Assembly (NCBI GenBank): GCA_965661285.1
Contig: CBFIDD010000002.1
Coordinates: 160,001-224,000, forward strand
Origin: Poseidonia sp.
GTDB taxonomy: Archaea; Thermoplasmatota; Poseidoniia; Poseidoniales; Poseidoniaceae
DNA length: 64,000 bases
Direction of reading: 5' to 3'
The notes under the pieces were generated by a model. The model made no database searches. It was not told the origin of the DNA and saw only the letters and a list, made by a program, of their open reading frames with translations. Positions 1 to 64,000 of this stretch are shown here, in pieces (positions within the stretch are counted from its first letter, which is position 1; each line of letters opens with the position of its first letter). Both the position numbers and the translations under genes were made by a program.

Positions 1-258
1 GATGTTCATGAACCAAAGGTTGTTTCGAACCTCAGCGACGATACCGACCACCAGGTCCCCGGAGCGGGGCATGTAGGCAGCGTTAATCGGGTCGATTGAG
101 ACGGTGTTGTTTTGCTCTCGCAACCAACCAAGTTGCGTGGCGATAAAGGATTCTTCAGCAGCGATGATTCCGCTGCCTGCTCGCTTCCCGGCGGATGACC
201 CAACGGCCATTCCCGGGGTCACCAGGCGCTGCTCGGCGCCGCTTCGACCTTGGGACAT
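1..258 (-). CDS. rrp4: Exosome RNA-binding subunit Rrp4, N-terminal part (runs off window start)
   Basis: Manual translation from ATG 258: MSQGRSGAEQRLVTPG...YMPRSGDLVVGIVAEVRNNLWFMNI (start of Rrp4 S1 domain); conserved psmA-SBDS-rrp4 order. Not in ORF track. Confidence 0.85.
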   Translation of the reverse strand, partial: MSQGRSGAEQRLVTPGMAVGSSAGKRAGSGIIAAEESFIATQLGWLREQNNTVSIDPINAAYMPRSGDLVVGIVAEVRNNLWFMNI

Positions 259-322
259 TCTTTTCTCTCCGATTGCGGCCACTCGCCAACCCATGATAAA
301 GGGCACCCTCAAGCCACGGCGT

Positions 323-1015
323 TCAAGAACCGAGTTCTTTCACTTCCGCATCGGAACTTCTTCGCATGACTTGGCCGATGAGTTCGCCTTTCATGCCGGC
401 GGGGCACTGGATAACACAGGCCCATGACCCGTCTTCAAGCCACCCTTCTTTTTGCTGATAAGAACGAAGGAGTTGAGACACGGAGCCGTACGCTGATCCT
501 GGGACTTTGAACGCGAGGCGGACGGATTCAAAGGAAAGCGGGATGAGGGGTTTGAGTTTTGCAATGGCGTCTTTGACCTGTTCCTCAAGCCGCTTGAAGG
601 GGTCGACAGAATAGCGTGATTCTTCAAGGGCCAACTCAATGCGAGTTTTCGGATGTGGCGACTTGGTTTTTGGGTCGACGGCTTGCGTGTGAACCTGGTG
701 GATGATTTGTTGACGCATATTTTCCACCATCTGTTTTCGTTGTGCCGTGGTTAACTGGATGGAACCTTTCTCGAGAATTGTGGTTGTGATGGCCACGATG
801 TCTTGCGTGCCAAAGGTCTTCTCAATCGCGTCTTCGGTGGGTCGCTCGCCACCACGTGCGTCATGGAAGACTTCGTCCATGGCGAGGAAATCGTTGATGT
901 CAACGCTTTCTGGCGCCTCTTTGAACGCTTCCACCAACACAGGGTCAACGAGCACTTCGTACCGTTTGCCACCCTTCTCCATTCGAGCAAGGACGGCGTC
1001 GTCAAGACTCACCAT
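323..1015 (-). CDS. Ribosome maturation protein SBDS/SDO1
   Basis: MVSLDDAVLAR..GGKRYEVLVDP, GSIQLTTAQRK, DPKTKSPHPKTRIELAL; start trimmed to ATG 1015. Confidence 0.95.
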   Translation of the reverse strand: MVSLDDAVLARMEKGGKRYEVLVDPVLVEAFKEAPESVDINDFLAMDEVFHDARGGERPTEDAIEKTFGTQDIVAITTTILEKGSIQLTTAQRKQMVENMRQQIIHQVHTQAVDPKTKSPHPKTRIELALEESRYSVDPFKRLEEQVKDAIAKLKPLIPLSFESVRLAFKVPGSAYGSVSQLLRSYQQKEGWLEDGSWACVIQCPAGMKGELIGQVMRRSSDAEVKELGS

Positions 1016-1063
1016 GCTATCACGCAGTTGGTGCAAGGGAGGGGCTACGCTTCAACCTAACCC

Positions 1064-1786
1064 TCAGTCTTCGAGAGGCTTGAGGCGGTCAATTTGTTTG
1101 TTGACTTCGCCACGGTCCAGAACACGATAACCTTTGGAATCAACCACGGTGACCTCAACCGCTTCCCGGTTGAGTTCGGCGTCATTGGCAGAACGAAGTG
1201 CTTCCAGACCGAGTTTCATGGCGGCGTTGAGCGTCATGTTGGGTTTCCAGTTGTCTTCAAAGAATTCGATCACGGTGTTGCGTCCGCTTCCAATAGCACC
1301 GGCATGGTAGGATTGGTAAGCACCGGACGGGTCGGTTTCGTAGAGATGAATGCCGTTGTCATCGACCCCGCCAATGAGAAGCGCCGTGCCGAAGGGTCGC
1401 GAGCCACCGTACTGGGTGAAGGATTGCTTGAAGTCGCAAATTTTCTTCACGAGGACATCAACTGGAACCGTGGCGCCGTAGGTGATGCGGTTGATTTGGG
1501 CCTCAACACGAGCTCGTGCGACAAGTTGACGAGCGTCAGCGACGAGTCCAGATGTAGCAATGCCGACATGTCCATCGATTTTGAACATTTTTTCAATGGA
1601 TTCAGGGATGATGAGTCGACTGATGATGCGCTTGTCGCAGACAAGGACAACACCGTCTTTGAACTTGAGCGCAGCAGTTGTGGTCCCGCGCTTCACGGAC
1701 TCGCGGGCGTATTCGACTTGGAACAGTCGTCCGTCTGGGCTGAATGTCGTGATGCCGTGATCGTATCCTCTTCCGCTTGGTTGCAT
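1064..1786 (-). CDS. psmA: Proteasome alpha subunit
   Basis: YDHGITTFSPDGRLFQVEYA signature; RPFGTALL; YETDPSG. Confidence 0.97.
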   Translation of the reverse strand: MQPSGRGYDHGITTFSPDGRLFQVEYARESVKRGTTTAALKFKDGVVLVCDKRIISRLIIPESIEKMFKIDGHVGIATSGLVADARQLVARARVEAQINRITYGATVPVDVLVKKICDFKQSFTQYGGSRPFGTALLIGGVDDNGIHLYETDPSGAYQSYHAGAIGSGRNTVIEFFEDNWKPNMTLNAAMKLGLEALRSANDAELNREAVEVTVVDSKGYRVLDRGEVNKQIDRLKPLED

Positions 1787-1938
1787 GGTCTGACCTCATA
1801 TGATTGGCTCGGTTGACACTTTATGAGGATGAGGGTCATCTTCGATGAGTGCTGTCCCGATATGACCTCAACCATGGCCGACCTGTATGAACCCTACGAG
1901 ACGTACACACTCATCAAGGAGCGTCCCTTGGGAAGGTT

Positions 1939-2586
1939 GTGCGAGTGGCAGTGCTTTCTTCGGGCGGCAAAGATTCTGCCGCGGCGTGGTGGTGGGCAAC
2001 CTGCCGTGGGTGGGACGTTGTCGGGCTCGTCACCGTTTCCATCACGGGCGAGGATTCGCCCATGTTCCAAATTCCGAGCACGCATCTCGTCCAGCGCCAG
2101 GCCGACCTCGCCAACCTCCCATGGCACAACGTGGTCGCAACCGGGGAAACGCCTCAGGACATTGAAGCCCTCGAATCAACTCTCGGGGGTCTTGACATCG
2201 ATGGATTTGTCTCCGGGGCACTCCGTTCGGACTATCAGAAATCTCGGCTTGAACGGATGGCGGTGCGTCTGGGCATCAGGAGTTGGACGCCGCTTTGGCA
2301 CCAGTTAGGGAGCAACCATGTTCACGACATGATACAGCACGGCTTTGAAATCATGATCACGGGTGTCTCGGCAGAGGGTTTGGACGATGAGTGGCTCGGC
2401 CATATTCTTACGCCGTCCTCCTTCAAGCGCTTGGAAGCATTGGCCCAGCGCCATCGGTTCCATGTTGAAGGGGAGGGCGGTGAATACGAAACCCTTGTCG
2501 TTGCGGGACCCCACATGAACGGGCGTATAGAGGTCGAAGGTGACGTGATCTGGGACGGCGTCCGAGGTCACTTCGCGATTCATTGA
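1939..2586 (+). CDS. Diphthine--ammonia ligase (Dph6/DUF71 PP-loop ATPase)
   Basis: SSGGKDS PP-loop, GALRSDYQK, PLW, GEGGEYET. Confidence 0.9.
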   Translation: MRVAVLSSGGKDSAAAWWWATCRGWDVVGLVTVSITGEDSPMFQIPSTHLVQRQADLANLPWHNVVATGETPQDIEALESTLGGLDIDGFVSGALRSDYQKSRLERMAVRLGIRSWTPLWHQLGSNHVHDMIQHGFEIMITGVSAEGLDDEWLGHILTPSSFKRLEALAQRHRFHVEGEGGEYETLVVAGPHMNGRIEVEGDVIWDGVRGHFAIH

Positions 2587-3929
2587 ATGGCTTGTCGGGC
2601 CAAAGCGACGCACTCGTCGACGATTTCACCGGAGACGCCAACGTGGTTGAGCGGGTCGAACATCGCTTCCAACTCCTCCGCCGAAAACGCGGCAGAAATG
2701 GCCGGGGTTCGGCTGCACACATCGATGAGTTCCTCACCGTTGGCCACCGCTTCAAAGGAGGCTTCACGCATCACTTCGTGTGCTTCATCGCGGGCAACAC
2801 CGTGGTCAACGAGTTCAATCATGACCTTCTCCGCCATCACCAAGCCCTTCTGAGCGTGAATATTCGCCAAGCATTGGTCCCGGTCAACCCACATGTTGGT
2901 GAGAACGTCCGCCGTTTTCGCCATCACGTCCTCAAGCAGAGCAGAAGCGTGGGAGAGCGTGAACCGCTCGCTGCTGGAATTGGCAAGGTCTCGTTCGTGC
3001 CAGAGCAGTGCATTTTCGTACGTCGGGATGATGAACGAGCGAACGATGCGGGCAAGACCAGAGGCATTTTCAGATTTAATGGGGTTCTTTTTGTGCGCCA
3101 TGGTGGACGAACCCACCTGCTTCTTGATGTCGAATCCTTCCCCCGCCTCGGCAAGTTCTGAACGCTGGAGATTACGAATTTCTTGCAGGACCTTTTCGCA
3201 GGTTGTGGCGACGTTGGCGAGCCATGAGATGTATTCCACATAGCGGTCTCGGCCAACAACCTGCGTGGTCGCCAAAGGTACACCGAGTCCCAAGTGGGTC
3301 AAAATGAGACGCTGCAGTTCTCGTGCGTTTTCTCCTTGAGCGGCACCTGTGCCGACGGCGCCGAGGAATTTTCCGACGGCGATTCGGGGCGAAGCCTCGT
3401 CCAAGCGAATCAGTTGGCGACGGAGCTCGTCCAACCAAACGGCAGCCTTCAGGCCGAACGTGATGGGAACGGCTGCTTGACCGTGGGTTCGCCCGAGCAT
3501 GACCGTGTCTCGCTCCCGCTCAGCAACATCAGCACAAACTGCGATGAGGTGGCAGAGTTTTTCACGCAGGAGCACGATGCTGTCTCGGAGTTGAAGGCCA
3601 ACCGCCGTATCAACGATGTCGTTCGAAGTCGCGCCGAGGTGAATGCACCAGCCAGCCTCACCTGCGGCTTCAGCCATGGCCTTGGTCAGGGCCATGATGT
3701 CATGACGGGTTTCGGCTTCGATTTCGCTGACCCGTTCTTTGGTCACATCCTTGGGATTTGAGATGGCGGCGACCGCATTGTAGTCATCTTCGGTTACTCG
3801 TCCGAGTTGCCAGTGGGCCCAAATCAAGGCGCGCTCGACCTCGAGTTGTCGCTCATGGCGGCCAAGTTCGGACCAAATGTGCTTGAAGTCTTGACAGCCG
3901 TAGCGGTAATCGAGCGGGCAGAAGGCCAT
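2580..3929 (-). CDS. purB: Adenylosuccinate lyase
   Basis: RHDI, HLGATSND, GRTHGQ, GSSTMAHKKNPIKSE; start MAFCPLDYRYG. Confidence 0.95.
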   Translation of the reverse strand: MAFCPLDYRYGCQDFKHIWSELGRHERQLEVERALIWAHWQLGRVTEDDYNAVAAISNPKDVTKERVSEIEAETRHDIMALTKAMAEAAGEAGWCIHLGATSNDIVDTAVGLQLRDSIVLLREKLCHLIAVCADVAERERDTVMLGRTHGQAAVPITFGLKAAVWLDELRRQLIRLDEASPRIAVGKFLGAVGTGAAQGENARELQRLILTHLGLGVPLATTQVVGRDRYVEYISWLANVATTCEKVLQEIRNLQRSELAEAGEGFDIKKQVGSSTMAHKKNPIKSENASGLARIVRSFIIPTYENALLWHERDLANSSSERFTLSHASALLEDVMAKTADVLTNMWVDRDQCLANIHAQKGLVMAEKVMIELVDHGVARDEAHEVMREASFEAVANGEELIDVCSRTPAISAAFSAEELEAMFDPLNHVGVSGEIVDECVALARQAIQ

Positions 3930-3985
3930 GTTTTGAGGCGTGCGACTCGATTCATCAACCTTGCCACGCCCGACCATGGGCTCCA

Positions 3986-4435
3986 CTAAGCGACGGGATC
4001 GGTAGCGGCATTTCCCGTGCCGACGGGCGCCATCACGTTGCGAATCAAAAGGATAGCAAATACAGAGGAGATGACAAACGAGAGCCCCACCCAGGCCGAC
4101 ATGTTGTACCACAGCAGCGCAACGCCAATGAGCGACCCGTAGGAGACAACCTGGCACAAGGCCGAGGCCAACTCAAGTTTCCTCAAACGCTCCTGTGGGA
4201 GACGCTGTTCGTGCTCAAGAACGAAGGTGTACACCAAGAAATATATGGCCTGAAAAGGCAAGGCAGCAGCGATGATGGCAAGTGCCACCTCTCTGAGAAC
4301 GATGTAGTCCTTCGCTTGTTCAATCCCTTGAAACAACATCAACGCCGTGTTGGTTCCCAACAACGCAGCCATGATCGTCCAGCGCTTGTCTTGTGAGGAT
4401 GTCCTGCTCTCAACGTTGACCGATTCATCACTCAT
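3986..4435 (-). CDS. Hypothetical membrane protein (about 4 TM)
   Basis: 149-aa ORF with four hydrophobic segments filling the gap. Confidence 0.7.
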   Translation of the reverse strand: MSDESVNVESRTSSQDKRWTIMAALLGTNTALMLFQGIEQAKDYIVLREVALAIIAAALPFQAIYFLVYTFVLEHEQRLPQERLRKLELASALCQVVSYGSLIGVALLWYNMSAWVGLSFVISSVFAILLIRNVMAPVGTGNAATDPVA

Positions 4436-4499
4436 GCGGTCGCATCACGCCAGCGAGGATTTGATGTTTCCCTACCGCGGCAGGAACAAAGCGCTCAAT

Positions 4500-4709
4500 T
4501 CAGCCGAGTAGGCGAATGACCGTTCCCGTGATGGCAGCCACGATGAGAAGAAGCACCATCATCGCCACTGGGCCGTACTGGTTCTTGTCATCGAGGGCCG
4601 TACCGATAAAACCGTCTCGCTTGATGGCTTCAAAAAAACTTCCAGCTTCCTCAAACTGAGGGGGCTCTCGGCGCGGAATGCGTTCCCCTTTGCGAACTTC
4701 ACCAGCCAT
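4500..4709 (-). CDS. Small protein with single C-terminal TM (tail-anchored topology)
   Basis: MAGEVRKGERIPRREPPQF...GPVAMMVLLLIVAAITGTVIRLLG. Confidence 0.7.
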   Translation of the reverse strand: MAGEVRKGERIPRREPPQFEEAGSFFEAIKRDGFIGTALDDKNQYGPVAMMVLLLIVAAITGTVIRLLG

Positions 4710-4795
4710 GATTCGCCCAGAGGGGCGGGGGTCATAGCCCTTGCGAAGACCATCCTCGCCGCAAGCCTCATTCACCGATGCCCAAACCATAGGCT

Positions 4796-5386
4796 ATGGA
4801 ACGGGTAGATTTTGGCCTGAACGGTGAACGAATCCATTTGGCCGTCGAAGGAAGCACCGGCGGCACAACCCTCGGACTCCACCTCGCTGCCGATGTCATC
4901 AATCAGGGAAAACGAGTCCTTTGGGCATCGGTTGAGATGCCAGACCCTGCTCGGTTTTCCCAACTTTTCCAACACCTTTCTCTGGTTGAGAGTGCACGAT
5001 TTCACGCCATGAATTTTGGTGGAAAATTCGACCGAGCCATCGATGCTCTCCTTGAAGCCGCTACATCGTTGCCCAGTGTCGGCCTTATCGTAATGGATGA
5101 TTGGTGTGCTTCGAGCGGACGAATCTCTGCCGAACGGCTTCAGCACATTGAACGCGTGGCAGTAGATGCCCCAAAAACCGCCACGGTCTTCTTGATTTCG
5201 AAAGGAAGCGTGGACGCCAGCGGTTCTACCGACGATCCCATCATCGCACGCTCAGCCGATGCGATGGCGGCCAAAGGATTCCAGATTTGGCGACTATGGC
5301 GTGGGGCAAACGGCACACAGCGAGTCCTCGCACGTGGAGAGGAACAGACCAATTTGGTGATTGAAGATTCAGGCTTCGTCGCTTGA
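4796..5386 (+). CDS. RecA/RadB-fold protein with degenerate Walker A
   Basis: EGSTGGTTLGLHLA..GKRVLWASVE..LIVMDD..VFLIS matches RadB/KaiC layout but lacks the GKT lysine. Confidence 0.6.
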   Translation: MERVDFGLNGERIHLAVEGSTGGTTLGLHLAADVINQGKRVLWASVEMPDPARFSQLFQHLSLVESARFHAMNFGGKFDRAIDALLEAATSLPSVGLIVMDDWCASSGRISAERLQHIERVAVDAPKTATVFLISKGSVDASGSTDDPIIARSADAMAAKGFQIWRLWRGANGTQRVLARGEEQTNLVIEDSGFVA

Positions 5387-5626
5387 GTCTTCGTCTTCGC
5401 CGAGAAGTTTGGCCATTTCTTCAAGGGCATCTTCATCGGGTTCATCGAACTGTTGAGGGTTTCGTGCACCCCCGTCCATTTCGTCCTCACCTGCAATTTT
5501 TGGCCCGCTTGACTCAAGCATGGCCGATCGGTTTTTCATGGCACGTTGACTAATGAACCAGATCATGACAAGCAAACTCAATCCCATGATGGCGTAGGCG
5601 ATGTTCTTGGTGGTGTCCGGCTCCAT
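5369..5626 (-). CDS. Small membrane protein, N-terminal TM with acidic tail
   Basis: 85-aa ORF, IAYAIMGLSLLVMIWFI then D/E-rich region. Confidence 0.65.
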   Translation of the reverse strand: MEPDTTKNIAYAIMGLSLLVMIWFISQRAMKNRSAMLESSGPKIAGEDEMDGGARNPQQFDEPDEDALEEMAKLLGEDEDSSDEA

Positions 5627-5673
5627 GGTGGAAACTGAACGCTGAACCTTTTCATGGTTTTGTAGCCATCATG

Positions 5674-6873
5674 TCATGGAAGACCGTCTTCCCATGAAAG
5701 CGGACGAGCGAGATGTCGACGGGCATCCACGGGTGGCTCAACCCACCCGATAAACGGGGGTTCCACATGCACATCCTCCCAACGGTCCTCCGACCTTGTT
5801 TTACACGACGGACACCGAAGGCCTTGGCCCTTCCCCATGCTCTTCAAACGAACCTGACATGCACCGCAACGGGGCCGCTGGAAGGTTCGTGCTTCCCAAG
5901 ATTCCACCATAAGCCGTTCTGCATGAAGGGTGCCTTCGGGATGGTTGAGACCTGCCACGCAGATCAGATCCCCTGCGGACAGCCATCGAGCGAGGGCATT
6001 GACCGGACCACCCTCAGCGTAAGCGACAACGGTGGGCCCGTCGGTTCGCACATGTGCGTGTTTCCGACTTGGATGCGTTTCGACGGCGACCACCCGAAGA
6101 TGACGGGGCGGTGGCAGATGGTCACCGCTTGCTTGGTTCGTTTGGAACACCCTCCAAGCAACCACCGCCTCGGTATCCGGAGCTGCGACCAAGTGTCGAC
6201 AAGCATGTTCGGCAGCCTCAAACGATGTTGCTCGAACGCCGAAAAGGACTGGGGAACGGCCTCGAGGCGCCACCAAGCTGTTTCCGTTTCTCGGGTCTCG
6301 CGAAAACACCACGCCGTCTCGCCCATCGACTTCTTCCAGAGCGTTGATGTCAATTTCTCGGTGGCGCTCAGCCGCTTCCTGCGTGCGCCAGGCAATCGCT
6401 TCCCATGTTGAGGTCAACGCAGGCCATGCTGCGGCAGCAGCTGCACCGATTCGACCGTGAACGCCCCAATCCTTGTCCGGTGCTGGGATGTCTGAAACAT
6501 GGACTTCGCCTCGAACAGCTCTCCAGTAAAATTCCTCTTCAGGCTGATGGGTGTAGTACACCATGCCGGGACTGGTGGCCGATTGAGGCCTGTCCGAGAT
6601 ATGTGATGGAGAACGTGCGCCAGCGAGCGGTGCAATGTGGTTCTCCCACCAAGCCTCAAGGTGAGCCAAGAGAGCCCCTTCGTCCTCACAGTGCAGTTCA
6701 ACGGCAAGGGCTGCATTTCCTCGCGTTCGACGTTGAGCGAAGGGCCATAGACGAACCAGTCGAGGAACTCCTATTCGGACATCATCGGGGAGATGCTCAA
6801 GCAAGGCATGGAAGTTCGCTGTCGTGCAACCACCTCCCAAAGAATCCGTATCGTCAAGACCCAGCCATCCCAT
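5674..6873 (-). CDS. tiaS: tRNA(Ile2) agmatinylcytidine synthetase
   Basis: GLDDTDS..GCT, RTRGNAA, PVLFGVR, TNQASGDHL, C-terminal CxxC..CxxC zinc ribbon. Confidence 0.88.
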   Translation of the reverse strand: MGWLGLDDTDSLGGGCTTANFHALLEHLPDDVRIGVPRLVRLWPFAQRRTRGNAALAVELHCEDEGALLAHLEAWWENHIAPLAGARSPSHISDRPQSATSPGMVYYTHQPEEEFYWRAVRGEVHVSDIPAPDKDWGVHGRIGAAAAAAWPALTSTWEAIAWRTQEAAERHREIDINALEEVDGRDGVVFSRDPRNGNSLVAPRGRSPVLFGVRATSFEAAEHACRHLVAAPDTEAVVAWRVFQTNQASGDHLPPPRHLRVVAVETHPSRKHAHVRTDGPTVVAYAEGGPVNALARWLSAGDLICVAGLNHPEGTLHAERLMVESWEARTFQRPRCGACQVRLKSMGKGQGLRCPSCKTRSEDRWEDVHVEPPFIGWVEPPVDARRHLARPLSWEDGLP

Positions 6874-6881
6874 GCACTCAC

Positions 6882-7541
6882 CTACGGTTCGAACAAGTCC
6901 CCGGGGTCATCGTCGTCAAGTAAACGGTCGTGAATTTGACCAAGACCGAGCGTTTTTGCAACCCGAAAGAGCCTGGCTCCGTAGGCCCATCCAGCGCCCA
7001 TATCGGATGTGCGGTCGCCGACCATGAGGTCCATTGGGTGAGGAGCGAGACGTTTCGAGCCCCACCAGTCGACCTGTGGTTTCTCGACGGCGTACATGGC
7101 AGGCGTGAGGGACGCATCCAGCCCGGGTTGTTTGCGAAGCAGGTCATGACCAAGAAGCAACATCGCCGGTGAGGGTTTTCTGCAAGCACAACGGTCCTCC
7201 CATCGATGCGGACAGGTCAGAAACGCGTCAATGAGGGCGTCTTTATTCAATTCCAACAATCGTTCCTGCAAGGTTACGTGGAGTACTTCTAGTCGTTCGG
7301 GTCCCCACAAGCCTCTTGAGATGGGCGACTGATTCGTCACGACGCAGATGAGGTAGCCTCGCTGGCGCAGCGCGGCAATACTGTTCGCTGCGCCGTCCAA
7401 AACGACGACCTCTTTGGGGAGATTGACGTAGCCCGCTTTTCCAAGATTCAACACGCCGTCCCGGTCTAGAAAGGCAACCGGCGAGGTTGTCCGAGTTTCG
7501 AACGGCACGTGCGGTGCTGTTTGCACATAGGGGCCGTCCAT
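6882..7541 (-). CDS. HAD-IIIA phosphatase (GmhB/histidinol-phosphatase-like)
   Basis: FLDRDGVLN, VTNQS, CPH..CACRKP, MVGDRTSD. Confidence 0.85.
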   Translation of the reverse strand: MDGPYVQTAPHVPFETRTTSPVAFLDRDGVLNLGKAGYVNLPKEVVVLDGAANSIAALRQRGYLICVVTNQSPISRGLWGPERLEVLHVTLQERLLELNKDALIDAFLTCPHRWEDRCACRKPSPAMLLLGHDLLRKQPGLDASLTPAMYAVEKPQVDWWGSKRLAPHPMDLMVGDRTSDMGAGWAYGARLFRVAKTLGLGQIHDRLLDDDDPGDLFEP

Positions 7542-7621
7542 GCGACGGGCTTTGGTTGGCGACTCATGGCCTTTGTTCTCGTTTGGAGACCTTCATAGTG
7601 CATCGCCTTCTCGCTCGTGAT

Positions 7622-8527
7622 GTGCTCATCGAACGAGAAGCAGCCACCTTCATCGGTGCCCTCGGCATGGTGTTGCTCGGCGCTTCATGGTGGTGGCGAG
7701 GACGTTCACCTGTCCCGGTGGCCCAGGCAGGGTGGCTGCTGGTTGGTTTCTACTTCTTTTCCCAAGCGTGGACCTATCACGCCCACGACGACCCGATACT
7801 GACGGCCATGTCGGCCTTGACATTACCGCTGAGTGCCCTCGCTGCCTGGTGGGAGCAAACCGCTACGGACCAACGAAAGGATGCCATCGTTTGGGCGAGG
7901 GGGACCGTTGCGTTTGCGGGTGGACCTTACCTGCTCATCTCCTATGTCCCCTACTTGAGCGTCCTCGCGATTTGGTTTGTCGCCTCACAGTCTGCATGGT
8001 TCCTCGGATTTGCCACGGGACAAAACATCGAGATCGGAACCACGTGGGTCAACGACAGCGCCGGCAGAGTCTCATGGGAAGAATGGGACGGCAACCGCTG
8101 GTTTGCAACCGACTTTAGCGGAGAATATGCCTTCCAATCAGAGCTGCTTCTTGCAGACGGCACCATGATTGGGATTAATTTCGTGCTGGCCTGCACCGCC
8201 ATCCAATCCATGGTGCTGTTCATCGGCGCCATTTCCGTCCTTGACATGTCATGGAAGAAGCGCGTTCGTGCCTTGTTGCTCGTGATACCAACGATCCACG
8301 TCCTGAACTTGTTCCGAAATGCCGGACTGATTTGGATGCACATGACCTATACCCAATGGGATCTTTGGGGGATGAGCGTGTTTGAATTTGGGCACAGTTA
8401 TATCGCCCGTTTCGTGAGCCTCTTTGCCATGTTCCTTCTGGCGCTTATCATGTTTGAAATGCTGCCAACCATGCATCGCAACATCATGGCCCTGACCGGT
8501 TCAAACCAACGCACTGCACGGAAATAA
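7622..8527 (+). CDS. Archaeosortase (ArtA-like)
   Basis: Multi-TM; VLACTAIQSM (Cys), LNLFRNAG (Arg), FGHSYIAR; GTG 7622 lies 30 nt after TTCATA box. Confidence 0.8.
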   Translation: MLIEREAATFIGALGMVLLGASWWWRGRSPVPVAQAGWLLVGFYFFSQAWTYHAHDDPILTAMSALTLPLSALAAWWEQTATDQRKDAIVWARGTVAFAGGPYLLISYVPYLSVLAIWFVASQSAWFLGFATGQNIEIGTTWVNDSAGRVSWEEWDGNRWFATDFSGEYAFQSELLLADGTMIGINFVLACTAIQSMVLFIGAISVLDMSWKKRVRALLLVIPTIHVLNLFRNAGLIWMHMTYTQWDLWGMSVFEFGHSYIARFVSLFAMFLLALIMFEMLPTMHRNIMALTGSNQRTARK

Positions 8528-8529
8528 CG

Positions 8530-8601
8530 TGCAGGCGCCGGGAGTTGAACCCGGGTAGAGAGGTTGGGAACCTCCCATCATAACCACTAGATCACGCCTG
8601 C
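8530..8601 (-). tRNA. tRNA-Gly(CCC)
   Basis: Reverse complement GCAGGCGTGATCTAGTGG..GGAGG-TTCCCAA-CCTCT..GGTTCAACTCC..CGCCTGCA cloverleaf. Confidence 0.93.
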
Positions 8602-8679
8602 TCGCACGCCGTGGAGCGTAATTCCATTCAAGAGGGCTGTGGTTGGAAACCATGATGGTGGTCGTAAGGATGGCCGACC

Positions 8680-9768
8680 ATGCATCCCGCATTGAAACCG
8701 TTTGTGTTTCAGCGCGGAGAGCTCAGGGCCCGCAACAGAACCGTGTTGGCAGCCATGACCAACAAACAAAGTCACGACGACGGCCGGCTTTCGGTGGACG
8801 AAATCGAGTGGCTCGCTGCGCGTAGTGCCGGTGGTTTTGGCATCATCACCACGGCAGCCACCCATGTTGAGGAGGACGGGAAAGGCTGGGAAGGGGAGTT
8901 TGGCACATGGTCGGATGACCATCTCGAAGGCCTTGAAGAGATGGCGAGCAGCATCAATCGACATGGCGGGCTAAGTCTCGCTCAACTGTTTCATGGCGGC
9001 ATGCGAGCCCCCGAACGTCTGACGGGCCTTCAACCAAAATCAGCCTCCGAAAACGACCTCGGTCGTGGGCTTGGGAGCAGTCGGTCGATGACGCACCACG
9101 AAATCGAGGCAACGATCCGGGCGTTTGGGCAGGCAGCACATCGATGCGAAATGGCCGGGTTCCACGGTGTTGAACTTCATGGAGCACACGGGTATCTGAT
9201 CGCTCAATTCCTCGGCTCTTCCACCAATCGACGAACCGATGAATGGGGTGGAAACCAAGCGAAGCGGACGTCCTTTCTTGAAAAAATTGTCAAGGAAGTG
9301 CGTCGCACGACCGGCCCGGATTTTCTTGTCGGCGTACGTCTCTCTCCGGTGCTGAGTTCGTGCGGCTTGACCCTCGTAGATGCCCTTGAAACCCTGCAAC
9401 TTTGCAACCGTATGGAACTCGATTTTGTCCATGTTTCCTGTTGGGATATCACCGAGACTGGTGTCTACAACGGCAAAACGTTGCCATACACCTCGCACTT
9501 CAGAGATGTACTCGATACCAAAACACCGCTCATCACCACCGGTGGCGTGTGGAATGCGGATGAGGCTCAAGGTGCCCTTAAACAGGGTGCGGCGTTGGTT
9601 GGTGTGGCACGAGCCGGCATCGCACACCCGGACTGGCCGATGTACTTGGATGAACACAACGGAGAACCTGCTCGCCCGCCGTTTGACGAGGAGACATTGC
9701 GCAAGGCGAAATTGAATCCGACCTTCATCAACTACATGCGTCGATGGGACGGTTTTGTCTCCGATTGA
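8680..9768 (+). CDS. NADH:flavin oxidoreductase (Old Yellow Enzyme family)
   Basis: NRTVLAAMT, QLFHGG, GVELHGAHGYLIAQF, TNRRTDEWGG. Confidence 0.93.
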   Translation: MHPALKPFVFQRGELRARNRTVLAAMTNKQSHDDGRLSVDEIEWLAARSAGGFGIITTAATHVEEDGKGWEGEFGTWSDDHLEGLEEMASSINRHGGLSLAQLFHGGMRAPERLTGLQPKSASENDLGRGLGSSRSMTHHEIEATIRAFGQAAHRCEMAGFHGVELHGAHGYLIAQFLGSSTNRRTDEWGGNQAKRTSFLEKIVKEVRRTTGPDFLVGVRLSPVLSSCGLTLVDALETLQLCNRMELDFVHVSCWDITETGVYNGKTLPYTSHFRDVLDTKTPLITTGGVWNADEAQGALKQGAALVGVARAGIAHPDWPMYLDEHNGEPARPPFDEETLRKAKLNPTFINYMRRWDGFVSD

Positions 9769-9769
9769 G

Positions 9770-9841
9770 CGCCCCTGCCGCGATTCGAACGCGGGTTCCT
9801 GGCTCCGGAGGCCGGGGTGATATCCACTACACTACAGGGGC
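9770..9841 (-). tRNA. tRNA-Arg(CCG)
   Basis: Reverse complement GCCCCTGTAGTGTAGTGG..CCGGC-CTCCGGA-GCCAG..GTTCGAATC..CAGGGGCG. Confidence 0.92.
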
Positions 9842-9882
9842 GTTTTCTCCCCAGACTCTCACCCGTATCAGGTCTTCTCCCC

Positions 9883-12800
9883 TCAAGGCTTGGGCTCCCA
9901 AGGCAGGTCAGGCGATGCCCTCACCCACACCGAACCGCTGCCGGTAGGGTATTCCACCGTTTCAATCCCGTCCAGCATCATGCCCATCAAATCGTGATGA
10001 GGTGCGTCTTGAGTGGAGAGGTCGCTCAGAAGAGAGGAGGCTGCCTCATCCTGTTGCAGAATTGGGGCATCCGATACGGTGGGATTGGCCGCTGCCGTGG
10101 TGGCGGCATCGAAATCGAGTGGTTGCTTTGCGTAGGGAGGCGGCGAAGCTTCACCAAACATGGCCTCGTTCAGTTGGTTTTCATCGGACCAAACCTCGGT
10201 GTCTGTTCCTTGACTTCTGTTGCTCCTCAGGAACCCGAGCAGCAGGCCCGCCAAGACCAAGAAAAGAGCCCCGGCAGAGGCATAGATGATGTCATTGGAG
10301 ACGCTGGCCACGATGTCAGCGTTATCGCCAACACCATCACCGTCGGTGTCTTTTGTCTCCGTTGGGTCTTCTGGGAACGCATCATCTGCATCGGGCACAC
10401 CATCACCGTCACCGTCAAATGCGTCGTACGTGGTCTCACACACCACGATGAGCAACGAAAGTTCGTCGCGGTCAATCCGATCATCCTCGTTGATGTTGAT
10501 GAGATCGAAGTCGTAGTCGTTCACCCATGGATGGGACTGCAACGCAGCGAGGGATACACTGTCGCGTCCGTTCGAAAATTCGTCAAACACATACTCGAGT
10601 TCCGCGTCGCACGTGCATGAGAATTGCAGTGCTTCTCTGTACTCAACGAGGTTGTCCATGTTGACGTCCACGCTTTTCAGGTCATCTGTGGAAAAGCCCG
10701 CCAGTTTAATCTCTCGCTCATCGAGGATTCCGTCGTTGTTTTGGTCTGCATCCTCGAAATGTGAGGTCGTTTCCTCAACACAGGTTGGCACGCTGTCGGG
10801 CTCCTCATCACCACCGGGCTCAACGGGGTCAACGGGGAGTTCGGTTTCGTCCCAACGAGCGACCAAGGTAATTTCCTCTGCATCAGACAGTCCCGTCATC
10901 GTGATGTCAACGCGACCGTTCATTGGGAATTCAACGGTCACCTGATGGTTGGTCCCTTCCTTTCCGCTCGTGATATCAAACGGCGAAGTGGAGACGTCCA
11001 TGCCAAAGCCCGGACCTGGGCGCCCTCCGCCGTCAGTGAATTCAAGCTCATAGGCAACCCCCTCAACGGTGAGCGTGATGTCGCCCGAGCCACCGTAGGC
11101 TTCGAGCGTAAACACATTTCCGGGCGCATCAAGCATGGCGAAGAAGAAAACCTCCGCTCCTTTGGCGACGCTGATACCCTCGAGAGGCTCGTCGTGGAAC
11201 AGTTCAAGGGGCGTTCCGTCGTAGTCCCAGACGTACCTGTCCGTAAATTCGGCGACAATGTTGACGCCCGTAAAGGCTGATTCGGAGGTGAGAAGAATGT
11301 ACCACCAACCCGGCGTGGGGTCGTTGAAGGCGATGCGGTCGTCGGCACCATCAACGGTCGAGTGGTGGTCGTAGGTTGATGTTGTCGGGGCTTGGTCCAA
11401 ACGCATGTAGAGCGCAGCCTCACCTGCGCCATCGGTTAAGTCCACCACCAATCGCTCGGTGCCTTGGGGTACATCGACCTTGAAGTACTGCATCAGGCCA
11501 TCATACCCGCTCAGGAGGCCGTATTCAACACCCGGCGTGAGCGTGATGGCATCTTCAGGGTCAACGTTTTCTGGCGGGTAGACAAAGTCGGCAACGATGG
11601 TAAATTCCCGGGCGTTGCGGAAGGAATACGCCGTGATGTAATACAGTCCCGGCTCGACGTCGAACAGGTGAACTTCCTCTTCGTTGCCGGGTCCCGTTGA
11701 CCATGATTCCATGGTGGTTTCTTCGTTGCTCTTCTCGCCTGTGTCCTCATCAAACCCAATCGGTTCATCCCACCACAGCGTCGGCTCGGGCGGGCTGTAG
11801 TAGGATATACCAATGTCCACATTACCCTGGCCATCGTAGGTGCGGACACGAAGGTCGGCAAGCGGTTCGGTAACGTTCACGTAATAGAAATTCATGTTCA
11901 CATCACCGTTGTTGTACGAATCCCACGTCACATCCTGGTTGGTCACTGGAATGCTTTCTTTCAACTCGGTCATGTCGTCGAGTGTGGGGGGTGGGTCAGC
12001 GATATCGGCCGTCAGTTCGATGTACAATTCATCAACATCGGTCTCAAGAATCATGGTGAACCACATGACACCTTCTGCGGGCCACGACCACGTTTCGTAC
12101 ACAAAGCCCCACTCTCCGAACGAAGCCGTATCGTGGTTCCACTCGTCGGGGATCTCATTGGATTGTGCGTAGACCGTGTACTCGGTCATCTCTTCAAAAT
12201 CACCAAATTTGAGCGAATAGGAGGTCCAGTACAACTCCCGAGTGTATTCTCCAATTTCCACGAAGAAGAGTAAGGTGTCGCCTGCTGCTGCGGACTCGAC
12301 ATCATAGCCCTCACCGATGAAAAGTTCCACCGCTTGAGCCACGATACTGCCGTCTGGCATGACCCAGTCGGCGCCTTCGATGCTGGCCATGTACTCCTCC
12401 GCAGCATCCCATGTCTCACCGCCTTCTCCTTCGGGGAAATCCAGATGCAATCGCAACTCCATGGTGGTAGAGGAAGCGCCTGCTCTCACGGTGATGTTGT
12501 CGAGCACACCCTCGAAGTGGGAGCAATCGCAACCAGCACCCATCCGTGCGAGGTACAACTCATCGCATTCAAGGCCGGCTTCAAAGCAATCGTTTGAACC
12601 AAAATCACCCAGGGGGATGGAGGCGTCCTCGTCTGCAATGACGCCCGCTTCTTCGCCGTTGATGTGGAACGTGTATCCTTCGCCAACCACGACGTTCACT
12701 TGCACGTGAGACCACGTATCGGCTTCAACCGTTCCGTTTGAGATCGGATGGCGAGAGAGGCTGTATTCTGAAGAAAACGCCAGATGATCGCCCTGAAGGT

Positions 12801-13491
12801 ACATGCCCCAACCGTAGTCGCCCTTCATGAGGATGAACTGATTTGACTCGACATGGTAGGGGTGAACCCATGCTGATAGTTCGAGATGGGTGATGTTGGT
12901 CATGTCCAAATCGTCGTTGTGGTCGAGCACAACATGGTCGTAAGCACCGTCAAACCGCAGAGCATAATCGGCTCCCGGTCCGATTTCTACCACGCCGTAC
13001 ACCGGGAAGTACTGAGGGTCGTTTTCCAAATCGTTCCATGTGCCGGGGTCAATGTTGCCCATGTTGGTGCTGGCGATGTGGACAAAGTGTTCGTCTCCGC
13101 CTTCTGACGGTTGTGCTTCACCCCAGTTTCTGTACAAAAACGGCGTTCCGTCATGCCATCGATAGGCACCCTCGTTGGTTGCATCCGATAATCCGGTCCA
13201 CAGGTGTCGGGATTGATTGTCCCACGAAGCAAAGGTATCGAAGAGCCAGGTGTTTTCCTGTTCGTCGTCAACAGTCACCAAAAAGCCGTTCAACGAACGG
13301 GCATACGACGCCGCATCTTCCCATGACGATGCAGTCAAGAGGTGGTAGGTGTTGTTGTTGGCGGGATTGATAGCGGTGTGCAAGACGGTCATGCCTTCCT
13401 CGTCTGCTGGGTCTTCCGCAGCAACGGGCGCAGCGAGCGGTGAGGCAAGACTCAAGAGAAACAAGCCAACGAGCCAAAGGGCGTTCTTCAT
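9883..13491 (-). CDS. Large surface protein: signal peptide, C-type lectin, LamG-like, PPC-like repeats, EF-hands, TSP3-like repeats, TM anchor, cytoplasmic tail
   Basis: WTGLSD..YRWHDG..NWGEAQP..WND (C-type lectin); ALRFDG (LamG); PGLYYI and PGWWYI (PPC); DQNNDGILDERE; DGDGDGVPDADDAFP; TM before last ~110 aa. Confidence 0.85.
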   Translation of the reverse strand: MKNALWLVGLFLLSLASPLAAPVAAEDPADEEGMTVLHTAINPANNNTYHLLTASSWEDAASYARSLNGFLVTVDDEQENTWLFDTFASWDNQSRHLWTGLSDATNEGAYRWHDGTPFLYRNWGEAQPSEGGDEHFVHIASTNMGNIDPGTWNDLENDPQYFPVYGVVEIGPGADYALRFDGAYDHVVLDHNDDLDMTNITHLELSAWVHPYHVESNQFILMKGDYGWGMYLQGDHLAFSSEYSLSRHPISNGTVEADTWSHVQVNVVVGEGYTFHINGEEAGVIADEDASIPLGDFGSNDCFEAGLECDELYLARMGAGCDCSHFEGVLDNITVRAGASSTTMELRLHLDFPEGEGGETWDAAEEYMASIEGADWVMPDGSIVAQAVELFIGEGYDVESAAAGDTLLFFVEIGEYTRELYWTSYSLKFGDFEEMTEYTVYAQSNEIPDEWNHDTASFGEWGFVYETWSWPAEGVMWFTMILETDVDELYIELTADIADPPPTLDDMTELKESIPVTNQDVTWDSYNNGDVNMNFYYVNVTEPLADLRVRTYDGQGNVDIGISYYSPPEPTLWWDEPIGFDEDTGEKSNEETTMESWSTGPGNEEEVHLFDVEPGLYYITAYSFRNAREFTIVADFVYPPENVDPEDAITLTPGVEYGLLSGYDGLMQYFKVDVPQGTERLVVDLTDGAGEAALYMRLDQAPTTSTYDHHSTVDGADDRIAFNDPTPGWWYILLTSESAFTGVNIVAEFTDRYVWDYDGTPLELFHDEPLEGISVAKGAEVFFFAMLDAPGNVFTLEAYGGSGDITLTVEGVAYELEFTDGGGRPGPGFGMDVSTSPFDITSGKEGTNHQVTVEFPMNGRVDITMTGLSDAEEITLVARWDETELPVDPVEPGGDEEPDSVPTCVEETTSHFEDADQNNDGILDEREIKLAGFSTDDLKSVDVNMDNLVEYREALQFSCTCDAELEYVFDEFSNGRDSVSLAALQSHPWVNDYDFDLININEDDRIDRDELSLLIVVCETTYDAFDGDGDGVPDADDAFPEDPTETKDTDGDGVGDNADIVASVSNDIIYASAGALFLVLAGLLLGFLRSNRSQGTDTEVWSDENQLNEAMFGEASPPPYAKQPLDFDAATTAAANPTVSDAPILQQDEAASSLLSDLSTQDAPHHDLMGMMLDGIETVEYPTGSGSVWVRASPDLPWEPKP

Positions 13492-13512
13492 GGTAGGCAC
13501 TCGTGCGAGATT

Positions 13513-13604
13513 GTATTTGAATCAAATGGTAAAACGATCGGACAGACCTCCCACAGGATTTGCTGCTTTTACTGCATCGTGGGATCGTTCAAGATTTCAA
13601 ATAC
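13513..13604. promoter_or_regulatory. Divergent promoters with identical TTCAAATAC boxes
   Basis: TTCAAATAC on minus (13521-13513) and plus (13596-13604), each starting 30 nt before its ATG. Confidence 0.65.
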
Positions 13605-13625
13605 TGGACCATACGGCCTGCCTCC

Positions 13626-14096
13626 ATGCACGACGAAGTTATGCTACGAATTGAGGGCCTTCTCAAGGGCGAAGACGACTGGGTGGCTGCGATGGCCACC
13701 GTGGTGTGCGAACTCCATCACGGCTTTGACCACTTTCACTGGACCGGTTTCTACAGAACGACACAACCGGGTCTTCTGAAAATTGGCCCCTACCAAGGCG
13801 GGCATGGGTGTCTGGAAATACCGTTTGACAAGGGCATCTGCGGGGCAGCGGCACGAACAGGTGAAACACAAGATGTACCGGACGTTCATGCTCGACCCGA
13901 TCACATTGCCTGCAGTTCATCCACCAACAGCGAAGTCGTGGTTCCCGTCAAAGACGTTTCCGGGGCGGTTGTGGCTGTCCTTGACGTTGATTCGGACACC
14001 CCTACAGCGTTCTCAGCTGAAGACGTTGCTTTCCTCGAAGGGGTCTGCAAAATGCTCGGCCAACGATTCCACAACGAGTCCAAGTCACAAAACTAG
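13626..14096 (+). CDS. msrC: GAF-domain free methionine-R-sulfoxide reductase
   Basis: WTGFY, GPYQGGHGC..I..GICG, HIACS..SEVVVP, VLDVDS. Confidence 0.85.
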   Translation: MHDEVMLRIEGLLKGEDDWVAAMATVVCELHHGFDHFHWTGFYRTTQPGLLKIGPYQGGHGCLEIPFDKGICGAAARTGETQDVPDVHARPDHIACSSSTNSEVVVPVKDVSGAVVAVLDVDSDTPTAFSAEDVAFLEGVCKMLGQRFHNESKSQN

Positions 14097-14350
14097 CTTC
14101 TCTTATCCTGAGATGCCTCCAATCGCTCAATGTATGCCATCTGTTCTCTTTGAACCGCCCGCGCATCTCTAGCCTCCTTCTCCTTGAGATAGGCCTGGTG
14201 TTCATCTTTGAGGTAGAGAGCAATGACTGCGAAACCACCAATGCAACAAAAACCCCCCAATATCCGTGAAAAGAAATCCCCCCCCATGAGCATGAGAGCA
14301 CCAATCGTTATCATAATGGAGGCTGAATACATTTCTATGCTGTTTTTCAC
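14093..14350 (-). CDS. Small 2-TM protein with charged tail
   Basis: 85-aa ORF; visibly more AT-rich than flanks. Confidence 0.55.
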   Translation of the reverse strand: MKNSIEMYSASIMITIGALMLMGGDFFSRILGGFCCIGGFAVIALYLKDEHQAYLKEKEARDARAVQREQMAYIERLEASQDKRS

Positions 14351-14401
14351 GGTAGAGCCTTGACGAAACTCAGTGAAATAGTTTGTCCCAACAGGGATGA
14401 T

Positions 14402-17400
14402 TCATCCGAGTTTCTTTCCACCGATGCGGAGTTCTGTTTGAAGCGGCATTTGGTGTTCCCAAGCGAATTCTTTGACGATGCGCCATGCCTTTTCAGAGCC
14501 CTCGTAATCTTTGACATCGATGATTTTGTTTCGAGTGTTGGCTTTGAAAGCGGCCACCGGCTCGGCATTCCGGAACACAAGGTAAGCCGAGCCAAAGCCA
14601 AAGCGTTCCTTCATGATGTCGGTGAAGTACGGAGCGATGGGGTCGGAAGGAGGCAAGACGAAATCACGAATCGCTGGAATGGAGCGGGCCTCCTCAAGCA
14701 GTTTCTTGCGACCCCAACACACTTGGTGGAAGTCCTCAATGAGGAAACCTTTGATCAGCGTTCCATCCTCCTCAAAGGAGTTCAGCACCGCCTTCAGTTC
14801 CTCGGGTTTGAAGGACGGACCTGCCAATTGTGTCATTTGACGCAGCGTGATGACCGGGAATTTTTCAACCAACTTTCGTATGTACTCTTTTCTTAATTCG
14901 GCCCTGTCAACGGCCTCTGGAACGAAAACACTGCGGAAACCACCTCGGAAATCCTGAACGATGTGGCCCGTTCGAATGAGCGGTTGAATCAGTCTCCTAA
15001 ATTCCGACTGCGAAAGCGCATGACGCTCCTTGAACAGGTTGGGGTCCGTGTGATTGCTAAAGAAGTCAACAATGTCCCACAGCTCCTCATCGGCGGGCTG
15101 GTTTCGGATGGCGAGAATTTGTTGGAAGTGTTCGTAGGAAGCCCACACCTGGTGGCCTCTCAAGTTGATGCCCTGATGGAGGCGATGGGCACTGGCCATG
15201 CTCTTCAGGTCAACACGGTAGAGTTCACTGCGGCCACGAAGGGCGAAATCATCGCGGATTTCATCCACCTTCTTGAGCGCCAAAATTTCATTTTCATGAC
15301 GTGTGGACTGGTGAAGATGGTGCTTGTGGAAGAGCGCCCGCTCAGCGATTTCACGGGGTTGCGGGTCAACAACAGCACCCCGAATCATGCGTTCTCCAGT
15401 CATTTTGAAACCAATGCGTTCCAAGGCTTGACGCGATGTCTCGTCGAGGGATGTGATGGGTTCGCTGTTGAAATTTGAGAGAACGGAGACATCGACGAGT
15501 TGGGCAGCGTGATTTTCCAACAGGACTTCGAACGCCTCACAGAACTCATCGAGATAGGCACTGGGCACGTGGAGGTCTTTGATTTCCAAGTAGTCGTTGA
15601 CCTTGAACATCAGGACCTTGCCAATCGGGTCAACGCCCTTGAAGATGGGAAGGTACCAACCTCGGTCCAAGACACTGCGAACTTCCCAGATAAATCGAGA
15701 CACATAGGGGTCGGATTGTGTCAAGATGCGAACGGTTCTGTCCTCACGACGGGGTCGCATCAATTCTTCAACTTCGTCCGGTGCGCAGAAAAACGCCTCG
15801 GGTTCGGGAACAAGCGCCATCACTTTTGCAATTCGCCCGGATGATTCCAGATTCATCAGCGCAATCGTCAACTCTTCAAAACTGCGCGAGACGTAAAAGC
15901 GGAGTGTGCTCGCCTTGACCGGTCCCATACGACGAATCACTTCCTCAAGAGCGTCCTCAAAGGAAAGTTGCGGGTAAACGTCCTGCACACGATGGAAGAG
16001 TGAAAGACGGCGGCGGCGCCCAGGAACTTCCTCGAATTGCTTGACGACGAGCATCTGACGCTCAAGATTGCTGAGTGCATTTTTCAAATCCCGTTGAAGT
16101 GATTTGTGTTCGTCACCTTTTGGATACCCCTGCATGATCTCCTGGCGAGTGACATTCTCTCCAGGTGGAATTTTGCTGAGGATTTCCTCTTCCATTGGCC
16201 CCATCCAAGGCTCGGGTTTCAATCCGAGCAACATGGAGATGTTTCGCTTCGTGGTGTAGCCGATGCGGTTGTGGAGCAAACGACCCATGACGACATCAGA
16301 ATCCAACTGCACATCCGTCCAGTCGCTGAAGGCGAATTGGTCAACTCGGTACAGCAATTCTTGTTGTTTTTGGAAGAGCACGTGCTCGTTGAACGCGGTG
16401 AAACTGTCATCGTACTGCTTGAAGGATTTGTCAAGCACCATGTTCTGAATCCAGCGGTATTCCACCACTTCTTCCTCGCCGCCCGTGAGGCGATGTTCGT
16501 CAATTTTCAGAATGTATTCCGCATCGTTGGTTTGGATGTAAAACCCAACAGAAATGACGTTTCGTCCTTCCAATTCGTGGAGGGTTCGCTCGATGAGCGT
16601 TTGCGGGAAGGGAAGACGGTCAACCATTTCCTCGGATGTTTTCGGCCCTTCTGAGCCCAACATTTCAATGATTTTTACACGCAGTGCTTCCTTAGGATCC
16701 CCGAGAACACATTCTTCCCACGCCAGCGGTTTTGTGCCGTCAAATGCCGTGGCCATTTTGTACGTGAGACCTTTGGTGTGGAGTTCGAGAACGTTCTCGA
16801 TTTCTTTTCCTCCGGCAACGGCGAGGCAACCAAGGGTGCCGTGTATTTCCGCCATGTAGGGTGCGAACCATTTTCCGTCCAGTTCTTCCTGACCCGTGCC
16901 ATCAAGTTTGGTGATTTGGCCGGACTGACACAATTCCTCGACCCATCCTCGAATGGTCTCAAGGGGAATGTCTGCGAGTTTTTCCTTGTAAAGCGGGTTG
17001 TTGAACTCACGGTCAAGCCCGCCGCCGTGGCTCATGAGCCGGAACAATTCCTTTGCGTTGGTGGGTATCGGTGCCTTATCGGCGTAGTATGTGTTCAGCT
17101 GTTCAGAGGATAGCTCGGTCGCAAGGGAACGTGTGCCGAGAAGTCGTTGGAGGATGCTCGGGTCAATGTCCTTGACGAGGAAGGCCCGTGTTTTCATCGA
17201 CATCAAATCTTCAAACGCCGACATGAAGAGCGACATACCCAATCTTGACGGTACAACGACCTTGGTATGGACGATGCGAGCATCACCCAAAACGCAGGCA
17301 TTGAGGAAGTGTTCCAAACCGATGAGGTCAATATCACCGAACATGATCTCGTTCTTTGCTTCCCGCATCAGCAAACTGGCATCCATCGTCCGGTGTTTCT

Positions 17401-19684
17401 GAAGCAGAGCTTCTGCACGCTGTTGGAACTGCTGCGGACTGATCTCTTCTGCACCCATGCGTTTGGGGATGATGAGAGAACGACCGGAGACCTCTCTGAA
17501 TCGCTTGGCAAAGATTTGGGTGTTGATGATGTAGCGCTCGATGACATCCAAGTGATTGTTTTCTCGAAACGCAGCGTACATCTCACCGGGGTTGACTTCT
17601 TGGGATGTTTTGAGCAGGAGGCCGTTTTCATCGAACGACATTTCGATGACGGCGACGTTGTTCGCCTCGGCAAGCCCAGCCATGAAATAACCCAGGGCTT
17701 TGTTGAACCCACGGCCGCGACAAGTGGTGATCATGTACGTCGGGAAGGCCCCACTGATAACTTGTTCGACCAGAATGCGTCGAGAATCGGGCACCTGAAA
17801 CGAATCGAGTGAATGTTCCTCAAGGTGCCGGGCAATGGCGTTGGCAACGTCATTGGACAACCCGTAAACCTCACGCAACAACAGCCTCGGGTCGGTTTCT
17901 CGTCGAAGCGCAACAATGCAGTGGCCGATCAAATCAAGAAGGGCTTGAGACAGTTCTCGGCTGCGGCTACGTGCTTCTCCCGACCACGAAGGGATGGTCG
18001 GACGGTGGCCTGTGACGCTGGTTACGTTGACCCGGGTGCCCTGGATGTTGGTCACCCGATAGGTGGAGCCGCCCAGTAAGATCACGTCGCCGGTGCGAAG
18101 GTTGGAAACGAATGAGCCGGACAATTTTCCGAGGATGGAGCCTTCTGCGTTGAAAACAAGATAGGAATTATCGGGAGCGATGGTCCCGATATTCGTGTAG
18201 TAAATCATTCGAGAATAACCGCGTTTTCCAAAAATATTCTCTTCCCAATCAACCCAAATTCGTCGCTCTTCCTCGAGCATGTCGAGAACTTCGATGAAAT
18301 CATCGTACTCGAAATTCCTGTACGACCACGAATTCACGATGATTTCGAACGCTTCATCAATATCCAACTCGTTGATGATGACCAAACCGATGATGAACTG
18401 GGCGACAACATCCAGACAGTTTTGTGGAAAATCCAACCGGTCCATGTCCCCGGTCTGAATCGCTGCTTGCAAGGCAGCGAGTTCAATGAGGTCGTCCACG
18501 CTCGTCGGCAAGAAGCGGGCGCGTGGTATACCGCCAACGTGGTGGCCAGCACGACCGATGCGCTGCAGGGCCGTGGCGATATCACCTGGGCTACCGACCT
18601 GCAGCACGAGGTCAACCGAACCAATGTCAATACCCATCTCAAGCGAGGAGGACGTGACCACGGCACGCAGATGGCCGTACTTGAGTTTCTTTTCAACATC
18701 CAATCGGATGTTTTTGTCCATTGAACCGTGGTGTCCGGCTACCAAATCGCCAAGGAAGGGTCGGAGTTTTTGCACGATGGTTTCCGTCATTTTTCTTGTG
18801 TTTGCAAACACCAGCGTCGTGGTGTGCGCACTGATGAGGTCAGCGATGGCTTCGATGTTGTATTCGAGGACCTTGACCATCGAGAGGTCGCTGAATTTTG
18901 GATGCGTGATCAGGATGTCCAAATCAAGTTCCCTCGATCCCGAAATTTTTGCAATGGACACCGAAGTTGGCTTGCCTCGTGCTTCTCGGTCATCACTGCT
19001 CACGAGGTACTCGGCCACGGTTTCAAGCGGCTCCATGGTCGCCGAGATGCCAATACGCTGAACGGGGTTCATCAGGAGCGAATCCAGCAAGGAAAGGGTC
19101 AACGAAAGATGTACACCTCGCTTGGTCGAGACCATCGAGTGCAATTCATCGATGATCATGTATTCCACTTCACTCACGATGGGTTGGAAACGAGGCGAGG
19201 TGATGGCGATGGCCAAACTCTCGGGTGTGGTGATCAAAATGTGGGGGGGTTTCCGCAACATCTTCTGTCGGTCAGACTGCGATGTATCGCCGGTGCGAAG
19301 CCCTACCCGAATTTCTTGAGCCCGGTCCGGAAGGTAGTTTTCCGTGATTTCATTGAGCGGTCCGATGAGATTTCGCTGAATGTCATTCGCAAGAGCTTTG
19401 ATGGGCGAGATGTAGATGGCGTGAACTTTCTTCTCGAGTTTATTGTCCAAGGCCAGGCGAACCAACTGGTCAATGACCGTCAAAAAGGCCGTCAGCGTTT
19501 TTCCAGAACCCGTCGGCGAACACAGCAGGAGGTGTTGATGATCCATAATGGCTGGAATGGCGAGTTTTTGCGGGCGAGTAAAATCGGGAAATTTGTCCTT
19601 GAACCACTGACGAACGGGGGGGCACAACCGCTCGTACAGGGCCTCGGATTCCAAAGGAGAATCCAAGTAGACTATCTCTGCCAT
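14402..19684 (-). CDS. lhr: Large Lhr-family SF2 helicase with long winged-helix C-terminal region
   Basis: SPTGSGKT, SPIKALANDI, TTPESL, IIDELH, SAT, HHGS, LEMGIDIG, QRIGRAGH; 1760 aa. Confidence 0.9.
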   Translation of the reverse strand: MAEIVYLDSPLESEALYERLCPPVRQWFKDKFPDFTRPQKLAIPAIMDHQHLLLCSPTGSGKTLTAFLTVIDQLVRLALDNKLEKKVHAIYISPIKALANDIQRNLIGPLNEITENYLPDRAQEIRVGLRTGDTSQSDRQKMLRKPPHILITTPESLAIAITSPRFQPIVSEVEYMIIDELHSMVSTKRGVHLSLTLSLLDSLLMNPVQRIGISATMEPLETVAEYLVSSDDREARGKPTSVSIAKISGSRELDLDILITHPKFSDLSMVKVLEYNIEAIADLISAHTTTLVFANTRKMTETIVQKLRPFLGDLVAGHHGSMDKNIRLDVEKKLKYGHLRAVVTSSSLEMGIDIGSVDLVLQVGSPGDIATALQRIGRAGHHVGGIPRARFLPTSVDDLIELAALQAAIQTGDMDRLDFPQNCLDVVAQFIIGLVIINELDIDEAFEIIVNSWSYRNFEYDDFIEVLDMLEEERRIWVDWEENIFGKRGYSRMIYYTNIGTIAPDNSYLVFNAEGSILGKLSGSFVSNLRTGDVILLGGSTYRVTNIQGTRVNVTSVTGHRPTIPSWSGEARSRSRELSQALLDLIGHCIVALRRETDPRLLLREVYGLSNDVANAIARHLEEHSLDSFQVPDSRRILVEQVISGAFPTYMITTCRGRGFNKALGYFMAGLAEANNVAVIEMSFDENGLLLKTSQEVNPGEMYAAFRENNHLDVIERYIINTQIFAKRFREVSGRSLIIPKRMGAEEISPQQFQQRAEALLQKHRTMDASLLMREAKNEIMFGDIDLIGLEHFLNACVLGDARIVHTKVVVPSRLGMSLFMSAFEDLMSMKTRAFLVKDIDPSILQRLLGTRSLATELSSEQLNTYYADKAPIPTNAKELFRLMSHGGGLDREFNNPLYKEKLADIPLETIRGWVEELCQSGQITKLDGTGQEELDGKWFAPYMAEIHGTLGCLAVAGGKEIENVLELHTKGLTYKMATAFDGTKPLAWEECVLGDPKEALRVKIIEMLGSEGPKTSEEMVDRLPFPQTLIERTLHELEGRNVISVGFYIQTNDAEYILKIDEHRLTGGEEEVVEYRWIQNMVLDKSFKQYDDSFTAFNEHVLFQKQQELLYRVDQFAFSDWTDVQLDSDVVMGRLLHNRIGYTTKRNISMLLGLKPEPWMGPMEEEILSKIPPGENVTRQEIMQGYPKGDEHKSLQRDLKNALSNLERQMLVVKQFEEVPGRRRRLSLFHRVQDVYPQLSFEDALEEVIRRMGPVKASTLRFYVSRSFEELTIALMNLESSGRIAKVMALVPEPEAFFCAPDEVEELMRPRREDRTVRILTQSDPYVSRFIWEVRSVLDRGWYLPIFKGVDPIGKVLMFKVNDYLEIKDLHVPSAYLDEFCEAFEVLLENHAAQLVDVSVLSNFNSEPITSLDETSRQALERIGFKMTGERMIRGAVVDPQPREIAERALFHKHHLHQSTRHENEILALKKVDEIRDDFALRGRSELYRVDLKSMASAHRLHQGINLRGHQVWASYEHFQQILAIRNQPADEELWDIVDFFSNHTDPNLFKERHALSQSEFRRLIQPLIRTGHIVQDFRGGFRSVFVPEAVDRAELRKEYIRKLVEKFPVITLRQMTQLAGPSFKPEELKAVLNSFEEDGTLIKGFLIEDFHQVCWGRKKLLEEARSIPAIRDFVLPPSDPIAPYFTDIMKERFGFGSAYLVFRNAEPVAAFKANTRNKIIDVKDYEGSEKAWRIVKEFAWEHQMPLQTELRIGGKKLG

Positions 19685-19756
19685 TTGTTTTTTCCACCCT
19701 ATTGTGTTGGAGCGGACTGAGTATATAAAAAAAGATTGCGATGATTTGAGGAAACA

Positions 19757-20071
19757 TCATGGCCAGCGCGTCGAGCGTTTTTTCCAACGAACAACGGTTT
19801 CTGTGGCCGGTCCATCGGAATGAAAAACGAGGGGGGAAACCGCTGCATTGGGCGGTACTGCGACTTCGTGAAGCGCATCGGTCGGGCATGAACCGATGCA
19901 GGACAGACACCCAACACATCGCTGCTCGAGCACGACCACAGGATGCTTGGCATGTTTTCGCCCTGGCGGGTTGACCTGAAGGGGCAACAAGGCCTCAAAC
20001 GGGCAGTGGAGAATGCACAGGTCACAACCCGTACAATCGTCTTCCACAATCGCCACCATGGCTTGACCCAT
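19757..20071 (-). CDS. 2x[4Fe-4S] ferredoxin-like protein
   Basis: CTGCDLCILHCP and CVGCLSCIGSCP. Confidence 0.85.
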   Translation of the reverse strand: MGQAMVAIVEDDCTGCDLCILHCPFEALLPLQVNPPGRKHAKHPVVVLEQRCVGCLSCIGSCPTDALHEVAVPPNAAVSPLVFHSDGPATETVVRWKKRSTRWP

Positions 20072-20189
20072 GAAGCCTGCTCGGTGCAGATGAATATAAT
20101 CCTGTGTCTCAAGAAGAGAACGAGCGGCTTCAGGAGCGTGGTGAAGTTCATAGGTTCGCCACAACAGCCAGCCAACAGAGGCGAGACGA

Positions 20190-21857
20190 ATGGCTGAGCA
20201 GGAACGACTCCAAAGGTTGAGCGAAATGCTCAAACGACGGGGTTTCCTTTTGCCTGCATTCGAAATTCACGGCGGTGCAAAGGGGCTGTATGACTTTGGC
20301 CCGGTTGGTGGACGCATGCGCTCTCGCGTCAATCAGCGATGGTTGGACCACTGGCTTCAACTTGGAAATGTCGTGGAATTGTCCTGTCCAACCGTGACGC
20401 CCTATGCTGTGTTGGAAGCCAGTGGGCACGTCGGTGAGTTTTCTGATTTTATGACACAGTGCCTCAAGTGCGAGGAAGCAAGTCGGGCCGATACACTCCT
20501 CGAAGCGCACCACCCAAATCCCGACGCTTTGAAACGGGACGAACTCCAATCGCTGCTGTTTGACATCAAACCTGCATGCCCGGCGTGTGGCGCTGCAGAA
20601 TGGAGCGACGTTACTGCACAGAATCTCATGTTCAACACCACCATTGGCGCCGGCCCATCTGGCCGACCCGGCTTCCTGCGACCGGAAACGGCGCAGGGTA
20701 TGTTCACCTCGTACAACGCACTGCTTCGGCATTTCAGGGACCGCCTACCCTTTGGGGCCATGCAGGTCGGTAAAGGCTACAGAAACGAAATCGCACCGCG
20801 ACAGGGGATGATTCGACTTCGTGAATTCAACATGGCAGAATTGGAGTATTTCATCGACCCAGAGGCGCCATTAAACGACGATTTGACACCGTGGGACAGC
20901 CACCCGATGGAACTGATCGCTGACGGTCAAGAATCTAAGGAAATGACGCTGATTGAAGCATGTAAGCAAGGACTTATCCGTCATTCAACCGTTGCGAAGT
21001 TCATGGGTATGACATGGGATTTCTTGACCGACATCGGTATTGACCCTCAGCGCTTGCGCTTCCGACAACACGAACAGGATGAGATGGCCCATTATGCCGT
21101 GGACTGCTGGGATGCCGAAATTGAGGGGAGCTACGGTTGGATTGAGTGCGTGGGCATCGCCCATCGAGGCTGCTACGACCTCGAAAGCCACGAAAACGCG
21201 ACGGGAAGAACCCTCAGAGCGCGAAGAGAATTTGATGAACCAAGGACAACCGAAATTGACGGTTGGACCATCGATGGTTCGAAAGCAGGACCGGCTTTCA
21301 AGGCGTTGGCTGGCTTGGTCAAGACCGCCCTCGAAGCCCTACCGAAGGCAACCAAGTTCCCTCTCGACCTTGAACTTTCGAACGGAGAAACCGTACGTGT
21401 GGAAGAAGAGCACGTAAAACCCAATCAAAAGACCATCAAAGAAACCGGTGAATGGTACATCCCACACGTCATTGAACCTGCTTTTGGTATTGACCGAATC
21501 ATTTGGCATGTTATCGATCATGCCTATCACGAAACGGAAAAGAACGGCGAGGCCTACTGCATCATGCAAATCCAACCCAGCGTAGTACCCGTGGACCATG
21601 CCGTTTTCCCGCTGTTTGAAAAGGACGGCATGGACGAACTGGCAGCGGACATCCATCGACGCCTGTGCCGCACACCTGGCGTGGTCTCCATGTACGACGG
21701 AACGGGTTCCATCGGGCGCAGGTACGCTCGTGCTGATGAAATCGGCGTCCCCACGTGTATCACGGTTGACCATCAATCCCTTGAGGACGGGACCGTCACG
21801 GTTCGCCAGCGAGACTCTGGAGAACAAACCCGAGTGAAAATATCAGAATTGGTTTGA
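20190..21857 (+). CDS. glyS: Glycine--tRNA ligase (alpha2 type)
   Basis: LRPETAQG, RNEIAPRQG..RLREF, EMAHYA, IEPAFGIDR, SIGRRYARADEIG. Confidence 0.97.
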   Translation: MAEQERLQRLSEMLKRRGFLLPAFEIHGGAKGLYDFGPVGGRMRSRVNQRWLDHWLQLGNVVELSCPTVTPYAVLEASGHVGEFSDFMTQCLKCEEASRADTLLEAHHPNPDALKRDELQSLLFDIKPACPACGAAEWSDVTAQNLMFNTTIGAGPSGRPGFLRPETAQGMFTSYNALLRHFRDRLPFGAMQVGKGYRNEIAPRQGMIRLREFNMAELEYFIDPEAPLNDDLTPWDSHPMELIADGQESKEMTLIEACKQGLIRHSTVAKFMGMTWDFLTDIGIDPQRLRFRQHEQDEMAHYAVDCWDAEIEGSYGWIECVGIAHRGCYDLESHENATGRTLRARREFDEPRTTEIDGWTIDGSKAGPAFKALAGLVKTALEALPKATKFPLDLELSNGETVRVEEEHVKPNQKTIKETGEWYIPHVIEPAFGIDRIIWHVIDHAYHETEKNGEAYCIMQIQPSVVPVDHAVFPLFEKDGMDELAADIHRRLCRTPGVVSMYDGTGSIGRRYARADEIGVPTCITVDHQSLEDGTVTVRQRDSGEQTRVKISELV

Positions 21858-21937
21858 GCGTTTCAACCCGTTCAAGTCATTGAACCCACGCTGCTCTCCA
21901 AGTGAAGGTTGATGAACCCTCCACGGCATCTTCCACC

Positions 21938-23521
21938 ATGGCTCAAGTAAGTGATTGGACCGAGCGGCACCGGCCGAACTCGGAACAGTTGCTTGAGGGG
22001 AACGAAGTTCAACGGCGGAAAATTCGGGCATGGCTCGATGAATGGCAAAACGGTTCGCCCAAAAAGAAGGCCATCTTACTCATCGGGCCTCCCGGTGTTG
22101 GAAAAACGACCGTAGCTCGTGCCATCGCTGAAGACATGGGCTGGAACGTGATCGAACTCAATGCAAGCGATGCACGAAACGCTGCGGCCATTCGAAAAGC
22201 GGCGACCAGCGGCGCCACCCACCGCTCCCTCTTCCACGACCCAACGGCACCGCCCTCACGGACCCTCATTCTGCTGGATGAAGTGGACCACCTCTCTGGA
22301 GGGTTGCGAGAAGTCAGCCAAAGCCGCATTGAAAAAGCCATGAGCGGGGAAGACGAGAGCCCCGGTGCAACCCTCAGAGGTGACTCCGGAGGGAAAGCCG
22401 AATTGCTTCGCCTCCTCGACCAAACCAAGCAACCGGTCATCTTGGCGTGCAACGAAGAGATGGGGTTGTGGGGTCGGAATTCGTCATGGCGCAGCACTCG
22501 AGACCGATTCACAAAGCATCTGTTGAAGATCAATTTCGTTCGAGCCAACGACGAGGCCCTTCGCCGAATTGCCAGACGTGTCTTGCGAGAAGAAGGGATC
22601 GCTTTTGATGAAAAGGCCATCAATGCACTCGCTCAAACCAATCACGGCGATCTGCGAGCGCTTGTCCGAGATTTGCAGGTACTCTCAACCGGGCTGAACG
22701 GGGCAACACTGACAGCCGCCATGGTCCATGCCCACACAGAAGCCAGTCAGCGCGACGTGAATGTGGAGATTTTTCCGGGTCTCGACCGACTCTATAGAGA
22801 GCGAGATAGCGAGGTTGCTGCCAGCCTCATTCGAACCATTGACAAAGAGCCATCAGAGTTTCTTAATTGGGTCCATTGGAACAACGCATCGCTCTTCACG
22901 CACGCACCCAGTATACGCCGAGGCGCTCGTACCTTGCTTCAGGCCGATCGTGCCATGATGGGTCGGTTTCTCAACACGGCTCATCGGTCAACCTACTGGA
23001 CACAACACCTCACAGCACTGGCAGCGTCAACAGCCAATGCCGTCCCGCTCCAAGGTCGAATTTTCCCCTCCTACCCAAATTATCTCAGGCGACGCGGGGC
23101 GACCGGGCGAGGGAGCATCGTGGAAAAGCTCGCTGACCTCTGTGGTACCAATCAAGCAACGACACGTGAGGAGTTTTTGCAACCCCTCTTCGCCTTGATG
23201 CAAGACGACCGCCCGCTCGGTGATTCGACGGATTTTGACATCTCCATCGGCCTAGGGCTCTCGGGCGAAGAGCACCTCTCGCTCGCAGGGTTGGCCAAGA
23301 CCCGGCGTTCCTCCAAGGCCCTCCTCAAATCCTACGATGAGGCAGAGGCAGTCCACAAAGAAGCGGTAGCAGAACACAAAGCGGCGTTGAAAGGCCAAGT
23401 TGTGGCGGAGGTTCAGGCACCCCCACCGATCATCGAACAGCAACCTCCCAACGAGAACGTTGAGTCACCAACCCAGGAGGAGGACGACGGACCTCCACCC
23501 GGTCAGATGAAGTTGTTCTAG
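21938..23521 (+). CDS. rfcL: Replication factor C large subunit
   Basis: WTERHRP, GPPGVGKT, ELNASD, LLDEVD, GDLR; C-terminal PIP-like GQMKLF. Confidence 0.9.
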   Translation: MAQVSDWTERHRPNSEQLLEGNEVQRRKIRAWLDEWQNGSPKKKAILLIGPPGVGKTTVARAIAEDMGWNVIELNASDARNAAAIRKAATSGATHRSLFHDPTAPPSRTLILLDEVDHLSGGLREVSQSRIEKAMSGEDESPGATLRGDSGGKAELLRLLDQTKQPVILACNEEMGLWGRNSSWRSTRDRFTKHLLKINFVRANDEALRRIARRVLREEGIAFDEKAINALAQTNHGDLRALVRDLQVLSTGLNGATLTAAMVHAHTEASQRDVNVEIFPGLDRLYRERDSEVAASLIRTIDKEPSEFLNWVHWNNASLFTHAPSIRRGARTLLQADRAMMGRFLNTAHRSTYWTQHLTALAASTANAVPLQGRIFPSYPNYLRRRGATGRGSIVEKLADLCGTNQATTREEFLQPLFALMQDDRPLGDSTDFDISIGLGLSGEEHLSLAGLAKTRRSSKALLKSYDEAEAVHKEAVAEHKAALKGQVVAEVQAPPPIIEQQPPNENVESPTQEEDDGPPPGQMKLF

Positions 23522-25140
23522 GCGCCATTCTCGTCCTTCTCGAGGATGCGTTTGACCATGGACATGCCTTGGCGCTCACCGTCAGATTTCTCCTCACGCC
23601 GCCAGCTGTGTGGGTGAAGCACGATGATGGCGGTGAGGAGTTCGAGACGACCGAACCACATCAAAATGGACGTGAAGAGAAGCGAGCCCGAGTTCATGCT
23701 GGCCCATGTTTCGGTGGGACCGTAAGCACCCAAGGCAGGACCGGTGTTGCCCAAGCCAGATGCTGCAACGGAGAAAATTGTCTCGAATGAGGCATCGGGC
23801 ATCATCATCGCCAGAACGATGCAAGAGAAGCCGAACAGGATGACCCAAATGAACAGCATACCGACCACAAGGCTCACTTGCTTTTGTTCAACCACTTCGT
23901 TGTTCATGCGAATCATGTGAATTTTCCTTGGTTGAGCAATGCGTCCGAGTTCTCTGAAAGCGACCTTCAGTCCAATACGAATCCGCATCAGCTTCAATCC
24001 ACCACTCGTCGAACCTGCGCACGCTCCAACGATCATCAACAGGAAGAGAATAATCCGAGCAACCCCCGGCCACTGCGCATAGTCTGCAGAAGCGTATCCG
24101 GTTGATGTACCGATGGAAAGCACGTGGAACAAGGTGTCGAGCAAGGCCTCACCCATCGCCATCCCAACGAGGACGAGTGAGAGAGTGATAATGGCGACGG
24201 CGCCGAAAATATAGAACAGGTACGTGCGGAATTCCTCGTCTTGCCAAGCCGAACGAAAATCACCCGAACCCATGAGCCACATGAGTGTAAAATTCACGCC
24301 GGCAAGGAACATGAAGACGATGATGATGAGTTCAACTGTGGCGGAGTCGTAGTAGGCGATGCTGGCGTCCCTGGTCGAGAAACCACCGCTGGGCATGGTG
24401 GTGAAGGCGTGGTTGACCGCATCAAACACGGTCATGCCACCAATAAATTTCAGCGCCAGCATCTCGATGAGGGTCAACACCAGATAGAGGCCCCATAGCG
24501 CCATGGCGGTTTGACGGAGTTTAGGACGAAGCCGAGAAAGGGATGGGCCGGTGAGTTCCGCACGAGCGAGCGCCATACCACCGCCGATGATCCGTGAAAG
24601 GACCAGCATGCCCAACATCACGACCCCCATTCCACCCAACCACTGGGTGAGGGAGCGCCACAGAAGGAGGCCTCGGGGCTGGGCGTTGATACAGTCGGGC
24701 GTCGTGCCGGGAATACAGTTCGGACTCATGTTGTGGGAGAGAACCGTGGCTCCCGAGGTTGTGAAGCCCGACATGGATTCAAACCAGGAGTTGACAAATC
24801 CCCGCAGGATGTCAACCAAGAGGGCATCCTCAACAAATGGACCGATGAAAACACCACCGAACCAATAGGGCAAGGCCCCTATGAACACGGTGAGCGGCCA
24901 AACAAGACCAACCCCCACGAAGGCTTCCAAATCACGAAGGCGTTGTGCGGAGTCCGTACGTGTAAACAACCCGAGCATCGCTGCCCCCAAACCTCCACTG
25001 ATGAACATGGCAGGCAGGAATGCTTGAGCCGCCAATTGCCATCCGTCGAGCCAAAGCGTGATGACTGCGCATACCGCCAGCGGCACGAGAAGCGCCATCA
25101 GGGTCCAGCCCAGGATCAAGTTCAGCACGTCAGAGCGCAT
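23518..25140 (-). CDS. trkH: Trk potassium uptake membrane subunit
   Basis: FESMSGFTTSG, QWLGGMG, GSTSGGLK, LGNTGP, GRLEL. Confidence 0.93.
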   Translation of the reverse strand: MRSDVLNLILGWTLMALLVPLAVCAVITLWLDGWQLAAQAFLPAMFISGGLGAAMLGLFTRTDSAQRLRDLEAFVGVGLVWPLTVFIGALPYWFGGVFIGPFVEDALLVDILRGFVNSWFESMSGFTTSGATVLSHNMSPNCIPGTTPDCINAQPRGLLLWRSLTQWLGGMGVVMLGMLVLSRIIGGGMALARAELTGPSLSRLRPKLRQTAMALWGLYLVLTLIEMLALKFIGGMTVFDAVNHAFTTMPSGGFSTRDASIAYYDSATVELIIIVFMFLAGVNFTLMWLMGSGDFRSAWQDEEFRTYLFYIFGAVAIITLSLVLVGMAMGEALLDTLFHVLSIGTSTGYASADYAQWPGVARIILFLLMIVGACAGSTSGGLKLMRIRIGLKVAFRELGRIAQPRKIHMIRMNNEVVEQKQVSLVVGMLFIWVILFGFSCIVLAMMMPDASFETIFSVAASGLGNTGPALGAYGPTETWASMNSGSLLFTSILMWFGRLELLTAIIVLHPHSWRREEKSDGERQGMSMVKRILEKDENGA

Positions 25141-25142
25141 GA

Positions 25143-26555
25143 TCACACCTTGAATCGTTTCTGAGCGTCGGCAACCTTCTCCTTCATGCAAAACAACACG
25201 AGACGGTCGTTTTCGAGGAGGAGTTCGTCAGGTTCGGGTGCGATGGACTCCCAAGAACCTCCGATGTTTCGGCGCTTGATGAAGGCAGGACGCATCCAAT
25301 CAGGGAACTTGGCATCGGCCACCTTTTTGCCGGCGAATTTTGCTCGTTCGGTCACTTTGAGCGTGATGCCAACGACGTTCGGTAGTTCAGCCAAGAGGGC
25401 GTAATGGCCCGAAAGGCTGCGATGGACATGGGAGAGGATGTTGTTCACGGCGACACGATGGCGGTCCACGGCGAAGGAAATGCCCATGCGCTGGGTGACC
25501 TTTACCAAATCAGCATCGTAGAGCATGAGACCCGTGTGAGGTACACCCAAATCCGACATCAACAGCACCGCAGCGATGTTGGCGTGGTCGTCGTCCAAAG
25601 CGCTCAAAGCGACATCAAAACCATCGATTGAAATTTCTTCAAGGACGTTTTTGTCCAAGTGGTCTCCGTGGATGACGTCAATGTTGACGTTGCCACCCAT
25701 CTTTGAGCCTGCCAACTTGTTGGCGAGGTGGAGTTCCCGCTCAAGGACCGTAACGCTTGCCCCGTGTTTCAGCCAATCTTTGGCCATCTTCGTACCGATG
25801 GAAGAGGCGCCAACGATAACGACCTTGGGATTTTCTGGGAAGTAGGAAACTTCGTGGCCGAAGGTGATGAGTGCAGGATTGAATTCATCAAGACCGATCA
25901 CAGCTACAGCCAGTCGGTCGCCCACTTCAAGCACGCTCTCGTCGTTGGGAATGAAACTGCGCTGGCCGTCTCGTTTCACCCCAACGATGTTCGGGAAACG
26001 GTGAACGAAATCATCCTTGATGTCGCCAATCGGTCGCCCAACGATACTACGTGCCGTTTCGCCGATGTCAAATTCAATGACATAGGCATCATCACCGAAC
26101 GGGATGACCTCCTCGATATCGGTCGAACGCAGTCCTGCATTCAATCGTTGAATGGCGCCTTGGAGCGGATTGACGACATGGTTCACTTTGGCCCATTCAT
26201 TGAGATGGCCGTTGTTAAATTCTTCAACATAAGTGGCGTTTCGCAGACGACAAATGCTGGTCAATCGGTCTTCACCGCCGTTGGTCTCCTGTGCGTGTTC
26301 TGCAATCGAACAAGCGATGAGATTGATTTCGTCGGATGGTGTTGCGGCAACAAAAACACTGGCGTAGCCAATGCCAGCTTCCAAAAGCGTTTCGCGTGAG
26401 GTGATGTTGCCGTTGACCACCAGGCAGTCAAGCGACTGGGCGTTGGCCACCGCCCTTGAGTCGTTATCCACGATCACGATATCGTATTTTTCATCGGCCA
26501 AGGCTTTCGCGAGCGCAAATCCTACTCGCCCAGCACCACCAATAATGACACGCAT
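25143..26555 (-). CDS. trkA: Trk potassium uptake regulatory subunit (two RCK pairs)
   Basis: MRVIIGGAGRVG; second VVIVGASSIG; adjacent to trkH. Confidence 0.92.
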   Translation of the reverse strand: MRVIIGGAGRVGFALAKALADEKYDIVIVDNDSRAVANAQSLDCLVVNGNITSRETLLEAGIGYASVFVAATPSDEINLIACSIAEHAQETNGGEDRLTSICRLRNATYVEEFNNGHLNEWAKVNHVVNPLQGAIQRLNAGLRSTDIEEVIPFGDDAYVIEFDIGETARSIVGRPIGDIKDDFVHRFPNIVGVKRDGQRSFIPNDESVLEVGDRLAVAVIGLDEFNPALITFGHEVSYFPENPKVVIVGASSIGTKMAKDWLKHGASVTVLERELHLANKLAGSKMGGNVNIDVIHGDHLDKNVLEEISIDGFDVALSALDDDHANIAAVLLMSDLGVPHTGLMLYDADLVKVTQRMGISFAVDRHRVAVNNILSHVHRSLSGHYALLAELPNVVGITLKVTERAKFAGKKVADAKFPDWMRPAFIKRRNIGGSWESIAPEPDELLLENDRLVLFCMKEKVADAQKRFKV

Positions 26556-26571
26556 GCATTCATCACCTCAC

Positions 26572-28149
26572 TCACAATATTTCAGGATACATCTTGACCT
26601 TGTATGTGCCACCATTCAGCTCAACGGCGCCAAAGGTTTCGTAGCTCTTGACTCGATCAAAATCGCACGGCTGTGAACATGAATCAAACGGATAGTAATA
26701 GCGATTAACCAATCTTCCTGAAGCATCGGCTTCCTCGACCCAGTCCACATACGCAGTCGGTGTTGAGAGGAGCCATTTGTTGTTCACCACATCGACTTGG
26801 GCCTCAACAAAACAGGTCTGGAGAACGATTTTTCGCTCTTCGCACCAACTGTCTTTCAACGGAAGCTGGATGTAGCCCCAGGCGTGGGCCTCCCACCCTT
26901 CGTTGGAAAAGAACGGGTCGCCCAGCACACCAAAGGCGTACCAACCTGGAACGCCCCGGGTTCTCAGGATACTGAAGAACGCATTGGTTTGTTCGTCGCA
27001 ATCACCTGTTCCAGCAGCAAGACAGGCAGGACCGGAACGGGCCGGACTGGGCGCCTCACGGTCGTAGGAAACATAGGCGTGCAGATAATCGAAGGTCGCC
27101 CGAGAAAAAGCGTAGGCATTCTCAGAACTGCCCTCTGGCAGACTCGAGGCGATGGTGTCGGCCGTGGCCATGACGATAGCATCCTGCGCATTGATGGCAA
27201 AGCCTGCCCCGGGGCCGCGGTCGTACCACAGGTTGCTTCCAAATTGACCTTGTCGGACCCCGTTCCCTCGCTGTGCCAAGTCGTCAAAGGTCCCAGAATT
27301 CTCGACATTGATGCCGGTTTCCTTACCAGCGATTCGTGCGTCCACACGCCCCTCGTCCCACCAAGAGTATGACGTTGATTGCATGTGGAGGTTCAATGTA
27401 TACCGTACGTCGCCAGCCGATAGGAAATTGGTTCGGACCTTAATGCACTTCGCAAGCGGGCACTGCTCGTCGCCATCACCCACCGATGGCCACCACACCT
27501 CATGCCCACTTGGCGTCGTGATGGCGCTTGCGTAATCGCGGTCAGGCATCCCATCCAGCGGGACATTGATGTCTTGACCGTCGATAGAAAGCGTGATTTG
27601 AAGCGTCTGTTGAAGGGTAACAGGCGCGATCTCATCCGTTCCATCCGTGTAGGCAAAAGCGGTTGCACCGGTGAGCGTGGACTGAACCGTGGGTGGAATC
27701 AGGATGTTTTCTGTTTGGGAGGACGGGCCATTGGCGGTCAGATCAGAAATCTTGGAAAGCGTGTACGTTGCTTCGTTTGGATAGACGTGATATGGTGCGA
27801 GTTGGGATTGAAGGAATTCCTCAATGCCACCGAATTCTCCAAACACAGCCTCTTGTGCCTGTGGAGAGAGCATGACAAAAGCCACAAGTCCAAGCATGGC
27901 GATGCTTCGAAATCGGTTCTTTCGCCGTCTCATAATGTTGCGCTGCCGACCGGTGTGGGTTTGAACAACACCCCGCTGGGACGGCTTGGCGGCCATTTTG
28001 TAGGTGGTCTCTTTGTTTTTCTTGGATTTCGCAAATTGTTGCTCGAGCCGATAACTCCCTCGGTCGCCTTTCGGGAGAACACGACCGCAGGAATAGCAAA
28101 TCGTGTCGCCCGGCAGTGACGCACTGCGACAGTAAGGGCAAGCACCCAT
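26572..28149 (-). CDS. Membrane-anchored transglutaminase-like protein with N-terminal zinc ribbon
   Basis: CPYC..CYSC, basic region, TM, then GDCDEQ (Cys), HAW (His), VDVV (Asp). Confidence 0.8.
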   Translation of the reverse strand: MGACPYCRSASLPGDTICYSCGRVLPKGDRGSYRLEQQFAKSKKNKETTYKMAAKPSQRGVVQTHTGRQRNIMRRRKNRFRSIAMLGLVAFVMLSPQAQEAVFGEFGGIEEFLQSQLAPYHVYPNEATYTLSKISDLTANGPSSQTENILIPPTVQSTLTGATAFAYTDGTDEIAPVTLQQTLQITLSIDGQDINVPLDGMPDRDYASAITTPSGHEVWWPSVGDGDEQCPLAKCIKVRTNFLSAGDVRYTLNLHMQSTSYSWWDEGRVDARIAGKETGINVENSGTFDDLAQRGNGVRQGQFGSNLWYDRGPGAGFAINAQDAIVMATADTIASSLPEGSSENAYAFSRATFDYLHAYVSYDREAPSPARSGPACLAAGTGDCDEQTNAFFSILRTRGVPGWYAFGVLGDPFFSNEGWEAHAWGYIQLPLKDSWCEERKIVLQTCFVEAQVDVVNNKWLLSTPTAYVDWVEEADASGRLVNRYYYPFDSCSQPCDFDRVKSYETFGAVELNGGTYKVKMYPEIL

Positions 28150-28268
28150 GACTTGAGGCTAGGACGGCGTCGTATAACGATTGTCCATGAAGGCCCCCGG
28201 CTTTTCCGGATTTCAACCGTGGAATTATGGCCATCAAAACGATGTCTTGCGCTGAAGTGAGATGATAC

Positions 28269-29051
28269 TCACTCTTCCTCAACACTGGACTTACCGTTCG
28301 AAGCGCCCGTTGAGGCTGAACGTTCTCGGGCTTGTTCGGCCCAAATTCTGCGCAATCTTCGTCGCCCCTCTTTTGGAACCGATTCCCAGATCCATGTTTC
28401 GGCGTTGGGGTTGGCCAAAATGACGAACGGCAGGATGAACACCCATCCCTCCGGGTTAAACACAACAAAGTACAGACCAACCAACAGCGCTGCTCGCCAG
28501 AAGGCTGACCGGAGAACGGCGCTCCAGCGCCGGTCTTGAAGCATCATGTAGCCATGACGAGCGGTGATCAGCGCCTCAGCACGGGGTGCGACCGTCGAAA
28601 TCAGCGCGATGTTGATGAGGCCGAGAGGAGAGAAGATGTTCTCAAATTCAAACATTCGAAACATCAACACCATCGCCGTCATCCCGCCTATGGCCAGGCC
28701 AAGGGCCCAACCGCTGGAGGGTTGCGAGCCACCCTTACGAACCCGCTTTCGTCGCAGAAGCAAGTGCGAGAACACCGAGGCAAACATCACGACCATCATG
28801 AGCGAGATGACATTCAGACCGGTGTAGACCCCATCGTTGGTGGTCACCGTGGTGTAGTAAGGACGGAAAAGCATGCCATCGGCCATGACGGCGTACACCC
28901 CACCCAGCACGATGCCCCAAAAAACCTGGCTCCATGCCGTTGGTAAGTCGTAAAATCCAGCAAATTTGGTCATGACACCACGCCAGCCCAAGGTCATGCC
29001 GATGAGCGCACAGAAACTCGACAGCTGAAACAGCACGAGTTCTGAAACCAT
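28269..29051 (-). CDS. Hypothetical multi-TM membrane protein
   Basis: About 7 hydrophobic segments from MVSELVLF; weak PrsW-like look (GWALGLAIGG) but no EExxK motif. Confidence 0.65.
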   Translation of the reverse strand: MVSELVLFQLSSFCALIGMTLGWRGVMTKFAGFYDLPTAWSQVFWGIVLGGVYAVMADGMLFRPYYTTVTTNDGVYTGLNVISLMMVVMFASVFSHLLLRRKRVRKGGSQPSSGWALGLAIGGMTAMVLMFRMFEFENIFSPLGLINIALISTVAPRAEALITARHGYMMLQDRRWSAVLRSAFWRAALLVGLYFVVFNPEGWVFILPFVILANPNAETWIWESVPKEGRRRLRRIWAEQARERSASTGASNGKSSVEEE

Positions 29052-29140
29052 GGAGGGCCCTGCGTGCTTCCCTTCATCAATTCGTTGGCGTTTGATAGGG
29101 CGAGGGAGGGATTCAAACACTTCCACCGATTCCGCCATCC

Positions 29141-30397
29141 ATGGCACGACTCCTGCTCTTCGGCGGAAAAGGTGGTGTTGGGAAAACGACCACGTCGTCG
29201 GCAACCGCTGTTTGGCTGGCCGATGCTGGACTCAAGGTCCTCTTGGTGTCCAGCGACCCTGCGCATTCAACATCTGATTCGCTTGACGTGCAACTTGGTC
29301 CTGTCCCTGTTGAGGTGGATGGCGTCCCAGGACTGTACGGTCTTGAGATGGACCCCGAAGCCAAACTCTCGAACCTGCTCCCGAAGGTCGGTGAAGCGAT
29401 GAACAACATGGGTTCGGGTGGTATGGGCGGTTTTGGCGGACTTGGGATGATGCTTGACCCGTCGGCAAAGGACGAACTTTCCGAGATGAAATCCGATATC
29501 AAAACCGCCGATATGATTCTTCCTGGACTTGACGAAGCCCTCGCCTTCGATGAGTTGCTCAAGCACATGGAAAACCCGAAGTGGGACGTGGTGGTGTTTG
29601 ACACCGCTCCCACCGGCCACACCCTCCGCTTTCTTTCACTCCCGGAACTCATCGAGGCCTGGTCGGGCCGACTTTTGCGATTGATGCGGGTCTCCGGTGG
29701 TCTGCGGTCAATGCTGTTTGGTCGCAAGGAAAGCGACGCCATGAAGGAGGAACTGGAACGGTTCCGCCGGCGCGTTCTTCACGTTCGCCGCGTGCTCAGC
29801 GACCCTGCCACCTCGTCGTTCACGCTCGTCACCATTCCCGAGCGAATGGGCATCAACGAAACGCTGCGGGCCTACGAGTCACTCTTGGAGTACAACCTTC
29901 CCATCGGTGGATGTTTGGTCAACCGAATCACCCCTGAATTTGATCATGAGTTTTTGCAAAAACGCCGAGCGCAAGAACTCGACCGCATCGCTGAACTGGA
30001 TGCGAACTTAGCAGGCGTGAACGTCGGCCAACTCGAATTGGCCGACAGTGAGATTGTTGGTGTTCCCGCCCTGCGGGAAATTGGCAAATTACTCTACGGA
30101 GAGCCCAGCGAACTGCCATCTGAAATCGGACCTCACGCCATTGGTGATGTCCTGCACCATGAGGTCCATCGCGGCATGGTCGCTGAAGTTGAAGACGACC
30201 ATGAGCGAATCCGCCTTCACTTCCCGGGGCTGGAGCGAAGCGACCTGTCGTTGCGCAGTGAGGACGGCGTCCTCTTCGTCGGCGTCAACGGTCGAGAACA
30301 GGCGATTCCCACCGAAACGCACGTCAAATCAAGCCTCGTCAAAGCCTCCCTGGAAGGTGATGTTCTGGTGCTGCTCATCCCACGCACGTCCTCCTAG
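29141..30397 (+). CDS. ArsA/Get3-family ATPase with C-terminal Hsp20-like domain
   Basis: GGKGGVGKTT, SSDPAHS, PGLDE, DTAPTGHTLRFL; C-terminal LHFPGLERSDLSL..ASLEGDVLVL. Confidence 0.88.
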   Translation: MARLLLFGGKGGVGKTTTSSATAVWLADAGLKVLLVSSDPAHSTSDSLDVQLGPVPVEVDGVPGLYGLEMDPEAKLSNLLPKVGEAMNNMGSGGMGGFGGLGMMLDPSAKDELSEMKSDIKTADMILPGLDEALAFDELLKHMENPKWDVVVFDTAPTGHTLRFLSLPELIEAWSGRLLRLMRVSGGLRSMLFGRKESDAMKEELERFRRRVLHVRRVLSDPATSSFTLVTIPERMGINETLRAYESLLEYNLPIGGCLVNRITPEFDHEFLQKRRAQELDRIAELDANLAGVNVGQLELADSEIVGVPALREIGKLLYGEPSELPSEIGPHAIGDVLHHEVHRGMVAEVEDDHERIRLHFPGLERSDLSLRSEDGVLFVGVNGREQAIPTETHVKSSLVKASLEGDVLVLLIPRTSS

Positions 30398-30452
30398 GGC
30401 GTGCAGACCCAACAGGGCATGGTTTGAAATGGGTCAACCATAACGCCCTTCC

Positions 30453-31823
30453 ATGGCACTAGAGGGCTTGTCGCGAGGCATCTTCCGCTCGCTGGGCCTG
30501 TTGAAGAACAAGCGCAAGTTGGACGAGGAAGAACTGCGCGAAATGACACGGAGCCTCCGTCGAGCCCTCCAAGAAGCGGATTTCAACATCCGCCAGACCA
30601 AGGAGATCGTCGACCGTCTCGAGACACGCATGCGGGAGGAGGAACCACGACCCGGCTTGACGATGCAAACCCACGCCATGAACATCCTTTACACCGAACT
30701 GGTTCGAATCCTCGGCCCACCAACGACGTTCCAGCCCAGAGGCGCCACGCTTCTCCTCGTCGGCCTTTACGGTCAAGGAAAAACCACAACAACGGCCAAA
30801 CTGGCCGAATGGTACCGCAAGAAGCACGGTCTCCGTGTGGCCGTCATTGAAGCGGACGTTCACCGACCAGGTGCCTACGCCCAGCTTTCTCAACTTCTTG
30901 AGGACACCAGCGTTCAAGTCTACGGAGAGCCCGAGAACAAAGATGCTGTGTCCATTGTGAGGAACGGCTTACAAGCCTGTGCCTCTGCAGATTTGGTCAT
31001 TGTTGACACCGCCGGCCGCCACCAACTTGACGAGGAACTCGTGGAGGAACTCGAGCGCATCGCCGGACTCACTCGAGCAACCGACCGTTGGTTGGTCATT
31101 GACGCCCAAGTGGGTCAAGCCGCTGGTCCGGTGGCTGCTTCGTTCCACTCGTTGGCCGGTGTGACGGGCATCGTCATCACCAAACTCGACGGTACGGCTC
31201 GCGGTGGTGGCGCTCTCTCGGCTGTGGCCGCCACCGGCGCACCCATCGTTCACATCGGTGTAGGCGAACGTATTCAGGACTTGGAGAAGTTTGAGTCGGA
31301 CCGCTTCATTTCTCGCTTGCTCGGCATGGGCGACATCCAGGGCCTCATCGATTTGGCGCCCGAAGACATGGACCAGGAAGAGGCCATGCGCTTGACGCAG
31401 CGCCTCATGAGCGGTCGGTTCACCCTTAACGACATGTACAAGCAGATGGAGATGATGTCCAAGGTTGGCACGATTGACAAATTGATGTCCTTCCTCCCCG
31501 GTAGCATGCTGGGCGGCATGGGCGCCATGTCCAAGAGCCAAAAAGAAGCGATGCAGGCCAATCTTGACCGCTACCGCACCATCATGGATTCCATGACGGC
31601 GTGGGAAAAGAACGAACCCGCGAAGATCAAGGCCGACCGCATCCGTCGTATTGCCCGAGGCTCGGGTGTGCGAGAAAAGGACGTACGCGAACTCATCGGT
31701 CAGTGGAACCGTTCACGCAAGATGATGAAGGGCATGGGCGGCAACCGTAAATTGAACAAGCAAATGCGGAAGATGATGAAAGAGGGCGACATGGACATCG
31801 ACCCGTCCTCCTTCGGCATGTGA
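30453..31823 (+). CDS. srp54: Signal recognition particle protein SRP54
   Basis: GQGKTTT, DTAGRH, TKLDGTARGGGALS, Met-rich M domain, RRIARGSG. Confidence 0.97.
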   Translation: MALEGLSRGIFRSLGLLKNKRKLDEEELREMTRSLRRALQEADFNIRQTKEIVDRLETRMREEEPRPGLTMQTHAMNILYTELVRILGPPTTFQPRGATLLLVGLYGQGKTTTTAKLAEWYRKKHGLRVAVIEADVHRPGAYAQLSQLLEDTSVQVYGEPENKDAVSIVRNGLQACASADLVIVDTAGRHQLDEELVEELERIAGLTRATDRWLVIDAQVGQAAGPVAASFHSLAGVTGIVITKLDGTARGGGALSAVAATGAPIVHIGVGERIQDLEKFESDRFISRLLGMGDIQGLIDLAPEDMDQEEAMRLTQRLMSGRFTLNDMYKQMEMMSKVGTIDKLMSFLPGSMLGGMGAMSKSQKEAMQANLDRYRTIMDSMTAWEKNEPAKIKADRIRRIARGSGVREKDVRELIGQWNRSRKMMKGMGGNRKLNKQMRKMMKEGDMDIDPSSFGM

Positions 31824-31839
31824 TGTTGGACGTGCTGCC

Positions 31840-32118
31840 ATGAGACTTGAATGGCCCGTCTACGTCTTCACGGCTTGCGTTTTCCTGGCCTTCGCCCTTG
31901 GCGTCCAATTCCTGAACCTCGGCACCGGTGCTGTGGTGGGTTTGTTCGTCCTGCTGACCGTGGCCTATGGGTGGGTTGCCTGGGTGATGATCAAGCAGAA
32001 GGCCGTGCTCGAACTTCATGCCTACGTTCCCTGCAGCAACTGTGGCGAACTGACGCCCTCACAAGGGACGCACTGCATGAACTGCGGTGCGGTGTTGCCG
32101 GCGGGTAGCGCTCAGTAA
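31840..32118 (+). CDS. Small 2-TM protein with C-terminal zinc ribbon
   Basis: Two TMs, then CSNC..CMNC. Confidence 0.7.
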   Translation: MRLEWPVYVFTACVFLAFALGVQFLNLGTGAVVGLFVLLTVAYGWVAWVMIKQKAVLELHAYVPCSNCGELTPSQGTHCMNCGAVLPAGSAQ

Positions 32119-33635
32119 GACTTGGCCAGCAAAACACGCCGAGTCGTCATCTCACCCGTCATGTGGCAGGGTCGCCCAGCATCGTAGGGATCGGTTGCAT
32201 CACCAAGGAACGATAGCCCAGTCGTGCGTTCTATAATTTCTGCATGGGCGTCAGAGCCGTTGAAGGCGAGTTCGTAAATGTGGCCGTCCTTGACCTCCCC
32301 GTCCATGCTCCACTGGCCGTCTGCTTCGGTGAAGGCGGGCAGTGGTTGAACGACGTCGTCCATGTGTTGAGAGGCACGTGAACGGAGCTCGACGCTGATT
32401 TCGTCAAGCACACGATAGCATTCCTCAACGATGTTGTCCATCGGCAGCGGCTCCTTTCCGCCCGTTCGACGAGCAGCAAAAGCGGTGCCTTGAGCGATGT
32501 CTCGTGGACCGATATCAAGACGGAGCGGCACACCTTTGATTTCCCAATCATAGTACTTCTGACCGGGATGGAGGTCGCGGTCGTCCACCTTGACACGCAG
32601 ACCGCGTGAGCGGAGTTTGTCCGCGACTTCGTGGGCAACGGCGACGGTGTCCACCTCGAGGTTCTTACGAATCATCGGACAGATGACGACCTGGAAAGGT
32701 GCAATCTTGGGCGGCATGATGAGGCCGTTCTCATCACCGTGCATGCCGACGACAGCGCCAAGGAGACGTTCGGACATCCCGTAGGTGGTTTGGTGGCAAT
32801 AGGCTTGCTTGGCGTCAAGGTCTTCGTATTTCACGTCGAAAGCTTTGGCCCACTGGTCTCGGTAATGATGGCACGATGCCACCTGGAGGGTTCGCCCGTT
32901 GGGCATGACGGCATCGATGCCGATGGTGTACCATGCACCCGGGAACGTGTCCCAAACAGGACGCTTGGCCTTGATGATGGGCAAGCAAAGGTCATGCATG
33001 AGGCGGTCAACGATCTCCAAATCTTCGGCGATCTGTCGGCTTGCGTCCGCTTCGTCTACATGCGCCGTGTGCGCTTCAAAGAAGTGGATTTCCCGCACAC
33101 GAATGAAGGAGCGGGTTTGCTTGGTCTCGTAGCGAAAGGTGTTCACCATCTGGTAAATCTTCAGAGGGAGGTCCTTGTGCGAGCGAATCCACAACGGGAA
33201 CATGGTGTACATGGCCGTCTCTGAGGTCGGGCGCAGGAACATCGGTATGTCGAGGTCGTTTTCGCCAGCGTGCTTGACCCAGTAGACTTCTTTCTTGAAG
33301 CCGCCTTCTTCGTCTTCATCCCGAAGTTCGTCAGGGTCCACGCCTTCCTCCCGGGCTCGTTTGAGCCGAGCGACCAGTGCGTTCTCCTTTTCGAGAAGGT
33401 TTTCAGGAATAAGTAAGGGGAAGTTTACTTCCTCGTGGTTGGTTCGCTCCATTTCGGAGTGCGTCAGTGCGTCGATGAGTTTCATCGTCTTCCAGCCGTA
33501 GGGTCGCCACACGTCCATGCCTTTGATTGGATAGCGTTTGTCAACGAGTTCCGCAGCTTCAACGATGAACGGATACCACTCGTTGAAATTCTCGCTCTTC
33601 GAGGGAATGCCTCGCTTTGCTTTGCGGTTGCCCAT
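32112..33635 (-). CDS. proS: Proline--tRNA ligase (archaeal/eukaryal type)
   Basis: LRPTSET, FRYETKQTR..RVRE, YGMSERL, KGVPLR, C-terminal AKSY; start uncertain (33635 or 33689). Confidence 0.95.
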   Translation of the reverse strand: MGNRKAKRGIPSKSENFNEWYPFIVEAAELVDKRYPIKGMDVWRPYGWKTMKLIDALTHSEMERTNHEEVNFPLLIPENLLEKENALVARLKRAREEGVDPDELRDEDEEGGFKKEVYWVKHAGENDLDIPMFLRPTSETAMYTMFPLWIRSHKDLPLKIYQMVNTFRYETKQTRSFIRVREIHFFEAHTAHVDEADASRQIAEDLEIVDRLMHDLCLPIIKAKRPVWDTFPGAWYTIGIDAVMPNGRTLQVASCHHYRDQWAKAFDVKYEDLDAKQAYCHQTTYGMSERLLGAVVGMHGDENGLIMPPKIAPFQVVICPMIRKNLEVDTVAVAHEVADKLRSRGLRVKVDDRDLHPGQKYYDWEIKGVPLRLDIGPRDIAQGTAFAARRTGGKEPLPMDNIVEECYRVLDEISVELRSRASQHMDDVVQPLPAFTEADGQWSMDGEVKDGHIYELAFNGSDAHAEIIERTTGLSFLGDATDPYDAGRPCHMTGEMTTRRVLLAKSY

Positions 33636-33660
33636 GATGTTGGGGCGGACTTCAGTTTCA

Positions 33661-33939
33661 TCAAGATGACGCTTCATCTCGAGCGACATCAGCCGACTTG
33701 GTCAGTGAGAACAACGCCAGCACAGCAGCACCGCACCAGACCACCTCGAGTACCAAAAACGCCCACTCGTCGATCAAGAATGCACGTGCGCCCAAGAGTC
33801 CAGACCCAAGGGCCATCAAGATGAGGTACAACGGCTGTTTGCTGTGAAGGATGTTGCGTGTTTCCAATAGAAATGCCAGAAGAATGCATATCATACCGAT
33901 ATAGCCAATGGATTGAGAGAACCAGCCGTCCGGCGACAT
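33661..33939 (-). CDS. Small 3-TM membrane protein (CBU_0592/SemiSWEET-like)
   Basis: IGYIGMICILLAF..YLILMALGSGLL..FLVLEVVW. Confidence 0.6.
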   Translation of the reverse strand: MSPDGWFSQSIGYIGMICILLAFLLETRNILHSKQPLYLILMALGSGLLGARAFLIDEWAFLVLEVVWCGAAVLALFSLTKSADVARDEASS

Positions 33940-33945
33940 GCGCCT

Positions 33946-34551
33946 TCACGACCTGCGAATCAACACAACGAGACCGCCCAAAAGGACGACAAGGGCGACG
34001 ATATCCGGGATGCCGATGCCACCAGCGACGCCGCCTATACCGTTCATGCTCTCGGAAAGCAGGGAGTAAGACCAACCGTCGGATTCGCCGATCTTATGTG
34101 GACTCATGAGGTTGAGTCGCGTTTGTTCTTCACCACGACAGGTCCCTGCTTCGCACAGCGAATTGAAGGCTGATGAAAAGAGGCCAAAGAGGTTCAAGAC
34201 ACACACCACCAAACCTCCAGCGAACACAAAGCGGAGCGGACTTTTCTTCGCAATCGGCATTGGTGGCAAGGCGAGGTCAAGACTCGGTTCGGGAAGCGGG
34301 ACGGCCGGTGTGGCAGGCGCCACCGGTGCGATGACCTCAACGAGCATGTCGGTGGGCGGAGCGACCTCCGTGACGTCCGCAGGCAACGCCAGAACGGTGT
34401 TGGCGTCGCGGGGTTTGACCGGCTGGACGGAGGCAATTTTGATGCCGTAAATGCGGTCGGCAAGACTGACCAGCGTCGGGTCGTCCGCGATGTCTGCAGG
34501 GTCGATTTCACCGTCCAACAATTGTTGAAGACGGTCTTGGGTCGACGTCAT
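33946..34551 (-). CDS. Hypothetical membrane protein with Pro-rich linker, internal TM and C-terminal TM+RR
   Basis: GGAGG before ATG 34551; ends GIPDIVALVVLLGGLVVLIRRS. Confidence 0.7.
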   Translation of the reverse strand: MTSTQDRLQQLLDGEIDPADIADDPTLVSLADRIYGIKIASVQPVKPRDANTVLALPADVTEVAPPTDMLVEVIAPVAPATPAVPLPEPSLDLALPPMPIAKKSPLRFVFAGGLVVCVLNLFGLFSSAFNSLCEAGTCRGEEQTRLNLMSPHKIGESDGWSYSLLSESMNGIGGVAGGIGIPDIVALVVLLGGLVVLIRRS

Positions 34552-34631
34552 GGGTAAGCCTCCGTGGTGGTTGCGTGAGCGCTTCCCTTCAAGAAGCCTC
34601 CTTTTGGAAAAATCATACAATTCGGAGGCGT

Positions 34632-35270
34632 TTAGGCCTCTTCGTCGTTGAACTTACGAACGAGTTCAGGCCCGACCAAGGCCGCAGCGCAATGTGGACA
34701 ACGGTCGGCTTGTCCGAGCATCGTAGGCTGAATAGCCAACACGGCAAGGCATGAGGGACAAGCCGCCAACATCTCGCCGTCTTGGAGGTTGAAGGCATCC
34801 GTGGGGTTGCGTCGGAGGTAGCCCATGCGATAGCCGGGGTGCCAGTGGAACAAGCCTCGCCGACCAGAACCCAACGCAGCCCACCCCATCAAAAACGCAA
34901 ACAACAAGCCGGTGATGTACCCGCTCATCAACGCCTGCAGGAGGTTGAGGAAAGCCAAGAACGCAAACATCAGGCTGGCCAAAAAGAGAATCGAGACGGC
35001 CGGCCAGTACGCCCATTGTTTTCGATTGCGGTATCCGCCGTAGACCAGCAGCGCGAAAAAGACACCAGAGCCGAGGAACACCGTACCAGCAGTGCCAGCC
35101 AAGAGGCCCATGGTGGCGAGGGCTGTGGCGAGTAAATACACGACGATGCCGCCGTCGACAAGCACGATGAAACTGGTCCCGCGGTGAATATGAGCAATAG
35201 GGTCGCTTCCGGGGGCTGGGGTCGGTGCGGAGCCCGCAAGGACCATCTCATCCGCTCGGCTTGTGCTCAC
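34632..35270 (-). CDS. 4-TM membrane protein with C-terminal zinc finger
   Basis: Hydrophobic segments then CPSC..CPHC. Confidence 0.7.
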   Translation of the reverse strand: MSTSRADEMVLAGSAPTPAPGSDPIAHIHRGTSFIVLVDGGIVVYLLATALATMGLLAGTAGTVFLGSGVFFALLVYGGYRNRKQWAYWPAVSILFLASLMFAFLAFLNLLQALMSGYITGLLFAFLMGWAALGSGRRGLFHWHPGYRMGYLRRNPTDAFNLQDGEMLAACPSCLAVLAIQPTMLGQADRCPHCAAALVGPELVRKFNDEEA

Positions 35271-35362
35271 GCTTCACCCTCGGTTGAGGTGCATTTGAAT
35301 CATTTGTTTCACGCCCGAGTCCAAAGCGAAGAAGTCTTGACGGTCAGCAGGTTGGCCGAACC

Positions 35363-36565
35363 ATGGCGCTACGCGACACGGACGTGGAAGTGCAGGGCAA
35401 CGCGCTGCTCGGGCAACGCATTGTGCTGGGCATCACCGGCGGCATCGCAGCCGTTGAAAGCGTCCGACTCGCCCGTGCCTTGCGCCGTGAGGGGGCTGAC
35501 CTCACGGTGATCATGACCAATGCAGCACAGCGCATCATCACGCCGCTGGCCGTTCGTTGGGCTTCACAAGCCGAGGTCATCACCGACTGGGACGGCGACT
35601 TGAGTGCACTCAACCACGCTGATGCCGTTCTCGTCGCCCCCGCAACACGGGACGTGATGGCCAGTCATCTCCATGGCCTCCAACACGGACCGCTCATGAT
35701 GGCCCTGTCCGTTGCTCGTTCCCGAAGCACGCCGACGATGATGGTGCCCAGCATGCACCAAGACCTTGCGACCGACCCTGTGACCGATGACATCGTGGAA
35801 GAACTCCGCAGCGAGGGCATGCACGTCCTTTGGGGACCTGAGGAGGAAGGCAAGAGAAAAACACCCGATGTTCAACACATCGTGGCAGAACTGGCTCACA
35901 TCGCCAACAAAAACAAGCCGAATCGCAAAAACATCGTCATCACGCTTGGCGCCACACGCTCGGCCATCGATGATGTTCGCCACGTGCAAAACACCAGTTC
36001 AGGCAGCACCGGCTGGGCGCTGGCCCAACACCTGCACAAGCACGGTCACGACGTGGCGTGCGTGGCAGGAATCACGACGATTCCTGCACCGGCCTGGCTT
36101 CCTCTTGTCCTTCATTGTCCAACTCCAGAGGCCATGCTCGCAGAATGCACTGCGCTGAGCAACGACGCCATCGACGCGTGGGTTCACGCAGCAGCGGTGT
36201 TGGATTATGTGGTTGAACAAGCCGCAGAGGGAAAATTAGCGAGCCAGCAAGGTACGCTCACCCTTCCCTTGATTGAAAGCCCAAAACACATCATTGAACT
36301 CAAGGATGCTTGCGCTTCGGCCGTTCGAATCGGGTTCAAGCTCGAATCTGGCATCAAACAAGCCGACTTGATCCACCGAGCCTACGCCCAGATACAGAAA
36401 GCCGGAATGACCGCCGTGGTCGCGAACCGCCTTGAAGACCTTGGCAACACCAGCAAACCACGGGGCTATTTGGTGGACCAACAAGGCGCCCATTTCGTGC
36501 TCAACACCGTTGATGACCTCCACGAGGCCGTCCAGACCCTCATCGAACGAGGAAAGGAGGCGTAA
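35363..36565 (+). CDS. coaBC: Phosphopantothenoylcysteine decarboxylase/ligase
   Basis: LGITGGIAA, VAPAT, PSMH, IDDVR..NTSSG, AAAVLDY, IGFKLE. Confidence 0.9.
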   Translation: MALRDTDVEVQGNALLGQRIVLGITGGIAAVESVRLARALRREGADLTVIMTNAAQRIITPLAVRWASQAEVITDWDGDLSALNHADAVLVAPATRDVMASHLHGLQHGPLMMALSVARSRSTPTMMVPSMHQDLATDPVTDDIVEELRSEGMHVLWGPEEEGKRKTPDVQHIVAELAHIANKNKPNRKNIVITLGATRSAIDDVRHVQNTSSGSTGWALAQHLHKHGHDVACVAGITTIPAPAWLPLVLHCPTPEAMLAECTALSNDAIDAWVHAAAVLDYVVEQAAEGKLASQQGTLTLPLIESPKHIIELKDACASAVRIGFKLESGIKQADLIHRAYAQIQKAGMTAVVANRLEDLGNTSKPRGYLVDQQGAHFVLNTVDDLHEAVQTLIERGKEA

Positions 36566-36567
36566 GT

Positions 36568-37182
36568 GTGCGCCGTTTCGCCGTGGTCGGACACCGAGCC
36601 ATGTCGAAGGGAAAACTCCCGCTCAACGACCTCGCCGGTGGTGCCGGACGGATGGACGTGCTCATCCGAGCGCTCATGGCAGGATTGATGACGAGCCACG
36701 GCCTGCGAAGCAACACCGTTGTGGTGCTGCATCTTCTGGGAGGACCCGGACCACCACGAAGAGTAAAATTTGACGGCGCCAGCCTCAAGGGATTGCATGC
36801 AGATGAGCGTTCTATAGCAGGAACCATTAGCAAAGTCATCGCCACACCACTTCCTCCCGTGGGCCATTGGCAACCCATTACTGCCGGCATCAGTCATAGC
36901 GGTGGGGCGCTTGAGACCACGCTGCGAGAATGGGAGGGCGGCCACACCGTCCTGCTCGACGCCGATGCCCCTCGCCTGTGGAAAGCAGGCGCTGTCCTTG
37001 CAGACCAAGGCAAGCCAGACGAGCAGGCCATCACGTTTGTCTTGAGCGATGACCAACCGCTTGGCGAGGTGGTTGGAGACGATGTGCTCGCTCGCTCACT
37101 TGGCGACCAGTGGCTCCAAGGCCACATGGCCATCGGCGTGGTCCATTTTCTTATGGACGAAGGCATTGATCTCAATCTTTGA
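36568..37182 (+). CDS. trmY: tRNA (pseudouridine54-N1)-methyltransferase
   Basis: LNDLAGGAGRMDVL, SHGLR, DERS, FVLSD, SLG. Confidence 0.9.
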   Translation: MRRFAVVGHRAMSKGKLPLNDLAGGAGRMDVLIRALMAGLMTSHGLRSNTVVVLHLLGGPGPPRRVKFDGASLKGLHADERSIAGTISKVIATPLPPVGHWQPITAGISHSGGALETTLREWEGGHTVLLDADAPRLWKAGAVLADQGKPDEQAITFVLSDDQPLGEVVGDDVLARSLGDQWLQGHMAIGVVHFLMDEGIDLNL

Positions 37183-38158
37183 CCAACCAGCGAGGCCAGC
37201 CGTTCAGCGTCGATTCTAGTCCGTGAGCCAGCAGATCTTCGTCAAGCGCAAAGGGATGACTCTGGGGCCATACCGCAAGACACGAAAGGCTCGCTTTGTT
37301 TTCCTCGACGGCATCACAGTCACCTGCGACAATGCCTGAATGGTCCACGGAGGCCGCCCCAATCGTGAAGGTCGCCGTGGCGTTGGGGTCCTCACCGTCA
37401 AATCGCACCGCATTTCGGTACCAGCGTACGCCAAGTCGAGTGGTCGCCCACGTGCCGTCCCATGTTCGTGGGGCGTTGATGTTGAGCATGAGGTCGCCGT
37501 TCGAGAAGGCTGCGAGTAAGGACGCTTCGGGGTCCTCGAGCCAACGGTCGTCGGTTTCGGGTTTTGGCCAAGCACTGAAGTAACCCGTATCGAGTTCGCC
37601 ATGAGGCCGACCGAGGTTCTCAGCACGAAGCGGGAGAACCGCAACGGCCTTCTTCACAGCCTCAAGGGTGGCTTCAACCGCTTTTTCCATGCCCTCGGGG
37701 TCAAACGACGTGAACGAGGCAGCGATGGCGGGGACACCGTACAATCCTGCTTCGCGTGCAGCGCCCATGGTCCCGCTGTGGTAGGCGTCCTGAGAGAGGT
37801 TGGGTCCAAGGTTTACGCCGGAAACTACGAGTTGTGGGTGAACGCCTGGAACGAGGTGGTCCAAGCCTCCGTCCAAGGCAACGATCATCGTATCGCAAGG
37901 CGTGCCGTCGAGCTCGAAGAGATGGACAGGGGTTTGGTGCGGGTCAAGTGACCATGTGTCGACAAGGTCGTCTCGAGCGCGAAGCGGCATGGGTTTCATC
38001 AGATTGATGCGCATACCCGTCGCAGAGTGGTTCGAAGACGGTGCCAGAACCGCAAGAGGATATCCAGCAGCGTGGAGGGCTTTGACCAAGAGGGAGAAAC
38101 CAACGGCTTCAATGCCGTCGTCGTTCGTGAGTAAGAGCCAACCTCGTTGAGCCACCAT
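37172..38158 (-). CDS. surE: 5'/3'-nucleotidase SurE
   Basis: LLTNDDGI, DGTPCD, VVSGVNLGPN, SGTMGAAREA. Confidence 0.9.
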   Translation of the reverse strand: MVAQRGWLLLTNDDGIEAVGFSLLVKALHAAGYPLAVLAPSSNHSATGMRINLMKPMPLRARDDLVDTWSLDPHQTPVHLFELDGTPCDTMIVALDGGLDHLVPGVHPQLVVSGVNLGPNLSQDAYHSGTMGAAREAGLYGVPAIAASFTSFDPEGMEKAVEATLEAVKKAVAVLPLRAENLGRPHGELDTGYFSAWPKPETDDRWLEDPEASLLAAFSNGDLMLNINAPRTWDGTWATTRLGVRWYRNAVRFDGEDPNATATFTIGAASVDHSGIVAGDCDAVEENKASLSCLAVWPQSHPFALDEDLLAHGLESTLNGWPRWLVKD

Positions 38159-38167
38159 AGGATGACC

Positions 38168-39148
38168 TCAGGCCGTGTTGTTTTCATTGTTCGCTTTGGG
38201 TGATGAGGCGTGTTCAGAGGCAACGACAACCGTCACGAGGCCAACCATCAGCACCAATCCACCAAGCCATGTCCATCTCCCGGGGACACCTGCGTCGAAG
38301 AAGACCCACCCAATCACCGAACCCAAAACAGGCTCGAGCGTGACCGCCACCGAAACCACGAGTGGCGAAATGTAGCGCAAACATGTGTTGAGCCCGGTAT
38401 GACCCAGCAGGCCGGCGATCAGGGCCAACAACAGAAACCAAAGGAAAAACTCCCCTTGTGTCCAACCGAATGCACCGAACTGTGCGAAATCGGATTCAAA
38501 CCACCATGAGAAGGGCAGCAACAACAGGGCCCCGATGAGGGTGACTGGAAAGGCGTAGACAAAGATGGGCATCCATGTCCTCAGCATGCGACCCACCACG
38601 ATGTAGCCCACCACGAACACCGCCCCACCGAAAGCGAGCATATCGCCGAAAAGCGTAGCGGTTTGGTCGCCTTGGGAGGACCCCGTGTCCAGAAGCGTGA
38701 TGCCAGCACCCACGAAACAAACCACTGCGCCGATGGTCTCTCGTGGCAGTGGACGACGAACGGCGGCCACGACAGGAGCGAGAACCATCATGCCCACCAC
38801 AATCACCAGCGGATGGGCCGTTACGAAGAGCAGCGAGTGGGTAAGGGTGGTTTCATCCAGACTTGCTACCCAAGCGCCAAAATGGGCTGCCAACGCCACG
38901 CCGCTCGCTGCCAGCAGTTTCCATGTTCGCTTGGTTCTGAACTGTTTGACCACCTCGTCCTCAAGATTGCGGTATTGATAGAGAAACAGCGGAAACAACA
39001 CCAGCGACGTGAGTTGCAGGCGCCACGAGGCCCGAAGTAGTGGAGGGACAGCGTCGACGTGCTGAAACAACGCCCCTGCACTCGAGACACCGACGACGGC
39101 CGCCACGAGAAGACCCCAAACCCAGCGTGGGGTGCTGGAACCGGTCAT
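38168..39148 (-). CDS. DMT/EamA family transporter
   Basis: About 10 TM in two repeats; GDMLA, LEPV. Confidence 0.85.
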   Translation of the reverse strand: MTGSSTPRWVWGLLVAAVVGVSSAGALFQHVDAVPPLLRASWRLQLTSLVLFPLFLYQYRNLEDEVVKQFRTKRTWKLLAASGVALAAHFGAWVASLDETTLTHSLLFVTAHPLVIVVGMMVLAPVVAAVRRPLPRETIGAVVCFVGAGITLLDTGSSQGDQTATLFGDMLAFGGAVFVVGYIVVGRMLRTWMPIFVYAFPVTLIGALLLLPFSWWFESDFAQFGAFGWTQGEFFLWFLLLALIAGLLGHTGLNTCLRYISPLVVSVAVTLEPVLGSVIGWVFFDAGVPGRWTWLGGLVLMVGLVTVVVASEHASSPKANNENNTA

Positions 39149-39160
39149 GGGAACTCACAC

Positions 39161-41542
39161 TCAAGCTTCGGCTGAGGCCGATTCGCCACCGATGACACCG
39201 GCTCGCTTGAACAGGTAATAGATGGCGGCGCCGACGGCCACGTTGATGAGGATCAAACTGGCCATGCGGATGGCGTACCATGCACCTGAATCTGCAAAGT
39301 TTTCAATACCCATCACCGTCCGCATGCCTTCGTCATTGTACCAAAGCGAATCAACGAAAGAGAGGATGCTCGATTCCGTTCCGAAGAAGGCTTCACCCGT
39401 GAGGAGACCTGCGGCGACCATGAAGGTGCTCAACAGAATGAGGGCACGCTGCTTTTCCGCAACGGTCGTCCCCTCTTTCTCTTTCAGGGCATCAATGCGA
39501 GGTCGGAGTTTCTTGTCTTCCCAGCGGTCTCGGGCAACACCACCGATGAGCATGGGCAGCGTGTGCGGGACGTCGAGGTACATGCCCAACCCAAAGGAGG
39601 TGCCCATGCCGGTGGCCCACTCAACAAACATCCCGAGAAGGAACCCGAGGGCGAGCAGCACGAGGTCGCCCTGCCCTTCGGCGAAGATGACCGAGAAGGT
39701 TGCGAAGGCGTTGGCTTGAGGAGCGATCAGTTGAATGCGACCTTCTGCGAGTTGAATCGACAGGAAGATGGCCACACCTGCGCCAATGATGGCACCGGGC
39801 ACAACACCCATGATGTTGCCCTTCGAGATATGATAGGGGCGGTTGCCGATGTAGAGGCTGTTTTTGTAGTCCCCGATGACGGTACCCGACATGGAAATCG
39901 CTGAACCAAACACCGTGGTTCCCACAAGTCCCAACAAAACGGCGTCCTGCGTGTTCAAGGACAGGAGGTCTTGGAAGTTGAGGAACACACCGAGCAACAT
40001 CAGCAGGACGATGAACGATGTTCCCGAAACGGGTTCGATTCCGGTCTCGCCCATGACACGCACGGCGATGGCGCCGAGCATGAACGTCGTGAGAATGAGG
40101 ACCGAGGCAAACACAAGGGCTGCGAGGGGCGAAAAACCACCGATGGTGAAGATGATGATCATGGCGATGAAGGTCACGCCCATGAAGATGGGAATGTGCT
40201 TGAGGGGCCATTCGTACCAGCCCCTTCCTTCCATGTACTCCTGGCTGCCATCGCCCTTGAAGGCGGCCCCGATGTCGGTGAAAATGTTGGCAAACGTGCG
40301 CCACATCTTGGCCAGTCCAAACATGCCGCCGCCAACGATGGCGCCAATGGCGATGGTTCGCACGGTCTTTGCAAAGGCGATCATCTGCAGCGCTGCAGAG
40401 CCACCGCTGGCATAATCCTGAATGGGAATGTTCGCTTGTTGGGATGCGTCATAGATGGGCACGTTCATGAACACCGCCAAGGGGACGAGGAAGAACCAAC
40501 CAACGATGGTACCCATGTTGACCAAGAACGCCACACGGGTCTTCATGAACCAGCCGATGGCGAACATCGAAGGCGTGAGGGCGACGCCAACATAGGTGTA
40601 GGCAAAGGGGTTCCAGGCCGTCTCTTCCGACCAGTGTGTTTGCTTGAGGGAGATACCGTCAACGGTGCCCGATGGTTGGTGAATCTTCCCGTATGAGTAA
40701 AAACTTGCAAGGCCAATATCGCCGTAGTGAACGGATTGGGCAATGAAATCAAGAAGGGCCACCTTGCGGTCGTTCAACCAAATCAGGGGATATTCCACGA
40801 GGAACAAACCCACCATGGTGACCACGGTCCACACCCCGATGGTTTTGAGAGAATCGCGGGCGTGCTCAACAGCACCGGTGCTGACATCCGACGAGATATC
40901 AAGCATCTTCAACGTCGCTTCGAACCCGGGCAGTGGGAGCGGGTCTTCGACCAGCCAGACACGTCTGAAAATGATGAAGTACATCACGCCGAGGAAGCCA
41001 GCGAACATCGAAGCGACAATCCCGATGAAAGCGAGGGTAAACGCCTCACCGTCATCAAGCGTCACAAGTGGCCCGTCGGCTAAAGCGTAAGCCGGTTGAC
41101 TGGCCAGCAGGAAGATGGCGGGGAAGGTGAAGATGAAACCGGTCGAAGCGTGGGTCGCACCGGTGGTCGCCGAGGTGGCGATGTTCACTTCGGATGGCGA
41201 CCACTTCAGCGCCATACCGAGCAGGTAGGCGATGTACCATGCGGCTGAAATGGCCAAACCGAGCTTGAGGCCGATGTAGGCGGTCACACCGGAGAAAACG
41301 GCGCCGATTCCAATACCGATCATCACTTTGGGTGTGTTCCAGTGCGACACCTCAAAGGACTCTTCGAGGTTTTTTTCCTCAAGATACTGCTCCAGCACAC
41401 CGGTGTTGAGGTTGTTGTACATCTCGTCATCAAGCCAGGTCAGCGTCCCGGACTCGATGGCCTTGAGACCTTCTGGTGTGACCGGTTGTCGGTACGCTGA
41501 CTTAGAGACGGTTTTTTCATCCGATGCGTTGGAATTGGACAT
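39161..41542 (-). CDS. OPT-family oligopeptide transporter
   Basis: YIGLKLG, IFTFPA, LPLPG, GETGIEPVSG, APQANA, FGLGMYL, AAGLLTGE. Confidence 0.88.
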   Translation of the reverse strand: MSNSNASDEKTVSKSAYRQPVTPEGLKAIESGTLTWLDDEMYNNLNTGVLEQYLEEKNLEESFEVSHWNTPKVMIGIGIGAVFSGVTAYIGLKLGLAISAAWYIAYLLGMALKWSPSEVNIATSATTGATHASTGFIFTFPAIFLLASQPAYALADGPLVTLDDGEAFTLAFIGIVASMFAGFLGVMYFIIFRRVWLVEDPLPLPGFEATLKMLDISSDVSTGAVEHARDSLKTIGVWTVVTMVGLFLVEYPLIWLNDRKVALLDFIAQSVHYGDIGLASFYSYGKIHQPSGTVDGISLKQTHWSEETAWNPFAYTYVGVALTPSMFAIGWFMKTRVAFLVNMGTIVGWFFLVPLAVFMNVPIYDASQQANIPIQDYASGGSAALQMIAFAKTVRTIAIGAIVGGGMFGLAKMWRTFANIFTDIGAAFKGDGSQEYMEGRGWYEWPLKHIPIFMGVTFIAMIIIFTIGGFSPLAALVFASVLILTTFMLGAIAVRVMGETGIEPVSGTSFIVLLMLLGVFLNFQDLLSLNTQDAVLLGLVGTTVFGSAISMSGTVIGDYKNSLYIGNRPYHISKGNIMGVVPGAIIGAGVAIFLSIQLAEGRIQLIAPQANAFATFSVIFAEGQGDLVLLALGFLLGMFVEWATGMGTSFGLGMYLDVPHTLPMLIGGVARDRWEDKKLRPRIDALKEKEGTTVAEKQRALILLSTFMVAAGLLTGEAFFGTESSILSFVDSLWYNDEGMRTVMGIENFADSGAWYAIRMASLILINVAVGAAIYYLFKRAGVIGGESASAEA

Positions 41543-41611
41543 CAAAATCACCCGCGACGCGACAGCGTGCTGGTGTTCGGTTGGGAAGGCACTTCATGAC
41601 CGTTGCGATGG

Positions 41612-43405
41612 TCATGCCGTTGCTGCATCCGTTTGCCGGTTCCGCTCATCTTCAGCACGAGCAACGGCAATACCGTCCTCGACGTCGACGTTACGCAACA
41701 TGATCGCACCTGCAACGATGAGGAGCGAGATGGCGAAAATACCGACACGGGAGTCAAACCACACCGTCATGACCGAATAGATCAGCGGGCCGAGAAGAGC
41801 AGCGACTTTCCCAAAGAATCCGAAGAAGCCAAAGAATTCAGCAGAGCGAGTTTCGGGAACCATCTGTCCAAACATCGAACGTGCAAGACCTTGGGAACCG
41901 CCCAGAAGCGCACCCCCAAAGACACCCAACAGAAGGAACTGGAAGAAGACCGACATGCCCAACGGCGCCCAGACCAAAGCACGGGCCGTTTTGGGAAAGA
42001 AATCGAGCAGACCGTCGCCCAAACTGGTCGGGTGATTGACGCCCAGTCCGGTGGTGTTGGCGAATTCCCCGCCTTCTATGCTGTAAGAAAACCGGGAATC
42101 CTCCATGGTTGCTTCGAGGGCAGCCAGTGCATCTGCTGTCAGATCAACGCTGACGTTCACGGCGTTGCCGTCGCTGTCAAAGGCCCACTCAACGGCGTAA
42201 CCGCTCTTGTAATCCGTATTTTTTTGAACTGGCAGAACGGCTTCGTGCTCCAAGGCCCACTGTTGTTCATCGTCTTCAGGGAGCGCAGCGATTGGATTGA
42301 CACCCTCACGAGCGATGGCATCGTACATGCCCGTTTCTTCATTGAAGAGGTACTGCATATCGTACTCGTCGTGGTTCTCAAGTTCCAACGGAGCGAACGA
42401 GAGGGCTCCGACGATGACGAAACACCAGCAGACGAGGGAAAACTGCAGGGCGCTTTTTGTGCCCCACTTCTCTGCAAGTTTCGTAAAGCCAATCGCCGCA
42501 GGTGCTGCTACGAATTGAATGATGAGGATGGTCAGAATAAGTCCGGTCGTGGTCAAACCGAGAACAACGATGCCGAACACGCCTGAAAGGGCCGTGACCG
42601 AGTTGATACCGTCAATGAAACAGAAGTAGGCGAGCATGTAGAAGAACAGCGTTCGGAAGCTCTTAATGTCCGAGAGGGTAGCTTTGACCTCTCCAAGCGC
42701 CATCTTGGTCGATGCCACCATGCCCATCGGTTCCATCTCGTTTTCAATGTGAGGCTCGGGAACCATGCGGAACGTCATTTGGGCAAATCCAAGCCACCAG
42801 ATACCGGAGGTCGCCATGGCGAAGGGAATCACCCAGCTTTGCCCAGGAAGGCCCATGACCAAACCGAGGTGAACCACGAGCAACAGGCCACCACCGAGGT
42901 AGCCAGCAGCGAAGGCTTTGTTTGAAATGGAATCCATCTCGGATTCATCACCCATGTGAGGGAGCAGGGCGTTGTAGAATACACCCGCACCGTTCAATCC
43001 GACGTTGGCCATCATGAACATGATGAGGGCCCAAATCCAACTTGTTGAAACACCGAGGTAGGGCGAAAGCGCCAGCAGGACGCAAGAAATCGAGCCCAGG
43101 AGGGTGAGGATTTTGAGCCACCACATCTTGATCATGCGTCGGTCAGCGATAACACCAAGCGATGGGGCACAAATGGCCACGAGCAGAGCACCGATCATCA
43201 CGGCGGCCGAATACATGGCGTCGGCAGTCCATTCACTTCCGAGCAGTTTGGTGGAGATGCCGTTGGCCTCAGCGAAAAGGTAGGCGAACCAAGCCGGGAA
43301 AATGGCGGTGGTCACCGAAGTCTCAAACGCGCTTTTTCCCCAATCGTAGGCACAGTATCCACGCACACGCTGGTCCTTGTCCATCGCCACATTCGCTTCT
43401 TCCAT
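41612..43405 (-). CDS. MFS transporter (UMF1/Atg22-like)
   Basis: YDWGKSAF, FYNALLP, GYLGGG, GGSQGLARS, AEFFGFF. Confidence 0.88.
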   Translation of the reverse strand: MEEANVAMDKDQRVRGYCAYDWGKSAFETSVTTAIFPAWFAYLFAEANGISTKLLGSEWTADAMYSAAVMIGALLVAICAPSLGVIADRRMIKMWWLKILTLLGSISCVLLALSPYLGVSTSWIWALIMFMMANVGLNGAGVFYNALLPHMGDESEMDSISNKAFAAGYLGGGLLLVVHLGLVMGLPGQSWVIPFAMATSGIWWLGFAQMTFRMVPEPHIENEMEPMGMVASTKMALGEVKATLSDIKSFRTLFFYMLAYFCFIDGINSVTALSGVFGIVVLGLTTTGLILTILIIQFVAAPAAIGFTKLAEKWGTKSALQFSLVCWCFVIVGALSFAPLELENHDEYDMQYLFNEETGMYDAIAREGVNPIAALPEDDEQQWALEHEAVLPVQKNTDYKSGYAVEWAFDSDGNAVNVSVDLTADALAALEATMEDSRFSYSIEGGEFANTTGLGVNHPTSLGDGLLDFFPKTARALVWAPLGMSVFFQFLLLGVFGGALLGGSQGLARSMFGQMVPETRSAEFFGFFGFFGKVAALLGPLIYSVMTVWFDSRVGIFAISLLIVAGAIMLRNVDVEDGIAVARAEDERNRQTDAATA

Positions 43406-43491
43406 GGCGTTGCATAACGCGATGAACTTATGAATGCATACCCGTGAAAATCGAAGGGTGCTGTTGTTTCAAACCCTTGAGGTTGACCCCA

Positions 43492-43887
43492 TCAGTGGTC
43501 TCGGATAATGATGTAGCGCCCAAGGGCTTCTTGCCACATGATTTTGCCGCCGGCTTGGATGTTCATGTCGGATTCGGCCGAAGGCATGGGGAGGATCATC
43601 ATGGAGTAGTCTCGGTCGTTCATGGCGTGAACTTCCTCGCCCTCGATGTGGGTGACGGTGGCCGTTCCCTTCTCGATCATCGGGACGCTGATGGAATCGG
43701 TGACGGTTCCTACGTGGGAGATTTTCTTCCCCGTGAAGATGGATTCGAGGGACAATCGAGCCTTTGCAGAGCCGTGCTTTCCGGGCTTGGATTTGGAGAT
43801 GCTCAAAATCTTGTAGGCTTCATCGTCAACGACACAAAATCGTCCAACTTTTAGCGTTCGAATTTCTACACGGTCGGTGCCTGGCAT
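43492..43887 (-). CDS. eif5a: Translation factor aIF5A
   Basis: SKPGKHGSAKAR hypusine motif. Confidence 0.96.
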   Translation of the reverse strand: MPGTDRVEIRTLKVGRFCVVDDEAYKILSISKSKPGKHGSAKARLSLESIFTGKKISHVGTVTDSISVPMIEKGTATVTHIEGEEVHAMNDRDYSMMILPMPSAESDMNIQAGGKIMWQEALGRYIIIRDH

Positions 43888-43952
43888 GGTATCCCTCTAC
43901 AGCGCTGTCCGGGTGTTGGCTTATCACCCTTCGCCCCACTGAAATTGGAAGT

Positions 43953-44708
43953 TCACAAATCTCGTACGTCAAAGCGCTGGCCCGACTGTTCTGCGGTATG
44001 GGCCGTGATGAGCGGCATGAGCGCATGGGCTACATCATCGGGTTTGGTCAACTGTCCATCTTCATGATAGCCCACGAAATTTGAGCGGAGGGGAAAGTCT
44101 TCTACGGAGGCGGACCGAATGGTGGTCTGCATGTCGGTATCAACGATTCCAGGAGCCACCGATACGGCCGTGATGTTGTCCGCTGCTCCCTCTTCAGCAA
44201 GGCATCGCGTCCACATGTCAAGGGCTGCTTTGGCCGTGCAGTAAGCAGACCAAGAGGCGAGCGGCCTCAGGGCTGCGCCACTGGAAATGGTGGTCACTCG
44301 TGTGCGATGTTGGCCCTGAAGCGCCGGGGCGAGGGCTTGGGTCAGGTGCTGAACACCCACCACGTTCACCATCATGGAACGCGCCCAATCGGAAGCATCA
44401 GCACCGAAGAGCGGTTTGATGGGATGGATATCACCGGCGTTGTGAACGACACCGTGAATCGAGTTTTCGTGGGCGAGGATGGTTTGGGCAGCCGATGCAA
44501 CAGAGGACGACTCGCCCAAATCGCACGGTGAGGCAAACGAGTGCGGTGAATGCGCTTGGACGTCTGCGAGCGTCTGATTCAACTCAGCACTGGGCCGAGA
44601 AAGCAGAATCACGCGGACCCCCGCTCGAGCAAGTGCGAGCGACACCTCGCGCCCGATGCCCTTTGATGCTCCGGTAACCAGGTAGGTTTGACCTTCGAGG
44701 CTCCCCAC
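43953..44708 (-). CDS. Short-chain dehydrogenase/reductase
   Basis: TGASKGIG, HNAG, ISSGAA, YCTAK, PGIVDT. Confidence 0.9.
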   Translation of the reverse strand: MGSLEGQTYLVTGASKGIGREVSLALARAGVRVILLSRPSAELNQTLADVQAHSPHSFASPCDLGESSSVASAAQTILAHENSIHGVVHNAGDIHPIKPLFGADASDWARSMMVNVVGVQHLTQALAPALQGQHRTRVTTISSGAALRPLASWSAYCTAKAALDMWTRCLAEEGAADNITAVSVAPGIVDTDMQTTIRSASVEDFPLRSNFVGYHEDGQLTKPDDVAHALMPLITAHTAEQSGQRFDVRDL

Positions 44709-44717
44709 ATCATCACC

Positions 44718-45563
44718 TCAGTAGGTGTAGAACCCTTGACCGGACTTTCGCCCAAGTTTCCCTTCTTCAACCATCTGGACGAGCAACGGAGCAGGAGCAT
44801 ACTTCTCAGTGCCAAAGCCTTCGTAGAGGACATTCATGATGTGAAGGACGGTATCGTTGCCGATGAGGTCCGATAGTGCCAATGGGCCGATGGGGTGATT
44901 CATCCCGAGTTTCATGATGCCGTCGATGGCTTCTGGTTCGGCGACACCTTCCTGCAGCGTGAGGATGGCTTCGTTGATCATCGGACACAGGATACGGTTT
45001 GATACAAATCCGGGTGCATCGTTGCACGAAAGGGCGGTCTTACCCATTTTCTCAGCTGCCTCCACAACGGCGGTGTTGGTGGCCTCACTGGTGGCTGCGC
45101 CGTTGATGATTTCAACGAGTTTCATGATGGGCACCGGATTCATGAAGTGCATTCCGATGACCTTCTCCGGTCGTTGTGTGGAGGCGGCAATGGTCGTGAT
45201 GGAAATGGAAGAAGTGTTGGAGGCCAGAATGGTCTCTGGCTTGCAGAGGTTGTCGAGTTCGGTGAAAATCTCCTGCTTCAGGGAGAGAATTTCAGGAACG
45301 GCTTCCACCACAAGGTCGCAATCTGCGCACAGGCTTCGGTCGGTCCCCGTTGTGATGCGAGCAAGAGCGGCGTCAGCATCGGCTTGCGTCATGCGTTCCT
45401 TGCTCACAAGTTTTCCAAGCGAAAATTGGATGGTACCAAGGCCCTTCTCGACGTATTCGTCTTTGATGTCGATCATCACCACATCGTAGCCCGCACAAGC
45501 GGCCACCTGTGCGATACCGTTGCCCATTTGTCCTGCACCAATTACGCCAATGCTCTGAATCAT
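44718..45563 (-). CDS. 3-hydroxybutyryl-CoA dehydrogenase
   Basis: [39 protein letters not shown]; AGGTGA before ATG 45563. Confidence 0.93.
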
Positions 45564-45668
45564 CGTCTCACCTGTAGCCAAATGCACAGCCACACCGTTC
45601 ATGAAGATGCGTATTCGTTTGGACGGCGTCGGGGAAAGAAATATCCTTGAGCACGAAATGTTGAACCC

Positions 45669-47090
45669 ATGGTGGAGATTCTATGCCCGCACTGCGATGG
45701 GGAAATTGAACTCGACGACGACGCTTCCGGTGAATTTGCGTGCCCTTATTGCGAAGGAGAATTCGAATGGAATGTAGAGCCGAAGCCAAAACGGTCCAAG
45801 CGTGGGAGGTCGTCAAGCGCTTCAAAGCAGGACAGCAGGGGTCCATCCTTCTCAGCAAGTGGGTTGAAAGTCGCACGGGAAGCGGTTCACGTCGCCATGC
45901 TGGCGTTCCTCGTGCTCTGCTTGACCGGCCCCACGATGTATGTTGTTGAGACCGAAGACGGTGTAACGCTGGCAGAATTTAGCACAACCACCTTCAAGTT
46001 TGAATCTGAGGACGAATACGAGAACTACGATACGGAATACAGCGAAGTGATGGAAGGGCTGAAGGCCCTCAAGGAAGCATGTGTCTTCGCTGGGGGCGGT
46101 GGTTGCGAGTTAATCGACGAAGCCATGAGTGGGTTCGGACGATGGAACCTCGCCAGTAATTTGTACACGTTTATGATCGGGATTTCAACCTTGCTTGTTG
46201 GCTTGTCCTTCGCAGCACGAGGTCTGGTGGGTCTTGTCGCCGGCGGACGGATGGTGACCTCGGCCAGGGGATTTGAGCGGCTCTATGGCTTCGGTCGCTT
46301 TGCTATCGTACCGGCGGGTGGATTATGGCTCCTGGCCACAGTTTTATTCATCTTCATCACGCCTTCGTTTGAAGCCACGTATGCGTTTGCTATTGATGAC
46401 ACTGAAGGCCCGGCATTGGACACCAGCTATACCTTGTTTGTGTGGCTGTCGCTGCTCATGTCAATTGTCCTAACGACCGTTGCCGTGATGTTCCTGTCAA
46501 ACATTACGGTGGAGATGCGTGAGCCAGTAGAGAATCCGCTCTATCTGGCATCCTTGGTGGCCCTCATCTCGAGCGCTTCGTGCGGTGTGGGACTGCTCGC
46601 CTCGTATTTCTTCAATTGGCTGGTGGCTGGAGAAATCTTTGGTCTTCGCCCCGGTGGCATCCACCTGAGCCTCTTTGGCGAGGGTGAAACTCTGGGCTGG
46701 ATTGAAATCTTCCAGACCGAGGGCATGAAATTCATCGCCGTGCTGGGGATGTTGTTTTTCCTCCTCGTTCTGGCCAGCGTTATCGTACAACTGGCGCATA
46801 CCGTGAGCGCCGTGGCCGTCCAACTTGACGACATGGGCTTCATTGACATGACCGCCGAACGGTACAATCTTGCGGTGCAACTTCAAGTTCCAACCGCTGC
46901 AATCGCCCTTGGCGGCGTGGTTGCGAGTTATCTTTTGGTCCAGTTAGCGTCGTTGCTGTTGCTCTCCGACCAGTTTAGCGGATTATTTCTGGACGAGATG
47001 ATTCCTCGGCCCAGCCTGCTCCTCGGCGTACTGGTGGGTGGCCTGATCGTTCAACTCCTTTCAAATCGGGCCTATCGAGAGGAGAGGTAG
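45669..47090 (+). CDS. Multi-TM membrane protein with N-terminal LysW-like zinc ribbon
   Basis: CPHC..CPYC followed by about 8 TM segments. Confidence 0.7.
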
Positions 47091-47160
47091 CCCGACTCGG
47101 ATTCGAACCGAGGTCGGCGGGACCAAAACCCACCATGATGGACCCCTACACTATCGGGCT
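47088..47160 (-). tRNA. tRNA-Gln(TTG)
   Basis: Reverse complement AGCCCGATAGTGTAGGGG..GTGGG-TTTTGGT-CCCGC..GGTTCGAATCC..TCGGGCTA; A1-U72 typical of archaeal tRNA-Gln. Confidence 0.92.
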
Positions 47161-47210
47161 GTGTAAGCCGGGCGGAGGGGTGCCGCTTTTTGTTTCTGTC
47201 GGCTTTGCCT

Positions 47211-47675
47211 TCAGCGAAGGAGGTCGTGGTCGCCCAGCGTTTTGCGGGCGCTGTCAATGAATTGATTGAGGTCGAGTTCGCTCCGTTCCATGTAGACCTT
47301 GGCCTGCAGCGCCATGTCCAACTTGTCGAGCTTTTTGACAAACACAGCCTCGGGTGTCGTTTCGTGTTCATACTCATCAAACAGCGCCACCCACTCAGGT
47401 GCAAGTTGTTCCATGGCAGCACGTTCGTCAGCCGACTTCGTCGACACATCGTCCTGAGGCGTCAGGTCGCCGACGATAACCTCGGGGAGGTCGTGGACCA
47501 AACAGAGTTTCAGCACGTGTTCAAGGTTCAGGTCCTCCGGGCAGAGTTTCAGGGCGAGAACGGCCATACCCCAGGAGTGAGCCGCAACGGATTCAGGTGC
47601 ATCCACACCGGCATTGACCCAGCCTTGACGAAGCACGTCCTTGAGCCCGAGGTAAGCCATGAGCGTGTCTCGCAT
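47211..47675 (-). CDS. HD-domain phosphohydrolase (YfbR/HDDC2-like)
   Basis: LKDVLRQGW, ESVAAHSW, VHDLPE..GD, DKLD. Confidence 0.88.
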   Translation of the reverse strand: MRDTLMAYLGLKDVLRQGWVNAGVDAPESVAAHSWGMAVLALKLCPEDLNLEHVLKLCLVHDLPEVIVGDLTPQDDVSTKSADERAAMEQLAPEWVALFDEYEHETTPEAVFVKKLDKLDMALQAKVYMERSELDLNQFIDSARKTLGDHDLLR

Positions 47676-47725
47676 GGTTGTGCTTTGAAGCGCGGGTTCA
47701 AAACCTCATCTCTCCAACAGCAATC

Positions 47726-48337
47726 ATGAGCGGACGAGCCCCAGCATGGTGGGATGAGGCACACGCCTTTTTGCTCAAGGACGAATTGTTGGGTCCCGTT
47801 GTGGAACAATACGGTCCCGACGGCATCACGAGTCGGGACGACCTGTTTCAGACGCTGGTCCGCTCCATCGTGGGCCAGCAAATCTCCGTGCTCGCCGCCG
47901 ATGCGATTTGGGGGCGCCTCGTCGACCATCTCGGCGAAGCAACACCCGAAGCGGTGTTGGCGACCGACCAGCGAAGCATCGCTGCTTGTGGTGTTACACG
48001 ACCCAAAGCAAGTTACATCTACGGCCTCGCAGAACACGCAGCGGAAATTCTCAACCAGCCTTGGGATGAGATGTCGGACGCCGCCATCATGAAGCACTTG
48101 GTGAAGTTCAGAGGGATTGGACCTTGGACGGCGGAGATGCTTCTCATGTTCCACTTCCTTCGACCCGACGTGTTCAGCCTTGGTGACATCGGCTTGATTC
48201 GGGGCACCCAACGGCTCGTGCCCGAGGCTGAAACGAAGGAAGATGTGGGTAAAATCGCCGAGCGCTGGCGCCCTTACCGGACCGCAGCGGCGTGGTATTT
48301 GTGGCGTATTCTGGACCCGGTACCCGTGGAATACTGA
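47726..48337 (+). CDS. alkA: DNA-3-methyladenine glycosylase II (HhH-GPD)
   Basis: SIVGQQIS, GIGPWTAEM, DVF..GDIG, WRPYRT. Confidence 0.9.
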   Translation: MSGRAPAWWDEAHAFLLKDELLGPVVEQYGPDGITSRDDLFQTLVRSIVGQQISVLAADAIWGRLVDHLGEATPEAVLATDQRSIAACGVTRPKASYIYGLAEHAAEILNQPWDEMSDAAIMKHLVKFRGIGPWTAEMLLMFHFLRPDVFSLGDIGLIRGTQRLVPEAETKEDVGKIAERWRPYRTAAAWYLWRILDPVPVEY

Positions 48338-48377
48338 ATGGCGAAGGTTTGACATGAAGCCACGGGGTGGTTTCCCC

Positions 48378-49301
48378 ATGGCCGAGAATCCCTACTCGCC
48401 CAGCAAGCCATCCAAATCCCTCGCTGAGCGCCTCGGCTCAACGGGAAATAAAATCGCTGAGCTGTCCAAGCAAGCAGCGAGCGCCACCAAGGAAGCGATG
48501 GCCAAAGTGGCGGACGCTGGCAAGGAGGCTGCAGCCAAGACCTCCCAAGCCGTTTCCGATGCCAAAGAGTCACGAAAGGAGAAGAAAGAAGAAAAATTGA
48601 CCCAAAAAATCGAGGAGACACGAGCCGAACTTCGCGAGGACGGTCACATCGAACTGGCTCCAGCCATGATCACCCTTCCAGAATTTGAAGAAGAGCGGAT
48701 GGCGTTGATGGCAGAAGAACACGATATCCTCGTCGACCTTGTTGACCACATGCACGCCTTGTCCACGAGAGTGGACAAACTCGAGCAAACCTATCGCGCT
48801 CTTGCCATTGAAGAAAAAGCGAAACTTTCGGAATCCTCAGTTTCCCAAGAGGAACAAACCGCCGAAACCACCTCCCAAGGGATGACCTCTGCCTTGAGTC
48901 TGCTCGGTGCTTCTCTTGTTTGGGTGGTCCTGCTCACGGGCATCGATCGCTACCTCGCCTCCAATGAGGTGATGCTGTTCTCGAGTTATCCCGCAGAAAT
49001 TCCCGTGTGGGGGTTGGGAGCCGGTTCTTGGGTGATGTTTGTCATCCACCAAATCGGTAAAGCCGCACCGTTCCTTCGCGTCTCGACACCCATGCTGATT
49101 CAAACGGGCCTCGCCGTGGGCATCACCACCGTCATGGCGCTGTTGCTTTCGGACAACACCATCTCTACGATGTCAAGCGTTTGGACGTGGGGAACGGCCA
49201 TCGCCGTGGCTGTTTTGGTCTCGTCGAGCCTTGTAGCAAGCGCATGGCGGAACACACGAAAGGTGCTGACGCCAAACGAAGAGATTGAACTCATCGATTG
49301 A
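48378..49301 (+). CDS. Hypothetical coiled-coil plus 4-TM protein
   Basis: A/K/E-rich N-terminus, hydrophobic C-terminal half. Confidence 0.7.
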   Translation: MAENPYSPSKPSKSLAERLGSTGNKIAELSKQAASATKEAMAKVADAGKEAAAKTSQAVSDAKESRKEKKEEKLTQKIEETRAELREDGHIELAPAMITLPEFEEERMALMAEEHDILVDLVDHMHALSTRVDKLEQTYRALAIEEKAKLSESSVSQEEQTAETTSQGMTSALSLLGASLVWVVLLTGIDRYLASNEVMLFSSYPAEIPVWGLGAGSWVMFVIHQIGKAAPFLRVSTPMLIQTGLAVGITTVMALLLSDNTISTMSSVWTWGTAIAVAVLVSSSLVASAWRNTRKVLTPNEEIELID

Positions 49302-50493
49302 CGGCTTCCACGTCTTTGAACAGATCTCGCGTGATGTTCTTTTGATGCGACTCGAGCGTGCCGCCACCGATTTCAAGCAACTTGGCGTCTCGCCACAGAC
49401 GCTCTACGTGGTATTCACCAACATAGCCGTAGCCGCCCATGACCTGCATGGCGGCGTCGGCGATTTCCTTGGCTGCGGTGGTGGCAAAGAGCTTGACGCC
49501 GTCGGAATCGAGTCGCTGACCTGAGGTGCCGATGGTGAGGTTGTTGGCCGTGTCGTAGATGTAGGCACGCATGGCTCGATACTTGGCCCAGCTCTCACCG
49601 ATGTAGCGCTGGATTTGACCAAAGTCTCGAATGGGTGAGCCGAAGGCCGTGCGGTCCGTAGCGTAGCGATTCATCTCGTCCAAGGCACGTCGGCCGATGC
49701 CGAGGGCCATACCTGCGAGGGTCAGGCGCTCAAGTTCCAAGTTCCCCATCATGTGGAGAAGGGACTCACCCACGTCACCAACGAGGTTTTCAGCAGGGAC
49801 AATGCAGTCGTCAAACACCAACTCAGCGGTGTTGGAGGCACGCATACCTGTTTTGTCGTAGATTTTCTGACCGACGCTGAATCCGGGCATACCGGCTTCG
49901 ACGAGGAAGGTCGACATTTGGACGCGACCTCGCTCGTCCTCGCCGGTTCGGGCGTAGACCCATACCACGTCAGCGGGTGTGCCGGCTTCGTCGATGCAAC
50001 CGTTGGTGATCCACATCTTTCGTCCGTTCAACACCCAAGCACCGTCATCACGCTGAACGGCGGACGTCGAAAGGCCGAGCACATCGGTTCCTGCATCGGG
50101 TTCGGACATGGCCATGGCGCCGATCCACTCTCCCGAGCAGACCTTGGGGAGGATGCGAGCCTTCTGGTCCTCGTTGCCGTTGTAGGCGAGGTTGTTGACA
50201 AAGAGCATCGAGTGGGCAAGGTAAGCAAGCGCAAATCCGGGGTCGGACGCCGAGAGTTCCTCGTGAACCATGGTGCAGGCAACAGCGTCCAGTCCAGCAC
50301 CGCCGTATTCTTCGGGAGCGCTGATGCCCAGCAGCCCCAAGTCACCCATGCTTCGAAGCAACTCGAGGTTGAACTTCTCGTTTCGGTCGTATTCCAGCGC
50401 TTGAGGCTCAACGTGTTCTTGGGTCCATTCTCGAACCATTTCACGAAGCATCAAATGTTCTTCACTGGGGTTGGCGATGTCCATGGTGGCCAT
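49291..50493 (-). CDS. Acyl-CoA dehydrogenase (isovaleryl-CoA dehydrogenase-like)
   Basis: AMSEPDAGTD, LNGRKMWITNG, GMRASNT, GGYGY, RDAKLLEIGGGT. Confidence 0.92.
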   Translation of the reverse strand: MATMDIANPSEEHLMLREMVREWTQEHVEPQALEYDRNEKFNLELLRSMGDLGLLGISAPEEYGGAGLDAVACTMVHEELSASDPGFALAYLAHSMLFVNNLAYNGNEDQKARILPKVCSGEWIGAMAMSEPDAGTDVLGLSTSAVQRDDGAWVLNGRKMWITNGCIDEAGTPADVVWVYARTGEDERGRVQMSTFLVEAGMPGFSVGQKIYDKTGMRASNTAELVFDDCIVPAENLVGDVGESLLHMMGNLELERLTLAGMALGIGRRALDEMNRYATDRTAFGSPIRDFGQIQRYIGESWAKYRAMRAYIYDTANNLTIGTSGQRLDSDGVKLFATTAAKEIADAAMQVMGGYGYVGEYHVERLWRDAKLLEIGGGTLESHQKNITRDLFKDVEAVNR

Positions 50494-50556
50494 GCTTTGC
50501 CGTTTCCTCGGTGGCTTTTGACCTTTGGCGCACCGTCGGCATCAACGCGCTTGGCC

Positions 50557-50748
50557 TTACTCTTCTGACGAGGAATCTTCGCCGAGCATTTCCTTACGAA
50601 ACGCCCGATAATCCTCCTCTTTGTCAAACTCAAGGGGGACCACCATGCGCTCTTGGCAGTCTTGGCACTCGTATTGTTGGCCGACCATGAACCCCATGTA
50701 GGGGTAGACTCGGATGCCATAACAGGCGATACAGACTCGAAAGGACAC
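50557..50748 (-). CDS. Small zinc-finger protein
   Basis: 63 aa, CIAC..CQDC. Confidence 0.7.
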   Translation of the reverse strand: MSFRVCIACYGIRVYPYMGFMVGQQYECQDCQERMVVPLEFDKEEDYRAFRKEMLGEDSSSEE

Positions 50749-50763
50749 CTTGTCACGTCCGTT

Positions 50764-51039
50764 TCACTCTTCTTCGGAAAAGGCACTGCGAAGTTCGTCG
50801 AGGTCAATACGATGGTCGGTGTTCACGTCCAAGGCTTGAATGATCACGGAAATTTGTGCGGGAGAGAGCACATCACCGACCAATTCTCGGATGCCCTTGT
50901 GCAATTCAGGACCGTTAATGGTGCCGTCGCTGTCGGCGTCGAAGGCTGCAAACATGTCGTCTACGGTCATGTCCTTCTCGTTCAGGGCTTCTGAAAGTTT
51001 GCTCATGGCTTCGTCTGCACTCCAGGTGTCTTCGCTCAT
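50764..51039 (-). CDS. Calmodulin-like two-EF-hand protein
   Basis: Loops DADSDGTINGPE and DVNTDHRIDLDE; 91 aa from ATG 51039. Confidence 0.8.
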   Translation of the reverse strand: MSEDTWSADEAMSKLSEALNEKDMTVDDMFAAFDADSDGTINGPELHKGIRELVGDVLSPAQISVIIQALDVNTDHRIDLDELRSAFSEEE

Positions 51040-51214
51040 GACCGGTGGTGCGCATGCGCCTCCTAAATCGTTTGCCCGGCCACGATGAATGCCGAGGTCG
51101 GGCGTGAGCACCACATCAACCCGTTGTGAGAGAGGAAGAAACGGCGATTCTTTTTCTAGCCTTGACCGGCATAAGTTCTTGATGGATGGCAGTATGCAGG
51201 CAAAAGAACCACGC

Positions 51215-52525
51215 ATGGCAAAGAAGTACATCGCAAGGGACCCGCGTACGGGAAAGCCCATCCAAACGGGCCACACCAGCGTTGCCGATGCCTCGTACGA
51301 GCCGACCGAGGGCCCTTGGTGTGCCCTCCATCCATCCGATATCATGTCGCTGGCCGAGGGAAGTTTGGCACAACGAGATGTGCGGTGGAAAAACGACACG
51401 TTGACCATGACCCGGAAGAACGGTGTCCGTGCCTTGAGCCATGTGCCGCAAAGCATGATCATGCCCGCCCACGGACTTCTGCTCGCAGCGTTTGAAGACG
51501 ATGACCCCGAGATTCGCATCGCAGCGCTCGAAGTGCTCCCAGAGTTTGCCGTTCGCCGCTCAAACGAACTCTTTGACTGGCTTTCTGTGTTGCTCGATGA
51601 CTCCAACAAGGCCGTGCAAAAGGCAGCCAGTGCTTCGCTCGCTCGTGCTGCACCCACCTTCCCTTCGGGCGTTCACTCATCGCTTGAAAACGAATTGCGG
51701 CACCCCGATGAACAGCGCCGAAAGGTGGCGTGGAAGGGACTTGAAGCGTTGACCAAGACGTGGCCGGATGTTGTGGCAGACCACGTCGACAGCATCCTGC
51801 TCGAACCGGATGTCAGCCTGCGACGTCGTGGGGCGAAGATGATCAACGCCATCGTTTCAAGAAAGACCTCTGCGGTGTGGGACCTCGTGTCTTGGGCGCT
51901 TAACGACGAGGACGACCAGGTTCGCAAAACCGTGGCGAAATCGCTGCCGAGGCTCGCCAAACAAGATGTTAGGATGGGAACGATGTTCGCCGAGCGCGCC
52001 ATTGCTGACCCCAATCCTGACGTTCGATTGTCCGCCATTCGAACGATTGAGAAACTCAACCGGGGTCACGGCCGTGCTCGTGATTTGATTCTTGCTGGGG
52101 CTCGCTCCGGGGACGTCCGTGTGCGCCGTGCCTGCGTGAGCCTCCTCCCGAAATTGATGGATGAGGCCGAACTTCGTGCTCTCGTCGACGACCTCCTGAA
52201 AACGGAGACCGACAAGGGCCTGGTTGAGAAATTGATGCAGTATCGCTTTGATGCCATGCTGGAGGGTACAGAAGCCGAGAAAAATGCGGCCCTTGCACCC
52301 GCGCTGCCCGTCCCTGAAATCGATAAGGAGGTGTTGCTGGCACAGGGCAAGCGTGTTGGCATGCAGCCTGCACCTCCCGCAGAGACGCCAAGAGCGAAGC
52401 CCGAAGCGAGCCCGGAGGCTCGTAAACCATCCACGCCACCAATGCGACGACCCACCCAAGACGAAATCATGGGGTACCATGACGACGATGATTTTCCTGA
52501 TTTTGATGATGAACCGTATGACTGA
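51215..52525 (+). CDS. HEAT-repeat protein
   Basis: Repeated D-x-D/N-x-x-V/IR units (DDDPEIR, DEDDQVR, DPNPDVR); Pro-rich and acidic tail. Confidence 0.8.
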   Translation: MAKKYIARDPRTGKPIQTGHTSVADASYEPTEGPWCALHPSDIMSLAEGSLAQRDVRWKNDTLTMTRKNGVRALSHVPQSMIMPAHGLLLAAFEDDDPEIRIAALEVLPEFAVRRSNELFDWLSVLLDDSNKAVQKAASASLARAAPTFPSGVHSSLENELRHPDEQRRKVAWKGLEALTKTWPDVVADHVDSILLEPDVSLRRRGAKMINAIVSRKTSAVWDLVSWALNDEDDQVRKTVAKSLPRLAKQDVRMGTMFAERAIADPNPDVRLSAIRTIEKLNRGHGRARDLILAGARSGDVRVRRACVSLLPKLMDEAELRALVDDLLKTETDKGLVEKLMQYRFDAMLEGTEAEKNAALAPALPVPEIDKEVLLAQGKRVGMQPAPPAETPRAKPEASPEARKPSTPPMRRPTQDEIMGYHDDDDFPDFDDEPYD

Positions 52526-52595
52526 GGCCGGCTGGCCGGTGCAACACCGTTAAGAACAGGTGGACGGTCGGCAACTCGCTGAAGAGGTGTATGCT

Positions 52596-52814
52596 ATGGA
52601 CGATGACATGCCATTCAACGACAAAGCACAACAGTTTGACCGATTGTGGGACGGCATCACGCCCAAAGGCGTGAACCGCTCAAAAGCGCTCAAATTCCGA
52701 CAATACATCCTTGAGCATGTTCGACAAATGCGTCGCCCACTAAACCGCGAAAACGCTCGCCGGTATTGGATGGGTGAACTTCAGAAAGAGATCGCCGACC
52801 GCGATAACTTCTGA
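52596..52814 (+). CDS. Small hypothetical protein (72 aa)
   Basis: GAGGTG upstream; MDDDMPFNDKAQQFDRLWDG... Confidence 0.65.
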   Translation: MDDDMPFNDKAQQFDRLWDGITPKGVNRSKALKFRQYILEHVRQMRRPLNRENARRYWMGELQKEIADRDNF

Positions 52815-52880
52815 TGACCCTGTGGAGGCCGCCTCGTCTCGGTGGCCAATGAAGAACACATGAGACGAACGGTGAGACCG

Positions 52881-54302
52881 ATGTTCACAACAACACGATT
52901 CGATGCATGGAACCTTCCAGAACCCATCCAAAACGGCTTGAACGCCATGGGGTGGGAATTTGCAACCCAAGTGCAACGGGACACGGTACCCATCGCTCGC
53001 AAAGGAACCGACGTCATCGGTCAAGCCCGCACCGGCTCAGGAAAAACAGCGGCCTTCGGCTTGCCCATTCTTGAGCGATGTCAAGCCACCGGTGAACTCC
53101 AAGCGTTGATTCTGACGCCCACGCGGGAACTCGCCAATCAAGTGGCCGAGGAACTGGCCATGCTCCAAGGCGATTCGGGATTGACCATCCTCACCGTGTA
53201 CGGTGGCACCGACCTCGAGAAGCAGGCCAAAACCCTCGGCCAAGGCGTGGACATCATCGTCGGCACGCCCGGTCGTGTCATGGACATGAGCGAACGTGGC
53301 CACATCGATTTGGCCAAGCCCCAAGTGATGTGCCTCGACGAAGCAGACCGCATGCTCGACATGGGATTCTTCCCGGACATCATGTGGGTCGTCGAACGTA
53401 TGACCGGACGTGAGCAGACCCTGCTCTTTTCCGCCACCTTTCCCCAGGAGATCATCGACGCTGCGCACGAATTCATGAACGAACCTGATTTCGTGTTGAC
53501 CAATGCAGAAGAACTCGATGTCCCGCCCATTGACCTCTACTCGGTTCGCATCGGGCGCTCCAACAAACTCTGGGTGCTCGGCCGCCTTCTCATTCGAATG
53601 CAGGACGAGGACCAAACCATCATCTTCTGCAACACCAAGCGCATGGTTGACTTGGCGGTTGAGCGACTCAAGAAACACCGCTTTGATGTCGCCGGCCTCC
53701 ACGGTGACTTGAGCCAAAACCAGCGAGAACGCATCTTGGACTCGTTCAAAGAAGGCAAGGTCAAGACCATCATCGCCACCGATGTGGCTGCCCGTGGCAT
53801 CGACGTCGACGGCATCACCCTCGTCGTCAACTATGATATTCCAAACGACATGGATTCTTTCATCCACCGCATCGGCCGAACCGGACGGATTGGACGTACC
53901 GGAGAGGCATGGAGTTTGGTCTCCCGAGATGACGAACCGCAGTTGTCGAAAATCATGGCGACCTACGGCCTTGAGATCACACCAAGTGAAGCCCCTGAAC
54001 TACCAGACGGCGTTGAGCGTGACCCTGTTCGCCGACAAGAAGACTTTGGCGAAACGGCTGATGTCTTTGGGTACGTGACCATGAAACTCTCGCTTCGACC
54101 CGAGGATGCTGGTTCCAGCTTGAGCGTCGCCAACTGGTTTGTTGAACAGTTGCGCTGCGATGAATTGGCCATCGGCACCGTTGCCTTCCGAGACGATGCG
54201 ACGTTCGTGAGCCTCCACAAGAGCAAGATTGGAACGGCGATGAAGGCCATCGAAAAGCGCCCCTACAACGGGCAAACGATGACCGCAACCATCGTGGAAT
54301 GA
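52881..54302 (+). CDS. DEAD-box RNA helicase
   Basis: Q motif, ARTGSGKT, PTRELA, DEAD, SAT, ARGID, HRIGRTGR. Confidence 0.95.
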   Translation: MFTTTRFDAWNLPEPIQNGLNAMGWEFATQVQRDTVPIARKGTDVIGQARTGSGKTAAFGLPILERCQATGELQALILTPTRELANQVAEELAMLQGDSGLTILTVYGGTDLEKQAKTLGQGVDIIVGTPGRVMDMSERGHIDLAKPQVMCLDEADRMLDMGFFPDIMWVVERMTGREQTLLFSATFPQEIIDAAHEFMNEPDFVLTNAEELDVPPIDLYSVRIGRSNKLWVLGRLLIRMQDEDQTIIFCNTKRMVDLAVERLKKHRFDVAGLHGDLSQNQRERILDSFKEGKVKTIIATDVAARGIDVDGITLVVNYDIPNDMDSFIHRIGRTGRIGRTGEAWSLVSRDDEPQLSKIMATYGLEITPSEAPELPDGVERDPVRRQEDFGETADVFGYVTMKLSLRPEDAGSSLSVANWFVEQLRCDELAIGTVAFRDDATFVSLHKSKIGTAMKAIEKRPYNGQTMTATIVE

Positions 54303-55352
54303 TCATTCCTCTTCGCCACGGTTCTTCCACGAACCGGATTTTTTCGTGTGATGCGATTTCTTGGCCGGACTGGTTTCAGGTTGGTTGGCTGGTAATGCCG
54401 AGGAGGGCCACGAGCCGTCCTCGAGAGGTCGTTCAACCACCACCATGGTGCCCACGCCGACCGTCAAGCCCAGTGCTGAAAGCGACCAAGCATAGCCGAT
54501 GGCATCGTCCCATCGCTGTTCTGCATCAGCGCAATCGGATGAAAGTTGACTCGAAAATTCACAGAAGGCCAGCGTGTCCCTCGCATCGATGGCCTCCTGG
54601 TTGGTCGAGATGTTCGCCATGGCGAACACAAAGAGGAGGAGGGCAGCGCCCAGCAGCGCTTTGTGCTTTGTTTCCCAATGCCGTCGTCGCTGAAGCCGCC
54701 AGGGGGACGGGTCCTCTTTGGTGGCAGCCAGGGTTCGAGCGGGGCCGCCAAACCGAAGGAACCAGACGAGCCACATCGTGACAAGGACCACCAAGAAGCC
54801 CCAAGTGTAGACCGTTTCGTGGAATTGCCACATGGGCGTCAAACAGGCCTGGACGTCAGGTGTTTCGAGGCAGGAATCCAACGCGATGGGATAGAACACC
54901 ACCAAACGCAAAATGTTCAGAACGTACACAATGCCACACATCACGGCGACGGCTTTCCATTTTTCTCGTTGTGGAACACCATCCGTCATCATCACCAACG
55001 TGGAGAGGAAAATCATCTCGTGCACACCTGCGCACTCGTCCGAAACATAGAGTCCAACGCTGTCGTAAGGACCGGGAAAGGTGGGATGGAGAAGGTCAAT
55101 CCGGGTCAACCACCCGTTGTGATGGCTGATGACGGCGGTTCCTTCACCGTAGATGAGGTTGGTGAGTTCGTTCCATATCCACGCTTCAGTGACCTGGATT
55201 GGAGCAAGGGTATCGGAGGGGATGGTGAGAAACCAGTAGAAGGCCTCAACCAACAGAAGCGCCAATGGTATGCGACCGTACCGCAAACCCAACTCGCCAA
55301 CCTCCTGCCAAGACATGTCCCCTTCGGGACGTGCTGACTTGGTTGCCGCCAT
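54303..55352 (-). CDS. Exosortase/archaeosortase family protein (second paralog)
   Basis: VSDECAGVHEM (Cys), LNILRL (Arg), FHETV (His); multi-TM. Confidence 0.8.
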   Translation of the reverse strand: MAATKSARPEGDMSWQEVGELGLRYGRIPLALLLVEAFYWFLTIPSDTLAPIQVTEAWIWNELTNLIYGEGTAVISHHNGWLTRIDLLHPTFPGPYDSVGLYVSDECAGVHEMIFLSTLVMMTDGVPQREKWKAVAVMCGIVYVLNILRLVVFYPIALDSCLETPDVQACLTPMWQFHETVYTWGFLVVLVTMWLVWFLRFGGPARTLAATKEDPSPWRLQRRRHWETKHKALLGAALLLFVFAMANISTNQEAIDARDTLAFCEFSSQLSSDCADAEQRWDDAIGYAWSLSALGLTVGVGTMVVVERPLEDGSWPSSALPANQPETSPAKKSHHTKKSGSWKNRGEEE

Positions 55353-55463
55353 GGCATGAGAGCCGCGCCGTTGTTGAAAAGGTGTCGCGGAACAAAACGG
55401 TGGAACTTCGTGTTCATGGGGCTTGTGCATGTGTTCAAAACAGGGACGAACCTGCATCATGCC

Positions 55464-55715
55464 ATGGGAGGAGGCCCCGAAGCGTACGCCATAACGCATC
55501 GTCTCGACGTCTTGGGGTTCAACTGCCCCGTTCCTGTTGCGAAAACCAGAGAGGCACTTGAGGACCTGAGCGACGGAAATGTCCTCGAAGTCCTTGCCGA
55601 CGACCCCGAAACCCTGCAGGACATGCCGCTGCTCATTGGCAGAAGCCAGCACACCCTCCTGCATGTCGCCAACGAAGAAGGTGAACTTCGGTTTGTCATT
55701 GAGGTGAAAAAATGA
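55464..55715 (+). CDS. TusA/SirA-family sulfur carrier
   Basis: LDVLGFNCPVP, LEVLADDP. Confidence 0.88.
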   Translation: MGGGPEAYAITHRLDVLGFNCPVPVAKTREALEDLSDGNVLEVLADDPETLQDMPLLIGRSQHTLLHVANEEGELRFVIEVKK

Positions 55716-56323
55716 AGATTGTCAAGCATGAAGATGTCCCAAGCATTGCGTTCCTCCCCACCGGGTTTGGCGATTTTCAAATTCAAGTCTTCCACGAAGA
55801 ATCAACGGGGTTTGACCACGTAGCCTTGACACTCGGGGACATGAAAGGGCCCGACCCCGTTCTTGTCCGCGTCCACTCCGAATGCCTGACGGGCGATGTC
55901 TTTTCCAGCACCCGATGCGACTGTGGACCACAACTCCATGCCGCCCTCAACGCCATCGTCGAAAAGGGATGGGGCGCCCTTCTGTATTTGCGTCAAGAAG
56001 GACGTGGCATCGGACTTCACGCCAAAATTCAAGCCTACCACCTCCAGGACGGTGGCGCTGACACCTTGGATGCCAATCTCATGCTGGGTCACCCAGCCGA
56101 TGCACGAGACTACGCCATTGCAGCAGAAATGCTCGAAGACATCGGCGTCGAACGTGTTGAGTTGATGACCAATAACCCCGAGAAAGTGGAACAGTTGACC
56201 AAACACGGTATCGAAGTCGCCAGCCGCAGCCCGCTCATCGTGGGTGTTGGTTCAAACAATCGCGACTATTTGGCGACCAAGGGCGAGCGCATGGGCCACC
56301 ACATCTCCGACGGCGATCTGTGA
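55712..56323 (+). CDS. ribA: GTP cyclohydrolase II
   Basis: RVHSECLTGD, RCDCG, QEGRGIGL, TNNPEK. Confidence 0.95.
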   Translation: MKIVKHEDVPSIAFLPTGFGDFQIQVFHEESTGFDHVALTLGDMKGPDPVLVRVHSECLTGDVFSSTRCDCGPQLHAALNAIVEKGWGALLYLRQEGRGIGLHAKIQAYHLQDGGADTLDANLMLGHPADARDYAIAAEMLEDIGVERVELMTNNPEKVEQLTKHGIEVASRSPLIVGVGSNNRDYLATKGERMGHHISDGDL

Positions 56324-56326
56324 ACA

Positions 56327-56402
56327 TGGGGCCGTGGCCGGGAATTGAACCCGGGCTGGCAGAACCACAATCTGCCGTGCTAACCCCTACACCACCACAG
56401 CC
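56327..56402 (-). tRNA. tRNA-His(GTG) with encoded G-1 and CCA
   Basis: Reverse complement G-GCTGTGG..GCAGA-TTGTGGT-TCTGC..GGTTCAATTCC..CCACGGC-C-CCA. Confidence 0.92.
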
Positions 56403-56526
56403 ATGAGAGGTATCTGCGCCTCATGCGCTTGGTATTTCAAACATGCGCCAGCCGCGTCCTCGCTTCGTCCGTCGCTGGGCGCAGGGAACCCTCTGTTTCA
56501 AGAAGTGCCACCTCGTCCAAGACGTC

Positions 56527-58920
56527 ATGCGAACCCACAGCAAAGCGCTGTTTTTGACTCTCATGCTCTGTGTGGTCTCAGCCTCTCCGATACTGGCAAC
56601 AGCACAAGCCCGCAGCGTGCACAGCACGAGCGATGTCGACCTCTTTCCGCAGGGAAGTTTCGCGGACGCTGGTCTCTGGGACATGGGCGCCGAGACATCG
56701 TTCACGCAGGAGCGAGCTACCTATTCCGAAACGATGGTCGCTGACCAACGACTCACGATGCTGCACACTCGCCCCGTCCACCTCGATACCCTCACCGTGT
56801 GGTCGTCGACCTCACCGACCGGTTCCAACTATTCAACCGGTGCACCCGACGGGGCGAGCACATGGTCATCCGGTCCAGAAATCGAACTGACGGATTTTGA
56901 CATCGCTGGTCTGGTGAACTACCCCTTGGTTGAACTCCATATGGTTGGCGTCTTCCAAATTCCAGATGCGCTGCAGGAAGATACCGTCCGCATCTCGGTT
57001 GAACACGGTGATGGTTTTGACCTGCTCAAAACCTTCGCCCACACCCAAGGCAACGTGGATTACATCAACAACTCGGCGTACAAGGTCAACATCACCGGAC
57101 TCATGGATTGGACATGGGACGACATCGCCCAGATGACCTTCACCCTCGATTATGTTTCAGCAGGTGGTGTTGATGATTCTCGTTTGGTGGTCGACGCTCT
57201 TGGCCTTGACATCACGGTTCAAACACCCTGGTACGGTGGCGAGGTCGCCTATGCCACCTCGACCTTTGCCGGACACGACCTGCCTGTTCTGGGGCTCGAT
57301 TTCACCACCGGGAGCAGTAACAACATGGCGCTTGACGCCTGCGGACTCAAACCGACCGTTGAGGGCACCACCGGACAGTGGACCAGCGACATCATCACGC
57401 ATCCAGCCGAGCAAAGCCTTGGACGATTGCATCACAGCGTCGCTGAAGACGCCGATGGTGAGGTCAGTGTAGAAGTGGCCGTGTATGAAAACGAGGTGAT
57501 GACGGCTGATTTCACCACGGTTCAACCCAACACCTTGCTCCCGAACGGTGATGCCTACCAAGTCAGAATCACCGCCACCGATGCCTGCGTTTCGTCCGCA
57601 TGGGTCGATGTCAACGACCCATCACTGCGCCTCGACGGCCGTGTCTTTGGCACCAATGACGGCATTGATGACGAATACTCGCGTTGGCTGGTCTTTGTCA
57701 ACGACGAGTTGGTTTCCAACGAACCGATGACGCTTGGCACCTTCACGCACGAGTGGCCCATTGGCGGCTACCTCCAACCTGGAACTTCGTCCTTCACGGT
57801 GGCCGTACGTGCGTGGTTCACGTGGGATTCCGACGGAACAGCCAGTCATTCAGCCCTTGAGTTCACCCGTGCAGCCGTCTCTGGAGGCTATGCGATCCAG
57901 TGGGATGAAGACCCCGTCTGTGAGCCGATCGGCGACCAAACCCTCAGCGAGGACAACGGCGGCATCATCCTACCGCTCTTGAACCGCTGCACCGACGACA
58001 GAGCGACCAGCGAGGTCTTGCAGGTCCACTTCACCAACTCCAACGAGAACCTCGTCGCCGTGGACCTCACCGAAGGCGAAGTCCGTCTTCGTTTGCTTCC
58101 CGAAGCCAGCGGTCAAGCGGACATTGGCGTCACGGTAACCGACCCGGCAGGAAACACCTGGGAGGATGCCTTCTCCTTGGTGGTGGATGCAGTGGACGAC
58201 CCGCCCGTCGTTGAAGAATTCCAATCCCTCATTCCAGTTGAGCGAGAACTGACGACCGTCATCAACATGACCTGGAGTGACATTGATTCGCCCGGTCAAG
58301 TCACCGCTTCTACCAACCGCTCATGGGCCACCGTTGACCTCGACAGCAGTATCCTGACCTTACAGCCACAATCCGTTGGTTTCCAATCCGTTCTCGTGTC
58401 CGTTTGCGACCAGACCTCGTGCACGGAACGCGAGGTGGACCTCGATGTGCTGGCGCTGCCGGACCTCAGCATCGAGAGCATCGCGTTTGACAAGGAAGAA
58501 CTCACGCAGGGCGACATCATTTCGATGCGCGTCCTCGTGCGCAATCAAGGCCAAGCCGACGCCACCATGGTATCGGTTCGATGCCAAAGCGACGACCAAC
58601 TCATCGACGTGCAAACCATTCCCATCATCCGACCGGGTGAACTGCAAGCGGCGTTGTGCGACTGGCAGATTCCTCCCGACGCACGTGTCATTCGATTCAA
58701 TGCTGTCGTTGACCGAGGCCTCGAGATTCAAGAAGGGGACGAAAACAACAACATTCTCGAAGAATTGGTGGCGATTGAAGAGCGCGTGGAGGAGACCAGC
58801 GATTCGACCGAAGGAGAATTTTCAGCACAAACAGCGATGATTGGCGCCGTTCTTGTTGCGCTTGCCCTGCTCGGTTTGATCGCCTTTTTGATGCCGCCAA
58901 AAATCAAGAAAATTCAGTGA
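56527..58920 (+). CDS. Secreted Ig/cadherin-like and CARDB-domain surface protein with C-terminal TM anchor
   Basis: Signal peptide; VDDPP; LPDLSI..VRNQG..VD..IQEGDENNN (CARDB); TM followed by PPKIKKIQ. Confidence 0.8.
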   Translation: MRTHSKALFLTLMLCVVSASPILATAQARSVHSTSDVDLFPQGSFADAGLWDMGAETSFTQERATYSETMVADQRLTMLHTRPVHLDTLTVWSSTSPTGSNYSTGAPDGASTWSSGPEIELTDFDIAGLVNYPLVELHMVGVFQIPDALQEDTVRISVEHGDGFDLLKTFAHTQGNVDYINNSAYKVNITGLMDWTWDDIAQMTFTLDYVSAGGVDDSRLVVDALGLDITVQTPWYGGEVAYATSTFAGHDLPVLGLDFTTGSSNNMALDACGLKPTVEGTTGQWTSDIITHPAEQSLGRLHHSVAEDADGEVSVEVAVYENEVMTADFTTVQPNTLLPNGDAYQVRITATDACVSSAWVDVNDPSLRLDGRVFGTNDGIDDEYSRWLVFVNDELVSNEPMTLGTFTHEWPIGGYLQPGTSSFTVAVRAWFTWDSDGTASHSALEFTRAAVSGGYAIQWDEDPVCEPIGDQTLSEDNGGIILPLLNRCTDDRATSEVLQVHFTNSNENLVAVDLTEGEVRLRLLPEASGQADIGVTVTDPAGNTWEDAFSLVVDAVDDPPVVEEFQSLIPVERELTTVINMTWSDIDSPGQVTASTNRSWATVDLDSSILTLQPQSVGFQSVLVSVCDQTSCTEREVDLDVLALPDLSIESIAFDKEELTQGDIISMRVLVRNQGQADATMVSVRCQSDDQLIDVQTIPIIRPGELQAALCDWQIPPDARVIRFNAVVDRGLEIQEGDENNNILEELVAIEERVEETSDSTEGEFSAQTAMIGAVLVALALLGLIAFLMPPKIKKIQ

Positions 58921-59064
58921 TGTCTTGACAACGGCCATTCGCATCTCCACTGTCGGATAACGCGAAAAACCCACTCAAACTTGATAACCAAAACGTCGGA
59001 GGGGCTGTTGCTTTGAGGTCGTGGGGGCCGTTCAACTTCGGTTGACAAAGCAGGAGTGGGAACC

Positions 59065-59130
59065 ATGTCTCAACTGAAAATCCGCATTGAAACGGACGAA
59101 TACATCTACGAAGAATACATCGAAGCGTGA
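59065..59130 (+). CDS. Candidate 21-aa micro-protein MSQLKIRIETDEYIYEEYIEA
   Basis: AGGAGTG ribosome-binding site before ATG, TTCAAC box at 59031, stop 3 nt from convergent Cbf5 stop. Confidence 0.5.
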   Translation: MSQLKIRIETDEYIYEEYIEA

Positions 59131-59133
59131 GCA

Positions 59134-60102
59134 TCAGGACGACGTCGGCCATCGCCGAGGGTAGACCTCGGTGTCGATGAGGACCATGCTGGGCCGAGCG
59201 ACTTCCCCGGCGTCAAGCGTAGCGATTTCGTTGGAATCCATCTTGAGTTTGACAAAGCCAACCGCCTCGTCTTTGAGAGAGGACACCATCAACTCGGTGC
59301 CTTTCTTCAGACCTTTTGGAATACTGATGAGGCCGGGACGAAGCAACGGTGCGCCGTAGGCCAGTGCCGCGACAGCGCTGTCCTTTACCTGGCATCGTGG
59401 GAGGTCGACCAGCAGTTTCTCAATCGGATGGATGACCTTCATCAGCGCTTCGTCTTGTCCGCACTCCTTCCAAAGCCAAACGGCATCGGCCAACTGGTCC
59501 ATCGTGATGCAATTGTTGAGGTCAAACATCCCGGAGGTTTCTCTTCGAAGTTCCTTCAGTGTGACCGGGGTGTTGAGCAACAAGCCCATGTCTCGGGCGA
59601 TGGTACGGATGTAGGTTCCAGCCTCACAGGTGATGCGGGCGACCACGTCCTGCTTGTCGATGTCCAGCAGTTCAAACGCATGGATGGTCCGGGTCCGCAC
59701 CTGCACTTTGACGGCCGAGACCTCGGGCGGTACGTTATAGATGCGACCGGTAAGCGAAGCCATGGTTTCCCGAATGACCTCTTCTTCCGGTCGCTCACGG
59801 AATCGCAGAATGGCGATGTAGGATTTGGTATGCTTGAGAATCTTATTCGTGATTTTCATGCATCGTCCGGTCATCAGGGGGAGCACGCCGGTCGCAAACG
59901 GGTCAAGCGTTCCCCCGTGTCCCAGACGATCCAAACCGAGCATATCACGGGCCCAAGCAGCCAGTTGATGCGATGTTGGTCCTGCGGGCTTGTCGATCAG
60001 AATAAAGCCCGAGGCGAGACGTTGCTCAAGCGTGCGCTCATCGGGCGATGTCCCAAAGGCTGCGTCGGTTGAAGGGCCATCGTCCAAAACATGTAGACTC
60101 AT
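59134..60102 (-). CDS. truB: H/ACA pseudouridine synthase Cbf5 (TruB family)
   Basis: IDKPAGPTSHQ, GHGGTLDP, CEAGTYIR, ELRR, PUA domain, YPRRW. Confidence 0.95.
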   Translation of the reverse strand: MSLHVLDDGPSTDAAFGTSPDERTLEQRLASGFILIDKPAGPTSHQLAAWARDMLGLDRLGHGGTLDPFATGVLPLMTGRCMKITNKILKHTKSYIAILRFRERPEEEVIRETMASLTGRIYNVPPEVSAVKVQVRTRTIHAFELLDIDKQDVVARITCEAGTYIRTIARDMGLLLNTPVTLKELRRETSGMFDLNNCITMDQLADAVWLWKECGQDEALMKVIHPIEKLLVDLPRCQVKDSAVAALAYGAPLLRPGLISIPKGLKKGTELMVSSLKDEAVGFVKLKMDSNEIATLDAGEVARPSMVLIDTEVYPRRWPTSS

Positions 60103-60638
60103 TCATTGGCCTCCAACAAGGCGACGACAGCCCCCAGTATTTGAGATGCATTGAGGGAAGTGGCATCAAGAATGTGGGTGTAGGGCTCCGGGTCTTCGGG
60201 CACGAGGTCGTAAAGCATGCGGAAACGCTCCTCGTCAACCGCTGCTCGTTTCCGATTGGCCTCAAGCGCTTGTTCAACTGAAATCTCTTCTCGAGAGGCC
60301 ACACGACGACCTCGTTCCTCATCGGAAACATCCAGCCAGATTCGCAAGCAGGGCAAACCCAGTCGGTAGGCCCACCAACCTGCGAGGCGAGACTCGACAA
60401 TATCGGCGCTGTCATCGCCCTGCATGCGCTGTTGCAACAACTTGTCGAGCGAGCGGTCAACATCCAGTTCGTTCTTGCACAGTTCGCCAAAGGCCCCGAG
60501 CGACATGCCTCGCCGTTTGGCTTCCTCCCGGAACACATCGCCTCCGTTGAGACTTGACCAGCCGTAGCGCTCCATCAAACCCTTCACGAGCGTGCTTGTG
60601 CCGCTGCCGGGATGGCCGGAGACGGTCAACGTGACCAC
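60099..60638 (-). CDS. cmk: Cytidylate kinase
   Basis: TVSGHPGSGTST, GDVFR, ESRLAGW; between DUF106 and truB; GTG start at 60638. Confidence 0.9.
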   Translation of the reverse strand: MVTLTVSGHPGSGTSTLVKGLMERYGWSSLNGGDVFREEAKRRGMSLGAFGELCKNELDVDRSLDKLLQQRMQGDDSADIVESRLAGWWAYRLGLPCLRIWLDVSDEERGRRVASREEISVEQALEANRKRAAVDEERFRMLYDLVPEDPEPYTHILDATSLNASQILGAVVALLEANE

Positions 60639-60642
60639 GCCA

Positions 60643-61560
60643 TCACACCCATTCGTGGAAGCAGACGTTACAGCGCTTGGTCCGAGGGCCGTCGTGGGTG
60701 ATAACGTCGCCATCGCACTCCGGGCACACGAGGGGGACGCCGTCCATCAATCCGCCTCGAGCGGGAGCTTCGGCGGCCTTGTTGGAAGGGGGGGATTTCT
60801 TGCGGTGTTGCTGGCTGCGCTTTGAACGCTGTTGACGCTTCTTCGCTTGGTTTGACTTGGCAGCGGGTTTGGTGGCGACCAAATGCAACAGGGGTTCTTT
60901 GAGCACTTCACCGGCGACGACCAACGGGTGCGTCCTGTAGCGTGCAAGTTTGATGTGGCGGTCGAGAATGCGTCCATAGGCAGCGCTCATACAGATATAA
61001 CAGCAAATCCATGCTGGGAAAAACAGGAATTTACCTTCAAGGAGATTCCACTCCGGGGACCACGGAAGGGAGACATAGTCCACCCGAAAGGTCTCCACCT
61101 TGGTGGTCAACCACGCGAAGATACCGATGATGAAAATCATGGTGAACATCATCGGTTTCATCGCCCCCATTTGGACCTCGAGTTGCTCTGGCATCATCTG
61201 CTGCTGGAGCGTCATGGCCTTTTCTTGCAAAATCGGGTCGCGGGAAAGGCGTGCCTCGTTCATGATTTGGCGAACTTGACCTTGGCGGTGTCCGATGTGC
61301 GCCTGGTCCATGGGGTCAACGAAGAAGTTGCGAATCACGGTGTTCAGCGTCATCGAAAAGATACCAAGAATCATCACCGTGATGACGAAAAACGACTCCT
61401 CGGGCAGCACAGGTGAGAGCAAAGGATCGGCCGTTGTCCCCAGCGATGTTCGAATCGAAGGCGTCATGATGAGGACGGTCATGAGGATCATGAACATCAG
61501 CATGACAAACATTGAGCCTCCCGGTGGCGGGGGTGGCGGGGGTGAGGAACCGTTGGCCAT
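60643..61560 (-). CDS. DUF106/EMC3/TMCO1 (Oxa1 superfamily) insertase with C-terminal zinc ribbon
   Basis: TM, Met/Gln-rich coiled coil, MKPMMFTMIF, LPW, WICCYICMS; conserved DUF106-cmk-truB order; ends CPEC..CNVC. Confidence 0.82.
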   Translation of the reverse strand: MANGSSPPPPPPPGGSMFVMLMFMILMTVLIMTPSIRTSLGTTADPLLSPVLPEESFFVITVMILGIFSMTLNTVIRNFFVDPMDQAHIGHRQGQVRQIMNEARLSRDPILQEKAMTLQQQMMPEQLEVQMGAMKPMMFTMIFIIGIFAWLTTKVETFRVDYVSLPWSPEWNLLEGKFLFFPAWICCYICMSAAYGRILDRHIKLARYRTHPLVVAGEVLKEPLLHLVATKPAAKSNQAKKRQQRSKRSQQHRKKSPPSNKAAEAPARGGLMDGVPLVCPECDGDVITHDGPRTKRCNVCFHEWV

Positions 61561-61632
61561 GATGGCTCTGCGATGATGGCAGGGCATGAAGGTTAGCATG
61601 GTTCTTTTCAAGACAGGCTGGTCTACACGGTG

Positions 61633-62091
61633 ATGCGAGAACTTCAAACAAGGCGACGCTTTCGTCCCTTCATGCGCCAGAAAGAACCGCTGGATGTTTC
61701 ACCCACATGGCGCTATCCGCTGCCCATGCCCATGCCGGGTCAGCCCGTGTGTGCCACGGAACTCGAGGCCATGGAACAAGTCGAGCGCTTGCCGGTTTCA
61801 CCTCGCATGTTTTTCTGGACCGACGCCCAGCGAAAATGCCCTCAGGATTGGGGCTTCATTGGCAGCGTTCGAGAAGGTGTCCCGCCGAGCGGAATCGAGG
61901 CTGAATTGATGGCATGGGCCGACCAATACCCAAAGGCGTGGCTGGCCGTTGATATGCGAGACGGTGCCGTGCCACCATCAACCGTGCGCCCCCTCAACGA
62001 GGTTTTGTCTTCACTGAATCGACCGGTCATCGTGATCGTGAGTCGTTCTCCCGAGCACGAAGAATGGCCACAATGGGTCCTCCCAGAGTAG
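61633..62091 (+). CDS. Hypothetical protein
   Basis: About 152-aa Pro/Trp-rich ORF filling the gap; TTCAAG box upstream. Confidence 0.65.
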   Translation: MRELQTRRRFRPFMRQKEPLDVSPTWRYPLPMPMPGQPVCATELEAMEQVERLPVSPRMFFWTDAQRKCPQDWGFIGSVREGVPPSGIEAELMAWADQYPKAWLAVDMRDGAVPPSTVRPLNEVLSSLNRPVIVIVSRSPEHEEWPQWVLPE

Positions 62092-62136
62092 GGCGCCTAA
62101 CCGGGAAGCAACCCCCCGATTCGGTGGATGTTCATC

Positions 62137-64000
62137 TCATTCGGTGAACGTGTAGCCGCAGGCGTTGCAGGTGCCAGCATCCGCTGCATTAACGGTGGAA
62201 CAAATGGGACAGGCCTTCTCTTCGGCAGATGCCTCTTCGGCAGATGCCTCTTCAGCAGGCGCAGCCTCTTCTTCCTCGGTTTCCCCGTTGGCTTCGTTCC
62301 AAGCCTTGGCAGCGTCTTCCAATTCTGCCTTCTTGAGGTAGCCGTTGTCGTCGTGGTCGTAATCCACGGCGAATTCCACAAACGCATCTCGGTGGCTGGC
62401 GTCAATTCCAGCAGCGTCCATGACCCGCAAGAGCATGTCTTCTCGGAATTTCATCTTGGGAGCGCTCTCTTCAACCGCTTCTTCGGATTCAGCATCTTCG
62501 GATGCAGCGTCTTCAGATGCCGCCGCTTCCGTGGTCTCCGGCTCGGCCTCGGCTTCGGCTTCTGCCTCTTCCGACTCAACGCTGGGCAAATCCTCGGTTT
62601 CAATCTCATCGCCGAAGTGAACGCCGTGGAAGCGGTTCAGTGCTTCTGCGTCAACTTCCCCGCTTCCCTTGATGTCAAAGGACACTTCGAGACGCTCGCC
62701 CTTCTCCACCTTCGGAACATGCCACGTGATGTGAAGGCCACCTTCGCCCTCTTCGGAGGTCATGGTGACATCGTCTCGCTTGCCGTCAGCACTCTTCATT
62801 TCCCATTCCTTGATTTCAAATTGGGGTGGAAGAACATCGTTGATGTACAGGTCGCTGAGCGCCGTATCGCCGTTGTTCTCGAACAAGATGAGCACTTCGT
62901 AGCGACCCTTCCCACCCAGTGGAATGGCCTGCTTACCGGCGCTAAAGTTTCGGCGGTTGTGGACGACCTTCAGACTGGGAGTTTCGGTTGGTTCCCTGGT
63001 GCAGATGGGGCCGAAGCGTTCGGCACTGAACTCGATACGAGCAGGGGCGTCCACTCGCTCGTTGGCCGGCGAGGGGTCGGGAGCCGAAAGTGGGTAGGAG
63101 ATTTCGATTTTCTTTCCTGCTTTGAGGCCGATGGGACCGCGAGTTCCGACGGTCAGCATCATGGTATGACCTTGGCCGTCGGGTGAGCGGTGTTCCTTCT
63201 CAAGCGTGATGCCTTCGGAAAGTTCCACCTTGTACTGGTCGTCGTCGATGATTTTGCCGTCGATCTTGATGCTCAACTGCTCCTTAGTGGGCGCTTCGAA
63301 CAGTCCGGGAATGTCGTCGGTGATGCGCATCAGATTGATGGTGGATGAACCCTTGTTGACGAGGGTCATGGTCGCCTGAATCTTCTGCTCACGATAGGAG
63401 CGGAGGTTTTCCGTGGAGTAGGTTTTGGAAACATCTGCCTCCAACACCTCGAGTTTCTTCTCCTCGAGCGTCATCGTTCCCTCGGAGGTCTGAACCGCCT
63501 TGGGCAGCACCGTATAGGAGAGGTCGTAGGTGAAGTCTGGCTCGGACTGTGCCATCACCGTTCGCTCATCTGACTCCCACTTTCCATTCGGACCCACATC
63601 CTGGTCGACATCGTGAACGTCAAAGAGAAGGTCCTCACTTCCCTTCATGCTCACTTGCAACTTGGTCAAATCAACAGCAAAGGAAGAGCGGTTTTCGAAG
63701 ATGGCTTTGCAAATCCAATTGTCAGGACGCTCGTCTTCTCGGACGCGCATGTAGGTGAAACCGCGACAAAACGCATCCAACTCGCGGAAGGACATGTTCG
63801 AGACCGTAGCGTCTGCCTTGTAGGTGGCCGCTGCCTTTCCAGCCTTGATGGCCTTGGTGGAGTCAACCCTGATGGTTCCCTCAAGGGCAAGGGTTTGGGT
63901 TTCGCCAGCCTGTAGGCGACCGACGGTCCACGTGATGACACCGTCGTCGAGCTCGGCTCCCGGAGCCATTTCAAAGTGCATAGCATCGGCCAGTGGGCGA
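62137..64000 (-). CDS. Large beta-sandwich (DUF11-like) protein with EF-hand and C-terminal zinc ribbon, 5' truncated
   Basis: Frame open to window end; FENNGDTALSDLYINDVLP..ITWHV repeats; DHDDNGYLKKAE; CPIC..CNAC. Confidence 0.75.
   Translation of the reverse strand, partial: RPLADAMHFEMAPGAELDDGVITWTVGRLQAGETQTLALEGTIRVDSTKAIKAGKAAATYKADATVSNMSFRELDAFCRGFTYMRVREDERPDNWICKAIFENRSSFAVDLTKLQVSMKGSEDLLFDVHDVDQDVGPNGKWESDERTVMAQSEPDFTYDLSYTVLPKAVQTSEGTMTLEEKKLEVLEADVSKTYSTENLRSYREQKIQATMTLVNKGSSTINLMRITDDIPGLFEAPTKEQLSIKIDGKIIDDDQYKVELSEGITLEKEHRSPDGQGHTMMLTVGTRGPIGLKAGKKIEISYPLSAPDPSPANERVDAPARIEFSAERFGPICTREPTETPSLKVVHNRRNFSAGKQAIPLGGKGRYEVLILFENNGDTALSDLYINDVLPPQFEIKEWEMKSADGKRDDVTMTSEEGEGGLHITWHVPKVEKGERLEVSFDIKGSGEVDAEALNRFHGVHFGDEIETEDLPSVESEEAEAEAEAEPETTEAAASEDAASEDAESEEAVEESAPKMKFREDMLLRVMDAAGIDASHRDAFVEFAVDYDHDDNGYLKKAELEDAAKAWNEANGETEEEEAAPAEEASAEEASAEEKACPICSTVNAADAGTCNACGYTFTE
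62218..62258. repeat. 15-bp coding tandem repeat (CTCTTCGGCAGATGC, about 2.6 copies)
   Basis: Seen directly; encodes (ASAEE)n linker. Confidence 0.75.

Follow-up and report, generated by a model that had tools for sequence, protein, structure and literature searches.

The type of protein considered here is already described: its architecture corresponds to Group 11 in the classification by Farkas et al. (2019), and a Pfam family exists for the C-terminal tail (PF17886). Table 1 of that paper presents Group 11 as an archaeal group of 21 sequences from Euryarchaeota and Thaumarchaeota. Its members are cytoplasmic, single-domain proteins that harbor the TRC40 insert and an alpha-crystallin domain and lack both the CxC and the CxxC motifs. 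Because the same table lists entire Get3 groups devoid of CxxC, this motif does not define the Get3 family. The accessible portion of that work also reports that archaeal homologues bind tail-anchored proteins and that at least one homologue without CxxC dimerises; the gene context of Group 11 is not discussed in that portion. For Get3d, the accessible portion of a later study indicates that the tail is dispensable for client capture and that it is missing the features involved in the oligomerisation of small heat-shock proteins (sHSP) (Barlow, 2023). Holdase activity of Get3 is documented in both studies (Farkas et al., 2019; Barlow, 2023). Chlamydomonas ArsA1 is presented as a tail-anchor targeting factor in the part of the source consulted here (PMC11170914). 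Our literature search, by title or abstract start, returned no paper on the adjacency of get3 and srp54 in archaea, and a search for work joining Marine Group II and Get3 found nothing.

The window, a stretch of 64,000 nucleotides from a Poseidonia genome, contains a get3-like gene at positions 29141 to 30397 of the plus strand. The start of this gene, MARLLLFGGKGG, is kept across homologues. The 418-residue product comprises an ATPase domain of the ArsA/Get3 family and a C-terminal alpha-crystallin-like domain. The Pfam profile ArsA_ATPase (PF02374) matched residues 3 to 319 (E 5.3e-75; 252.9 bits for a cut-off of 24.3), and the NCBIfam profile TIGR00345 (GET3_arsA_TRC40) matched the protein with 259.6 bits for a cut-off of 135. 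There is one ATPase domain in the 418 residues, and the gene is the only copy of the ArsA/Get3 family in this genome. Three motifs of the ATPase domain, all encoded on the plus strand, are conserved at 90% or more in our alignment A1: the P-loop, or deviant Walker A motif (residues 8–17, G8 to T17; 29162 to 29191), switch I, DPAHS (residues 39–43; 29255 to 29269), and switch II, DTAPTGHT (residues 154–161; 29600 to 29623). Switch I aligns with the same motif of archaeal Get3 chains. The srp54 gene starts 55 nucleotides downstream on the same strand, and the gene set reported by the first-pass annotation, a single-ATPase-domain ArsA/Get3 protein followed by srp54, is therefore real.

The solved chains nearest to the protein in a phmmer search were 5zme, 3ug6, and 3zq6. 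The E-values were 1.6e-64 for the Get3 protein of M. jannaschii and 5.5e-63 for that of M. thermautotrophicus, versus approximately 1e-37 for yeast Get3 and E. coli ArsA. The best Foldseek matches of the structure model were also the Get3 structures of M. jannaschii and M. thermautotrophicus (E 1e-26 to 1e-24; target TM 0.74–0.78). In a phylogenetic tree, the Poseidoniales proteins formed a clade with an SH-aLRT support of 100. This clade was sister (support of 99) to single-domain proteins, most of which have both the tail and CxxC and one of which originates from a Heimdallarchaeota MAG. The two halves of E. coli ArsA fell into a separate clade (support of 99). Of the 126 two-domain proteins in the searched set, every sixth (20 in all) was placed in the tree; fragments were excluded, and neither yeast Get3 nor Get3d was represented by a named sequence.

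The first-pass annotation had noted a Met/Gly-rich insert. The stretch is present (residues 85–105; 29393 to 29455, plus strand), but it is a loop of the client-binding subdomain rather than the TRC40 insert proper. In the structure model, the loop connects helices 72–91 and 107–119 and is disordered, with pLDDT values below 50 for residues 83–110 and 112–125. The loop region is 41–52 residues long in 11 of the 12 Poseidoniales sequences compared, versus 27–39 residues in the other proteins compared. The Met/Gly loop is absent from one Poseidoniales genus, in which the region has 29 residues, and is therefore not essential to the function of the family. The TRC40-type insert lies at approximately residues 175–205 (29663 to 29755, plus strand) and is modelled as helical with a low-confidence break at residues 187–193. 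The corresponding region (approximately residues 170–212) contains 43 residues, versus 29 and 17 in the halves of a plasmid-encoded E. coli ArsA, a difference of 14–26 residues; it contains 41–51 residues in other archaeal-type single-domain homologues. Three methionines are located in the insert region and seven in the adjacent loop, which is modelled as disordered.

A single cysteine, C258, is present in the protein. In phmmer alignments, the CxxC motif of the M. jannaschii and M. thermautotrophicus Get3 proteins (3ug6 and 3zq6) aligned with PEFDHEFLQKRR (residues 265–276; 29933 to 29968, plus strand), which contains D268-H269 and no cysteine, as the first-pass annotation had described. CxxC was missing at the zinc site of all 12 Poseidoniales sequences compared, and D-H was found there in 11 of them. 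Judging from this sequence, dimerisation of the protein cannot use a Cys-zinc clasp. The absence of the zinc CxxC, the stabilizer of most of the Get3 dimers that have been studied, counts against the chaperone reading proposed below. The combination of a Cys-free interface and an alpha-crystallin tail also offers a testable case for zinc-free holding of Get3 dimers.

Structure models and fold matches predict an alpha-crystallin, or ArsA_HSP20-like, beta-sandwich for residues 330–414 (30128 to 30382, plus strand). The tail is all-beta in the full model (pLDDT of 84–94). When it was modelled alone (pLDDT of 81.5), the solved structures that matched it best were sHSP and alpha-crystallin domains (probability 1.00; TM 0.5–0.6), bearing out the fold originally proposed for this C-terminus. 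The links of the tail to PF17886 were drawn from genome searches. The profile gave 16.1 bits (E 0.0085) on the tail alone, below the gathering cut-off of 22.5 bits. Among six other Poseidoniales sequences, two scored 23.3–24.7 bits, three scored 15.3–18.3 bits, and one had no match. The scores were 23.3 bits for a related archaeon (G176) and 27.9 bits for the protein from the Heimdall MAG. The tails of the get3-like proteins align in register with strong members of PF17886. A homologue search with residues 322–418 retrieved 110 proteins, all of which were already among the high-identity relatives.

The srp54 gene (30453 to 31823, plus strand) encodes a 456-residue signal recognition particle GTPase (TIGR00959, E 1.5e-113) with all three Pfam domains, SRP54_N, SRP54 GTPase, and SRP_SPB (PF02881, PF00448, and PF02978). 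It is separated from get3 by a spacer extending from 30398 to 30452. This spacer shows no T-run that could act as a terminator, and transcription of get3 may therefore continue into srp54. On the other side of get3, a divergent gene on the minus strand (28269 to 29051) encodes a polytopic membrane protein with no Pfam family; the open reading frame extends to 29204, with a likely start near 29051. Protein Atlas provided weak PrsW/YhfC leads for this protein (13–14% of members) and otherwise unnamed archaeal clusters. The genes near get3 encode TrkA, a transglutaminase-like protein, this membrane protein, a Zn-ribbon protein, and ProRS. As initially reported, there are no arsenic-resistance genes among them, and profile searches of the whole genome (93% complete) detected neither Acr3 nor ArsD. 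The sole match to ArsB in the genome lies on another contig and corresponds to a CitMHS transporter (272 versus 55 bits). Rfam and tRNA scans revealed no SRP RNA or other RNA near get3 and srp54.

A promoter-like sequence, TTCAAA (29112 to 29117, plus strand), ends 23 nucleotides before the ATG of get3, and a similar one, TTGAAA (30424 to 30429, plus strand), is located in the spacer and ends 23 nucleotides before the ATG of srp54. Both are read as putative promoters from motif position. Among 2145 open reading frames of the genome, TT(G/C)AAA was found 9, 23, and 15 times at spacings of 22, 23, and 24 nucleotides from the ATG, respectively, and 0–8 times at every other spacing, making 23 nucleotides the modal spacing. 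A TT(C/G)AA(A/G) box is similarly placed before get3 in the loci of nine further relatives. The srp54 box is conserved at the same spacing across genera (spacer motif in 32 of 37, counted by eye), and it is also present in four of five relatives lacking Get3.

Synteny was analyzed across Thermoplasmatota. Adjacency of get3 and srp54 was observed in eight of the ten informative Poseidoniales genera, down to 40–45% identity between Get3 proteins, get3 being located elsewhere in the other two genera (L035 and L038). Outside Poseidoniales, srp54 was found beside get3 in none of 14 Thermoplasmatota loci, within the 1.2–1.5 kb covered on each side. The adjacency is not specific to the pair since both flanks, the membrane gene upstream and the ProRS gene downstream, belong to a block that is syntenic as a whole across the order. 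In four of the five Get3-less relatives examined, srp54 lies directly beside the same upstream membrane gene and get3 is simply missing. Thus, the adjacency part of the targeting module proposed by the first-pass annotation holds within the order, and the module part is weakened by the separate promoter-like elements, the syntenic flanks, and the Get3-less relatives. The gene neighborhood appears to reflect inheritance and is not established as a working unit. On these sequence data, get3 and srp54 are best read as neighboring housekeeping genes in a conserved block, not as an obligate operon.

The get3 gene was detected above the cut-off in 85 of the 87 genomes of its own family and was not found above it in one genome of that family. 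In the sister family, with genomes that were all at least 85% complete, no get3 scored above the cut-off in 59 of 63, indicating that close relatives in which SRP54 and DUF106 are retained can dispense with get3. This split between sister families offers a natural comparison for studying the role of Get3 in archaea. The insertase gene that the first-pass annotation had proposed as the partner, a DUF106/EMC3-TMCO1 (Ylp1-type) gene, does exist at positions 60643 to 61560 (open reading frame 60643 to 61647; PF01956, E 8.3e-17) and lies on the minus strand. Its linkage to get3 does not support the proposed hand-off of clients: the gene is 30 kb away from get3 on the opposite strand, 107 kb away in a single-contig relative, and detected in all 41 Poseidoniales genomes searched, including 20 of 20 from the family that mostly lacks Get3. 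On the basis of the part of the literature consulted (Anghel, 2017), hand-off to this insertase is nonetheless a reasonable hypothesis, and Ylp1/DUF106 is no more than a candidate for the membrane receptor of the get3-like protein.

We propose, with a probability of roughly 0.6, that the only ArsA/Get3-family protein of this genome is a groove chaperone that shields transmembrane segments post-translationally and is expressed from its own promoter beside srp54. By analogy with the family, two subunits would close around ATP, and closure would shape the helical subdomain (approximately residues 72–125 and 159–220) into a hydrophobic groove lined with Met. The TRC40-type insert and the lineage-specific, flexible Met/Gly-rich loop would cover this groove. 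Once translation is complete, the groove would shield a transmembrane segment that lies at the C-terminus or is exposed in some other way. ATP hydrolysis would then lead to release of the client at the membrane. The alpha-crystallin tail would be an accessory domain, as in Get3d, in which client binding does not need the tail. The gene would be in tandem with srp54 but under the control of its own leaderless-type promoter. Candidate clients were sought by a crude census, a hydrophobicity heuristic applied to raw open reading frames, which identified 18 tail-anchor-like sequences among 1686 and takes in likely secreted proteins with C-terminal anchors. To our knowledge, no Get1, Get2, or Get4 homologue is known; this and the dispensability of get3 in close relatives speak against the proposal.

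Two other functions were considered for the protein itself. Many close homologues are named arsenite-transporting ATPase by JGI, and the Pfam family is called Anion-transporting ATPase, in line with a role as ArsA, the ATPase that powers a pump exporting arsenite or antimonite. However, the ATPase domain is not duplicated as it is in ArsA, and the scores are far below the cut-offs of the ArsA equivalogs (126.3 versus 650 bits for TIGR04291; 142 versus 800 bits for NF041417). Identity to the annotated plasmid ArsA, which is itself encoded beside arsD and arsR, is 28.9%, and the E. coli ArsA halves branch apart in the tree. Both cysteines of the plasmid ArsA halves, which we take to be the metalloid ligands, align with Gly129 of the get3-like protein. 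From the HMM scores, the tree, the missing metalloid cysteines, and the lack of ars genes, the protein is evidently not an arsenic ArsA, and we regard the efflux-pump reading as practically untenable; the Get3-like assignment of the first-pass annotation is upheld. The other function, that of a general holdase or stress chaperone that has no membrane receptor of its own and captures unfolded proteins with its tail and groove, appears rather unlikely. It would fit with the sHSP fold of the tail, the holdase activity on record for Get3, the dispensability of the gene in most of the sister family and, weakly, the lack of a match in Pfam Get1 and Get4 searches of the genome, in which the controls likewise had no match anywhere. 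It fits less well with the full conservation of the ATPase motifs and with the missing oligomerisation features of the Get3d tail. The holdase switch of yeast Get3 is Cys-dependent, whereas the protein has a single cysteine.

The two remaining alternatives concern the locus. In one of them, get3 and srp54 would form a functional targeting module: the genes would be co-regulated or co-transcribed, and Get3 and SRP would have clients in common or use the same terminal insertase (DUF106/Ylp1 or SecYEG). The same orientation, the 55-nucleotide spacer without visible terminator, the conservation of the adjacency in most genera of the order, and the similar boxes preceding both genes are consistent with such a module. 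We nevertheless consider it quite unlikely, since the adjacency is limited to the order and incomplete within it, srp54 retains its box and upstream neighbor in Get3-less relatives, boxes at this spacing occur throughout the genome, and the DUF106 gene, found in all 41 genomes searched, is unlinked. The broader alternative is a membrane-protein-biogenesis island of the Poseidoniales, in which the PrsW/YhfC-like membrane gene, the divergent get3 with its alpha-crystallin tail, and srp54 would share a leaderless promoter type. Get3 would act post-translationally alongside SRP on a shared insertase, a D-H contact, possibly with a His-rich linker, would replace the zinc CxxC, and a clean deletion in the streamlined sister family would have removed get3 from the island. 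We regard this scenario as very doubtful. The groove chaperone remains our preferred reading, and none of the features of the get3-like gene amounts to a novel type of system.

Uncultured archaea of Marine Group II are abundant in surface seawater. Automatic annotation labels this gene an arsenite ATPase, a name that would mislead metabolic and arsenic-cycling surveys; the gene is better read as that of a Get3-type chaperone.

Comparison with known systems places the protein closest to archaeal Get3. The M. jannaschii and M. thermautotrophicus proteins (3ug6/3ug7 and 3zq6) are likewise single-domain SIMIBI ATPases that share the motifs and carry a TRC40-type insert. Among single-domain solved chains, none matched better in sequence than 3ug6 and 3zq6, which are also the best fold matches. 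They differ by the presence of the zinc CxxC and the absence of a C-terminal domain, whereas the Poseidoniales protein has D-H at the zinc site, ends in an alpha-crystallin tail, and contains a more extended Met/Gly-rich loop. The protein matches Group 11 for the insert, CxC, CxxC, alpha-crystallin, and single-domain features listed in Table 1 of Farkas et al. (2019), although the nearest tail-bearing relatives found have CxxC, unlike Group 11. Chlamydomonas ArsA1 (5zme) gave the highest total phmmer score (E 5.9e-86), which is summed over two tandem domains (approximately 149 and 144 bits); it is a fused pseudo-dimer without alpha-crystallin tail.

Get3d (Nostoc All4481 and Arabidopsis Get3d; 3igf/8egk) has the same order of domains, an ATPase followed by an alpha-crystallin domain, and both tails relate to PF17886. 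The Foldseek alignment with 8egk_B covered 426 columns and therefore included the tail. The likeness to Get3d raised by the first-pass annotation extends to this architecture and not to membership: the sequences are distant (E 3.4e-8 for Nostoc Get3d; 74.7 bits for the NF050088 equivalog, versus a cut-off of 325). Get3d belongs to photosynthetic lineages, and its active site is reported to be incomplete in the accessible portion of the study (Barlow, 2023), in contrast to the intact motifs of the get3-like protein. A second Thermoplasmatota lineage combining Get3 and ArsA_HSP20 (10 genomes, families f6, f32, and f42) has the same two-domain architecture and no CxxC. It is 23–29% identical (tblastn) and forms a separate, strongly supported clade. 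Its PF17886 scores reach 55–69 bits, versus 15–25 bits in Poseidoniales sequences with a match, and get3 is next to srp54 in none of its 13 loci. Finally, ArsA from the E. coli plasmid (NZ_CP139805.1) shares the ATPase superfamily and Pfam family of the get3-like protein but is duplicated, harbors metalloid cysteines, has no TRC40 insert, and is encoded in an arsR-arsD-arsA context.

Positions 29141..30397 (+) of the window contain an open reading frame for a Get3-like ATPase of 418 residues. Residues 3-319 matched the Pfam family ArsA_ATPase (E 5.3e-75), and the protein scored 259.6 bits with the NCBIfam model TIGR00345 ('TRC40/GET3/ArsA family'; cut-off 135). It is the only true member of the ArsA/Get3 family in its genome, G000, in which two other Pfam matches were limited to the P-loop. 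The AlphaFold model (mean pLDDT 78.5, pTM 0.80) comprised three parts: an ATPase core, a helical subdomain disordered at residues 83-125, and an all-beta portion at residues 330-414 (pLDDT 84-94). A few close named homologues displayed 86-87% identity, and their names assign the genome to Poseidonia (Marine Group II, order Poseidoniales). The labels of close homologues include 'TRC40/GET3/ArsA family transport-energizing ATPase' (NCBI) and 'arsenite-transporting ATPase' (JGI, automatic).

The first-pass annotation distinguished this protein from arsenic ArsA, and both model scores and phylogeny agreed. Identity with arsenic ArsA was rejected based on equivalog models scoring far below their cut-offs (126 vs 650 and 142 vs 800). 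A maximum-likelihood phylogeny, built quickly from 73 domain rows (LG+G4, SH-aLRT support only), placed all Poseidoniales sequences in one clade (100) and the halves of E. coli ArsA in a separate one (99). The sister group of the Poseidoniales (99) consisted of single-domain proteins, mostly with the tail and a CxxC motif, and included a Heimdallarchaeota MAG protein. The two Cys of the ArsA halves aligned to Gly129 of Get3. Comparison with solved structures by phmmer gave E-values of 1.6e-64 and 5.5e-63 for Get3 of M. jannaschii and M. thermautotrophicus, respectively, and near 1e-37 for yeast Get3 and E. coli ArsA; the top entry was Chlamydomonas ArsA1, which owed its score to two tandem domains. 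Foldseek was in agreement with phmmer, and aligned Nostoc Get3d over 426 columns, tail included. Neither Acr3 nor ArsD was found in the G000 genome (93% complete). A role as an arsenic ArsA is extremely improbable. G000 also encodes a 630-aa transporter (contig C6:3598-4935, locus L030) that exceeds the Pfam cut-off for ArsB (54.9 bits) but scores 272 bits for CitMHS; this protein probably gives rise to false 'arsenic pump' calls.

The Met/Gly-rich insert noticed in the first-pass annotation is real (residues 85-105), although it lies in the disordered loop rather than in the TRC40-insert region proper (residues ~170-212). Of 12 Poseidoniales sequences, 11 have a loop region of 41-52 aa, and one genus has 29 aa; the range in the other homologues analyzed is 27-39 aa. 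The TRC40-insert region, at 43 aa, is longer than its counterparts in an annotated plasmid ArsA of E. coli (29 aa in one half, 17 aa in the other). As had been noted, the protein contains a single Cys (C258), and the site occupied by CxxC in M. jannaschii and M. thermautotrophicus reads PEFDHEFLQKRR. None of the 12 Poseidoniales sequences had CxxC at this zinc site, and 11 had D-H. A His-rich linker (G-P-H ... H-H .. H-R-G; window 30128-30190, residues ~330-350) precedes the alpha-crystallin sandwich; in alignment A2, most genera of the family keep it and two lack it. This linker might form a metal or interface element with D268-H269, the residues at the former CxxC site.

The proposed alpha-crystallin-like C-terminus was borne out by structure prediction. 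The isolated tail scored only 16.1 bits with PF17886 (ArsA_HSP20), below the cut-off of 22.5. A model of residues 316-418, built from a 26-row alignment, had a pLDDT of 81.5, and its top solved matches were all small heat-shock proteins/alpha-crystallins or related CS domains (probability 1.00, TM 0.5-0.6), including Hsp21, Sulfolobus Hsp20.1, wheat HSP16.9, MjHSP16.5, and human alphaB-crystallin. Relatives reached the PF17886 cut-off: two genera of Poseidoniales scored 23.3 and 24.7 bits, another archaeon in the phylum 23.3 bits, and the Heimdallarchaeota MAG protein 27.9 bits. The fold matches and the scores of the relatives thus place the tail, as a divergent member, in an already known domain family. 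Get3-like proteins of a second Thermoplasmatota lineage, well separated from the first (loci L042-L044, L048, L049, L055, L056, L059-L062, L066, and L070), are 23-29% identical to the window's protein by tblastn, lack CxxC, and have a 48-aa insert region; in all ten that were scanned, the tail matches PF17886 strongly (55-69 bits).

A match above the TIGR00345 cut-off was present in 90 of the 151 Poseidoniales genomes with a completeness of 85% or more. The window's family, G000 included, accounted for 85 positives among 87 genomes; of the other two, one had a fragment at a contig end and one, 90% complete, had none. The single genome of the second family was positive. Only four of 63 genomes were positive in the third family, all in two genera. 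This family, which we infer from its smaller genomes to be MGIIb, is the sister family, and the scarcity of Get3 in it looks like a lineage-wide loss. Phylum-wide, 95 of 201 genomes matched at E <=1e-30, with no match in the four genomes of the other family of the same class.

As initially reported, get3 is followed 55 nt later on the same strand by srp54 (30453..31823, +), whose 456-aa product comprises N, GTPase, and M domains. This arrangement was observed at 20/20 informative loci of the same genus and the second family (contig edges truncate two more), at 15 of 16 additional Poseidoniales loci (the sixteenth ends within get3), and at six of eight informative loci in other genera, get3 being elsewhere in two genera and two loci ending too soon. 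The proposed synteny therefore holds within the order, but srp54 was absent within 1.2-1.5 kb on each side of get3 at all 14 Thermoplasmatota loci outside it. Nor is the adjacency specific to these two genes. A divergent gene upstream, encoding a polytopic membrane protein with no Pfam family (28269-29204, -; the longest frame extends over the get3 start, and translation probably begins near 29051), is syntenic too, as is the convergent ProRS gene where the fetched flank reaches it. In four of five Get3-less genomes of the third family (loci L102, L104, L105, and L106), srp54 directly adjoins a homologue of this upstream gene, indicating that the block exists there and that get3 is simply missing. 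Atlas leads for the membrane protein were weak (PrsW/YhfC, intramembrane protease). Zinc-ribbons combined with membrane or extracellular-looking parts recur in several neighbouring proteins: a transglutaminase-like protein (26572-28149, -; ribbon at the N-terminus), a 92-aa TM and ribbon protein 16 nt past srp54 (31840-32118, +), a 212-aa membrane protein (34632-35270, -), and an acidic protein of 614 aa (62137-63981, -; ribbon at the C-terminus). A further Met/Gly-rich stretch, LPGSMLGGMGAM, lies in the SRP54 M domain (31400-31560) and resembles the Get3 loop in composition; the two probably reflect parallel use of flexible Met-rich lids.

The spacer contains a TTGAAA box (30424-30429) ending 23 nt ahead of the srp54 ATG, and TTCAAA (29112-29117) occupies the same distance before the get3 ATG. 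Counted by eye, TT(G/C)AAA was present at 22-24 nt in 32 of 37 distinct spacers of relatives, and ahead of srp54 in four of five Get3-less relatives. Among 2145 G000 open reading frames of at least 150 aa, the motif occurred 9, 23, and 15 times at spacings of 22, 23, and 24 nt (47 in total), versus 0-8 times at each other spacing from 0 to 54; within the window it also precedes the starts at 35270(-), 47660(-), 47726(+), and 61672(+). From the position of this peak, the motif may be a TATA-like box and most mRNAs of the archaeon leaderless, in which case srp54 would have its own promoter. Since no T-run is visible in the spacer, read-through from get3 into srp54 is possible.

A hand-off of clients to the DUF106/EMC3-type (Ylp1-type) insertase (60643..61647, -) had also been envisaged. 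Linkage gave no support: the genes are 30 kb apart in the window and 107 kb apart in a single-contig relative. DUF106 was found in 41/41 Poseidoniales genomes, including 20/20 of the family mostly without Get3, in which its coiled coil is well conserved. Anghel et al. (2017) report this family from a search for archaeal Get1 homologues; the hand-off is thus an existing hypothesis. The insertase has a Met-rich coiled coil and a long basic C-terminal tail with an invariant four-Cys zinc-ribbon at its extreme end (C219, C222, C237, and C240 in the A3 numbering).

We favor, with a probability of roughly 0.6, an ATP-driven, Get3-type chaperone serving exposed transmembrane segments, Cys-free at the zinc site and tail-bearing, an archaeal variant of a described group encoded in an inherited block beside srp54 with its own promoter; its mechanistic steps would presumably be those of the family. 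A crude census identified 18 tail-anchor-like frames among 1686 as candidate clients. A real Get3-SRP module would accord with the adjacency inside the order but not with its lack of specificity, and is quite unlikely. A pure holdase role is unlikely; beside the alpha-crystallin-like tail, the protein has ATPase motifs for which a 30-sequence alignment showed conservation of 90% or more: the P-loop (residues 8-17), switch I (39-43), and switch II (154-161).

Compared to known systems, the chaperone we favor differs from the M. jannaschii and M. thermautotrophicus proteins at the CxxC site. It shares the ATPase/alpha-crystallin architecture of Get3d, as previously proposed, but membership of Get3d was rejected (equivalog model 74.7 bits vs a cut-off of 325), and the Nostoc protein is distant in sequence (phmmer E 3.4e-8). 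Barlow et al. (2023) describe the Get3d tail as dispensable for tail-anchor capture and used PF17886 to find such proteins. In Table 1 of Farkas et al. (2019), archaeal 'Group 11' (21 sequences from Euryarchaeota and Thaumarchaeota) is listed with a single Get3 domain, a TRC40 insert, and an alpha-crystallin domain, and with neither CxC nor CxxC, an architecture that the window's Get3 matches exactly.
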